Shown here piece after piece: positions 1-45,372 of a stretch of 45,372 nucleotides of DNA; position 1 is the first letter of the stretch, and each line of letters starts with the position of its first letter. The notes under the pieces were generated by a model, which saw only the letters and a program-made list of their open reading frames with translations, had not been told where the DNA came from and searched no databases. The DNA is from an uncultured virus (IMG/VR IMGVR_UViG_2061766007_002010) (lineage: Duplodnaviria > Heunggongvirae > Uroviricota > Caudoviricetes). The stretch is taken from IMG/VR virus record IMGVR_UViG_2061766007_002010. One strand, written 5' to 3'. A program made the translations under genes and the position numbers.

Positions 1-1
1 A

Positions 2-138
2 GTTGACCCAGACAGTGATAAGGTAATTTACGAAGTTAAGGAACCTGGTTTCACAATCGATACTAATGGTGTATTAAAGCTCACTGATCCTCTTGATTAT
101 GAGAAAACTCCAGAAGTTAAGATTACAGTTATTGCAAA
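2..138 (+). CDS. Fragment of cadherin-repeat protein (window edge to N-gap)
   Basis: Frame +2 reads VDPDSDKVIYEVKEPGFTIDTNGVLKLTDPLDYEKTPEVKITVIA, with cadherin-like DxD, F-x-ID-xx-G and LDYE motifs. It matches the repeat at 1149-1460 (YSIDSTGVITIKNPIDYEK). Confidence 0.75.
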
Positions 139-149
139 NNNNNNNNNNT

Positions 150-538
150 AAAGAAGTAAATGCAGAAGTAACAGAAGAAACAATGGACCGACTTGTTGAT
201 AGCGTAGTCGAAAAGATTTCTGAAAATAATGCCAAGTCAGCTAAAGTTGAAGAAATCCAGAATGTAATCGAAATGACATTGATGGATAACGGATTCGGAG
301 CAGTTGCCAAGGCATTTATTTTATTTAGAGACGATCGTACTCGTGCACGTGAAACTAATTCTGCGATTATTAAGACAATCAAGGAAATAACTGAATCTGA
401 CATTAAGAGTTCCAACATTTTGCGTGACAACGCCAATGAATCCGGCGCTACTCCTGCGGGTACATACGGAAAGATTGCGTCTGAAACCAACAAGATGTAT
501 AACCTCTTGAATAATATCAATCGTAAATATGCCCAGGA
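150..538 (+). CDS. nrdD: Anaerobic (class III) ribonucleotide reductase, N-terminal ATP-cone part (gap-bounded fragment)
   Basis: VEEIQNVIEMTLM...VAKAFILFRDDRTRAR is the ATP-cone signature, followed by the NrdD motif DNANES..TPAG. Confidence 0.85.
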
Positions 539-602
539 NNNNNNNNNNNNNNNNNNNNNNNNNNNNNNNNNNNNNNNNNNNNNNNNNNNNNNNNNNNNNN
601 NN

Positions 603-1077
603 GAAAATTGTTAAAGACTGGTTTCGATTCCGGTACAGGTTATCTTCGTTCTCCGAAGTCCATCCAGACTGCTGCGGCCTTGACAGCTGTTATTCTTCAG
701 CTTCAGTCTAACCAGCAGTATGGCGGTATCGCAGACGATAACCTCGATTATGATTTGGCTCCATTCGTTGATATTTCTTTTAGAAAGAATCTCAGGAATG
801 AACTTAATCGTTATANNNNNNNNNNNNNNNNNNNNNNGATGTCACGAATGTTTCCATGAACTGGCCGGTCGAATTGCTCTATGCTAAGTTCCCGAAGATT
901 TGCGTAGAAAATGCTATTCGAATCACCGACGACGATACTCATCAGGCTATGGAAGGTCTTATCGGTAACTTGAACTCTCTCCAGTCTCGTTCTGGAAACC
1001 AGGTTCCGTTTAGTTCGCTGAACTTCGGTCTCGATACTTCTAATTGTGGCCGTATGATTAGTAAGAACCTTATTAAG
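603..1077 (+). CDS. nrdD: Second, diverged copy/allele of the nrdD central region (two gap-separated fragments)
   Basis: The peptides KTGFDSGTGYLRSPKSIQTAAAL... and MNWPVELLYAKFPKIC...QVPFSSLNFGLDTS are near-identical to 3025-3513 but carry many synonymous and some amino-acid differences. Confidence 0.8.
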
Positions 1078-1088
1078 NNNNNNNNNNT

Positions 1089-1138
1089 AACAAGATGTAT
1101 AACCTCTTGAATAATATCAATCGTAAATATGCCCAGGA
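1089..1138 (+). repeat. 50-bp exact duplicate of 489-538 (nrdD), flanked by N-gaps; probable scaffolding duplication
   Basis: aacaagatgtataacctcttgaataatatcaatcgtaaatatgcccagga occurs at both places, and both copies end at a gap. Confidence 0.85.
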
Positions 1139-1148
1139 NNNNNNNNNN

Positions 1149-2935
1149 CGCAGCTGATACCGCTACCTATGTAATTAAGGTAACTGATATTAATGAACCG
1201 GTCCATGTTCAAGATACAACTTGTTCTGTAAAGGAAAATTATACTGGTAAGGTTTGCAAGATTATAGCAACTGACGAGGATAAAACAACTCCTAAGTATA
1301 TAATTACCGATACTACAAATTATTCTATCGATTCTACTGGCGTAATTACTATTAAAAACCCGATTGATTATGAAAAGAAGACTAAGGACACGGTAACTGT
1401 TATTGTAACTGATGGTGAATTTTCTGATACAGCACAGGTAATTATCAGAGTTCTTGATGAACCTGAAACAGTCGAGATTACAAAGTGGGATGATGAAAAG
1501 CCAAAAGATACAGTAAAGACAAATGATCCTGACCATAGATTTGAATGGGAACTTTGTGAAGGTGATACTTGTAAAGGTCATATTGAAACACCTCATATCA
1601 AGAAGGACACTGTAATCAAGGTATGTAATGACAAGAAGACAGTATGTGATTCTATCGTAGTATTATTCAATGATGCACCTCCAGTAGTTACATTGACCAA
1701 TGCAAAATCTACAGATGCATTGATTGACTATATTACTATTGAGGAAATCAAGGACGATAAGATTTACGTTAATAAGAAAGAAAATCCAATTACTGTAACT
1801 GTTAAGGACACAGTTCATAAGACGCAAAAACATTTCGAAATTACCGTAAAGCTCGATACTATTCCTACCAAGGATATTAAGATTAAGGAATATAATTATC
1901 TCATTGATGAGACAACCGCTACTTCTACAACAATCGGAAATAACCGTATTGAATTGAAGGAAGTTGTAAAGGTTGATGGTGTAGATATTATACTTACAAA
2001 GGTCATTGATAAACACGGTAATCCAGTAGATACGACACAGACAGTTACTTATACTAAAAAGGTAAATGGTAAGGATGTTACTGTTTCTTATAAGGTTGAT
2101 AATTTGACAGGTCAGAGACTTACAGATTATACCGTTTCTTACAATATCGATTCTTGCACAGCAGTTTCTTATGTAGTTGATGAGAATAAGAAGATTGTAA
2201 AGAACAAGGAAGGAAATATCGGATATACTATTACTTATGATTATACAGATGATTATGGTAATAAAGCTACAGCAAGTGTAGAAATTGTTTATGATGATAT
2301 TCCGCCTAAGGTTGAAATTTCTGAACCAGGTAGTGGACAATCTTATAATACCAATGCAATTCCTGTCAAGTGGACAGTAAATGGTATCGTTCAAGATACA
2401 CTGAATTTACAGAGACTTGAAAAAGGTGTTAACTATGTTATTAGAAGATATGTTGATAAGGCAGGTAACGTTTCTGCTGATACCGTAATGGTTATTATGA
2501 ATGAAGCGAAGGATATTGATATTGAGCTTGTTCATCCAGTAACTATGGTTGACCAGGACAAGGTTGATGAATATTATTCTGAAGGTCACAAGTATAATGA
2601 TAAGAAACCTTATGACGTTAAGTTTGTTGACCCTAAGAATGATACATTACCTGATGTAATTGGTGTTGGTTTCAAGGTCGATATTGTTCTTCCATCTGTT
2701 TCTCCAACTGGTTCTCTTGCAACATTGGATGACATTGTAAAGAATGGTCAGATTCCAGTTGATGATAGAGGTAATATAGTTGGCGCCTCTACGCATGGAA
2801 TTCCAGTAGATAAGTATGTTGAAGAACATTGTACTGAAGAATTCCAGAAGGATTACGATAAGTATGGTTTGAATATTCCGCTTTATGACGTTACTTATAA
2901 ACTTCATCTTTGGGTATATACAACTACCGCAAATT
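1149..2935 (+). CDS. Cadherin/Ig-like repeat surface protein (partial, gap-bounded)
   Basis: Cadherin motifs VTDINEP, ATDED, IDYEK, VTDGEFSDTAQVIIRVLDEPE; Ig-like DDIPPKVEISEP...YVDKAGNVSAD. Thr/Val-rich, Cys-paired segments. Confidence 0.8.
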
Positions 2936-2946
2936 NNNNNNNNNNA

Positions 2947-4947
2947 CATAAGGACGGTCATTTACATATTCATGACCTTAACCAGTATAACTTGACATTC
3001 AACTGTTTATTTGCACCAGTTGGTAAGTTATTGAAAAATGGTTTTGATTCTGGAACCGGTTTCTTGCGTTCTCCGAAATCAATTCAGACCGCTGCTGCTT
3101 TGACAGCTGTTATCTTGCAGCTCCAGTCCAACCAGCAATATGGCGGTATCGCTGATGATAATCTTGATTTTGACTTGGCACCTTATGTAGATATTTCTTT
3201 CAGAAAGAATTTGAAGGAAGAACTTACAAGATATTTGGAATATAATGTTGAACATGAAGATATTGATCTTGAAGAAGTAGAAAATGTTTCTATGAACTGG
3301 CCGGTTGAAGTTCTTTATGTAAAGTTCCCGAAGATTTGTGTAAACAATGCAATTCAGAAAACTGATGACGATACACATCAGGCAATGGAAGGTCTTATTG
3401 GTAACTTGAATTCTTTACAGTCTCGTTCAGGTAATCAGGTTCCATTCAGTTCTCTTAACTTTGGTCTTGATACTTCTAATTGTGGTCGTATGATTAGCAA
3501 GAATCTTATCAAGTCTCAGTATGAAGGTCTTGGTGATGGATTGACTGCTATCTTCCCGATTTTGATTTTCAAGTTGATGAAGGGATATACAAAGAATCCA
3601 GAAGATCCTAACTATGATTTGTATCTCGAATCTATCAAGTGCCTTGCTAGAAGATTCTATCCTAACTTTGTTCGTGTAGACAGTTCTTTCAATGCTCCAT
3701 ATATCAGATATGAAAAGCAAGAACTTGTAATTGATGATGCTATAAACAAGGTTGGTGTTAAGGTTCGTGGTAAGGACGAATTAAAGCTTCTTGATTTGGT
3801 TGACCAGAAGTTTGAAACTCCGATTTATCAGTATGATGTTGGTGTAGGTGACTACTGGGAAGTTAATGAAATTGCTGGACATACATTGAAACTCTCTAAG
3901 CTTATTGAAAATTCTACAGTTTCTACAATGGGTTGTAGAACAAGAGTTCTCGGTAATATTAATGGTGTTGAACAGACAACCGGTAGAGGAAACTTTGCAT
4001 TCCACACAATTAATCTTCCACGTCTTGCAATCGAATCACACATTGCTACAAAGGATGAAGAAGAACGTAAGACACTCTTCTTTGCTAAGCTTGACGAAAT
4101 GCTCGAAGATGCAAAGGGAAGCTTACTTGACAGATTCGCATTGATTTCTAATAAGACTTATGAGAATTTCCCATTCACAATGCAACAGGGTCTTTATTTG
4201 ACATCTGATGACCAACCACATGAAGTAACAGATAAGATTGCTGAAGTTCTTAAGCAGGCTTCTTTGTCTATTGGTTATGTCGGTTTGGCTGAAACTATGT
4301 TGCTCTTGACTGGTAAGACTTATGGTCAGGATCATGAAATCGATGATTATGCATTCTCTATTGTAAAGCATATTCGTGAATTTGTTGATAAGACACAGAA
4401 GGAAACTCATTTGAACTGGTCTTGTTTCGCAACACCAGCTGAAGCAGTTGCCGGTCGTTTTGCTAACATTGATAAAAATCTTTTCCAGAATGAAAAGAAG
4501 CTTTCTGATGTAGATTTACAGAGAGTATTCGGTAAGGGTTATTACACAAATAGCCACATGCTTGATTATTCTTTGGAAACATCTCTTGACAATAAGATTA
4601 AGATGGAAGCTCCATATCACAAGATTACAAATGCTGGTCACATTTTCTATTACAAGTTGAATGGTGACTTGTCCAAGAATCTTGAAGCAGTCAAGGCAAC
4701 TATTGATGCCATGTATGAAGGTGACCTCGGTTATTTCACTTGCACATTTGACAGTGATACCTGCACCAAGTGTCATTTCCATGGAATCATCAATAATGAA
4801 TGCCCATGCTGTGGTAACAAGAATGAAGATGAAATTATCCGTGTAAGAAGAATTACTGGATATTTGACTGGTTCTCCTAAGAAGACTATCTTCAAGTCTT
4901 GGAATGATGGTAAACTTGCAGAATTAAGAGACCGTCACAATATTTAA
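2947..4947 (+). CDS. nrdD: Anaerobic (class III) ribonucleotide reductase, catalytic part
   Basis: HKDGHLHIHDL, TFNC, QVPFSSLNFG, FPILIFK, TMGCRT, TINLPRLA, SIGYVGLAE, ATPAE, YYTNS, Zn ribbon CTKC..CPCCG and the glycyl-radical motif RRITGYL. Confidence 0.95.
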   Translation, partial: HKDGHLHIHDLNQYNLTFNCLFAPVGKLLKNGFDSGTGFLRSPKSIQTAAALTAVILQLQSNQQYGGIADDNLDFDLAPYVDISFRKNLKEELTRYLEYNVEHEDIDLEEVENVSMNWPVEVLYVKFPKICVNNAIQKTDDDTHQAMEGLIGNLNSLQSRSGNQVPFSSLNFGLDTSNCGRMISKNLIKSQYEGLGDGLTAIFPILIFKLMKGYTKNPEDPNYDLYLESIKCLARRFYPNFVRVDSSFNAPYIRYEKQELVIDDAINKVGVKVRGKDELKLLDLVDQKFETPIYQYDVGVGDYWEVNEIAGHTLKLSKLIENSTVSTMGCRTRVLGNINGVEQTTGRGNFAFHTINLPRLAIESHIATKDEEERKTLFFAKLDEMLEDAKGSLLDRFALISNKTYENFPFTMQQGLYLTSDDQPHEVTDKIAEVLKQASLSIGYVGLAETMLLLTGKTYGQDHEIDDYAFSIVKHIREFVDKTQKETHLNWSCFATPAEAVAGRFANIDKNLFQNEKKLSDVDLQRVFGKGYYTNSHMLDYSLETSLDNKIKMEAPYHKITNAGHIFYYKLNGDLSKNLEAVKATIDAMYEGDLGYFTCTFDSDTCTKCHFHGIINNECPCCGNKNEDEIIRVRRITGYLTGSPKKTIFKSWNDGKLAELRDRHNI

Positions 4948-4963
4948 TAAAAAATTCACAAAT

Positions 4964-5006
4964 AAAATCATACAGGGGTTTAAAACCTGTATGATTTTTC
5001 TATCTT
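4964..5006 (+). terminator. Intrinsic terminator after nrdD, overlapping a possible promoter (GGGGTTTAAA-16-TATCTT)
   Basis: Stem AAAATCATACAGG/CCTGTATGATTTT followed by a T-run. Same architecture as the minus-strand terminator/promoter elements. Confidence 0.7.
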
Positions 5007-5023
5007 TATATAAAGGTTAATAA

Positions 5024-5317
5024 ATGTTAGACATAATAATGTTGATTATTGGGTATTGTGGCGCAGCTGCTTTTGCAACTTGCAGTCTCCCTCAAGTAAT
5101 CAAAGCTTATAAGACAAAATCGACTGGGGATATAAGCATATTTTTTATCATATTGTCAATTATAGGAAACTTGTGTAGTGCTGGTTATATTTTCTATACC
5201 AACTATATAAGCGGAATGTGGCAATATCCACAATATGTAAATTATACACTGGCTACTATTTTCATTTTTGTCTTATTAGGTTTAAAAATTAAATACGACA
5301 AAGATAGTAAAAAATGA
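5024..5317 (+). CDS. PQ-loop / SemiSWEET-type 3-TM transporter
   Basis: 97 aa with three hydrophobic segments and the motif SLPQVIKAYKTKSTGDIS typical of the MtN3/PQ-loop family. Confidence 0.8.
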   Translation: MLDIIMLIIGYCGAAAFATCSLPQVIKAYKTKSTGDISIFFIILSIIGNLCSAGYIFYTNYISGMWQYPQYVNYTLATIFIFVLLGLKIKYDKDSKK

Positions 5318-5976
5318 CAGAATTAGACTTATTACATTGCTATACGGGTGATACAATAAATGCATTTAATCTTAATGATATTGTAACACATCGTTATAAA
5401 CCAGGTGAAGAAATTGCAGGAATGCAAGTTGCAAATTATGAAGCTGTGCATTCTAGTGTAAAATTTTGGTATGATTATATTGATGAAGATACATTAAAAA
5501 TTGATGTATTTAATTCTTGTAAAAAAGCAGCAACATCTATTGATGAAATTAATTATGAAGTGCCACAAGAACGTTGGCCATTAGAACGATTATCGCATAT
5601 TCTTAGTGGTATTGTAAAGGCAAGAAATGAGATTGCTATTTCAACACGTTTTGGTATGGGTAATCTGTTTGTCATGAATAATAAATTTTGGGATTATTTA
5701 AGTAATATTACTGATAATTTTACGGCAATTCATCCTGATATAATAACAGACATAACAGATCATAGTTTTAAACTTATAAGTACTATTGAATGTATTAAAT
5801 TGGGTGTTGATGATAATTCTAATTACGCAGAAGGTATTATGGCATATCATCAAAATGTTCCAGGCGGAATGTTATTTGACGATAGAGAAAATCATAGATA
5901 TGCCATTGTAAATGATTTTGATGACACTGATAAATTTTATAGATTAGTAAGATTAGTTAAAAATGAATTACAGTAA
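5314..5976 (+). CDS. Short protein resembling the C-terminal half of T4 gp23-type major capsid protein
   Basis: ERWPLERLSHILSGIVKARNEIAISTRFGMGNLFVM aligns by eye with gp23 RW..E....LL.QI.KEA.EIARQT.RG.GNFII. Paralogue of 6838-7308. Confidence 0.6.
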   Translation: MTELDLLHCYTGDTINAFNLNDIVTHRYKPGEEIAGMQVANYEAVHSSVKFWYDYIDEDTLKIDVFNSCKKAATSIDEINYEVPQERWPLERLSHILSGIVKARNEIAISTRFGMGNLFVMNNKFWDYLSNITDNFTAIHPDIITDITDHSFKLISTIECIKLGVDDNSNYAEGIMAYHQNVPGGMLFDDRENHRYAIVNDFDDTDKFYRLVRLVKNELQ

Positions 5977-6511
5977 TATTGATTTTATGAGTATTGTCGA
6001 TGGCGAAGGCTGTCGAGTTTCTCTTTTCGTTTCTGGTTGTAGAAATCATTGTAAGGGTTGTTTTAATCCTGAAACATGGGATTTTAATTATGGCAAACCA
6101 TTTACAGAAGTTGAAACAAATGAGATTATTGAAGCATTGAAGAAACCGTATATTGCCGGGTTGACAATTCTTGGTGGCGAACCATTTGAAGAGGAAAACC
6201 AGCAAGCCATTTGGCAATTATTGATTGACCTTTATGCTTCTGGTGTAATGAAAGAAAATAAGAATATTTGGATGTTTACTGGTTATGTATATGATAAGGA
6301 TTTATTGCCGGGTCAAAGAAAGAATATTCCACATATAACAGATACTATTCTTATGCAAATAGATACATTGGTCGATGGACCATTTATCCAGGAACAAAGA
6401 GATTTAAATTTGAAATTCCGCGGTAGTAGTAACCAAAGAATTTTAACAAGATATGATAGAGATCATTTAAAAGATTTAAAGAGGATATATGGAGATAAAA
6501 GACCTAATTAA
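5963..6511 (+). CDS. nrdG: Anaerobic ribonucleotide reductase activating enzyme (radical SAM)
   Basis: IVDGEGCRVSLFVSGCRNHCKGCFNPETWDF, GLTILGGEPF, LVDGPF, FRGSSNQR; lies near nrdD. Confidence 0.95.
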   Translation: MNYSNIDFMSIVDGEGCRVSLFVSGCRNHCKGCFNPETWDFNYGKPFTEVETNEIIEALKKPYIAGLTILGGEPFEEENQQAIWQLLIDLYASGVMKENKNIWMFTGYVYDKDLLPGQRKNIPHITDTILMQIDTLVDGPFIQEQRDLNLKFRGSSNQRILTRYDRDHLKDLKRIYGDKRPN

Positions 6512-6613
6512 TGTTCAAGAACAATTTTTAGTTGATGACCCTTATGCATATGCAATAAGAGTTTTTGATAATAATGGAAATATGGCAGCACATATAGCTC
6601 GTGTAAAAATTAA
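6489..6613 (+). CDS. 5' fragment of a gene, probably the N-terminus of the gp23-like gene that resumes at 6838
   Basis: GAGG RBS then ATG, open until the gap. The 6624-6826 piece between the two gaps is on the opposite strand and looks like an intruding contig. Confidence 0.45.
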
Positions 6614-6623
6614 NNNNNNNNNN

Positions 6624-6823
6624 CCTGCGGTCTTAAGGTCCTTTTCGGAAAGTACAGTATTAATAGTACCAATCTTAACTTGGTTTTGGTAATAACCCTT
6701 AGCCTTCGTAAAGTCGATAAACTGGTCCATGCTGTCGAATCGTAAATCGGATTCGTTCAACGTGGGTTTTTCAGCTACGAAGTGATGTTCTTTAAGAAGT
6801 TGTAATGCGTTTTCTAATTCCAT
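6624..6823 (-). CDS. Gap-bounded fragment homologous to 8205-8639 (allele or paralogue)
   Basis: MELENALQLLKEHHFVAEKPTLNESDLRF...QNQVKIGTINTVLSEKDL versus MNLNEAISILKENHYKVLGKPVMNESEIRF...QNTVQIGCQNTILSEKEL. Confidence 0.7.
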
Positions 6824-6837
6824 ATTNNNNNNNNNNG

Positions 6838-7308
6838 AAGAATTTAAAAATTATAGAAGCATGTAAAAAAGTAGCAACTATTAAAGAAATTAATTATGAT
6901 CCTAAGGCACCGTTTACAATAGAACGTGGCGGAGCATTATTAACACATTTGATTGCACAAACTAATACTATTAGAACAGCTGCTCGTCGTGGTGCTGGTA
7001 ATAAGATTATTGTTAATCCGGCATTTATGGATATTTTAACAAAAACAGGTGTTATCAATTTACCAGTTTTTAATGCCGCACAGGATGGTTCTAGTTATTT
7101 ATTAAATAGTTGTATTGAAATGATTGTTACTGATTTTGACAATGAAATTCCAGAAGCATTAGTTGCATATAAAGGCACTGCCCATTATGATGGCGGAATA
7201 ACAATGGTCAATGATACAGCAAATAATAAATATATGATTTCTACCGATTTACCTGATACTGAGAAATATTATGTTTTGATTAAATTGACACCAAATGGTG
7301 AATCCTAA
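6838..7308 (+). CDS. Second gp23-like capsid-domain protein (5' end in gap)
   Basis: ERGGALLTHLIAQTNTIRTAARRGAGNKIIVNP and LVAYKGTAHYDGGI match gp23 ..RQTGRGEGNFIIAS and VGYKGPNEMDAGI. Confidence 0.7.
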   Translation, partial: KNLKIIEACKKVATIKEINYDPKAPFTIERGGALLTHLIAQTNTIRTAARRGAGNKIIVNPAFMDILTKTGVINLPVFNAAQDGSSYLLNSCIEMIVTDFDNEIPEALVAYKGTAHYDGGITMVNDTANNKYMISTDLPDTEKYYVLIKLTPNGES

Positions 7309-7321
7309 ACATAAATAATAT

Positions 7322-7564
7322 ATGTCTGAGATAAATCAAAAAATTGCTGAATTGAAAAAGCAGATGTATGATTTAGAGATTGAGGCGGAAACACTCCAAA
7401 TTAAGTCCAGAATCGCACCTATGTATAGTTTTTATAGTAAGCAGAGGGTTTATCTTATTGACGAAAAACTGGCTTTAGAAGCTTACCACAAGCGGACAGA
7501 AGCAAGAAAAATAAATAATCAAATTAAGAAATTAGAATCAAAATTAAAAGAAAAACCGGACTAA
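7322..7564 (+). CDS. Hypothetical coiled-coil protein
   Basis: 80-aa K/E-rich ORF. A CATAAATA late-promoter-like box lies at 7310-7317. Confidence 0.6.
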   Translation: MSEINQKIAELKKQMYDLEIEAETLQIKSRIAPMYSFYSKQRVYLIDEKLALEAYHKRTEARKINNQIKKLESKLKEKPD

Positions 7565-7577
7565 AATCCGGTTTTTT
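7551..7577. terminator. Bidirectional intrinsic terminator between convergent genes
   Basis: AAAAACCGGA-ctaaaa-TCCGGTTTTTT. Confidence 0.8.
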
Positions 7578-7591
7578 ATTTTTAATTAAAC

Positions 7592-8201
7592 TTAGCATTT
7601 AACGAATTCTATTGGAAGTCTAAGTAATTTTTCTGGAAGCATATTTAATTTTGAAAGTGAATTATANNNNNNNNNNNNNNNNNNNNNNNNNNNNNNNNNN
7701 NNNNNNGTTCAATTATTTCAACGACTCTTACTTCATTAGTATGTAATTTACCTGCAAGGGATATAATTTTTGAGAACTTAGACGGGTTGTTAGTATAATT
7801 TACATTAATTATAGTTTTACCAGTTCTGGAATTAGTATATTCTGCACAGCCATAATATGAATTATATCCAACAAATTCATATCTTATACTTTTGATAAAA
7901 ATGGTTTTTGGCGTTCCATTATCCTTATCATCGTCATAATAATAACTGCCACAATGACTACTATAGCAACTATTTGAAATATATNNNNNNNNNNNNNNNN
8001 NNNNNNNNNNNNNNNNNNNNNNNNNNNNNNNNNNNNNNNNNNNNNNNNNNNNNNNNNNNNNNNNNNNNNNNNNNNNNNNNNNNNACTGCTACTTCCACCA
8101 CAACCACTACTGATAGAACTACCACATTCGTTAAGTTTATGAACTGTGTAGCCTTTATTTCTGAGTAATTCTTTTGCTTCTAATAAATTCATAAAATCCA
8201 T
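7592..8201 (-). CDS. Putative head-associated protein with Cys/Gly/Ser-rich segment (two N-gaps; longer than the tracked ORF)
   Basis: MNLLEAKELLRNKGYTVHKLNECGSSISSGCGGSS[gap]YISNSCYSSHCGSYYYDDDKDNGTPKTIFIKSIRYEFVGYNSYYGCAEY...VVEIIE[gap]...LPIEFVKC*. The frame was re-read by hand across the gaps. Confidence 0.55.
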
Positions 8202-8204
8202 TAA

Positions 8205-8639
8205 TTAAAAATTATTTAAAAACGCATGCATTACAGCACCTTTTTGGTAAACAGTATTGCATTCTTCATAGACAGCTTTTTTGCTTTTTAGTTTCTTAAA
8301 GTCTTCTTCAGTCAGTGGATTAGGATCTTCAGATTTCCAGCCTAATTCCCATACTTCCTGGAGGTCTTTTTTAGGTGTTTCATAGTCTTTGCAATAACGT
8401 TTTAAAACAATTTCACCAATATCCTTACCGGTATCGTTCAATTCTTTTTCAGAGAGAATGGTATTTTGACAGCCTATTTGGACAGTATTCTGTGCCCAAG
8501 AAGAATTTATAAGTTTAGAACGATATGCCAGATAATCATCGGCAGTATTAAAACGTATTTCAGATTCATTCATTACAGGTTTTCCTAGAACCTTGTAATG
8601 ATTTTCTTTTAATATAGATATAGCTTCGTTTAGATTCAT
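8205..8639 (-). CDS. Putative internal-head/late protein
   Basis: 144-aa ORF in a late-promoter operon; N-terminal MxLxEA...NE leader shared with neighbours. Confidence 0.6.
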   Translation of the reverse strand: MNLNEAISILKENHYKVLGKPVMNESEIRFNTADDYLAYRSKLINSSWAQNTVQIGCQNTILSEKELNDTGKDIGEIVLKRYCKDYETPKKDLQEVWELGWKSEDPNPLTEEDFKKLKSKKAVYEECNTVYQKGAVMHAFLNNF

Positions 8640-8641
8640 AA

Positions 8642-9274
8642 TTAAAGTTCTTCGTTAATTCTGTCTGCTGCATCCTGTGGAGCAATAAGACCCTTATAAT
8701 AAAGTTCTGTAGCAATTTGTTTAGCACGTGGTAAATCGTCATCGTCAATCATACCACCATCCTGTTGAGCAAGAGACAATGCTTTGGCAATAAAGTCTTG
8801 TTCAGCATTTGGAACAGCTACTTCTGGTTCGACACCAGACATAGTAATAAATTCATCCTCGTCAAAGTAAAGTTCAACCTTACGACCTGGTTTTTCCTTA
8901 ACCTTGACATAACCCATTTCCTTAAGAACTTCAGACCATTGAGTATTCTTATAGGTCTGGAGTCTTCTTTTTACGAAACGGAGTTCTTCAGCAGTCAAAG
9001 TTTCACCATTATTGACTTTTTCAGCCAATGGAGACAAGAAACCAGCATCTGTCTGATTAAAACCCTTAAAATTACGTAAAACTGTGCGTCTTCCGGATTT
9101 TTCAAAATCTACTTGACGACCATACATACCCATAAGGAGAACGATAATAAACTTATCATTTTCCAAATATTCTTTAATTCTTTTATTTAACTGGAAATTA
9201 GAAGTATAGACGTCTTCATTCAAATTAATATCGTCTTTTAAGACTTTATCTACCATTTCTCTAAATGTTTGCAT
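8642..9274 (-). CDS. Putative internal-head protein with capsid-targeting-sequence-like N-terminus
   Basis: AAGGAG RBS. Starts MQTFREM...INLNED (compare T4 IP leaders MKTFKEF/MKTYQEF and L/I-x-E cleavage). First gene after TATAAATA. Confidence 0.6.
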   Translation of the reverse strand: MQTFREMVDKVLKDDINLNEDVYTSNFQLNKRIKEYLENDKFIIVLLMGMYGRQVDFEKSGRRTVLRNFKGFNQTDAGFLSPLAEKVNNGETLTAEELRFVKRRLQTYKNTQWSEVLKEMGYVKVKEKPGRKVELYFDEDEFITMSGVEPEVAVPNAEQDFIAKALSLAQQDGGMIDDDDLPRAKQIATELYYKGLIAPQDAADRINEEL

Positions 9275-9293
9275 TATAGTTTCTCCTTACTAT

Positions 9294-9301
9294 TATTTAT
9301 A
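9294..9301 (-). promoter_or_regulatory. T4-type late promoter TATAAATA
   Basis: Exact consensus about 20 bp upstream of the 9274 start. Confidence 0.75.
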
Positions 9302-9324
9302 ACAATTCTAATATTTTTTAAAGT

Positions 9325-9332
9325 TATAAATA
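9325..9332 (+). promoter_or_regulatory. T4-type late promoter TATAAATA
   Basis: Exact consensus 23 bp upstream of the 9356 start, back-to-back with the minus-strand copy. Confidence 0.75.
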
Positions 9333-9355
9333 ATATTAGAAAAGGAAATTAGACT

Positions 9356-9949
9356 ATGATAGTAAAAAACGGCGAAATTATTGCAATAGGTGCAGTAGAC
9401 CATGATGAAACCTTGATAGGTAATGGTACTAGTGCATCTCCGTTAGGTGTAAATGGTGCTATTTTAAAAAATGCTGGTGACTGGATAACAGTAACCGGAA
9501 AATATCCAAATTTTACCTATAATAAAAAAGCAGGAAATATACCATTTAATAATGGTACATCATTATCCGCTGATTCTGTGTATATGGTAGTTACGGATGT
9601 TTATTTTACACCATCTGCTGCAACTCCTAGCTGGTATGATATGTCTATTGATGTTGGTAACCAGTCATATGGATTTACTGTAGATGGCACAAATACTGGC
9701 ATACAAACTTATTCATTTACACAAATTGAAAATGTTGGCTCTAGAGATAAGACACTCAAAATTACGCCGCATTTTGATGCAATAGGTAAGGCAAACATAG
9801 TTCAGTCTATTCATAATATAATAGGCGTAGGCGGTGGTGGTTCGCCAAGTCCGACACCTGTAGATTACTCTACTATTCCATTCGAATTTGAAGATATGGA
9901 TAATGCAGAAACAACAACAGTTAACATTTTATATCAAGACGAGGAATAA
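9356..9949 (+). CDS. Virion structural/fibre-associated protein
   Basis: VDHDETLIGNGTSASPLGV motif recurs in the downstream fibres (IHDTTLTGQGNANDSKLGV, IDTTTLSGDGKSVSTKLGV). Beta-rich body with GGGGSPSPTP linker. Confidence 0.6.
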   Translation: MIVKNGEIIAIGAVDHDETLIGNGTSASPLGVNGAILKNAGDWITVTGKYPNFTYNKKAGNIPFNNGTSLSADSVYMVVTDVYFTPSAATPSWYDMSIDVGNQSYGFTVDGTNTGIQTYSFTQIENVGSRDKTLKITPHFDAIGKANIVQSIHNIIGVGGGGSPSPTPVDYSTIPFEFEDMDNAETTTVNILYQDEE

Positions 9950-9952
9950 TAA

Positions 9953-12900
9953 ATGGCTTTAAAAATTAAGAGTATTAGCGGTATTGAAGATATTGTTGTA
10001 TCATTTGCAGATTCAGCAAATAATGTTCCTGCTACAGGTATTGTAGGATTAGAAACATCTGGAAATATTGAAAAAATCATTCAAGGTGATAAAGTTATTT
10101 TATCTGGTAAAGACAGTGGTGGTCAAGAATATAGTGGCGCTGGTATTATCGTAGTTGATGACAATACAATCAGTGCTGATATGTCTGAATATTATAATGT
10201 TGAAGAAGTAAATGAACTTTTAGACGAAAAAGAAGATAAGATTACATATAGCTATAATGATAATAATGAAATTTCAGCAATTAATAATAGTGCTATTGGT
10301 GATACCTCTAATGGTAAATATGTTCCATTAAGTGCATCAAAATGCATGATAGGTAGTGGTAATTCTATATCTGATAGATCAAACTATACAGAATTTGCAC
10401 AAGGCTATAATAATACTGCTATAGAACATTCATTAGCGCAAGGTAATACTAATAATGCAGATACAATATCTTTTGCACAAGGTACTAATAATACAGCAAA
10501 TAGTACAGCGTTTGCACAAGGTAATTCTAATAATGGTGGCATCTATGCATTGGTTCAAGGTTATAGAAACTCTGCATATTATGCATCATTAGCACAGGGT
10601 GAAGCAAATAGTGCAATATTCTATTCACAGGCACAAGGTATTCGTAACTATGCACATAATTTCAGCTTAGCTGTTGGTAGTGCAAACAGTGGTTATGAAA
10701 GAGGTATTTCACTTGGTTTAAGAAGTTCTGCTCACTATACATCATTAGCTGTTGGCGACAATAACTGGTGTGAATTTGATTCATTTACTTTGGGTACAAA
10801 TAATAGTGCATCTAATAAAGGTCTTGCAGTAGGTCTTAAAAACTCTGCATATATGCAAAGTTTTGCTCAAGGTGATGATTGTTCTGCCAGAGATAAAGGT
10901 TTTGCACAAGGTGATAGATGTTATGCATATAATTATGGATTTGCACAAGGATCTAAAGTATCCGCAAATTATTATTGTGCATTGGCACAAGGTTATAATG
11001 TAAGTGCTAATTACGATAGCTTAGCTCAAGGTAATACGGTACAAGCTGGTGAAACAGCATGTGCACAAGGTTTTAATGTTACTGCATTAACTGGCTCTTT
11101 AGCGCAAGGTAAAAATTGTTCTGCAAAAAATTATTCATTTGCACAAGGTTTAAATAACACAGCAGTTGATTATTCTATTGCAGCAGGGCAAACTAATAAT
11201 GCTAGTGCATGGTCAACTAGCATAGGTTTGGCAAATACGGCTANNNNNNNNNNNNNNNNNNNNNNNTAGCACAAAATTATTCATTTGCACAAGGTGAAAA
11301 TGTAAAAGCAACGGGACAACATTCTCATGCAGAAGGTTATCAAACAACTGCAGAAGGTAATGAATCTCATGCAGAAGGTCAAAATACCTATGCTGGTGGA
11401 TTATGTGACCATGTAGAAGGTATGGGTGGTAATGGTGGTAATGGCGGTTTAAACCATATTGAAGGTTTCCAATATCATGTATATGGTTCAAATGGTGTTT
11501 CAGAATTCTTTAATACAAATAAAATAAAAATTAAAAATACAAGACAATTTAATGGATATTTATATGATTTAGTAAAAGCATTTAAAGAAAAATTTATTGT
11601 TTCTTGTGAATATAGTGATTCTACAGAATATCATTATACCGGAACTAATTTTTATAAACCAATTCTTTATGAAATAGTTGCAGTTGAATTAGATACATCT
11701 ACAGATGATTTGGTAATTACACTTAATGATTATATTACTAAAGGACAATATGGTTATGTAAATTTATTAGGGCCAACAACAATATCTAGTATTACTGGTT
11801 CTGGCTATTCTTTAACATCTAATCAAACGATAAATCAATTTACATTAAGTAGTTTAGGTTTCCCAGGAAATAATTTAGAAAGCATTAGAATTGATAATAC
11901 ATTTATTAGCATTTCATATTATTATGTGCCAGCTGAAAGTTCAACAGAAATAAATTTTTATAAAAATTTAAGTTTGAGTAATATAGAATATGATGATGCT
12001 CAGCATCAATATATATTAACTTTATCAGAAAGTATTGAAATACCAGAAATTAAAGGCGGTGGATATGGTTATTCTATATATGTTATGAATATACCTTATT
12101 ATGGTTGTAATCATATTGAAGGTCAAGATAATAAAGTTGAAAGTTGTGCTAATGCACATATTGAAGGTTATAAAAATTTAGTCCGTAGTTCAATGGCACA
12201 TGCTGAAGGTACTGAAACAAGTGCTACAAACACATGTTGTCATAGTGAAGGTAAACATACATTAGCAGATGGTAACTGCTCACATGCTGAAGGATATTAT
12301 ACACATGCTAATGGTGGTAATTCGCATGCTGAAGGTGATACTACATGGGCTACTGATGGCAATACTCATGCAGAAGGTTGGCACAGTTCAGCAGTAGGTA
12401 ATTGCTCACATGTTGAAGGTGAAACATGCTTAGCACAAGGTTCTTATTCTCATGCGCAAAACTACAGAACTAGTGCAATAGGTCAAGCATCTAATGCAGA
12501 AGGTTGGAAAACTCTTGCTAGTGGATATTACAGTCACGCAGAAGGTAATAACACTAGTGCTACTGGTGATTTTACTCATGCAGAAGGTGCTAATACTATA
12601 GCAAAAGCCGGTGGTTCTCATGCTGAAGGCACTTTTACTAGCGCATTAGGTGATCATGCACATGCAGAAGGTGGTAATACTATTGCAAGTGCCAATTGTT
12701 CTCATGCAGAAGGCGGTATAACAGTGGCAGCTAATTGGTATGCTCACTCAGAAGGATTACAAACAAGTGCATTAAGACAAGCTGCACATGCCGAAGGCGG
12801 AAATACATTAGCGAGTGGTAACTATTCACATGCTGAAGGCGATAAAACATTTACAAAGGGCGATTGGGGTGCACATGCTGAAGGTTCAGAAACAAGTGCA

Positions 12901-13896
12901 ATTGCCCTTTGGGGAGGTCATGCAGAAGGTTATCAATCAATTGCTTCTGCTGACTGGTGTCCACATGCAGAAGGTAATAAAACAAGTGCATTAAATGCTG
13001 GCACTCATGCAGAAGGTTCATGCACTATAGCTTCAGGAACTAATGCACATGCTGAAGGTTCATCTACTATTGCAGTTGGGGTAGATTCACATTCTGAAGG
13101 TTCTGAAACTTCCGCAGTCGGACATTATTCACATGCTGAAGGAAATACTACTATTACAGAAGGTGAGAATGCACATGCAGAAGGTAATAGTACAACGGCA
13201 AGAGGTGATAATTCACATGCAGAAGGTTGGGATACTATTGCAGTAGGAGCTCGTTCACATACTGAAGGTTGTGGTACAAGTGCATATGATTATGATGCTC
13301 ATGCAGAGGGCAGTGATACTCTTGCAAGTGGTATTGCTACTCATGCAGAAGGAAGTAATACAGTAGCAAAAAGTTTTTATGCACATGCTGAAGGTGATAG
13401 CACAAGCGCTTTAAGTAAAGGTTCACATGCAGAAGGTTGGCTTACAATAGCTGATGACATGTATATGCATGCACAAGGTAGATGTAATAAAACATCAGCA
13501 AATATTGCATTTGTAATTGGTAATGGAACTGTTGATAATAATGATGTTATACATCGTTCTGATGCATTTATTGTTGATTGGAATGGTGTAGCAAGTGCTG
13601 CAGATTTTATAGCAGGTGATGTAAGTCTATCATCTTTGGCTGGAATGAATTTCATCGGTGAAGATGGTATTCAAGTTACAGAATCTGCAGATGGTTATCA
13701 TATTGGTATTTCTGCTCAATCAGAGATTAGTGCTGGTGAAGGAATTGCTATTAATGCAGTAGATAATTCTACGATAATTTCATTATCTGGTTGTTTGACT
13801 GATCTTATGTATTTGTTGAATAATAAGCCTGCTACTGGACAATCTTATGCATTAGGATTAGATACTAATGGTAATTTATCATGGTTAACAGTGTAA
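9953..13896 (+). CDS. Long tail fibre/adhesin with trimeric-autotransporter head (YadA/Hep_Hag-like) repeats; probably one gene split by the 11244-11266 gap
   Basis: 13-aa (S)xAQGxxNxA repeats followed by many 14-aa SHAEGxxTxAxG repeats, closed by FVIGNGT...RSDAFIVDWNG. The frame is open right after the gap (AQNYSFAQGENVKATGTHSHAEG). Confidence 0.8.
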
Positions 13897-13998
13897 AAGG
13901 CAGTTAAATACCAATATTAACTTTAAATAGGAAGTTTGACATTTAAGTGCTACTGAAGGCTGCTAGGTTGCTTCTGGCAGTCTTGAACAGTGATATGA

Positions 13999-15426
13999 TT
14001 ATCTCCAGCTTGATGGTAGTTTGTTTACTACTGAACTTTGAGAAGTATATGATCCACAGTATCTGAATGTATGAATGTGTGCATCATTATTATTCTGAAT
14101 ATTTGGTAATGATTTTAGATAGTTGTATGTTTCTTGTACTCCGCTAGCGACGTAATAAGCATAGTCGAACATGTAACTAACGTCATACACATTTGGCATC
14201 GGTACCGGTCGAATGCTAGTTAATTTCGTATTCTGGAACATACCGTAAGCATCCAAGGCATTCGGAAATTCGAGATATGATGGAATTTCTGTTATTCCAG
14301 TAGATGCGAATAGCAATTCTACACTCACTGCATTCGTGAAACTTAGACCATTCGGGATAGAAGTTACTTTAGACATCCCACAGAATGCCATGTTCAAATT
14401 GGTTATATTGCTATAATCGAATAGCGGAATCGATGCAAGATTCGTACATGATTGGAATACTGAATATGCGGATGTTACGTGTGAGAAGTCAAAATTCGGA
14501 ATAGTTGTTAATGCCTCACATCCTCTAAACATCTGATTTACAGATGTTAGCTGTCCAGTAATAATAGTTCCAACTGTTATAAGGGCAGAACAATTATACC
14601 ATACACTATTCAACGTCGTAACTTTCGGCACAGATATTGAAGGCATTGTAGTGATCAATGAGCAGCTTGCGAATGCAGCATCGATATTTTCTACATTAGA
14701 AATATCCCATCGTAGGAAGTCGTTCAACGATCTTAGGCTTCTGCACTGTTGCAGAACACATTTCATATTTGTGACTTTAGATGTGTTTATGAACGGAATT
14801 GAAGTCAAAGCGCTGCAAGAGTCGAAGAGGAAGCTTATATCAGTCAGCTTAGGTGTATCGCAGATATCTACTGAAGTTAACGTAGTACATCGTGCAAAGC
14901 AATTTATCAATGATTCAACATTCGGCAGAGAAGTTAATCTGACACTCGAAAGATTACTACACTCAGCAAATGTGCTATTTAGATTTTTAACTGCTGGACC
15001 GTTGAATGCCAATACCGAATCTAATGCAGTATTATTTGCAAACGTTGAACCAAGTCTCTCTACAGAACCTAGATCAGTATCTACTATTTGTACTCTACCC
15101 GTAGTATTTTTATCTAGGCGCATATAGAATGCGCTTCCCCAGTCGGTAGAATCGTATGTCCATGTCCAATCATTATATTGGCTAGATGTATCTTTTGTCC
15201 ATGTGCCAACTGGATAAATGGTAGTCTGACCATAATAAGTGTAGGAGGTTGGGAGATCTGTCGACGGGTTGAAGGATGGTTTATCTAGAAACCTAAGAGT
15301 AACAGAGCCTGGATTAGTCGGTACTGGAGGTTCTGGTGGATCAGGAGGAACTGGAGAAGAACTTCCTCTAATGAGAAGTCTTCCATTTCTCTTCAAAAGT
15401 CTTAATCCACGTCTCAACAAAGTCAT
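13999..15426 (-). CDS. DUF285/BspA-type leucine-rich repeat surface protein
   Basis: Repeats such as NTSKVTNMKCVLQQCRSLRSL, WDISNVENIDAAFASC, FDFSHVTSAYSVFQSCTNLASIP; Pro-rich linker. The AAGGAG RBS favours the ATG at 15426 over the tracked 15447 start. Confidence 0.85.
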   Translation of the reverse strand: MTLLRRGLRLLKRNGRLLIRGSSSPVPPDPPEPPVPTNPGSVTLRFLDKPSFNPSTDLPTSYTYYGQTTIYPVGTWTKDTSSQYNDWTWTYDSTDWGSAFYMRLDKNTTGRVQIVDTDLGSVERLGSTFANNTALDSVLAFNGPAVKNLNSTFAECSNLSSVRLTSLPNVESLINCFARCTTLTSVDICDTPKLTDISFLFDSCSALTSIPFINTSKVTNMKCVLQQCRSLRSLNDFLRWDISNVENIDAAFASCSLITTMPSISVPKVTTLNSVWYNCSALITVGTIITGQLTSVNQMFRGCEALTTIPNFDFSHVTSAYSVFQSCTNLASIPLFDYSNITNLNMAFCGMSKVTSIPNGLSFTNAVSVELLFASTGITEIPSYLEFPNALDAYGMFQNTKLTSIRPVPMPNVYDVSYMFDYAYYVASGVQETYNYLKSLPNIQNNNDAHIHTFRYCGSYTSQSSVVNKLPSSWR

Positions 15427-15436
15427 AACTTCTCCT

Positions 15437-15496
15437 TTATCCAACAATGATCTCGTTGGTTTTCAAAATTTTATTATTTTTAACAAGTATCATCAT
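15437..15496 (-). CDS. Possible 19-aa micro-ORF or relic (MMILVKNNKILKTNEIIVG)
   Basis: Lies between the late promoter and the BspA-like gene; its stop abuts the RBS of the latter. Confidence 0.3.
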   Translation of the reverse strand: MMILVKNNKILKTNEIIVG

Positions 15497-15514
15497 ATGT
15501 GCTAAACTGTAATA

Positions 15515-15522
15515 TATTTATA
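15515..15522 (-). promoter_or_regulatory. T4-type late promoter TATAAATA
   Basis: Exact consensus upstream of the inverted BspA-like gene. Confidence 0.65.
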
Positions 15523-15647
15523 GTAAAGTGTAAAAAACATGTTTTAATATAATGATACTATAAAATAAAAACTATTATATAAAAATATATCTGTTAAAGA
15601 AGGTTCTGCTCTTTATGACGGTAACGGGTTTTATGCCATCTTTTTAT

Positions 15648-15655
15648 TATAAATA
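15648..15655 (+). promoter_or_regulatory. T4-type late promoter TATAAATA
   Basis: Exact consensus followed by GAGG RBS and the ATG at 15672. Confidence 0.75.
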
Positions 15656-15671
15656 ATATGAGGTTAAGTAA

Positions 15672-18600
15672 ATGGCAGAAAGAAAAAAACTAGAAGTTAC
15701 AATTTTACAGCAAAATTTTGAAGAAAAAGATCAAGCACAGGCTAGAAATAACATTAATGCTGCTTCTACGTCAGATGTTTCTTCATTAAGTGCTAAAACC
15801 GTTACTAAGATTAATGGAGACGAATGTTTAAAAGTCACATCTGCTATAAATCCAGATGATGGAACGATTGAATATTCTTTATCAGTTACTGCAGAGCCAA
15901 CAGATACAAGAATACAAGGTAAAGACGGAGTTTATGCTTCAAGAGTTCAAGGTGATGAAGGTTTATGGACTGTCGGTTTATCTGGTAAGTATCTTTCTGC
16001 AAATGCTTTAAATAATTTGAGTGGAAATTGGGAAAATGCATATAAAGCAGTTTCTGCATATTCTGGCGATTTCGCTAGTTGGAAAAAAGAATATGAGTTG
16101 GTTTCTGCTAATAGTGCTAAATGGGATAAAGTAACTTCTAAGTTAGATGCTAGTGCATTTTCTAGTATTTCTGGAAATTTTGCATTAAGTGCAGATGTTG
16201 CTAGACAGTTTGGCGTAACTTCTTCTTGGGCAACAAGTACATTCCAGCCAGTTGGTGATTATCTTTCTGCAAGTGAAAAATACCTTTCTGCTAATGCATT
16301 AGATAATCTTAGTGGTATTTGGAATAGTGTATTTAATTCTGTATCTTCTACATCTGCAGAATGGAATAAAGTTTCTGCAAAATTAGATAAAACCGCCTTT
16401 GAAACTTGGTCTGCTCAAACAGAAAATTGGGATATTTCTGCATATAGTGGAAAAGACGGAATTCAAATTAAAGACCATTGGATATTTGTTAGTGCAGATT
16501 ATGCATTAAGCGCCGATGTTGATGATAGATTACAAGAAACTTCTTCCTGGGCTAATGATACATTCCAGGTTAAAGGTAATTATCTTTCTGCTAATGCATT
16601 AGATAATTATAGCGGAAAATGGAATAGTGTATTTAATTCTGTATCTTCTACTAGTGCAAAATGGAATTCTGTTTATGAAACAGTTGATAGCTATTCTGGT
16701 GATTGGGAAGATGCATTCATCACATTAGATTCTACATCTGCAGAATGGAATAAAGTTTCTGCAAAATTGGATAAAGCTGATTTTGATACCTGGTCTGCAA
16801 AGACAAAAGATTGGGATATTTCAGCATATAGTGGTGATAATAATATAATTAGCGTTAATAACCATATTATTTCTGCTAATTTAAGTGCTTATTATAAGAA
16901 GTTTGAAACTAGTGCAAGTGATGAACTTGATGATAGATTTGAACCTATTGAAGAAGATATTGAATACTTACAAGAAGATGTCGAAATATTAAAAGAAAAT
17001 TCTGCACATAACACAGTAACAAGTTTAAATGAATATATCACGGTTCATTCCGGAACTAATGAATTTGAATTAGAATTCCTTAGCGGTGATTTAGCAACAA
17101 AAACTTGGGTCAAAGAACAACTTGGTGACTTTGGCGGTTTTGTTGTAGTAGATGAATTACCATTAACTGGTGACCCTAAAAAGATTTATTTGATTAAAGA
17201 TTCTACAGTAACAGGTGTGGATAAGTCTTATGAATGGGTTATAACCGGTGCAGAACCAAATACTGGTTGGTATTGTATTGGTGATACTTCAATAGATTTA
17301 ACACCATATGTAAAGATTTCTGATATTTCTGCAGCAAGTGCAACATGGGATTCTGCTTATGATTGGACAATGGCAAATTCCGCAAAAACTATGGAAGTAA
17401 ATTCTGTAGTTGATACATATTCTGCTAATTGGAATAATCATTCCGCATTATCTGCTGTAGTTGATAATAAACTTGATGCTGCTGAATCAGCAAAGTTCAT
17501 GCTTCTGTCTGATATTCAAGGAAATGATGACGGTAAAATTATTGGTTACGGAACTTCTGCAATTTATCATCCAACATATTATGGAAAAGACGGAATTGCA
17601 GTTGAAGATTACATAATTAGTATTTCTGCAGATTACCTTTCTGCTAATGCACTTGACCAGCTTAGTGGAAATTGGAATAGTGTATATGATACTGTTGAAA
17701 CTAACAGTGCAAATTGGAACAGTGTATATGATACTGTTGAAACTAACAGTGCAAATTGGAATGAAGCTTCTGCATTTAGTGCAAATTCCGGAAAATTTGT
17801 AACCTCAGGTAATGAAATCGCAGATACTGATTTAGCATACGTTTTAAAGAAAACTGGTGATAATGTTGCTTGGTCTGGTATTGATTTATCTAATCTTGGT
17901 AAGATATATCCAATTACATCTATAACACCAGATTTAGTTTCTGCAACTATTTCTGCTGTTAATGATATTCCTACTTATGTATTAAGCGCAAAAGAAACAG
18001 ATCCAGCTGTTTATTATGATGTTTCTGCAAATAGAATGAGCGCCTGGTCTGGAATTGATGATGATATAAATTATTATTTCTTACAAGGTGCAAATATTAG
18101 CGGTAATAATGGTATTTCTGCTGAATATAACCCAGAAAATAATCAATGGGATATTGGTTTAAGAAATCCAAGTTATAACTATGCTGCAGCAAGAACAAAT
18201 GTAACAACAATGACTGCAACAACAGAGACACTTTCTGGTTTTGTTGATATTAGCACTGCAGGTATTACATTTGAAAACGATATAGTTACATTAGATAAGG
18301 GTTTATATCACGTTGATATTCAGGTTAATATTCCTATCGATGAAGTCGATGAATCTTATTATGATGTAACCTTAACACCATCTTTAAGCAATGCTGTATT
18401 AAGACAGACTATTGATTCTACTTATATTCATAATACTACATTAGATTTGTCATTCGATATTAATCTTTTGACTGATAATAATGAATTGACATTTACACTC
18501 GCTGGTTTACCAGTAGGTGGAAAATACAGAGTAGAGAATTTCCAGATTCATGAAGTTACAACCATTGATTCATTAATTGATGTTATTGGCGGAGATTATG

Positions 18601-19586
18601 CTGGTGGTGCCGGTATAAATGTTGATAGTGAAAACAAAATCAATGTAAATGTCGATACTGCATCTGGTATTGGTATAAATGCAAATAACCAGATTTATGT
18701 AAAACTTGGTAAAGGATTAAAATTCGATACAGAAGGAGCAGCAGAAGGTACATTAACACTTGATAATGTTACGGAAGAAGTAGTTGAGACCGTTCAAGCT
18801 TTACAGGTAGAACTTGAAGGTAAGTTAACTACTAATATGAATATTTCTGATGCTAAGAATGTTGGCTGTCCGTTCTATAATACTCCATCCACACCAACAT
18901 TAGGTGCTGCATTATTCACGGTTCCACTAAACCACAAAATTAATACCGATACAGAAATTTCATTCTTTACTTCTCAAGTTATGAATCAGTCATTCCCGAT
19001 TATGATTGGTTTGTTGGAATATAATTTCAAATATTACGATATTGAAAATAATACGTTGGTAACACGTTCTCAAACCAAGTGGATTGCTGATACTGGTTTA
19101 ATTTGGTCTGATACTCGTGCTGTTGATGGAAACTGGATAGGTCAGAGAGATGATCAAGCACCGACTGAAAAAGCAAACCGTAAGTATACCTTTAAATTTA
19201 AGAATGTAACAGATATTATTAGCGGAACAGTAACAGACCCAGCAGATGGAACTGTCTATACTAATATAGTAAGTCCAGAAATGAGATCTGACCGTGCATA
19301 CTATTTAGCATTCTTCGGTAGAGCTGGACAAGGTATGAGCTATTTCTTGGGTGATGATGGTTATAGTATTACAACAAACTCTGACCCATATCTTTCATTC
19401 TATGTAAATAATATGAGTTATTATGAAACAGAAGAATCTACAGGTATACCAATGGCAAACTGGGATAATGCTGCTTGGGAGGCTCATAGTGGAATGAGTA
19501 TGAGTTCTGTAAATTACTGGAAACGAGAAGGTGAAGCTAATACGATTGCACGTCCATTAGTATTAATCAGGAATAATGTTCAATAA
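15672..19586 (+). CDS. Large repeat-rich tail fibre/virion appendage protein
   Basis: 1304 aa with recurring YLSANALDNLSGxWNSV, WNKVSAKLD and YSGKDGI modules; beta-rich C-terminal domains; late promoter. Confidence 0.75.
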   Translation: MAERKKLEVTILQQNFEEKDQAQARNNINAASTSDVSSLSAKTVTKINGDECLKVTSAINPDDGTIEYSLSVTAEPTDTRIQGKDGVYASRVQGDEGLWTVGLSGKYLSANALNNLSGNWENAYKAVSAYSGDFASWKKEYELVSANSAKWDKVTSKLDASAFSSISGNFALSADVARQFGVTSSWATSTFQPVGDYLSASEKYLSANALDNLSGIWNSVFNSVSSTSAEWNKVSAKLDKTAFETWSAQTENWDISAYSGKDGIQIKDHWIFVSADYALSADVDDRLQETSSWANDTFQVKGNYLSANALDNYSGKWNSVFNSVSSTSAKWNSVYETVDSYSGDWEDAFITLDSTSAEWNKVSAKLDKADFDTWSAKTKDWDISAYSGDNNIISVNNHIISANLSAYYKKFETSASDELDDRFEPIEEDIEYLQEDVEILKENSAHNTVTSLNEYITVHSGTNEFELEFLSGDLATKTWVKEQLGDFGGFVVVDELPLTGDPKKIYLIKDSTVTGVDKSYEWVITGAEPNTGWYCIGDTSIDLTPYVKISDISAASATWDSAYDWTMANSAKTMEVNSVVDTYSANWNNHSALSAVVDNKLDAAESAKFMLLSDIQGNDDGKIIGYGTSAIYHPTYYGKDGIAVEDYIISISADYLSANALDQLSGNWNSVYDTVETNSANWNSVYDTVETNSANWNEASAFSANSGKFVTSGNEIADTDLAYVLKKTGDNVAWSGIDLSNLGKIYPITSITPDLVSATISAVNDIPTYVLSAKETDPAVYYDVSANRMSAWSGIDDDINYYFLQGANISGNNGISAEYNPENNQWDIGLRNPSYNYAAARTNVTTMTATTETLSGFVDISTAGITFENDIVTLDKGLYHVDIQVNIPIDEVDESYYDVTLTPSLSNAVLRQTIDSTYIHNTTLDLSFDINLLTDNNELTFTLAGLPVGGKYRVENFQIHEVTTIDSLIDVIGGDYAGGAGINVDSENKINVNVDTASGIGINANNQIYVKLGKGLKFDTEGAAEGTLTLDNVTEEVVETVQALQVELEGKLTTNMNISDAKNVGCPFYNTPSTPTLGAALFTVPLNHKINTDTEISFFTSQVMNQSFPIMIGLLEYNFKYYDIENNTLVTRSQTKWIADTGLIWSDTRAVDGNWIGQRDDQAPTEKANRKYTFKFKNVTDIISGTVTDPADGTVYTNIVSPEMRSDRAYYLAFFGRAGQGMSYFLGDDGYSITTNSDPYLSFYVNNMSYYETEESTGIPMANWDNAAWEAHSGMSMSSVNYWKREGEANTIARPLVLIRNNVQ
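17669..17762 (+). repeat. 42-bp in-frame tandem duplication (NWNSVYDTVETNSA x2)
   Basis: Two near-identical consecutive copies of aaattggaa(t/c)agtgtatatgatactgttgaaactaacagtgc. Confidence 0.9.
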
Positions 19587-19595
19587 GAGGATTTT

Positions 19596-19916
19596 ATGAT
19601 TTCATGTTATAATAGAATTTATTTATCAACATCACAGAATAATACAGAAGCAGAAATCTTCTTTAACGGTCATAATAAGACTGGTCTTGAATGGAATCAA
19701 TATATTGGTAGAATTATCATAAATGATTTTATCAAACAGCTTGATAATTATGACGGAACAGATTTTGCTGAGTATATGAATGTTCTTCCATATATTGAAT
19801 ATGGTATGTTTCAGTCTGCAATAAAACTCATTAAAACAATAAACATAAAAGGTTTAGAAACAGTAAAAGCATGGTTATTAAACGCATTAGCAGAGGGCGA
19901 AGATAGATATGAGTAA
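19596..19916 (+). CDS. Putative fibre assembly chaperone-like protein
   Basis: Small helical ORF directly after a fibre gene; similar to the C-terminal half of 24507-25169. Confidence 0.5.
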   Translation: MISCYNRIYLSTSQNNTEAEIFFNGHNKTGLEWNQYIGRIIINDFIKQLDNYDGTDFAEYMNVLPYIEYGMFQSAIKLIKTINIKGLETVKAWLLNALAEGEDRYE

Positions 19917-22666
19917 GATTAATAAAATAATAACAAATAAGCCGATAACTTTAACACAAGAAGAAGTTGCAAATCTATCTGAAACCTTATCGGCAGTTAG
20001 AANNNNNNNNNNNNNNNNNNNNNNNNNNNNNNNNNNNNNNNNNNNNNNNNNNNNNNNNNNNNNNNNNNNNNNNNNNNNNNNNNNNNNNNNNNCTACCAAG
20101 GTTAGTGATTTAGAAGATGCGTCTGATTATGCAACTGTTGAATCTTTAACTGCATATCAAGTAGCAGGAGATTATCTTTCTGCCAATGCGCTTAATTCTT
20201 TGAGTGGAACCTGGGAAACTGTTATTGATAAATTAGATACTACAGCATTTAGTACTGTTAGCGGCAATTTCTTAACAGCACATCAGTCATTAACTGATTA
20301 TTATACAAAATTACAAACAAGCGGCGCTTCTGAGTTAAATACGGCTTTTGGAAGTAAACAGGATAATTTAACGCAAGAACAATTATCAGCTATTTCTAGT
20401 GTAAGTTCTATTAAAGGAACTNNNNNNNNNNNNNNNNNNNNNNNNNNNNNNNNNGTGCCACATCTGCAGAAGCTGGTAATAATATAAAGTGGACTTTGGA
20501 ATTAACAGCTCAACCCGTTGTTACTGACACTACATTAAGTGGTTATGATGGTATTGTTGCCGTAAAAGATAGTACAGTAAGTTCACAATGGAATATTGGT
20601 ATTGCACAAGCATATAAAGAACAAATTGAAGAGATAAGTTCTAAATTAACAAAAACTGATGCTGATACATATTATGCACCAATTAGCGTTACTGGAGATA
20701 TAGATACATTAAAATCTTCAAGTGGTGACTGGAATAAAGTAAGTGCTAAATTAGATACTTCTGCATTTAGTTCAGTTAGTGGTAAATTTATTAGTGCTTC
20801 ACAACCATTTACAGCTGATTTAGGCGGCGGAAGTAAATTATCTGTTACAAATGGAGCAACAGCTGTATTTACAAATGGTGCATCTTTTTCTTCATTTGCT
20901 AATACCTTAATCCAAGGTATGGCTAATACTACTATCCTTGGAAATAGTTTTTGTCAAGGTACAAGTAATACAGCTGATGGTGATTCATTAGCACAAGGTT
21001 CTGTAAATTATGCTAAAAACACAAGTATAGCACAAGGTTCTGTAAATAGTGCTATTAATTGTTCACAAGCCTTTGGCGTAGGTAATGTAATTACTGATAC
21101 GGGTATGGCTATTGGTAAATACAATAAAACAAGTTCAGATGCAAGTTTTGTAATTGGTAATGGTACAAATTCTAATCGTTCAGACTTGTTTATTATCAAG
21201 CATGATGGCACTGTAAGTTCTACTGGTGATTTCATTGTAGATGGAAAATCATTAAGTAGTGTTTATAATACGGTATCAACTAATAGTGGTGGTTGGTTAA
21301 AAGAAAGTGATTTAAACTATTATGTTACAAGTAGTGATATAACTACACAAGATACAGATTATGTAATGACTACTACTGGTTGGAAAGTATTAACTCTTCC
21401 AGGTGGTGGAATGACACAAGTTATACATGACACAACATTAACCGGTCAAGGTAATGCTAATGATAGTAAGTTGGGTGTAGCTTGGTCTGCATTAAGTGGA
21501 AATACTATTGCTTCCGCACTGAGTGCTGGATGGGCAGTAAAAGCGAAAACAAATGACGGACAGCATGAATACACAATAGGTACAGAATTAGCTTCATTAA
21601 ACTCAATTACTCAGTATTTAGATAGTTGGGCAGAAAGTATTACAGGTGACCGAGGTGTAGAAGTATTAGACACAAATGAAGTTGGTTATCCAGACACATT
21701 CCAATTAACACAAACTGCCTATAACGCTATTACATCAGTTTCAAGTAAACTAGATACAACAGCATTTAGCACAGTTAGTTCTACATTCCTAACAAAATCT
21801 AGCGCTGATAATGATTATGCTCCAATAAGTATTACAGCCACTATTAATACATTAACAGCCGCTAGTGCAGGTNNNNNNNNNNAACTGCACAATATGCTAC
21901 CGATTCTGCAAAATTTGTAACAAGTTCTGATTCTACAATTACTGGAACAAAACAATATGCTTTGACTACTACTGGTTGGGCAGAAGTTTCTACTCCTACA
22001 ATTCCAGCAATTACTGCTGAAAGTGGAATTTCTGCTGACGGATTCTCTATTGGTTTGACAAATACTGCTATTGATGCTATCACATCTGTATCTAGTAAAG
22101 TAGACAAACCATCATCTTTAAATGATAAGTATTTAGTATTAAGAACAGATAGTAATGGTGATGTAAGTGGTTGGTGTGATTTCCAAGACCAATCTTACTC
22201 TAAATCTGAAGCATTAGGAACATTTGTTGCTACAGCTAACATAGACACTACAACATTATCAGGTGATGGTAAATCTGTAAGTACAAAATTAGGTGTAAAA
22301 ACAGATGTTATTGCTACTACAGATTATGTAAATAGTAGTTTCTTACCAACTTCAGGTGGAACAGTATCAGGACAATTAGTTGTTAGCGGTGGTAGTACCT
22401 TTGATCAAGAAAACTTAAAATTAATTCGTTCTGGACAAAATGGTTATGGTAGAATTGGGTTGGCATCTAATGGTGCTTTAGCTGTTAAAGTTGATGATAG
22501 TAATTCTAATACCACACAAATTAATGTTGCTGCAAATGCTTCTTATAATGAATTAATACAAGTTCAACACGGTGGAACTACTGCATACTTAATTCCTGCC
22601 GTAACTTCTACTACTACCGCTGGTCTAACAAACGATGGTATCTTACATATTATATTAGAGAGTTAG
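19909..22666 (+). CDS. Tail fibre/adhesin, probably one gene broken by three N-gaps (tracked as 19909-20487, 20496-21920, 21962-22666)
   Basis: Shares YLSANAL/KLDTTAFSTVS modules with 15672-19586 and AQG repeats plus FVIGNGT..RSDLF with 9953-13896. Frame changes coincide with gaps. Confidence 0.7.
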
Positions 22667-22669
22667 TGA

Positions 22670-24505
22670 ATGTTAGATAAGTTCTTATTTGGCAATAAGC
22701 AGATTCCTGAAATGTATTTCGGCAACATTCCAGTTGCTCAGATATACTTCGGGAATACGCTCATTTGGGAAAAAGAAGGATATATCCCCTATGATAGTAC
22801 ATGCTCTATCATAATTACTGGTGATGACACTACACAGAAGTTTACTGTGCAGGTGATAAAGAATGGCGAAGATGTAACGAACAGCTTGGATCATTTCAGG
22901 GGTTGGGCTTACATCGTAAACGATGTTTTGCCAGCCTATCGTTTGTTCGTTCATAACATACCTTACGGTGCTTTAATTGCTGATGGAACAGAATTTTCTA
23001 TCGCAGAACTAATAAATGCATGTAAGAATGAAGAACATATCACAGATTCAAGATATGATGATACGAAGGGTGAGTATCATATAGATGCAAGTGAAATTAC
23101 ATCTAAAGCTGACGGCTCATTCCCAAGTTCAGGCGCTATATCATGTCAGAATAATGTAGTAGTTCCGTACACATTGACTGAAGATACTTCTACAAATGAT
23201 ATTTGGATGGTCGTTAGTCAAAATACGTCAAACACACCTATAGAGATTAAGACTTTACAGGTGGCTACTACTTTTGTCGGTGGTGGGTACACGACAATAT
23301 ATGTCATTCATGAAAGTGGCTTGGTGGTATATAAACATGATAATTACCAGTATTATACGCCTTCAGTAATAACTAAAACTATAGGTGGTACAACATATAA
23401 TTATGTTGTTATAGATCTTACTGCTTTATCAGAAGGTACCTTTAGATTAAAGCGTAATGAAAAATACTTTATAAGAATTAAACATGATAATAATAACCAA
23501 AGTCAAAATCATTATTATTATAGAAATGGCGGTATTCTTGGTACAGTAGGTTATGTAAAAGGAAACATAGACAACGATATTAGAGACAAAACCGTGTATG
23601 ATATTACGCAATTAACTTACAAAGGCACTTATTCTACAAAAGCAGACATGTTAGATAATGTGAACACTGCCAATTCTTATAGCAAATATACCGGTACATC
23701 TAATTTATTTAGTAATAATACTTTGTACAAATGTAAGACTGCATTTACACATAAGGGTTCAACTAATTTAGATTATCAACTTCTTATGATGAATGACGGT
23801 GAATTAGGTAGCTATAATGGTGAGTCAGGTTCAATGAGCTTGGGAAATTATACTTACATAAAATCAGGAGCCGCGGTGAATGTCGTCGTCACAACAGATT
23901 ATACAGAAATCACAGGTGAACAAGATGCGACTAAAATTTTTAAGTATACTGGAAACAGCATTGGTAGCATAATTGAACAGAATAAGTTTTACAGCTGTAA
24001 TACGCCTACAACAATTACGGCAACTATAAATTCTGAACCAGATGTAGCAACAGTAAATATGGACGACATATATTTACTCACATCGTCAATAGACAACCCT
24101 CAGCATTCTAGTGGTTGGAATGGTACTGGCTTTTATAAAGTAACGGCTGTAAATAACTATTCGTATACAACTGTTCAAGATGTTAGCTATGTAACAGGTA
24201 ATGGAAAATATAGATTCCTTGAGGGTAAATGGACGCAAGAAACAGGATATGTTCATTTAGGATATTATGAAGTTACGAATTATGTTAGTTTAGCTTCTAT
24301 GACATTAACACAGCTAGCTGAACCAAGTTTTACAGTAGCAAAGCAGAACAGTCCAATAACAGATGAAACGAATAATATGAAAGCAAAGTTAACAGCATTA
24401 GACAGTAATAATTTATCAACATATTATGATACTATGTCTTTCGTGGATTTATCAAATGTAACTATAAGTACTGACCACAAGTATGAAGTTTTGATGGGAG
24501 CTTAA
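22670..24505 (+). CDS. Putative receptor-binding/tail protein
   Basis: N-terminal FGNKQIPEMYFGNIPVAQIYFGNTLIWEK motif of the kind seen on phage tail accessory proteins; Tyr/Thr/Asn-rich beta body. Confidence 0.6.
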   Translation: MLDKFLFGNKQIPEMYFGNIPVAQIYFGNTLIWEKEGYIPYDSTCSIIITGDDTTQKFTVQVIKNGEDVTNSLDHFRGWAYIVNDVLPAYRLFVHNIPYGALIADGTEFSIAELINACKNEEHITDSRYDDTKGEYHIDASEITSKADGSFPSSGAISCQNNVVVPYTLTEDTSTNDIWMVVSQNTSNTPIEIKTLQVATTFVGGGYTTIYVIHESGLVVYKHDNYQYYTPSVITKTIGGTTYNYVVIDLTALSEGTFRLKRNEKYFIRIKHDNNNQSQNHYYYRNGGILGTVGYVKGNIDNDIRDKTVYDITQLTYKGTYSTKADMLDNVNTANSYSKYTGTSNLFSNNTLYKCKTAFTHKGSTNLDYQLLMMNDGELGSYNGESGSMSLGNYTYIKSGAAVNVVVTTDYTEITGEQDATKIFKYTGNSIGSIIEQNKFYSCNTPTTITATINSEPDVATVNMDDIYLLTSSIDNPQHSSGWNGTGFYKVTAVNNYSYTTVQDVSYVTGNGKYRFLEGKWTQETGYVHLGYYEVTNYVSLASMTLTQLAEPSFTVAKQNSPITDETNNMKAKLTALDSNNLSTYYDTMSFVDLSNVTISTDHKYEVLMGA

Positions 24506-24506
24506 A

Positions 24507-25169
24507 ATGATTTATGTTCTAAATAAAGAAAATTTTAAATTCATTGGCAGATTTGATAATATGAAATTTGCTAAAGAAATGTTAAACAAAGAAGGAATAT
24601 TAGAAGATGATTGCGTCTTCGCTGAGGAAACCGGAATGAAATATGTAAGCAGAATTGTAGAAGTAGATGGTAAAGTAGTTTACAAGAACAAAGACTGGTG
24701 GACTAAAGAGGCACCATCTATCATAGAAGATTACGAAAATCATTCAGTATATGATTTTTTGGAAGTCTCTAAACCAGAAGAAGAACGAACCAAAGTTTCA
24801 TTAGATCGATTTAAACGAGAATTGTGCCAAAACGTAAACCGCATAAATGAAATAGATGGACGTGCAGGCGAAGTCAGCTACAACATTGAAGTCGGTAATG
24901 AATTCATTTCGTTGTTCCGTGAAGAATGTATCTTAACTGACTTCCAGACAGTCACGCCGCTTGACATCGCTCAGAAACTTCTAACAGTCATTTCACTTGT
25001 TCAGACAGGTTCATTCCGTGAAGCAAAGATAGTCTTGAAGACAGTAGAGCCTGATGCATTCTTGACAACTGAACGTTTGAAGAAGTATGAAGACATGCTT
25101 GACGCTGCAGATGCGATTACTTATGCAACAGATGAAGATTTCTTCTATACAGCACAAGAAAATGTTTAA
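24507..25169 (+). CDS. Putative fibre chaperone-like protein, last gene of the late operon
   Basis: C-terminal YNIEVGNEFISLF...VISLVQTGSFREAKIVLKTV parallels WNQYIGRIIINDF...VLPYIEYGMFQSAIKLIKTI of 19596-19916. Confidence 0.5.
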   Translation: MIYVLNKENFKFIGRFDNMKFAKEMLNKEGILEDDCVFAEETGMKYVSRIVEVDGKVVYKNKDWWTKEAPSIIEDYENHSVYDFLEVSKPEEERTKVSLDRFKRELCQNVNRINEIDGRAGEVSYNIEVGNEFISLFREECILTDFQTVTPLDIAQKLLTVISLVQTGSFREAKIVLKTVEPDAFLTTERLKKYEDMLDAADAITYATDEDFFYTAQENV

Positions 25170-25173
25170 AATA

Positions 25174-25205
25174 AAAAAGGTAAGTCAATTAAGACTTACC
25201 TTTTT
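25174..25205. terminator. Bidirectional intrinsic terminator
   Basis: AAAAAGGTAAGTC-aattaa-GACTTACCTTTTT between convergent operons. Confidence 0.85.
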
Positions 25206-25228
25206 AAATTTTTGATTTCAGTAACGGA

Positions 25229-25660
25229 TTAGCCGACAGTGAATTCAACCGGACGAGCTTCAGGGCAAACCGGGATGTTGATGGTCAAGAGACCATTTTC
25301 AACCTTAGCGGTCAATTCCTTCATGCTGAGGTTAGCCGGAACGAAGATCTTGATAGAAAGCTTACCAGTACCCTTAATCTTGCGAACGGTGTAGATACGC
25401 TTTGCTTCAGCTTCCTTCTGTTCATCAGTTACTTCCTTCTCAACGGTTTCGATGGTAAGATAGGTCTTACCGTCTTCGATAGTACCCTTGAGCTTGATGT
25501 CTTCGCGAGTCTTACCGACAACAGCAACTTCAATCGTGCTTGAGCCATCTTCTTCGTGAATGATGTTCATAGGAACGTTGACCTTAGCTGCAGTGTTGTT
25601 GAATGCATTATCAAATGCGTTGAGTTCCTTGAGGAGGTTTTCAAAAATAGAGTTTTCCAT
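25229..25660 (-). CDS. Small heat-shock protein (Hsp20/alpha-crystallin)
   Basis: PMNIIHEEDGSSTIEVAVVGKTREDIKL and AKVENGLLTINIP; strongly biased codon use. Confidence 0.9.
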   Translation of the reverse strand: MENSIFENLLKELNAFDNAFNNTAAKVNVPMNIIHEEDGSSTIEVAVVGKTREDIKLKGTIEDGKTYLTIETVEKEVTDEQKEAEAKRIYTVRKIKGTGKLSIKIFVPANLSMKELTAKVENGLLTINIPVCPEARPVEFTVG

Positions 25661-25783
25661 TGTTTTTATCCTTTAGAGACCTTACGTATCTCTCTTGTTT
25701 CTTTGTTAACTACATAAACCACAATCGTGTATTTATGTTTTAATTGGTGAAACTACCAACTAAACTTTTCACATATTTCGATA

Positions 25784-25791
25784 TATTTATA
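25784..25791 (-). promoter_or_regulatory. T4-type late promoter TATAAATA upstream of hsp20
   Basis: Exact consensus about 125 bp upstream of the start. Confidence 0.55.
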
Positions 25792-26234
25792 ACGAAATAT
25801 TTTAATATGTTGCCATTAAAAGTTTCTTGTAGTCGAGATAATTTTTAATAGCGAACGACAAATTCTTTATATTATTCNNNNNNNNNNNNNNNNNNNNNNN
25901 GAAAATACTTTTGCTGATTAACTTTTTTCATCATGGCTACATAAGGTGCACAGCAGTTTATTTGAGATTCTATAGATTTTGCATTATCCCAGAATTCGTT
26001 AATCGTTATATTGTATTTCTGTTGTAGTTCTTTTGTCTGTTTGGGCATTTTAAAACACTTTGTAAGTTCACCATACATTTCCAACATTTCGACATTCAAA
26101 CTAGAACANNNNNNNNNNNNNNNNNNNNACAATAGCTGGCAAAATATTATTTTTATTAATTATTGCCTCTAATGTATCAGGCATGGCTAAATCTTTATCT
26201 GCTTTTGCTTCAATCTCTTTAAAATCCTCTAATT

Positions 26235-26681
26235 TCATACCTTATTTATGTTACGTTCTTTATAACGTTTGATACAATCAGCTACTAATGGGCCTAAACT
26301 TCTATAATATGTGTGAGTAGCTGTATCATCGATTAATTTATAATCATCAACTTCCAAAGGTGTTCTTCCTTCGAAATTAAAGGTGGTAGAACAGCTTAGT
26401 TCCTTGAGATTAACATCTGTTTCCGCAACATAAAGGTGCAAATCCTTATATTTGGTATATAAGAACATACCACAGTCATATAAGTCATTTGCTTCTAATT
26501 TAATATTTGCTTCTTCTTTTAATTCACGTAAAGCCGTTTCTACATGGGTTTCCGAACCTTCAACATGTCCCTTAGGAATATCCCAATTACCGTCCCTATA
26601 AGAGTGACAGGACGGATGACATGCTAAAAGCTTTTTTGTAGATTTATCAATAATAATTACACCACAACTAATAGCCTTCAT
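26235..26681 (-). CDS. Nudix hydrolase
   Basis: Nudix box WDIPKGHVEGSETHVETALRELKEEANI. Confidence 0.9.
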   Translation of the reverse strand: MKAISCGVIIIDKSTKKLLACHPSCHSYRDGNWDIPKGHVEGSETHVETALRELKEEANIKLEANDLYDCGMFLYTKYKDLHLYVAETDVNLKELSCSTTFNFEGRTPLEVDDYKLIDDTATHTYYRSLGPLVADCIKRYKERNINKV

Positions 26682-26698
26682 AAATATCCTTTATCACA

Positions 26699-26727
26699 AA
26701 TATAGTAAAAATGAGTTAATTCGTAAA
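26699..26727 (-). promoter_or_regulatory. Early-type sigma70 promoter TTTACG-N17-TATATT
   Basis: Member of a repeated intergenic motif with a 17-bp spacer. Confidence 0.65.
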
Positions 26728-26749
26728 CGGTTTTGTTTTATTCTAGTTT

Positions 26750-27052
26750 TTAAAGCCATTCAGGATGAATATCTTTGATATATTCATACTGATTCATAAG
26801 CTTTACATAAAATTCAGAAAGCTTATCAATAAGAATGTTCAGCTTATCCTTTGCAACCTGGATAGAATCCCTAGCTTCTGCAAAAGAAACCAGTTTAAAC
26901 GGCATTTTAAAGCATTCTGGGTGCGTTTCGCTAATACCCTTTAAAAGATTATACTTCTCAGTATAAAACTCCTCCAGGGTATGCATACGATTGACTAATA
27001 CGTTCTCTGATGGAGCTTCTCTAGCTACACTTTCTGAAATTACTTCTGACAT
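26750..27052 (-). CDS. Hypothetical protein
   Basis: 100-aa ORF with AAGGA RBS, in operon orientation. Confidence 0.6.
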   Translation of the reverse strand: MSEVISESVAREAPSENVLVNRMHTLEEFYTEKYNLLKGISETHPECFKMPFKLVSFAEARDSIQVAKDKLNILIDKLSEFYVKLMNQYEYIKDIHPEWL

Positions 27053-27061
27053 ATTTTTTCC

Positions 27062-28353
27062 TTAAATAGAATAATTCGGGTTCTTAACCTTGAAGGAAAC
27101 ATTGNNNNNNNNNNNNNNNNNNNGAAGCCTTCTCTCTTATGGCTAAGGTTTTCGCCAAAGACAGTGTTCTTGTCGGATTGCTGAAGCATAATATCAGCAC
27201 CAGAAACCATAACACCCTTTTCGTTTACATGACCTTCAGGAAGCTTATAGTGTTCGTCAAGAACAGGAACGAACTTGAGACCCCATTGTTCAGCAAACAA
27301 TACAGAATCTTCAAAATTAAGCTTTTCCCACTTAAATGTTACCTTTCTATTTATGGTATCTTCGAAATAAACCTTTCGATAGAAATCAAAGAAGATAACA
27401 TCCTTTGCCTTGAGCTTGTAGATATTACCTTGAATACCAGGGCCTACATGTTCACCACGGCAGAACCATTCACCAGGAATTGCCTTGATCTTTTCATCAA
27501 GCTTCAAGCGAGTTACAGTGTCCCAGAAGGACTTACCAGTGCCATTCTTGTTCAATTCCCTAGTTCTAGAGCAGACGCCAACACGCTTAGATTCCTTCTT
27601 GTGAAGAATAACTCTTTCAAACCAAGACGGTTCAACCTTTTCAGTGAAAACAGTAATGTTTTGACCTTCGAGCTTTTCAGTTGCAACCCATTCCTTGTCC
27701 TTGTATTGAGAGAACATCTTAGAGTAAACCTTTTGAACGTTCTCTTCATCAGACTTACCCGGGTTAGTCGGGTCCCAAATTTCCGCAACGTTATGACGCT
27801 TGCGGTAGTTACGGTACCACTTATATCTCATCAAGAACTTGGTGAAGAAGTTAGTCTTGGTATTGATACCAGCTTCTTCATCGTCTTGCGCAATTTCGGT
27901 AATATTGAACTTCTTAGAGTAGTCAGCACCGACCTTGAGTGTATCGGTAATACCCAAGTCTTCAGGCTTGAAAAGAATACCTTGAGAAACCACTCCGAAC
28001 TTGGAGAGCTTCATAGACTTAATCTTGAACTTCTTATCTCTAAGAAATTCAAAATATGGGTATGCAGACTTCTTTTGCAATTCTTCAATAAGAAACTTTC
28101 TGGTAATTTCATCTGCATCAGGTTGAATAGTACCAGACTTTAAACCTTCGTATTCTGACTTTTGTTCAGCAGTAAAACCGTCAGGAAGTAATGAATCAAC
28201 TTCGACATAAAGACCGAAATCTCCAGCCTTATATTCGTTCTTCTTAACGACAACGGTGTAATCCATGACAGTCGCCAATTCAATCCTGTCAGCACCAGGG
28301 ATTTCCCTGATTTCCTTAATCTTTACGATGTATGCTAATGGCTTTCCAAACAT
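27062..28353 (-). CDS. Rnl2/DRB0094-family ATP-dependent RNA ligase
   Basis: N-terminal IPGADRIELA..VVVKK domain; motifs I TEKLEGQN, III RGEHVGPGIQGN, IIIa FFDF, IV REGF. After the gap the correct frame gives motif V NVSFKVKNPNYSI* (stop 27062-27064), not the tracked tail. Confidence 0.9.
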
Positions 28354-28365
28354 TTATTTATCCTC

Positions 28366-29172
28366 TTAAGTTATGATCATAATATAGAAAAGAGGTTGAC
28401 GTTTGTCAACCCCTTTTTGTCTCTTATCATATAAAGAATTAATANNNNNNNNNNNNNNNNNNNNNNNNNNNNNNNNNNNNNNNNNNNTGATTTCAACACC
28501 ATCAGGTGTAACTCTACAAAGAATTCCAGCACTGTGGTTATAATATTCACCAACTACCAATTCTGGAGAATCTTTAAGCATATCTTCAGTCAAGACTTCT
28601 TCAAAACGTTCGAATGCTTCTTGAACTGCCCAATATACATATTCTTGAATTTCTTTTACTTCAAAATTACCCGGAGTATTTTTAATATACAAAGCTTCAA
28701 TAGATTGTTCTTTAGAACCAATGTTATCAAAATCTGCATGACGATAATTGAGCATGTCTGTTAAATCAGTAAAATCTACTTCCATATAAGCATGGAATGC
28801 AGCCTGTTTAAGGTTATTCAATAACTGTTTAAACTTATCATCATCTTCCGATTTTTCGCCTTCTGATTCTTCTTTATATAATTCAGAAATGACAGCCATA
28901 TTTCGTGCAACCAAAATACTTGACAATTCATAATCTGTCATTTTCTTTGGATTTCTTTCGCAAGATTTGATGTAAGATGCTTCATCTTCAATAATGCTAT
29001 TTACAACAGCATTAATTTCATAAACTTTGTCTTCATCCATTTCCTGGAATGAATTTTTAATAAATGCCGACATTTGCACGGCTAACGTGTCACGATTATA
29101 AGTAAATTTCTGTTTAGTCGGAACTTTAACAGTTTCTTTTTTAGTTGTCTTTTTTGTAGTAGTTTTTGTCAT
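28366..29172 (-). CDS. Hypothetical acidic protein (true 3' end uncertain because of a gap)
   Basis: Long ORF. The tracked C-terminus runs through the terminator/promoter and is probably out of frame after the gap. Confidence 0.6.
   Translation of the reverse strand: MTKTTTKKTTKKETVKVPTKQKFTYNRDTLAVQMSAFIKNSFQEMDEDKVYEINAVVNSIIEDEASYIKSCERNPKKMTDYELSSILVARNMAVISELYKEESEGEKSEDDDKFKQLLNNLKQAAFHAYMEVDFTDLTDMLNYRHADFDNIGSKEQSIEALYIKNTPGNFEVKEIQEYVYWAVQEAFERFEEVLTEDMLKDSPELVVGEYYNHSAGILCRVTPDGVEIXXXXXXXXXXXXXXXINSLYDKRQKGVDKRQPLFYIMIIT
28381..28417 (-). promoter_or_regulatory. Early-type promoter TTGACA-N17-TATATT embedded in a terminator hairpin
   Basis: Minus RNA AAAAGGGGUUGAC-AAAC-GUCAACCUCUUUU; -35 at 28404-28409, -10 at 28381-28386. 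Confidence 0.8.
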
Positions 29173-29181
29173 AGTTTTTCC

Positions 29182-29448
29182 TTAATCAGATGTATGGTCA
29201 ATCATGAGATCCGCATTATTAGATAGAATTGTATATTCTGCCGCTTTGACAGCCATTTCAATTCTATAGCGGTCTTTTATATTGACGTTGTTTACATTAA
29301 TATCGGTAATAAGGTCATTAATTGTAAACTGGAAAAACCCTAAAATTTTATATCTAATTTTTACAAGATAGAAATTAACTACATAGGCATCAATAACCCG
29401 TGTATCTTTTCTTAAAAGTTCTACCGTTTTCTTGTATAAAAAAGACAT
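29182..29448 (-). CDS. Hypothetical protein
   Basis: 88-aa ORF tiling with its neighbours. Confidence 0.55.
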   Translation of the reverse strand: MSFLYKKTVELLRKDTRVIDAYVVNFYLVKIRYKILGFFQFTINDLITDINVNNVNIKDRYRIEMAVKAAEYTILSNNADLMIDHTSD

Positions 29449-29451
29449 AAA

Positions 29452-29928
29452 TTAGATATAATGATTATAGAGATTTTCTTTAATAGAAATATCTACTTCT
29501 TTTTGGATATTATCTGTATTTCCCTTTGTAGGGTTTACAAAACCGATAGAACCACCAAGCGGAGACCAAAAAATGAGGTCATGGTCTACAAGTTGAACAC
29601 CATTAAGAATTTTGTTCCAACGAGGTTTAGTAGTATCTACAGTAGTTACTTCTTCTCGTGGATCCATAAATACAACCTTGTCAACAAGGCATGTTTCAAA
29701 AAGATGCACCTTAGTTCCAACATCTGTAAAACCTTCAACTAATGCGGTCTTAATGATGTCTTTTGTAAAATAAACATATAAAGACGGAATTCTAAAATCA
29801 ATAGGTAACTTATTTTCTTTTCGCCAGTTTTGAATTGCTGCACGAATTTCAGAACCAATCATCGCAGTGATGTTGGTATCAATGTTACGAATTTCATTAT
29901 TATAAATGTATACAGGGAAAGACGACAT
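29452..29928 (-). CDS. Hypothetical protein
   Basis: 158-aa ORF with AGGAG RBS, first gene after a promoter. Confidence 0.65.
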   Translation of the reverse strand: MSSFPVYIYNNEIRNIDTNITAMIGSEIRAAIQNWRKENKLPIDFRIPSLYVYFTKDIIKTALVEGFTDVGTKVHLFETCLVDKVVFMDPREEVTTVDTTKPRWNKILNGVQLVDHDLIFWSPLGGSIGFVNPTKGNTDNIQKEVDISIKENLYNHYI

Positions 29929-29949
29929 AATTACTCCTATTTTTTATTT

Positions 29950-29986
29950 AATATAGAAAAAAATAAGGGTAATGTCAACCCTTATT
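29950..29986 (-). promoter_or_regulatory. Early-type promoter TTGACA-N17-TATATT embedded in a terminator hairpin
   Basis: Minus RNA AAUAAGGGU-UGACAUU-ACCCUUAUUUUUUU; -35 at 29973-29978, -10 at 29950-29955. Confidence 0.8.
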
Positions 29987-30188
29987 CATTTGTAAGAAGT
30001 GTAATACCACCTTCATTATTATTGAAAACAACTACTGTTTTACCATTAACTTCCTTGAGAATTATATTATTAATGTTTTCTGCCTGCAAAAGGTCAACAA
30101 TAACTTGATTATATTTAGATGCATTTCCACCTTCTTCTGCAATCTTCAGAAGCATCATGATTAAACTATTTAACTTTTTACTATCCAT
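29982..30188 (-). CDS. Hypothetical protein
   Basis: 68-aa ORF with AAGGA RBS. Confidence 0.6.
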   Translation of the reverse strand: MDSKKLNSLIMMLLKIAEEGGNASKYNQVIVDLLQAENINNIILKEVNGKTVVVFNNNEGGITLLTNE

Positions 30189-30199
30189 TTTTATTTCCT

Positions 30200-30526
30200 T
30201 TAATTATTAATTGCGTTTTCTGGTAAATTAAGCTCATATAAATGCACGAATTCATTAATACATTCTAGCACGTCTTTTACATTTTCTCCATTCGCTGTGA
30301 TACCTTCTGAAGATTGATCCATATTAAAATCGAACCTCATAACCGGTAATTCTCTAAAACTAATAGAATTGGTGCAATGAATATGATATGCATCTTCTCT
30401 ATAAATTTGGTCTTCAGGCCTTAAAAATCTATTTCGAAGCCAATTATGAAATTTATTTGCTCTTTCTGGGTCGGCAATAATTACTTGAAGCTGAATATTA
30501 TGAAATGTATAACTCATTAATGACAT
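30200..30526 (-). CDS. Hypothetical protein
   Basis: 108-aa ORF with GAGG RBS. Confidence 0.6.
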   Translation of the reverse strand: MSLMSYTFHNIQLQVIIADPERANKFHNWLRNRFLRPEDQIYREDAYHIHCTNSISFRELPVMRFDFNMDQSSEGITANGENVKDVLECINEFVHLYELNLPENAINN

Positions 30527-30534
30527 ACTTTACC

Positions 30535-31053
30535 TCAATGATATATTGATTCATTCGTATCTAATACAGTTCTAATTTTTTCATGAAACTGTTTTAAGAA
30601 TGTCTTAGTTGACATAATTTTAGGAGTTCCCCAGAATATAGAAGGTTCTGATATAACTGGTTGAATACCAAAATATAATGGTGCATCAAATTTCTTATCT
30701 TTTAAATCCCTAAACGTGCAATGAAATATCATAGATGGAACATCGTTACCACTACAATAGTTAGTATAAACTAATCTACAATCAGCAATATGGTCATCAA
30801 TTTCATATGTTATATCACCATATAAACTGACAGTTTGAAACACATCACATTTTAAATCTTTTATACTAGGTGCAACATAGTAAGGTTCTTTTACTGATGT
30901 TACACCGCATAAATCAGATAATGCGGTATAAAATTCAAAGAACTTGTTAGCATAAGTTGCTTGTAACCTTTCTCGGTGTTCTTCGATTCGCTTAAAAAAA
31001 TATTTCTGACCTTCTTTAAAGGCAGAAAAGCCTTTACTGTCTTTTGCTTTCAT
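30535..31053 (-). CDS. Hypothetical protein
   Basis: 172-aa ORF tiling with its neighbours. Confidence 0.6.
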   Translation of the reverse strand: MKAKDSKGFSAFKEGQKYFFKRIEEHRERLQATYANKFFEFYTALSDLCGVTSVKEPYYVAPSIKDLKCDVFQTVSLYGDITYEIDDHIADCRLVYTNYCSGNDVPSMIFHCTFRDLKDKKFDAPLYFGIQPVISEPSIFWGTPKIMSTKTFLKQFHEKIRTVLDTNESIYH

Positions 31054-31054
31054 A

Positions 31055-31591
31055 CTACTTCAAGAAATTATTATATTGTTGTTGCATATTTTCAACACCA
31101 GCTTTTATTGCTGGATTGTCAGATCTCTTAGAAATCTGATTATTTAATATATTGCATAGTTTATGAATAAAAAACCGTGGAATATAATAAACAATAAGTG
31201 ACATAAAGTCAATAACAAATATAATAGAAAAAAGGACTGCTATACTTCCAGAACAGATAGCTCCAATATATAATGAAACTGGAACCATTAATGCATCTGT
31301 TTGGTCATACTTTTTATTTTGCACTTTGTCTGATACAACGATATAACAAATCGTTGCACTAAGCGCAATAAATTCACAGACAAGTACAACAATACCAAGT
31401 ATTGGTTCTGCACTATGGTCAATAATATAATCTATGCTATAAATTGTACCGACAAGGATAGCAATAAATGATAGTGCATTAATAAATCCAAATACGGTCG
31501 TTGTATCTTCATAAGAAGTATCACGCCTTTTATAATATTCCTTTGGATTCTTAATTAATTCTTTATTATTTTCTATAAAAAGTTTAAGCAT
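31055..31591 (-). CDS. Multi-pass membrane protein (paralogue family with 38776-39276 and 40144-40653)
   Basis: 3-4 hydrophobic helices; C-terminal QQQYNNFLK. Confidence 0.65.
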   Translation of the reverse strand: MLKLFIENNKELIKNPKEYYKRRDTSYEDTTTVFGFINALSFIAILVGTIYSIDYIIDHSAEPILGIVVLVCEFIALSATICYIVVSDKVQNKKYDQTDALMVPVSLYIGAICSGSIAVLFSIIFVIDFMSLIVYYIPRFFIHKLCNILNNQISKRSDNPAIKAGVENMQQQYNNFLK

Positions 31592-32075
31592 TATTTATTC
31601 CCAGTTCTTCATAAAATTGTTTTAAAATATACAATACAACGGCTTCACGAATTGTCTGTCGGTCACCATTAAAAATACGAGAAATAACGGTACTTCTGGA
31701 ACCGTTAGTAATACCCATATAAACAAGACCAACCGGTTTTCCAGGTTCTCCGCTAGGGCCAGCAAGTCCGGTTGTAGAAAGTCCCCAATGAGAATGAAAA
31801 ACTCTTCTTGCGTTTTCTGCCATCCATCTTGCACAATCTTCAGAAACAGCGCCACGTTCTGGATCATTTAAAATGTCATATGGAACATTTAAGACTTCAT
31901 TTTTTATTCGGTCCTGATATNNNNNNNNNNNNNNNNNNNNNNNNNNNNNNNNNNNNNNNNNNNNNNNNNNNNNAAGCATTCCACCAGTGAGAGACTCGGC
32001 GGTAGAAATGGTAAGATTATTTTCAATCATGAATTTTTGAATTTTTTGAGTTAATTCAGAAATTTCAACATTCAT
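31584..32075 (-). CDS. pncC: CinA C-terminal family NMN deamidase
   Basis: ISTAESLTGG, GAVSE..A..MA, STTGLAGP, KPVGLVYMGI, F.GDR..IR. Confidence 0.88.
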   Translation of the reverse strand: MNVEISELTQKIQKFMIENNLTISTAESLTGGMLXXXXXXXXXXXXXXXXXXYQDRIKNEVLNVPYDILNDPERGAVSEDCARWMAENARRVFHSHWGLSTTGLAGPSGEPGKPVGLVYMGITNGSRSTVISRIFNGDRQTIREAVVLYILKQFYEELGINNA

Positions 32076-32359
32076 TATTTTACCTCGTAGACTTTACCAT
32101 TATATTCGATTTCTCTGGATTTCTTAGGATTGCGTACTTTGACACTATCCATTTTTAGAGAGAAACCACTTGTAGATTCTGGAACTACTTGTCCACCATG
32201 TGGTTCAGAATGATGTGCAAAACATGGACCATTATATGTATCTATTGCATTATCATGAAATGTGTCAACAAATACCCAGAAAATAAAAAGTACAAACCCA
32301 GCAGCAAGAAGCATAAGTCCAGGATTAGAACGGTCGATTGTCCAATATTTTTTAGTCAT
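32075..32359 (-). CDS. Small membrane-anchored hypothetical protein
   Basis: One N-terminal TM helix; AGGAG RBS. Confidence 0.6.
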   Translation of the reverse strand: MTKKYWTIDRSNPGLMLLAAGFVLFIFWVFVDTFHDNAIDTYNGPCFAHHSEPHGGQVVPESTSGFSLKMDSVKVRNPKKSREIEYNGKVYEVK

Positions 32360-32870
32360 TATTATCTCCTATGATGAATGATGTTATCAATATCTTTTGC
32401 CAAATCCAATTCGTTTTTTCTTTTTGCCGCTTCTTGAATTTTTAATGCTTTTCTTTCTTTTCTGGAAGCATATAAATCCNNNNNNNNNNNNNNNAATTAT
32501 CGCTTTTCCTACTAGGAATTCTATTATAAGATAAATACTAAATCCAACCAATGTATTATAGACTGACCAAAGTAAATAGCATATAAATGAATGAACATGC
32601 AAATAGCATGCATTTTNNNNNNNNNNNNNNNNNNNNNNNNNNNNNNNNNNNNNNNNNNNNNNNNNNNNNNNNNNNNNNNNNNNNNNNNNNNNNNNNNNNN
32701 NNNNNNNNNNNNNNNNNNNNNNNNNNNNNNNNNNNNNNNNNNNNNNNNNNNNNNNNNNNNNNNNNNNNNNNNNNNNNNNNNNNNTTCTGCAAAAATAGCG
32801 CCGAAGTCATCATCAGTCGTATTTTTATATTCATGTCCAAATTTCAAAATTAATTCTCCTTAAATAATTT

Positions 32871-33254
32871 TTATATAACAAATATAATAAAAAGGTTGNN
32901 NNNNNNNNNNNNNNNNNNNNNNNNTGATTGTTCAATGAGCTTCTTTAATTCTTCCATATTGTCTTCTGTAAGAACGAAATCTCGAACATTTGAATGTTCT
33001 TTAGTTTTTAAGTCAAGATCGCCCAATTTCAAATAGACTTTTACGTCTTTGAAACGGTCAAAATTAAGTCCCCAACTACCAACATCATCAGAATCATCAA
33101 GGTCATGAATTTTAATATACATACGTTTTCCATAACCTTCTTGATAACGGAAACCAACATCAGTAAGCTGTCCGCCTTTCCAACAACCAATATCATAATT
33201 GGTGTTATCTATTGAACCTTCAACTTCACAATAAATTCTGCTTTTGCTAATCAT
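32871..33254 (-). CDS. Hypothetical protein (3' end in gap)
   Basis: ORF directly downstream of nadE. Confidence 0.55.
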   Translation of the reverse strand: MISKSRIYCEVEGSIDNTNYDIGCWKGGQLTDVGFRYQEGYGKRMYIKIHDLDDSDDVGSWGLNFDRFKDVKVYLKLGDLDLKTKEHSNVRDFVLTEDNMEELKKLIEQSXXXXXXXXXNLFIIFVI

Positions 33255-33265
33255 TTATTACCGTA

Positions 33266-34012
33266 TTAAATACCAAAATTTTCCAAGAAATAATCTGGAA
33301 GCTTAGGATCAAAATGCTGAATTCTAATCATTTCAAGCTTAAACTTATTTTTCTTATACATATTGACAATCTTATCGAAATTAGGACCATGAACACCCTT
33401 TCTAATAAGTTCATTAACTTCATGATAGGTAAATCCTAATTTTTCTTCATCAGACAATGGCTGAAGGCCGTCAATAGGAACCTTGTGTGTAAGTTCATGT
33501 GGCAAACCAAGGTCATCACCGATTTCGATGATTTCTTCAGTAGTCAACATATCGAGAGGAGCGAAAGAACCACAAGCATCACCCCACAATGTAGCATATC
33601 CGCAAACATTCTCACTTCTGTTGCATGTATTGGCCATCAACCAACCATGAGTCTGAGCAGTGACCATAATCTGATTAGTACGAATACGTGCACCAACATT
33701 AGTTTTTGCATCATAAGATTCTGTTGCACCTGGGACAAGTGCTAAGGATTCTTTAACCAATGTTTCAATATCTTGAACATCATAATCTATGCCAAGATGG
33801 TCAACAAGTTTATAGGAATAAGAAATGTCTTTCTGTATTCCGCAAGGGAGTAAAATACCATGGACATGTTCCTTACCAAGTGCCGCAACACCAATGCCAG
33901 CAGCGACAGAACTATCTTTACCGCCAGAAACGCCAAGAACCATATCCGTTACACCAAGCTTATCAAATGTATACTTGGTCCAATCTACAACTTGTTGAGT
34001 TAATTCTTTCAT
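33266..34012 (-). CDS. nadE: NH3-dependent NAD+ synthetase
   Basis: VLGVSGGKDS P-loop, TNVGARIR, NTCNRSE...GYATLWGD, DEEKLGFTY; 248 aa with no glutaminase domain. Confidence 0.93.
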   Translation of the reverse strand: MKELTQQVVDWTKYTFDKLGVTDMVLGVSGGKDSSVAAGIGVAALGKEHVHGILLPCGIQKDISYSYKLVDHLGIDYDVQDIETLVKESLALVPGATESYDAKTNVGARIRTNQIMVTAQTHGWLMANTCNRSENVCGYATLWGDACGSFAPLDMLTTEEIIEIGDDLGLPHELTHKVPIDGLQPLSDEEKLGFTYHEVNELIRKGVHGPNFDKIVNMYKKNKFKLEMIRIQHFDPKLPDYFLENFGI

Positions 34013-34338
34013 AATTTTATCCTTATATTAAATTTTAAATCTTATATTGTCAAAGATAGAAAAGAAATATAAAGCGAAATGTAAAATTATTTTTTACGTT
34101 CATCTTTCAATTTATTTTCATCATGGCCAAACCAACGGATATTCCACAGGTCTTTCCTGATTTCATTTAACGTATTTCTTTCTTTGACGATTACACCTCC
34201 TACTAGTGTAACTCCCAAAATTGCCAGAATTCCTTTTAGTAATTTATTCATTTTNNNNNNNNNNNNNNNNNNNNNNNNNNNNNNNNNNNNNNNNNNNNTC
34301 AATATGAAAATTATTCATACTGAAACCGTCAGAATTAT

Positions 34339-34536
34339 TTAATTCGCTAAGAAATCGTTAAACTTTTCTACAAGCTCGGAAATACCGCTCTTGTCGACGC
34401 TAATCGTCTGTTTCATGTGCTTTCTAACTCGTTCCGCACGCTTGTTAACAATTTCTTCAATATAACTGTCAAGCAAAGACATATCTCTGAAGATAGCAGA
34501 ACGTTGGGTTTTATTGTATTTGTAGTTGTATCGCAT
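34339..34536 (-). CDS. Hypothetical protein
   Basis: 65-aa ORF with AAGGA RBS. Confidence 0.55.
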   Translation of the reverse strand: MRYNYKYNKTQRSAIFRDMSLLDSYIEEIVNKRAERVRKHMKQTISVDKSGISELVEKFNDFLAN

Positions 34537-34558
34537 GTGTTTCCTTTTTATTGTTTAA

Positions 34559-34876
34559 TTATCCTAAAATTGTTCGGCCTTTAGGCAGTTCCTGTCGTCC
34601 AGCCTTAGCTTTCTTACCTTCAAGTAATTCTGTAAATTTATCAGCAAGTTTACCAGCATCAGATTTTTCAATCTGCGGAATTTCTGGTTCTTTTGGTTGT
34701 TCAACAACCTTCTTTTTAATAGTACGCTTTCTTTTGGGACGTGCTGGTACAGGTTTATCATATCTGACGCAAATATTATCTAATTGATCACCTATTGCAT
34801 CCAATTGATCACCAATTTTATCCATTGTACTATCAATTAAATCAAAAAGACTATCACTATTATACATATATCTCAT
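34559..34876 (-). CDS. Hypothetical protein with short IGDQLD tandem repeat
   Basis: 105-aa ORF; DKIGDQLDAIGDQLDNI. Confidence 0.55.
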   Translation of the reverse strand: MRYMYNSDSLFDLIDSTMDKIGDQLDAIGDQLDNICVRYDKPVPARPKRKRTIKKKVVEQPKEPEIPQIEKSDAGKLADKFTELLEGKKAKAGRQELPKGRTILG

Positions 34877-34877
34877 T

Positions 34878-35696
34878 TTATCCTAAAATTGATTTAAATA
34901 CATTATAATTAGTATCGTCTCTTCCACAGAATACTGCAAATTCAATATTCTTAAAGTTATTAATAAATTCTGGAAGAATATTCTTATATGACTGTGCTAC
35001 AATTTCTGGTTTATTTTTAAATGCACCACAACCAAATGCACCGAGAATAACCGTTTTATTACCATGTTCAGCCGCAACACGAAGAATGTTTCTTCCACGG
35101 TTTTCATGTAGCTTTAATAATTCAGCATCAGAAATCTTCGGTTTTTCACCACGTTCGTGGTTATATGCATTTGCTGGGGTTTCTCTTAAATTAGGAGCAG
35201 CACAAGTAATAACGTTTACAACAAATGGCCTGTAAAGGTTATTGTAATTATCAGATTTAATAATGTAGATATTGGGCGAATAGATAATATCATCATTATG
35301 AAGAGCGTTTCCATGCTCCTTATGGAGCTTGTAGAACGGTTCATTGAATTTGACATTAGAAAGCACAGGGTAAAGTGTAGAACAGCGACAGAGACACTCT
35401 TCTTGTGCCGTAGAGCCCTTTGTAACACCACCGCCAGGATTAGTTGCAGAAGCAAAGTTAAGAACTGCAACCTTACCGCCATAATTTCTAGCAGCATTAA
35501 NNNNNNNNNNNNNNNNAACTGTTGCAGGTCCAATAACAGCAGGTGTCTGAAAAGCTGCTTCATTTAAATACTTTTCTGTATAAATCTTGGAATCATTTAC
35601 GGATTTAATGACAGAACTAGTTAAAATCGCGTCGTTATCAATCTGTGAAATAGTGTTCCTAAAAATTTTAATATTTTCATCTTTAATATCACCCAT
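34878..35696 (-). CDS. TIGR02452/DUF2263 bacterial-type poly(ADP-ribose) glycohydrolase-like macrodomain
   Basis: VLNFASATNPGGGVTKGSTAQEECLCRCSTLY (GGG-x-QEE PARG signature), IYSP, ITCAAPN, ILGAFGCGAFKN. Confidence 0.9.
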   Translation of the reverse strand: MGDIKDENIKIFRNTISQIDNDAILTSSVIKSVNDSKIYTEKYLNEAAFQTPAVIGPATVXXXXXXNAARNYGGKVAVLNFASATNPGGGVTKGSTAQEECLCRCSTLYPVLSNVKFNEPFYKLHKEHGNALHNDDIIYSPNIYIIKSDNYNNLYRPFVVNVITCAAPNLRETPANAYNHERGEKPKISDAELLKLHENRGRNILRVAAEHGNKTVILGAFGCGAFKNKPEIVAQSYKNILPEFINNFKNIEFAVFCGRDDTNYNVFKSILG

Positions 35697-35947
35697 GTTC
35701 TACCCAATTATTAAAATTTTTTAATGTCTTTTTAAGTTTCGGTTCAATTTTTGCATTTGTAAAATCAGCTGCATCCATGTGGTCTTTTGCAAGACCTAAC
35801 CATCNNNNNNNNNNNNNNNNNNNNNNNNNNNNNNNNNNNNNNNNNNNNNNNNNNNNNNNNNNNNNNNNNNNNNNNNNNNNNNNNNNNNNNCAAATGTTGC
35901 TATAATACAAAACAATGTTTCCATATTTTATTTCCTTTTAAAGTTAG

Positions 35948-36297
35948 TGGATGCGGGGTGATTCGAACACCCGTCTTAAGCAACTTCAATATCCGTTCCT
36001 ACAAGTTTTCCCTTCGAATTTACTTATTCGTCACACTTATGCCCTGAAGGTCGGCGTCAGTGTAAACTAGCCTGTAAACTTCAGAAATAATACACAGACT
36101 TAATTATTTCCTAATCCATTTGCGACCGAACTCTACACCCAATGGATGAACGGTATAGGTTCAGGGTTGCTATAAATTAAGCAGCCATTGCGTAAGTGTT
36201 AGCACTTATCTTTTTCAGACTTTTTTACAAGAACCCTCGTCTGAGACCTTGACTTGCAACTAATACCTCTGCTACCCAATCGAAACCAGGCGCACCC
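35948..36297 (-). ncRNA. ssrA: tmRNA (about 350 nt) encoding tag ANTYAMAA
   Basis: 5' GGGTGCG-CCT-GGTTTCGA pairs with 3' CGCATCC-A, giving the G3:U alanine determinant. T-arm GGGTG-TTCGAAT-CACCC. Resume context ATAAGT-GCT and tag ORF at 36177-36203. CCA is not encoded. Confidence 0.93.
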
Positions 36298-36303
36298 TAA
36301 ATT

Positions 36304-36810
36304 TTAATCATCATCGTCATTATCATCATCGGCATAAGTTTTCTTTAATGTTGAAAGCTTAATACCTTCTTCAAATTGTTTTAGTAAAATACATTGTTCA
36401 CTTAATGCATTCAAATCATTAAGTAAACCTGTTTCAATATATTCTAATACATCTTTTGCCTTAACATATGACTCTTTATATGTAGCCGAATCATATGGAA
36501 TATTGTCGGTAGAAACACGACTATTACCATACACAATTTCACGACCCACAGAATAATGTGAGTAGTAATCATAATCTTCCCAAAAACAAATTAACGGTTT
36601 TGGAAGGATAATCCCTTTACCCGATTTACCGCAATTCTGAACTTCAGGATTATAGATTTTGATATATGCGCCATATCCTTCACCTATATCATAAGTACGA
36701 TATTTTGCAGACTGCTTATATTTAACTGTTTCATCATTAGTAATGATAACATAGCCAGTATCTTTTAACTTAGCTTGAATTGCATTAAAAATCTGCTTGA
36801 AATATCTCAT
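36304..36810 (-). CDS. Hypothetical protein
   Basis: 168-aa ORF ending 6 bp before the tmRNA 5' end. Confidence 0.65.
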   Translation of the reverse strand: MRYFKQIFNAIQAKLKDTGYVIITNDETVKYKQSAKYRTYDIGEGYGAYIKIYNPEVQNCGKSGKGIILPKPLICFWEDYDYYSHYSVGREIVYGNSRVSTDNIPYDSATYKESYVKAKDVLEYIETGLLNDLNALSEQCILLKQFEEGIKLSTLKKTYADDDNDDDD

Positions 36811-36848
36811 GTATTANNNNNNNNNNNTTGTCAACCCTTATTATATTC

Positions 36849-37178
36849 TTATTTCCACTTAATGTCTTCAGTCTTAAGTTTACTATCGCAATATTCCCGA
36901 TAATGACGTTTGACTTCAATCGTGTCTTTTTCAGTATTTGGGTCATCATCATTATTTAAATAATTAGCAAATTCAATAGCTTCTGCTTTGGTAGAAAATT
37001 CTCTGCTTGCTGGAAACGCACTAGAATCTCCCGTCCAAGGTTCATATTGGTCCCAATAAACAAAGAATGACTCATATGTTATATTGTTATAAAAATTTGC
37101 TGTTTTCTTAACTACTTTAACCGCATCAGCCATAGCAGGATGACCAATCGCTTTTATAGGTTCATTCAATAAAATCAT
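36849..37178 (-). CDS. Hypothetical protein
   Basis: 109-aa ORF with GAGG RBS. Confidence 0.65.
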   Translation of the reverse strand: MILLNEPIKAIGHPAMADAVKVVKKTANFYNNITYESFFVYWDQYEPWTGDSSAFPASREFSTKAEAIEFANYLNNDDDPNTEKDTIEVKRHYREYCDSKLKTEDIKWK

Positions 37179-37194
37179 AAAATACCTCTATAAT

Positions 37195-37225
37195 AAAAAA
37201 GTGAGATTGTCGCCAACCTCACTTT
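37195..37225 (-). terminator. Intrinsic terminator after the PspA-like gene
   Basis: Minus RNA AAAGUGAGGUUG-GCGA-CAAUCUCACUUUUUU (GNRA loop). Confidence 0.8.
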
Positions 37226-37249
37226 AATTTATTTAGGAGAAAAATTCAA

Positions 37250-37900
37250 TTAAGCGTTAGCTTCCTTGAAGGCCTTAACAACTTCGTCGAATTCGCTGTC
37301 GAGAGCGACGGTAACGGTGTCAGTCTTCTTGGACTTGCCAGTGATTTCGGCAATTTCCTGCTTAGCTTCGATGTGGAACTGAGTGTTCTTTACTTCGTTT
37401 TCGATTTCAGCAATCATTTCGTTGCAATCGATACCGAAGTCACCGATCTTGTTACGGTCACACATCTTGAGCGTGTCGATCTGGACCTGGAGAGCAGTCA
37501 ACTTAGCTTCGATGAGAGCCTTGTTAGTGTCGATGTTCTTCAAGGTGTCACGAACCTGAACACACTGCTTTTCAGTATTCTGCCAGGCAGTTTCGATCGT
37601 GTCACGAGCAGTCTTCATGCCCTTGAAAACGATGTACTTGACCTTAGCTTCGTCAATACGGTCCTGACCAATCAAGGTTTCATAGACCTTCTTGCAAGCG
37701 TTGGTCTTTTCATCGAGCTCTTCAAACTTGGCCTTAAGCTCCTTTGCGTTGACCAGCATATCTTCAGCCGACTTAATGTAATTAGCGGCGTTCTTATTAT
37801 ACTGGTAACGGATTTCTTCGATCTTATCCTTCGTGGAGATGAGACCTTCGAGACCGCGCTGAGCCTTGTGAGCAAAGATTTTAAAGATGTTGAACTTCAT
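37250..37900 (-). CDS. PspA/IM30-like long coiled-coil protein
   Basis: 216 aa, amphipathic N-terminus MKFNIFKIFAHKAQRGLEGL, continuous helical heptads, central G..DEAK and C-terminal LDSEFDEV. Has its own promoter and terminator; strongly biased codons. Confidence 0.55.
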   Translation of the reverse strand: MKFNIFKIFAHKAQRGLEGLISTKDKIEEIRYQYNKNAANYIKSAEDMLVNAKELKAKFEELDEKTNACKKVYETLIGQDRIDEAKVKYIVFKGMKTARDTIETAWQNTEKQCVQVRDTLKNIDTNKALIEAKLTALQVQIDTLKMCDRNKIGDFGIDCNEMIAEIENEVKNTQFHIEAKQEIAEITGKSKKTDTVTVALDSEFDEVVKAFKEANA

Positions 37901-37953
37901 AGTGTTTGTTTCCTTATTGTTGAATTGTTTAAATTGTTTTTGTTTATGTTTTA

Positions 37954-37982
37954 AATATAGTAAATTGTTTTTGGTTTGTAAA
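37954..37982 (-). promoter_or_regulatory. Early-type promoter TTTACA-N17-TATATT
   Basis: GGGGTTTACA...TACTATATT with a 17-bp spacer. Confidence 0.75.
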
Positions 37983-37995
37983 CCCCTTTTTTAAA

Positions 37996-38247
37996 CTATC
38001 GTGCGGTAAGCTTGGTTGGGGTTTCGAAATTGCCAGAATTAACTGACGAATCGACATGCACGATTAGTTTGGATGGCTCGTAATTTACCGCCACCGGATT
38101 GGGCATGTATAAATTAATGCTCTCAATCGACTTGTCGTCATTTACCATATCCTTTGGAGTAGATAAATATGAACCAGTCAAATAAGTAACTGCTGCAATC
38201 ACGATAACCGCGACGCTTGAAGCTACATACTTTAATGTTTTATTCAT
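37996..38247 (-). CDS. Small membrane-anchored/secreted hypothetical protein
   Basis: N-terminal hydrophobic helix; AAGGA RBS. Confidence 0.6.
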   Translation of the reverse strand: MNKTLKYVASSVAVIVIAAVTYLTGSYLSTPKDMVNDDKSIESINLYMPNPVAVNYEPSKLIVHVDSSVNSGNFETPTKLTAR

Positions 38248-38287
38248 TATTTTTCCTTGTTATTAGGTGATTTGTTTTACGTGATTA

Positions 38288-38316
38288 AATATAGTATTAT
38301 TCAATGAAGTTGTAAA
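38288..38316 (-). promoter_or_regulatory. Early-type promoter TTTACA-N17-TATATT
   Basis: GGGGTTTACA...TACTATATT; overlaps the end of the upstream gene. Confidence 0.7.
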
Positions 38317-38779
38317 CCCCTAATTGACGCATTATTTCTCGTTTATAATGAAGCATATTAATTGGTGTATAACCATCAAGACTAGTAATTTCAATACTGA
38401 AAAACTTATAAACAAGTGCGTCATTTAAAGAGTTTAATTCATCCATAATAACATTATGAACATCAGTGGCAAAACGTTCATAAGGATAGTCTTCATATAA
38501 TGTATTTTCAAAGCTATGAATTATAGCATTACTTCTGACTGTTATCATAGAACGACATTTTTCAATCATACAACGTTCTTGGAACGAAGTATATGCAATT
38601 TTTTCACCAAACAAATCTATATAACCTTGAATTGGATGGTCAAGATACATTAAAAACTTATTATATGCTTTTATAACTTCTGATAGCTTGACACTAATAT
38701 CCTTTCGACATGGCGGTGGCGATGGAGGAGCTGGTCTATACATAGTGGTTNNNNNNNNNNNNNNNNNNCTGTCAATCAT
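38297..38779 (-). CDS. Hypothetical protein with Pro-rich N-terminus
   Basis: 160-aa ORF with one gap; ATGA overlap with the upstream gene. Confidence 0.55.
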   Translation of the reverse strand: MIDXXXXXXXTTMYRPAPPSPPPCRKDISVKLSEVIKAYNKFLMYLDHPIQGYIDLFGEKIAYTSFQERCMIEKCRSMITVRSNAIIHSFENTLYEDYPYERFATDVHNVIMDELNSLNDALVYKFFSIEITSLDGYTPINMLHYKREIMRQLGVYNFIE

Positions 38780-39276
38780 TTAGAAATTAAATTATTATAT
38801 TCATTAATAATGGATTGCTTATATATTTCTGGTTGTTTTGATTTTAATCTGGCAAATACCTTAGCAATATTTTTAGAATTCATATTGTTTTCGAACCAGA
38901 CACATACAACTTTAAATATGCAGCATAATACTTTTAAAACAACAAAAATTGCTACAATCGGCGTAAGTAAAACAGTTCCGCCAAAAACTACATTAACTAA
39001 GAAATAAAATGTTCCTTCATAATAATCATCATGATATTTGTCACATGCAATAAACAAACAAATATCTCCAATTATCGACATTATAAGATAAACGAAAGGA
39101 ATATATTTATGTGCTTTTAAAAAGTCTATAATTTCACCATCTGGAGCACTAGGTCCAAATGCAAAACAAAACATTAATATTACAGCAATAACTTGAATAA
39201 TTGCTTCAATACTAATTATAAGAGGAACGAATGTTGTATCATCTTCCCATAAAATTTTGTCTAAAAATTCTTCCAT
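38776..39276 (-). CDS. Multi-pass membrane protein (paralogue family)
   Basis: 3-4 TM helices; C-terminal IINEYNNLISK. Confidence 0.65.
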   Translation of the reverse strand: MEEFLDKILWEDDTTFVPLIISIEAIIQVIAVILMFCFAFGPSAPDGEIIDFLKAHKYIPFVYLIMSIIGDICLFIACDKYHDDYYEGTFYFLVNVVFGGTVLLTPIVAIFVVLKVLCCIFKVVCVWFENNMNSKNIAKVFARLKSKQPEIYKQSIINEYNNLISK

Positions 39277-39279
39277 ATA

Positions 39280-39591
39280 TTACCTATAAACCTGTGGAAC
39301 TAATGTGTATGATGTAAGACCATTGCCACCTTCAACAGTGACAGTTTGGTCAATTTTTGTTGGAACAAATGGAACTTTGGATATAGTAGTAACATGATTA
39401 CGTCTATATTCAATAATACTTTGTTCCATAGCTTCCATTCTTTTTTCTGCTGTAATTTTATAATTATCGTAATTGCTCGTACGGATAAAAGTAACGTTAA
39501 GAATAATACCGGCAAAAAGCAGAACTATTGATGCTATAACTGTTATTAAAGTATAATCTTCAAAATGGTCTCGTCTATGTTCTGTACGCAT
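39280..39591 (-). CDS. Single-pass membrane hypothetical protein
   Basis: One TM helix near the N-terminus. Confidence 0.6.
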   Translation of the reverse strand: MRTEHRRDHFEDYTLITVIASIVLLFAGIILNVTFIRTSNYDNYKITAEKRMEAMEQSIIEYRRNHVTTISKVPFVPTKIDQTVTVEGGNGLTSYTLVPQVYR

Positions 39592-39593
39592 TA

Positions 39594-40109
39594 TTACCTC
39601 TGGAAATAGTCGTTAAGATGTTCAAGTGTTTTAGGAAGACTTTGAACCACTTTTGTTTCAATTTCTGCAGCCTTTTTAAATTTCCAATTTTTGTATCTAC
39701 GCTTTGATGTTAACAAGAATATAGATGCTTCTGTCAATGGTAATATATAATACCAATAATTACAAGAATTTGTTGAAATAATTGCAGAAATAATACCTAT
39801 TAAAAAGAAATATCCTGCAAGAATCATAAGTCTAGTAAACCAGAATGAAGCTAATGGTGTTGTACGTGGATAAGTGATTTCTTTTTCAGCAAAATATGAC
39901 TCATGTATTTCTTTTAACTGTGCGTCACTAATAAGATACTTAGCTTTTAAATCTCTATATTTTGCAAGACGCTTATCTAAATCACAATCGCATTCAGTAT
40001 TGGTTGCTTTCTTTGTATACATGGTATTTTTTGCCTCTGTTGGCACTCCCATGATTGCTAAAATAACACCAAATACAAGTATTACTTCAACTATGACTTT
40101 TTTCCACAT
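39594..40109 (-). CDS. Membrane protein (C-terminus similar to N-terminal half of 40807-41418)
   Basis: Signal/TM segments; KRRYKNWKFKK...SLPKTLEHLNDYF. Confidence 0.6.
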   Translation of the reverse strand: MWKKVIVEVILVFGVILAIMGVPTEAKNTMYTKKATNTECDCDLDKRLAKYRDLKAKYLISDAQLKEIHESYFAEKEITYPRTTPLASFWFTRLMILAGYFFLIGIISAIISTNSCNYWYYILPLTEASIFLLTSKRRYKNWKFKKAAEIETKVVQSLPKTLEHLNDYFQR

Positions 40110-40143
40110 TTTGGTTGTCCTTATAGGTTGAGAATATTAATGA

Positions 40144-40653
40144 TTAATGTTTTAAAAATTGATTGTAACTATTAATCATTGTTTTTTCTGTTATATTAGA
40201 TGGTTTTTTAGGTTTAAATAGTTTAAATATATATTCAAGCGTATTATTAATGCCGATAAATAATGTGCTAATAATAGTAAATAAAATTGAGAAAGATAAA
40301 ATAATAAAAATACCACCACTAAAAACTATAAAACTATACATGTATATCACAAAAATAAATCTATTTTCGCTACCAACTGTATATTTTTCACTTGCCATAA
40401 TAGACATGATTATAGAAATTACTGATATGCCCAAACTTATTGCAATAAATTTCCATGCAACATGATCAGGAGGAAGTACTTTTGCAAGTTCACCAAGTTC
40501 ACGAGGCTCCATATTTCCTGTAGCACAAATAATACTCATTATTAATATAACTACAGCAAATAAAGCCATAATGACGATGAAAGGCAGATATGGCATATCA
40601 TCCCAATTATCATCATATAATGCCTTTGCCAAACGTTTTAGAGGATTAAACAT
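40144..40653 (-). CDS. Multi-pass membrane protein (paralogue family)
   Basis: 3-4 TM helices; C-terminal MINSYNQFLKH. Confidence 0.65.
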   Translation of the reverse strand: MFNPLKRLAKALYDDNWDDMPYLPFIVIMALFAVVILIMSIICATGNMEPRELGELAKVLPPDHVAWKFIAISLGISVISIIMSIMASEKYTVGSENRFIFVIYMYSFIVFSGGIFIILSFSILFTIISTLFIGINNTLEYIFKLFKPKKPSNITEKTMINSYNQFLKH

Positions 40654-40806
40654 TTATATTTCCTTTATAAATTTTTCCATTAATTCTTTNNNNNNNNNNN
40701 NNNNNNNNNNNNNNNNNNNNNNNNNNNNNNNNNNNNNNNNNNNNNNAGTGCTTAGAATGAACCTCTTTAAGGTAATCATAAAGAGGTTCAAGTCTATTAA
40801 CGTCTC

Positions 40807-41418
40807 TCATCGAAACAGCTCCCTATAAAGCTCAGTGATAGGAGTATCGCTAGTAGGAGTCTTGTTCAACTGTCTATAAACCTGAGGACCAGGATATTGG
40901 TGAGTTTGTGTACGACGAGGCTGTGTTTGACGAGTAAGAATACCAGGATCCTTCAAAAGTTCAAGAACTTGGTTAGTCTGATGAACAGCGGTAGAAAGGT
41001 CCATTGGAGCACGAGGATCTTCGACCTGTTCCCTAACTACATGAACTTGACCATGAGAATACATACCATAACCAGTCTGACTCTGATAATTTTCATAAGC
41101 CGGATCAAAGGACTTAGCATTGTCAAGAATAGATGGAGGAGGCGGATTAATGAACCTATCAATATCCTTATATACCTTCGGCAACTTCTGGTTATACTTA
41201 CTAATCTGTTCTTCATCAAGATGATGCTTTTTCATCTTGAAATTCTTGATTCTCTTGCTGAGTCCAGAAAATGGCCACAAGAATAACAGAATTGGAGCAA
41301 AGATAATCGATAATATTGTATGATTTTCATAGGTGTTTTCAAAACCATCGCTTGTAATCAAAATCAAATTAGCGACCATCATGGCTATTAACCAAGTGTA
41401 GAGAATGAGTTGAATCAT
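40807..41418 (-). CDS. Membrane-anchored protein with Pro/Gln-rich tail
   Basis: Two N-terminal TM helices; KRIKNFKMKK...KLPKVYKDIDRF. Confidence 0.65.
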   Translation of the reverse strand: MIQLILYTWLIAMMVANLILITSDGFENTYENHTILSIIFAPILLFLWPFSGLSKRIKNFKMKKHHLDEEQISKYNQKLPKVYKDIDRFINPPPPSILDNAKSFDPAYENYQSQTGYGMYSHGQVHVVREQVEDPRAPMDLSTAVHQTNQVLELLKDPGILTRQTQPRRTQTHQYPGPQVYRQLNKTPTSDTPITELYRELFR

Positions 41419-41454
41419 GTGATTTATTCCTTTTTAAATTGTTTTACGATATAC

Positions 41455-41494
41455 AATATAGAAAAAAGAACCACTTTTGTAAATGGTTCTTTTT
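41455..41494 (-). promoter_or_regulatory. Early-type promoter TTTACA-N17-TATATT embedded in the pncB terminator
   Basis: Minus RNA AAAAAGAACCAUUU-ACAA-AAGUGGUUCUUUUUU; -35 at 41478-41483, -10 at 41455-41460. Confidence 0.8.
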
Positions 41495-41516
41495 AATTTT
41501 TATTTGGCAGTTACCA

Positions 41517-42740
41517 TTAGTCGTGTTCAACACGCCATTTAATGGCACGCTTTAAGAATTCATGGTATTCTTTACTCTTACCCATGAACTTGCCATCATC
41601 ATCAGATACCTTACAAACAGGAATACCGTTAACTTCAGTCAGCTTAATGACCTGATTCATCGGCTTGAACCAACCAGTATCATTAAGTAACCAAGTGCCG
41701 ATACCAAATGCAACCTTACAACGAAGGCTGAAACGCTGATAAATTACTTCTGCCTTTTCAAAATTCAAAGAATCAGAGAATAAGAGTGTTTTATCAGCAT
41801 ATGGCACACCAATCTTCATATAGTGTGCAAGCATTTTTTCACCCCAAGCAATTGGATCTGCAGAATCATGTCTTACACCACCATAGAGGCGTGCGAATTT
41901 TTCGTCAAAATCCTTTAAGAAGCAATCAGTTGTGATACAATCAGTCAAGTAAATACCGTTCTTGGTACCATATTCCTTAATCCAATGCTTCATCATGTAA
42001 AGATTGGAATACGCTGGGTTGTGCTGCGGCAAGCCCTGGCCGACGAGTTCGATAGCTTCATGAGCCATGGTTCCAATCGGCTTAGTACCAAGCAAGAAAC
42101 TAAAATAAACATTGGAAGTTCCAACGAACTTAGTTCCCGGGAACTGGAACTGCATAATATAACGAAGCGCCCATTCTTGGAATTCCTTACAGAATCTACG
42201 ACGGGTACCAAATTCAGAGAATGCGCCAATTTTGATTTCGCCCTTAATAAGCTTATCAACCTTAGCAATAAATTTCTTCTTGGCATCTTCGATAATCTGT
42301 TTCTGTTCTTCCGGAGTATAGCTCATACGGAACCAAACTTCAGAAACAATAGACATAACTGGAACTTCGTGATAAGAAACATCTACGTTATAACCGCGGA
42401 AATGAATTTCAGGTTGTTCTGTCTTTTCATCATAAACACAAGTAATTTCGTCGCGTTCAATAGTATATCTTTGAAGGAATCTTACATAGTCTTCTTTAAT
42501 ATGGTCAATTCGCTTGAAATTTTCCAATTCCCAAGGAGTATAACGAAGTTTAGCATAAAGGTCAATTTGATAATTGATTTCATCAATCATCGCANNNNNN
42601 NNNNNNNNNNNNNNNNNNNNNNNNNNNNNNNTCCATTCAACCTTCATGTCATGAAACTGATGTACGAACATCTGACCCATTGTGTACTTATAATAGTCAT
42701 TATCCGTAAGGTTAGTAATAATTTGTGGTAAATGTGCCAT
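41517..42740 (-). CDS. pncB: Nicotinate phosphoribosyltransferase
   Basis: TDNDYYKYTMGQ, SEFGTRRR, GTSNV, PIGTMAHE (phospho-His motif), GVRHDSADP, FSDSL, FGIGT, KVSDDDGK. Confidence 0.93.
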   Translation of the reverse strand: MAHLPQIITNLTDNDYYKYTMGQMFVHQFHDMKVEWXXXXXXXXXXXXXAMIDEINYQIDLYAKLRYTPWELENFKRIDHIKEDYVRFLQRYTIERDEITCVYDEKTEQPEIHFRGYNVDVSYHEVPVMSIVSEVWFRMSYTPEEQKQIIEDAKKKFIAKVDKLIKGEIKIGAFSEFGTRRRFCKEFQEWALRYIMQFQFPGTKFVGTSNVYFSFLLGTKPIGTMAHEAIELVGQGLPQHNPAYSNLYMMKHWIKEYGTKNGIYLTDCITTDCFLKDFDEKFARLYGGVRHDSADPIAWGEKMLAHYMKIGVPYADKTLLFSDSLNFEKAEVIYQRFSLRCKVAFGIGTWLLNDTGWFKPMNQVIKLTEVNGIPVCKVSDDDGKFMGKSKEYHEFLKRAIKWRVEHD

Positions 42741-42768
42741 TTTTTAATTTCCTTTTTAATTTAAACCA

Positions 42769-42797
42769 AATATAATAATTTTAAATGCTTTTGTAAA
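42769..42797 (-). promoter_or_regulatory. Early-type promoter TTTACA-N17-TATATT upstream of pncB
   Basis: GGGTTTACA...TATATT with a 17-bp spacer. Confidence 0.75.
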
Positions 42798-42799
42798 CC

Positions 42800-43018
42800 C
42801 TAGGCAGTCACATCGAATTTAATCATTGACATTAGTGTTCTAACAATAATATCCATATTTTCTTTTGTGACAGGTTTATTGATTTTTCTTAACACGTCTT
42901 CTGCTAATGAGTAGATTTGTTTTTCTGACGCACCGTCTGCTACTGCTACCAAATCTTTCCATGCTGTTGTTAAATCAATAAAATCTGATGTATTATATTT
43001 TTCTGGAATCTTATACAT
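42800..43018 (-). CDS. Hypothetical protein
   Basis: 72-aa ORF, last gene of the radical-SAM operon. Confidence 0.6.
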   Translation of the reverse strand: MYKIPEKYNTSDFIDLTTAWKDLVAVADGASEKQIYSLAEDVLRKINKPVTKENMDIIVRTLMSMIKFDVTA

Positions 43019-43019
43019 G

Positions 43020-43478
43020 TTATTTCCGCAATATGGTTATTTCTTTTTCATTTATTATGTTTTGTCTTAGGACATTAAATCCGTTTTTCTTTGCTACTTT
43101 TGCATAGTCTCGATAGTTGTCTGCAATAAAAATTTCTTTTCTTGGGATTACGTAACGATACCAAAGATTGTCGAGACAAAAGTTAGCAAAATAATTTGTT
43201 TTGTTACAGTCTATTATTTCAATTATTCCATCTTTTTTCAAATATTTAAAAAGACTNNNNNNNNNNNNNNNNNNNNNNNNNNNNNNNNNNNNNNNNNNNN
43301 NNNNNNNNNNNNNNNNNNNNNNNNNNNNNNNNNNNNNNNNNNNNNNNTTTTCTTTAATAATGTAATCTAGTTGTGGTAATCCAGTAATATCTGCGGTTTT
43401 ATAACCTTTTGCTGGATTATAACCAGAACCTATATCAATGCATAGGTTTTGAGTCGATGAAATCCTTGAGTGCTTCAT
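43020..43478 (-). CDS. Class I SAM-dependent methyltransferase-like protein (central gap)
   Basis: Motif I-like CIDIGSGYNPAKGYKTADI and post-motif LFKYLKKDGIIEII. Confidence 0.65.
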   Translation of the reverse strand: MKHSRISSTQNLCIDIGSGYNPAKGYKTADITGLPQLDYIIKEXXXXXXXXXXXXXXXXXXXXXXXXXXXXXXXSLFKYLKKDGIIEIIDCNKTNYFANFCLDNLWYRYVIPRKEIFIADNYRDYAKVAKKNGFNVLRQNIINEKEITILRK

Positions 43479-44277
43479 AGTCTAAGTCCTCATAATCGGC
43501 AGAACTATAAGTTTTATTTAATTCAGAATTTCCAATCTTTTTACAATATTGCTCCCATTTACAGAAATTTCCAACAGGAGTAATAATAATATCGGTCGCA
43601 TCATAACCAGTATAATTGCCGAACACACCGAATTGATGACTTTCACCTGCTTCGTCTTTCCAGATATAGTCATAAAAATTACAACCATCATCTTTGACCT
43701 TGGATGTTCCCATCTTGTCTTGGAAATCGAAATCAGAGTAACGACCCATTAAATCTTCACAGACAACCACATAAAAATTGTCTATAAGACATGCCTTTAA
43801 AAGTTCAACAAGTTTATCACCTGTGCTTTCTTTACACTTAGGAATATTTAATCTTGTATTTGGAATGTATTTCTTACAAAGCAATGCTTGGTCACGACGT
43901 CTTGCATACTGTTCAATAGAAGAAACAGAAATTGCAACTTCAGTCAAACCAGCTTCAGCATAAGATTTAATTCTTTCCTCATCCAAAAGAATACCATTAG
44001 TTACTAAGCAGACATCTTCAGAAACATGTGCTCTTACTGCTCTAATAATATCTGGTAAATCTTTTCTAATTGTAGACTCACCGCCCATAATTGTAGCACG
44101 TTTGAGAATACCAACTTTATCCATTGTAGAAATGGCTTTAGTCATGTCAAGTTGCAATGGTTCCTTTAACGGTTGATAACAGAAATAACAGTTACCATGA
44201 GGACCAGTAGACTCATTCATGTTACAATTAAGGTTAGTGATAACCCTATATCTGAATATGCTTTTCTTTACAGCCAT
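43435..44277 (-). CDS. Radical SAM enzyme with atypical CX11CX2C motif
   Basis: TNLNCNMNESTGPHGNCYFC, TIMGGESTIRKDL, LVTNGILL, AGLTEVAISV (MoaA-like core). Confidence 0.85.
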   Translation of the reverse strand: MAVKKSIFRYRVITNLNCNMNESTGPHGNCYFCYQPLKEPLQLDMTKAISTMDKVGILKRATIMGGESTIRKDLPDIIRAVRAHVSEDVCLVTNGILLDEERIKSYAEAGLTEVAISVSSIEQYARRRDQALLCKKYIPNTRLNIPKCKESTGDKLVELLKACLIDNFYVVVCEDLMGRYSDFDFQDKMGTSKVKDDGCNFYDYIWKDEAGESHQFGVFGNYTGYDATDIIITPVGNFCKWEQYCKKIGNSELNKTYSSADYEDLDYEALKDFIDSKPMH

Positions 44278-45068
44278 TAGACTAAATTAATTCCTTCAAT
44301 GACGCCATCGCCCATTCCATTGGCTTCAGAGACTTCATTCTTATTAATAGGAGAGAGTTTAATGAAGAAATGTTCCTTATCAAAATACTTTTCAAGAAGA
44401 TTTAAATCAAAGTCGTTTTCGTCGACAAGAGTCATATTAACAGTTGTCTTTAAATTAGACTCTGTTCTAATCTGACCAAGTTCTTCAAGTGTCATTTTGT
44501 TCTTATAAGGAATTAACCAATTTCTATGGTCTTCATCAAAAGAATGCAAAGAAATCTGAAGAGTAACATTGCCCTTAATCCAGGAGAAATCAGTTCCCTT
44601 TACACCGATGGTAGAAACATAAATATGAACATTCGGGTATTTTTCCTGCAAGATTTTTGCTGCTCTTTGAACTTCTTCCCAGTTCAATGCAGGTTCACCC
44701 ATTCTGGTCATATTGACCTTAAATTCTTTACACTTATTAGTATCGATTTCAGGATGAAGATTTCTAATCCAGTCAACCTGTTCAACCATTTCTTCTGCGG
44801 TCAAATTGCGATACTTTGCTTTCATATTGCCCGTTGCACAGAATTTACAACGAACAGGACAACCTGACATGCAAGAAATACCAATCATCCAGCGTTCCGT
44901 TCTATCGCCAAGCTCATAGTTATTGAGCTTGTTCTGCTTCTTACCGATTGCATCTTTGGTATAGAAGGGAAGGAACGTATCTGTAGATTCAATCAGTTTA
45001 CCGTCTTCTAATGCAAAACAATAAACCGAGCCGTTTGCAAAATCACGATGTTTCTTTTCTATAAGCAT
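44277..45068 (-). CDS. RlmN/Cfr-like radical SAM protein lacking the C-terminal AACGQL segment
   Basis: ISCMSGCPVRCKFCATG, RNLTAEEMVEQV, RMGEP, VSTIG, LQISLHS..E..RNWLIP, KLSPIN. Ends without the second catalytic Cys motif. Confidence 0.85.
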   Translation of the reverse strand: MLIEKKHRDFANGSVYCFALEDGKLIESTDTFLPFYTKDAIGKKQNKLNNYELGDRTERWMIGISCMSGCPVRCKFCATGNMKAKYRNLTAEEMVEQVDWIRNLHPEIDTNKCKEFKVNMTRMGEPALNWEEVQRAAKILQEKYPNVHIYVSTIGVKGTDFSWIKGNVTLQISLHSFDEDHRNWLIPYKNKMTLEELGQIRTESNLKTTVNMTLVDENDFDLNLLEKYFDKEHFFIKLSPINKNEVSEANGMGDGVIEGINLV

Positions 45069-45082
45069 GCCAGGTTTTCCTT

Positions 45083-45220
45083 TTACTTTGTTTCGTTTTG
45101 AACTTCAAGAATAGTAGCAAGTTGGCCACATGCGGCCTGTGCCTTGCGTTCTGCTTCTGTTGCAATGGCTACTGCATAATCATAGCCTGCATGTTCAAGT
45201 TGTGCTTTGATTTTATCCAT
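45083..45220 (-). CDS. 45-aa ORF carrying the RlmN/Cfr C-terminal catalytic motif (not in the ORF track)
   Basis: GAGG RBS; MDKIKAQLEHAGYDYAVAIATEAERKAQAACGQLATILEVQNETK*. Fills the space between pncA and the RlmN-like gene. Confidence 0.85.
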   Translation of the reverse strand: MDKIKAQLEHAGYDYAVAIATEAERKAQAACGQLATILEVQNETK

Positions 45221-45231
45221 TTTTTACCTCA

Positions 45232-45372
45232 TTATTCAATGTCAATCTGACAGCTCTGCATGACTTTGAGTGCTGCTTCATGCAATTCAGGTGTAACGCC
45301 CGCGCAACAATCCTTTACAACGGTAATCTTCATGTTCGGGAACATTGCTCTAAGGATAAGGGCGTTAGAAAT
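45232..45372 (-). CDS. pncA: 3' end of an isochorismatase-family cysteine hydrolase, probably nicotinamidase
   Basis: ISNALILRAMFPNMKITVVKDCCAGVTPELHEAALKVMQSCQIDIE* is a typical cysteine-hydrolase C-terminus. The NAD salvage context suggests PncA. Confidence 0.7.
   Translation of the reverse strand: MSNALILRAMFPNMKITVVKDCCAGVTPELHEAALKVMQSCQIDIE

What the first reader, a model, noticed from the sequence alone, without database searches (positions are those of the whole stretch)
44277..45220. Split, order-permuted RlmN/Cfr-like methylase: the catalytic AACGQL cysteine sits on a separate upstream 45-aa protein
Seen: 44277-45068 has the RlmN/Cfr core (CxxxCxxC-ATG, RNL..EM..QV, MGEP, SLH, KLSPIN) but lacks the N-terminal helical domain and stops before the C-terminal segment. 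The unannotated upstream ORF 45083-45220 has its own RBS, is in a different frame, has no N-gap nearby, and reads ..LEHAGYDYAVAIATEAERKAQAACGQL, which is the missing helix-strand-AACGQL piece. Established: in RlmN the AACGQL cysteine (E. coli C355) is methylated by SAM and forms a transient methylene cross-link to the target adenosine, and a cysteine before the cluster motif (C118, LCVSSQVGC) resolves it. Here that position is Gly (IGISCMSGC), with a Cys three residues later. Inference: this is either a two-subunit RNA methylase with an exchangeable methyl-carrier peptide, or, if resolution is lost, an enzyme that leaves the peptide covalently joined to a nucleobase or RNA. I do not know of a description of either.
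Basis: partly seen in the sequence, partly recalled or inferred. Interest (0 to 1): 0.88.

Follow-up and report, generated by a model that had tools for sequence, protein, structure and literature searches.

The report
Two-piece phage RlmN-like radical SAM enzyme
This gut phage makes a relative of the RNA-methylating enzyme RlmN in two separate pieces, with the key cysteine on a 45-residue peptide and the second catalytic cysteine missing; many phages share the layout, often among NAD-recycling genes, and its chemistry appears undescribed.

Summary
Window 44277-45068 (-) encodes a 263-aa RlmN/Cfr-like radical SAM core. It has no N-terminal RlmN domain and no C-terminal cysteine segment. Window 45083-45220 (-) encodes a 45-aa acidic peptide, which is that missing helix-strand-AACGQL segment. 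The split is not an assembly error: independent public contigs are colinear across it. It is conserved: 131 of 141 related loci, and 12 of 12 further loci, carry the peptide on the same strand. The usual order is enzyme then peptide; this window's lineage has the peptide upstream. In 59 loci a second radical SAM gene and a small methyltransferase lie between the two, and the window holds the same four genes in rotated order. The position of RlmN's resolving Cys118 is Gly in 120 of 120 close homologues. Both the family and a fused sister family carry new basic residues beside active-site motifs. NAD salvage genes flank the pair here and in several unrelated lineages, but not in all. My reading is an obligate two-subunit class-A-type enzyme with its methyl-carrier cysteine supplied in trans. 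The target is unknown, and I think it less likely to be rRNA. This scan noted the same family before on other DNA. I found no paper describing it.

The parts
45083..45220 (-). 45-aa acidic peptide gene. It is the detached C-terminal helix-strand-loop unit of an RlmN-type enzyme. Cys31 (codon 45130-45128) sits in the invariant AACGQL.
   Evidence: ORF; 177 stand-alone peptide clusters; Cys present in 122 of 123 aligned; aligned to RlmN profile 320-353. BLASTP to the C-terminus of fused homologues.
45227..45230 (-). GAGG, Shine-Dalgarno-like, 6 nt before the peptide's ATG
   Evidence: Read. Related loci show GGAG/GGAGG before their peptide ATG.
44277..45068 (-). E1: 263-aa RlmN/Cfr-like radical SAM core. 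Cluster cysteines are C70, C74, C77 (44861-44838). Gly63 (44882-44880) occupies the place of RlmN Cys118. No N-terminal RlmN domain and no C-terminal Cys segment.
43435..44277 (-). E2: second radical SAM protein (280 aa), weakly MoaA/viperin-like. Its start overlaps E1's stop. Homologues sit between E1 and the peptide in 59 related loci.
43020..43478 (-). Small class I SAM-dependent methyltransferase (152 aa; an N run lies inside it). It travels with E2 in the four-gene cassette.
   Evidence: phrog_5399, 2.2e-12
42800..43018 (-). 72-aa ORF of unknown function, seen only in this lineage
   Evidence: found in L005, L006, L011 only
41517..42740 (-). Nicotinate phosphoribosyltransferase (PncB type), downstream flank of the cassette
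   Evidence: NF003704 385.9 bits, cutoff 379; TIGR01514 326.2 bits, cutoff 269.55
45232..45372 (-). 3' end of an isochorismatase-family, nicotinamidase-like gene, cut by the window end; upstream flank of the cassette
   Evidence: PF00857, 28.3 bits. The full 193-aa gene in the 96%-identical locus L005 has nicotinamidase/pyrazinamidase as best NCBIfam match, at 40.6 bits, below its cutoff of 174.

Best explanation
E1 and the 45-aa peptide are the two subunits of one class-A-type (RlmN/Cfr-type) radical SAM enzyme.

Shown:
- The peptide is the homologue of the C-terminal helix-strand-loop unit that carries RlmN's methyl-carrier Cys355.
- E1 ends exactly where that unit would begin.
- The two genes are separately translated and co-inherited across very distant phages.
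- Gene order between them is free, and other genes can lie between them.

Inferred:
- The peptide's strand (YDYAVAI) docks on the edge of E1's sheet and places Cys31 next to SAM at the cluster.
- Cys31 is S-methylated by one SAM. A 5'-deoxyadenosyl radical from a second SAM abstracts a methyl hydrogen. The thiomethylene radical then adds to an sp2 carbon of the substrate.
- The resolving Cys is replaced by an invariant Gly and no other non-cluster Cys is conserved. Release of the product must therefore use another base, or it does not happen (see rivals). Candidates for that base are family-specific residues such as Asp30 or the new Arg122 and Lys237 environment.

My odds:
- Two-subunit enzyme with the Cys in trans: about 0.8.
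- A catalytic cycle that releases the peptide: about 0.55.
- Target is a nucleotide-type small molecule linked to NAD metabolism (adenine or pyridine ring of NAD, NaAD, NMN or ADP-ribose): about 0.35.
- Target is rRNA or tRNA: about 0.2.
- Other target: the rest.

In this window and 59 related loci the pair works alongside a second radical SAM enzyme and a small methyltransferase. Their steps are unknown.
For: Homology and fold.

End point of E1: 0 of 120 closest homologues (mostly 260-263 aa) carry an AACGQL-type segment, and at least 104 of 120 end in the same xxN[LI][VIL] tail.

Co-inheritance:
- The peptide is on the same strand in 131 of 141 loci and in 12 of 12 further loci.
- In the phage collection, the 8 records with the peptide are exactly the 8 best records for E1.

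Separate translation: among 54 distinct adjacent pairs the E1 stop is TAA in 46. The frame offset is 0 in 9 pairs, 1 in 12 and 2 in 33. Gaps run from -47 to +59 nt, and several pairs have GGAG sites.

Strong constraint on the peptide: 14 invariant positions in 39 sequences.

Loss of the resolving Cys: Gly in 120 of 120 split homologues against Cys in 36 of 36 RlmN. The only Cys conserved in 45 E1 sequences are the three cluster ligands.

Remodelled residues shared with the fused sister family: R122 (Gly in RlmN), Q171 (Ala), N211 (Glu), K/R237 (Asn), plus inserted D30.

NAD context:
- The window cassette lies between a nicotinamidase-like gene and a NAPRTase that passes its cutoffs.
- NAD genes lie within 2.5 kb in 10 of 141 loci.
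- NMNAT-Nudix and/or NAMPT directly flank E1 and the peptide in 6 of 11 scanned loci of an independent set.
- NARP2 is reported in about 1.1% of phage genomes (passage in 10.1101/2024.02.11.579819).

Not a misassembly: DNA contigs of two other studies (11.6 kb and 4.1 kb) are colinear over 43348-45372, and locus L005 has the same order.
Against: The peptide's similarity to RlmN itself is weak: 7.0 bits. It was invisible in PDB searches. The homology rests on the fused intermediates and on position.

The NAD link is not universal. There was no NAD gene within 2.5 kb in 131 of 141 loci. There was no NAPRTase-family gene anywhere in 3 of 5 whole records carrying the pair: Kehishuvirus tikkala, Moorella phage MTATph1 and a 222-kb contig. 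I ran no formal control for neighbourhood enrichment.

I could not verify in 3D that the substituted residues line the active site, because no coordinates were available to me.

The review passages say Cys118 is indispensable in RlmN, so a releasing mechanism without it is conjecture.
Confidence: 0.55

Rival explanations
1. It is a two-piece but otherwise ordinary RNA adenine C-methylase. The pair methylates C2 or C8 of an adenosine in host or phage rRNA or tRNA, as RlmN and Cfr do, and is released by an unidentified base.
For: The closest sequence and fold relatives are RlmN and Cfr. RNA-repair and tRNA genes occur near some members: RtcB, RNA ligase, a Trp/Tyr-tRNA synthetase fragment, and an RNA ligase and tmRNA in this window.
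Against: The N-terminal domain that the named RlmN proteins carry (PF21016) is absent. The resolving Cys is absent. The peptide is strongly acidic, and E1 plus peptide has a net negative median charge, against a core pI of 8.4 for RlmN. Residues next to the SAM and substrate motifs differ from RlmN at positions that RlmN keeps invariant. The score of 74.8 bits is far below the family cutoff of 290.
Confidence: 0.2
2. It is a consumable-peptide cross-linker. With no resolving residue the reaction stops at the adduct. The 45-aa peptide stays joined through S-CH2 to its target base or ring, one peptide per event.
For: RlmN C118A accumulates exactly such an adduct (titles of 5HR6 and 5HR7; review passages). 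Gly replaces that Cys in 120 of 120. A separate small gene allows the peptide to be made in excess of the Fe-S enzyme. Vibrio phage D479 encodes two tandem copies of the peptide in one ORF.
Against: The fused sister family also lacks the Cys at that position (Thr in 81 of 81). There a stuck adduct would kill the whole enzyme, so some release route probably exists; that family does have Cys two residues later in 85%. In the fused model the helix-strand part is confidently packed (pLDDT 92-97), which suggests a stable subunit rather than a loose reagent. No experiment bears on it.
Confidence: 0.15
3. It is RiPP-like maturation. The peptide is the substrate, and E1 (with E2 and the methyltransferase where present) modifies it into a bioactive peptide.
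For: A small conserved Cys peptide lies next to one or two radical SAM enzymes and a methyltransferase. D479 has a two-repeat peptide.
Against: The peptide is homologous to an integral structural unit of the enzyme fold. It has no separate leader and core parts and is conserved along nearly its whole length. No protease, exporter or RiPP recognition element was seen among the 199 neighbours scanned.
Confidence: 0.07
4. It is an artefact: a misassembly, a frameshifted pseudogene, or a chance small ORF.
For: The window contains N runs and ends 150 nt beyond the peptide gene.
Against: Independent contigs from other studies are colinear with no indel in either gene. The same order is seen in L005. 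There are 177 peptide clusters and more than 2000 E1 homologues. The peptide is upstream here, so no read-through or frameshift could join the two.
Confidence: 0.01

Closest known systems
RlmN (23S rRNA A2503 / tRNA A37 C2-methylase; TIGR00048; PDB 3RF9/3RFA, 5HR6/5HR7, 6FZ6)
   Same: Radical SAM core with CxxxCxxC, MGEP, SLH and xLxPxN motifs and the N-terminal beta extension. It is the best fold match (Z 22.8). The AACGQL methyl-carrier cysteine motif is present, on the peptide.
   Different: There is no N-terminal domain. The C-terminal Cys unit is a separate polypeptide. Cys118 is replaced by Gly. Family-specific R122, Q171, N211 and K237 replace RlmN-invariant G, A, E and N. The score is 74.8 bits against a cutoff of 290.
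Cfr (23S rRNA A2503 C8-methylase; TIGR04432/NF000424; PDB 9P0P)
   Same: Same class A fold and two-SAM logic.
   Different: A weaker match (about 50 bits against cutoffs of 530-550; Z 16.1), with the same missing features as for RlmN. Nothing here suggests antibiotic-resistance activity.
RlmN C118A mutant (PDB 4PL1/4PL2, 5HR6/5HR7)
   Same: It lacks the resolving cysteine. By the review passages, that variant arrests as a covalent Cys355-CH2-adenine adduct.
   Different: That is an engineered single-chain mutant acting on tRNA. Here the loss is natural, is to Gly, is invariant across the family, and is combined with the Cys on a separate peptide.
Uncharacterised fused short RlmN-like proteins (P0318 family, about 320-360 aa; some records labelled Peregrinibacteria, Patescibacteria or Deltaproteobacteria)
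   Same: They have no N-terminal domain and share R122, Q171, N211 and K/R237. Their C-terminal segment is 43% identical to the window peptide.
   Different: They are single chains. The Cys118 position is Thr, with Cys two residues later in 85%.
Phage NAD+ reconstitution pathway 2 (NAMPT + NMNAT) and Preiss-Handler salvage genes
   Same: These genes directly flank E1 and the peptide in this window and in several unrelated lineages.
   Different: The two NARP papers I searched never use the word 'radical' in their main text. E1 and the peptide are not part of any described NAD pathway, and 3 of 5 whole phage records with the pair have no NAPRTase-family gene.

Membership tests
RlmN (TIGR00048 equivalog) | Whole-protein score at or above the curated cutoff (290 bits) | tested here: not met
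   74.8 bits, profile positions 102-244 of 355 only
RlmN (TIGR00048 equivalog) | N-terminal accessory domain (PF21016, carried by the named RlmN proteins) | tested here: not met
   Only PF04055 was found in E1. The model begins at RlmN residue 79. The named RlmN proteins carry PF21016.
Class A radical SAM methylases (RlmN/Cfr) | CxxxCxxC cluster motif in a single radical SAM domain with the RlmN-type fold | tested here: met
   C70, C74 and C77 are invariant. Z 22.8 to 3rf9_A, well above the next family at 12.9.
Class A radical SAM methylases (RlmN/Cfr) | Methyl-carrier cysteine (E. coli C355) in the same chain | tested here: not met
   E1 ends before it. The motif is on the separate 45-aa peptide, so it is met only in trans.
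Class A radical SAM methylases (RlmN/Cfr) | Second conserved (resolving) cysteine (E. coli C118), 7 residues before the cluster motif | tested here: not met
   Gly63 here. Gly in 120 of 120 close homologues against Cys in 36 of 36 RlmN. No other conserved non-cluster Cys.
Class A radical SAM methylases (RlmN/Cfr) | Methyl transfer to an sp2 carbon through an S-methylcysteine intermediate | not testable with these tools
   Needs anaerobic reconstitution and mass spectrometry.
RiPP precursor plus radical SAM maturase | Leader/core peptide architecture with a recognition element, protease or exporter nearby | tested here: inconclusive
   None was seen among 104 + 95 neighbour proteins scanned against Pfam. 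The peptide is conserved end to end. Absence of a hit is not proof.
Phage NAD+ salvage operon (NARP2 or Preiss-Handler type) as an accessory member | Consistent co-location with NAMPT/NAPRTase, NMNAT, nicotinamidase or NadE | tested here: inconclusive
   Present in the window, in 10 of 141 loci and in 6 of 11 scanned loci. Absent from 3 of 5 whole records.

The most novel reading that the evidence does not exclude
The peptide is a genetically encoded, consumable methylene cartridge. E1 has no resolving residue, so it leaves the acidic 45-aa peptide joined through S-CH2 to the adenine or pyridine ring of an NAD-type nucleotide or NAD-derived immune signal. Alternatively, with E2 and the methyltransferase, it builds a ring-methylated 'private' NAD that bacterial NAD-degrading defences cannot use. 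Either way it would be a radical-SAM arm of phage counter-defence that sits beside NAD reconstitution genes.
Probability: 0.12. Interest if true: 0.95.

Novelty: new variant of a known kind. Interest (0 to 1): 0.78.

Why it matters
By the review passages I read, class A radical SAM methylases are defined by two cysteines in one chain, and only RlmN and Cfr are named there as their members.

This family is large: more than 2000 homologues at E<=1e-10, and 177 peptide clusters. It spans crAss-like and other phages of Bacteroidota, Firmicutes, Vibrio and Pectobacterium. It also turns up on contigs binned with candidate-phyla bacteria and with small archaea of the Woesearchaeota and Nanoarchaeota kind.

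It keeps the methyl-carrier cysteine but moves it to a separate 40-45-residue protein, and it has lost the resolving cysteine. That makes two questions directly testable. Can the RlmN mechanism run with its carrier loop in trans? How is the covalent intermediate released without Cys118, or is it released at all?

The repeated placement among phage NAD salvage genes, themselves known counter-defence tools, points to a target other than the ribosome and possibly to a new layer of the NAD arms race.

A naturally split enzyme with a 45-residue catalytic peptide would also be a convenient system for isotope and mass-spectrometry work on this chemistry.

Tried and rejected
Complex prediction. I rebuilt the alignment without it. 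So no verdict on binding exists.

Peptide against libraries. No Pfam, NCBIfam or PHROG family matched. No PDB chain matched with the single sequence. With a 30-sequence profile no RlmN chain appeared at E<=10; the 8 hits were all unrelated.

Read-through, frameshift or recoded stop joining E1 and the peptide. Rejected: frames and gaps vary, extra stops lie in the spacers, and in this window the peptide is upstream.

Intron or homing-endonuclease insertion as the cause of the roughly 1.17-kb spacing in 59 loci. Rejected: the spacer encodes E2 and the methyltransferase.

Cys66 as a shifted resolving cysteine. Rejected: not conserved.

BLAST of the window's own NAPRTase, isochorismatase fragment and 72-aa ORF against the 141 loci found them almost only in the window's own lineage. 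The wider NAD link appeared only with Pfam scans.

The P0318-family scan of viral contigs returned no close members of that fused family, only further split members.

E2 and the methyltransferase gave only weak, generic PDB matches.

Earlier-findings look-ups by the peptide sequence and by place returned nothing.

Literature. Six searches found no description of a split RlmN/Cfr-type enzyme or of a radical SAM gene in NARP operons. The library lacks most subscription journals, and bioRxiv supplements such as Table S2 of the NARP preprint were not seen.

RNA-library contigs cover E1 and the peptide. The tool warns that this does not show transcription, so I make no expression claim.
Full report
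**What is in the window.** On the minus strand the genes run in this order:
- the 3' end of an isochorismatase-family gene (45372-45232);
- a 45-aa ORF (45220-45083);
- a 263-aa radical SAM ORF, E1 (45068-44277);
- a 280-aa second radical SAM ORF, E2 (44277-43435), whose start overlaps E1's stop;
- a 152-aa ORF, MT (43478-43020);
- a 72-aa ORF;
- a 407-aa ORF (42740-41517).

The 45-aa ORF has its own ATG with GAGG 6 nt upstream. It lies in a different frame from E1, 14 nt before it.

The window is a phage-like fragment. It holds an anaerobic ribonucleotide reductase gene, an RNA ligase gene and a tmRNA gene. E1's best named relative is in the crAss-like Kehishuvirus 'tikkala', at 65% identity. 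Near-identical DNA occurs in ruminant and other animal gut metagenomes from about ten studies.

**E1 is an RlmN/Cfr-type core that lacks both ends.**
- Pfam finds only the generic radical SAM domain.
- The best NCBIfam model is RlmN at 74.8 bits, far under its 290-bit cutoff. It covers only profile positions 102-244 of 355.
- PDB sequence hits are RlmN and Cfr.
- An AlphaFold model from 45 family members is confident (pLDDT 92.6, pTM 0.90).
- It superposes best on E. coli RlmN: 3rf9_A, Z 22.8, rmsd 2.5 A, 229 residues, model 1-261 on RlmN 79-346. Cfr scores Z 16.1 and the next family, TYW1, 12.9.

So the N-terminal domain is absent; the named RlmN proteins carry PF21016 there. The chain also stops before the Cys355 loop.

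**The peptide is the missing C-terminal unit.**
- An HMM that I built from 32 RlmN proteins places peptide residues 4-39 on profile positions 320-353 of 377, with AACGQL on aacGql. The score is weak: 7.0 bits, E 1.1e-4 for a single comparison. Three other phage peptides fall in the same place.
- Natural fused relatives give the stronger link. In alignment A2 the split proteins end at ...GVIEGINLV. The 347-aa protein P0318 continues from that point with a linker and then a segment that BLASTP aligns to peptide residues 8-44 (43% identity, E 1e-7). P0356 gives E 3e-6.
- The P0318 model (pLDDT 90) has helix 281-293, strand 296-299, helix 303-308, Cys313 and helix 315-321. It superposes on RlmN 80-360, past Cys355, with a higher score than the split core alone (Z 26.6, 267 residues).
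- A Cfr modelling paper describes this region as an alpha/beta/alpha unit extending the sheet edge (passage in PMC2836569).

Results against: the peptide alone, and a 30-peptide profile, did not find RlmN in the PDB at E<=10.

**The split is real, old and under selection.**
- DNA contigs from two other studies (11.6 kb and 4.1 kb) are colinear with 43348-45372 at about 98% identity and have no indel in either gene. A third run bridges the junction between the peptide gene and E1.
- Locus L005, 96% identical, has the same order.
- The large protein collection holds 177 stand-alone peptide clusters of 39-71 aa. It holds 2001 E1 homologues at E<=1e-10. None of the 120 best has an AACGQL-type tail.
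- The peptide is highly conserved: 14 invariant positions in 39 sequences, and Cys present in 122 of 123.
- In GenBank phages, the 8 records that hold the peptide are exactly the 8 best E1 records: crAss-like, Moorella, four Pectobacterium, Vibrio and Yersinia phages.

**Gene order.** In 141 fetched loci the peptide lies on E1's strand in 131:
- Downstream in 127 loci. Of these, 66 are adjacent, 59 lie about 1.17 kb away, and 2 are at other distances.
- Upstream in 4 loci: L005 and L011 (the same contig), L117 and L127.
- Not found in 10 loci. Three of these lack the relevant flank: L006, L065 and L118. Five are relatives that are distant (30-32% identity) or cut short: L137-L141. L013 and L073 are unexplained.

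Twelve further viral loci all have the peptide, one of them upstream.

Among 54 distinct adjacent pairs, the E1 stop is TAA in 46, frame offsets are mixed (9, 12 and 33), and gaps range from -47 to +59 nt. Several pairs have GGAG sites. So the peptide is translated on its own. The upstream position in this window is a lineage-specific rearrangement of the usual order. It has arisen in at least four E1 lineages of very different identity to the window.

**A four-gene cassette.** The roughly 1.17-kb spacer in 59 loci encodes homologues of the window's E2 and MT. Those loci read E1-E2-MT-peptide and the window reads peptide-E1-E2-MT, which is the same set rotated.
- E2 is weakly MoaA/viperin-like and has an unusual spacing of its first cluster cysteine.
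- MT is a small class I methyltransferase.

The minimal conserved unit is still E1 plus the peptide, seen in 64 loci with neither E2 nor MT.

**The resolving cysteine is gone.** Review passages state that class A enzymes use two conserved cysteines. Cys355 carries the methyl group and forms the cross-link, and Cys118 is indispensable for resolving it (PMC9692996).
- Seven residues before the cluster motif, RlmN has Cys in 36 of 36.
- The 120 closest E1 homologues have Gly in 120 of 120.
- The fused P0318 family has Thr in 81 of 81.
- In 45 diverse E1 sequences the only conserved cysteines are the three cluster ligands.
- The split and the fused Thr families share substitutions at positions that RlmN keeps invariant, next to the MGEP, SLH and NLxPxN motifs: R122 for Gly, Q171 for Ala, N211 for Glu, K/R237 for Asn, plus an inserted Asp30.

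That these residues line the active site is my inference from where such motifs sit in radical SAM barrels. I had no coordinates to check it.

**Context points away from the ribosome, but not decisively.**
- The peptide is strongly acidic (median pI 4.25, charge -5.5). E1 plus the peptide is net negative at the median, whereas the RlmN core has pI 8.4.
- The window cassette lies between a nicotinamidase-like gene and a NAPRTase that passes NCBIfam cutoffs.
- Earlier notes of this scan on other genomes had raised an NAD link, so I tested it.
- Of 436 neighbour-protein clusters from the 141 loci, I scanned 104 representatives of clusters seen in at least 2 loci.
- NAD genes (isochorismatase-NAPRTase fusion, NadE, isochorismatase, NrtR-Nudix, NMNAT-Nudix, NAPRTase) lie within 2.5 kb in 10 of 141 loci.
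- In the independent set of 12 loci I scanned 95 of 122 ORFs, leaving out the E1 ORFs and duplicates from L146 and L149. NMNAT-Nudix and/or NAMPT flank E1 and the peptide in 6 of 11 scanned loci. In L142 they abut the pair directly on both sides.
- NARP2 (NAMPT plus NMNAT) is reported in about 1.1% of phage genomes (passage).

Against the link: 131 of 141 loci show no NAD gene within 2.5 kb. Three of five whole records with the pair have no NAPRTase-family gene at all. I ran no formal control. Other neighbours are ordinary phage nucleotide-metabolism, RNA-repair and anti-defence genes, for example a Tad2-like protein in 4 loci.

**How it most likely works.**
- Shown: a two-gene unit in which one gene supplies the barrel and the other the Cys-bearing unit.
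- Inferred: the peptide's strand completes the sheet and presents Cys31 to SAM. S-methylation, hydrogen abstraction and radical addition to an sp2 carbon follow, as in RlmN.
- Unknown: the target, and how or whether the adduct is released without Cys118.

I put about 0.8 on the two-subunit enzyme and about 0.55 on true turnover. For the target I put about 0.35 on an NAD-pathway nucleotide and about 0.2 on rRNA or tRNA. I put about 0.15 on the peptide being consumed as a covalent adduct. The tandem double peptide of Vibrio phage D479 and the separate, potentially over-expressed gene fit that last reading. The fused family that also lacks the Cys argues that a release route exists.

**Novelty.** Six literature searches found no description, and the two NARP papers never use the word 'radical' in their main text. 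The library omits most subscription journals, and I could not see bioRxiv supplements. The scan itself has met this family at least six times on other genomes. My results agree with those notes on the split and the lost cysteine. They add the rotated order seen here. They confirm the NAD link as frequent but not universal.

Noticed in passing
window 35945-36297 (-): A full-length tmRNA gene (Rfam RF00023, 134.5 bits against a gathering score of 47; ARAGORN tag peptide ANTYAMAA) lies in what otherwise looks like phage DNA.
   Followed up: partly
window 43435-44277 (-); L012 3274-4041: The second radical SAM protein, E2, has its first cluster cysteine 11 residues before a CxxC (NLNC-x11-CYFC) instead of CxxxCxxC. 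The same spacing is seen in the L012 homologue. Best matches are weak ones to MoaA and viperin.
   Followed up: partly
L004 3282-3563 (Vibrio phage D479, OZ195776.1): The Cys peptide is tandemly duplicated within one ORF: two nearly identical units of about 30 residues, each with its own AACGQM.
   Followed up: partly
window 43257-43347: An N run of 91 bases inside the methyltransferase gene is replaced by 103 letters in three independent public contigs. Further N runs interrupt the NAPRTase gene (around 42600).
   Followed up: no
L100 1050-2096 and L066, L070, L071: A protein with Tad2-like (Thoeris anti-defence 2) and crAss001_48 domains lies within 2.5 kb of E1 in 4 loci.
   Followed up: no
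L110 148-1896 (also L099, L127, L130, L131): A 582-aa ORF joins an isochorismatase fragment to a full NAPRTase. It sits next to NadE and Nudix genes and the E1-peptide pair.
   Followed up: partly
P0187 (438 aa, 32 contigs): An E1 homologue, 68% identical, carries an N-terminal extension with an HNH endonuclease domain (PF13392).
   Followed up: no
window 1129-4947 (+): A 1272-aa ORF whose best-scoring match to anaerobic ribonucleotide reductase (NrdD) families covers only residues 926-1271; most of the roughly 900 residues before that were not explained.
   Followed up: no
L013, L073: Two loci about 70% identical to the window's E1 showed no peptide within 2.5 kb. L013 holds only part of E2, and E1 in L073 is shortened.
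   Followed up: no
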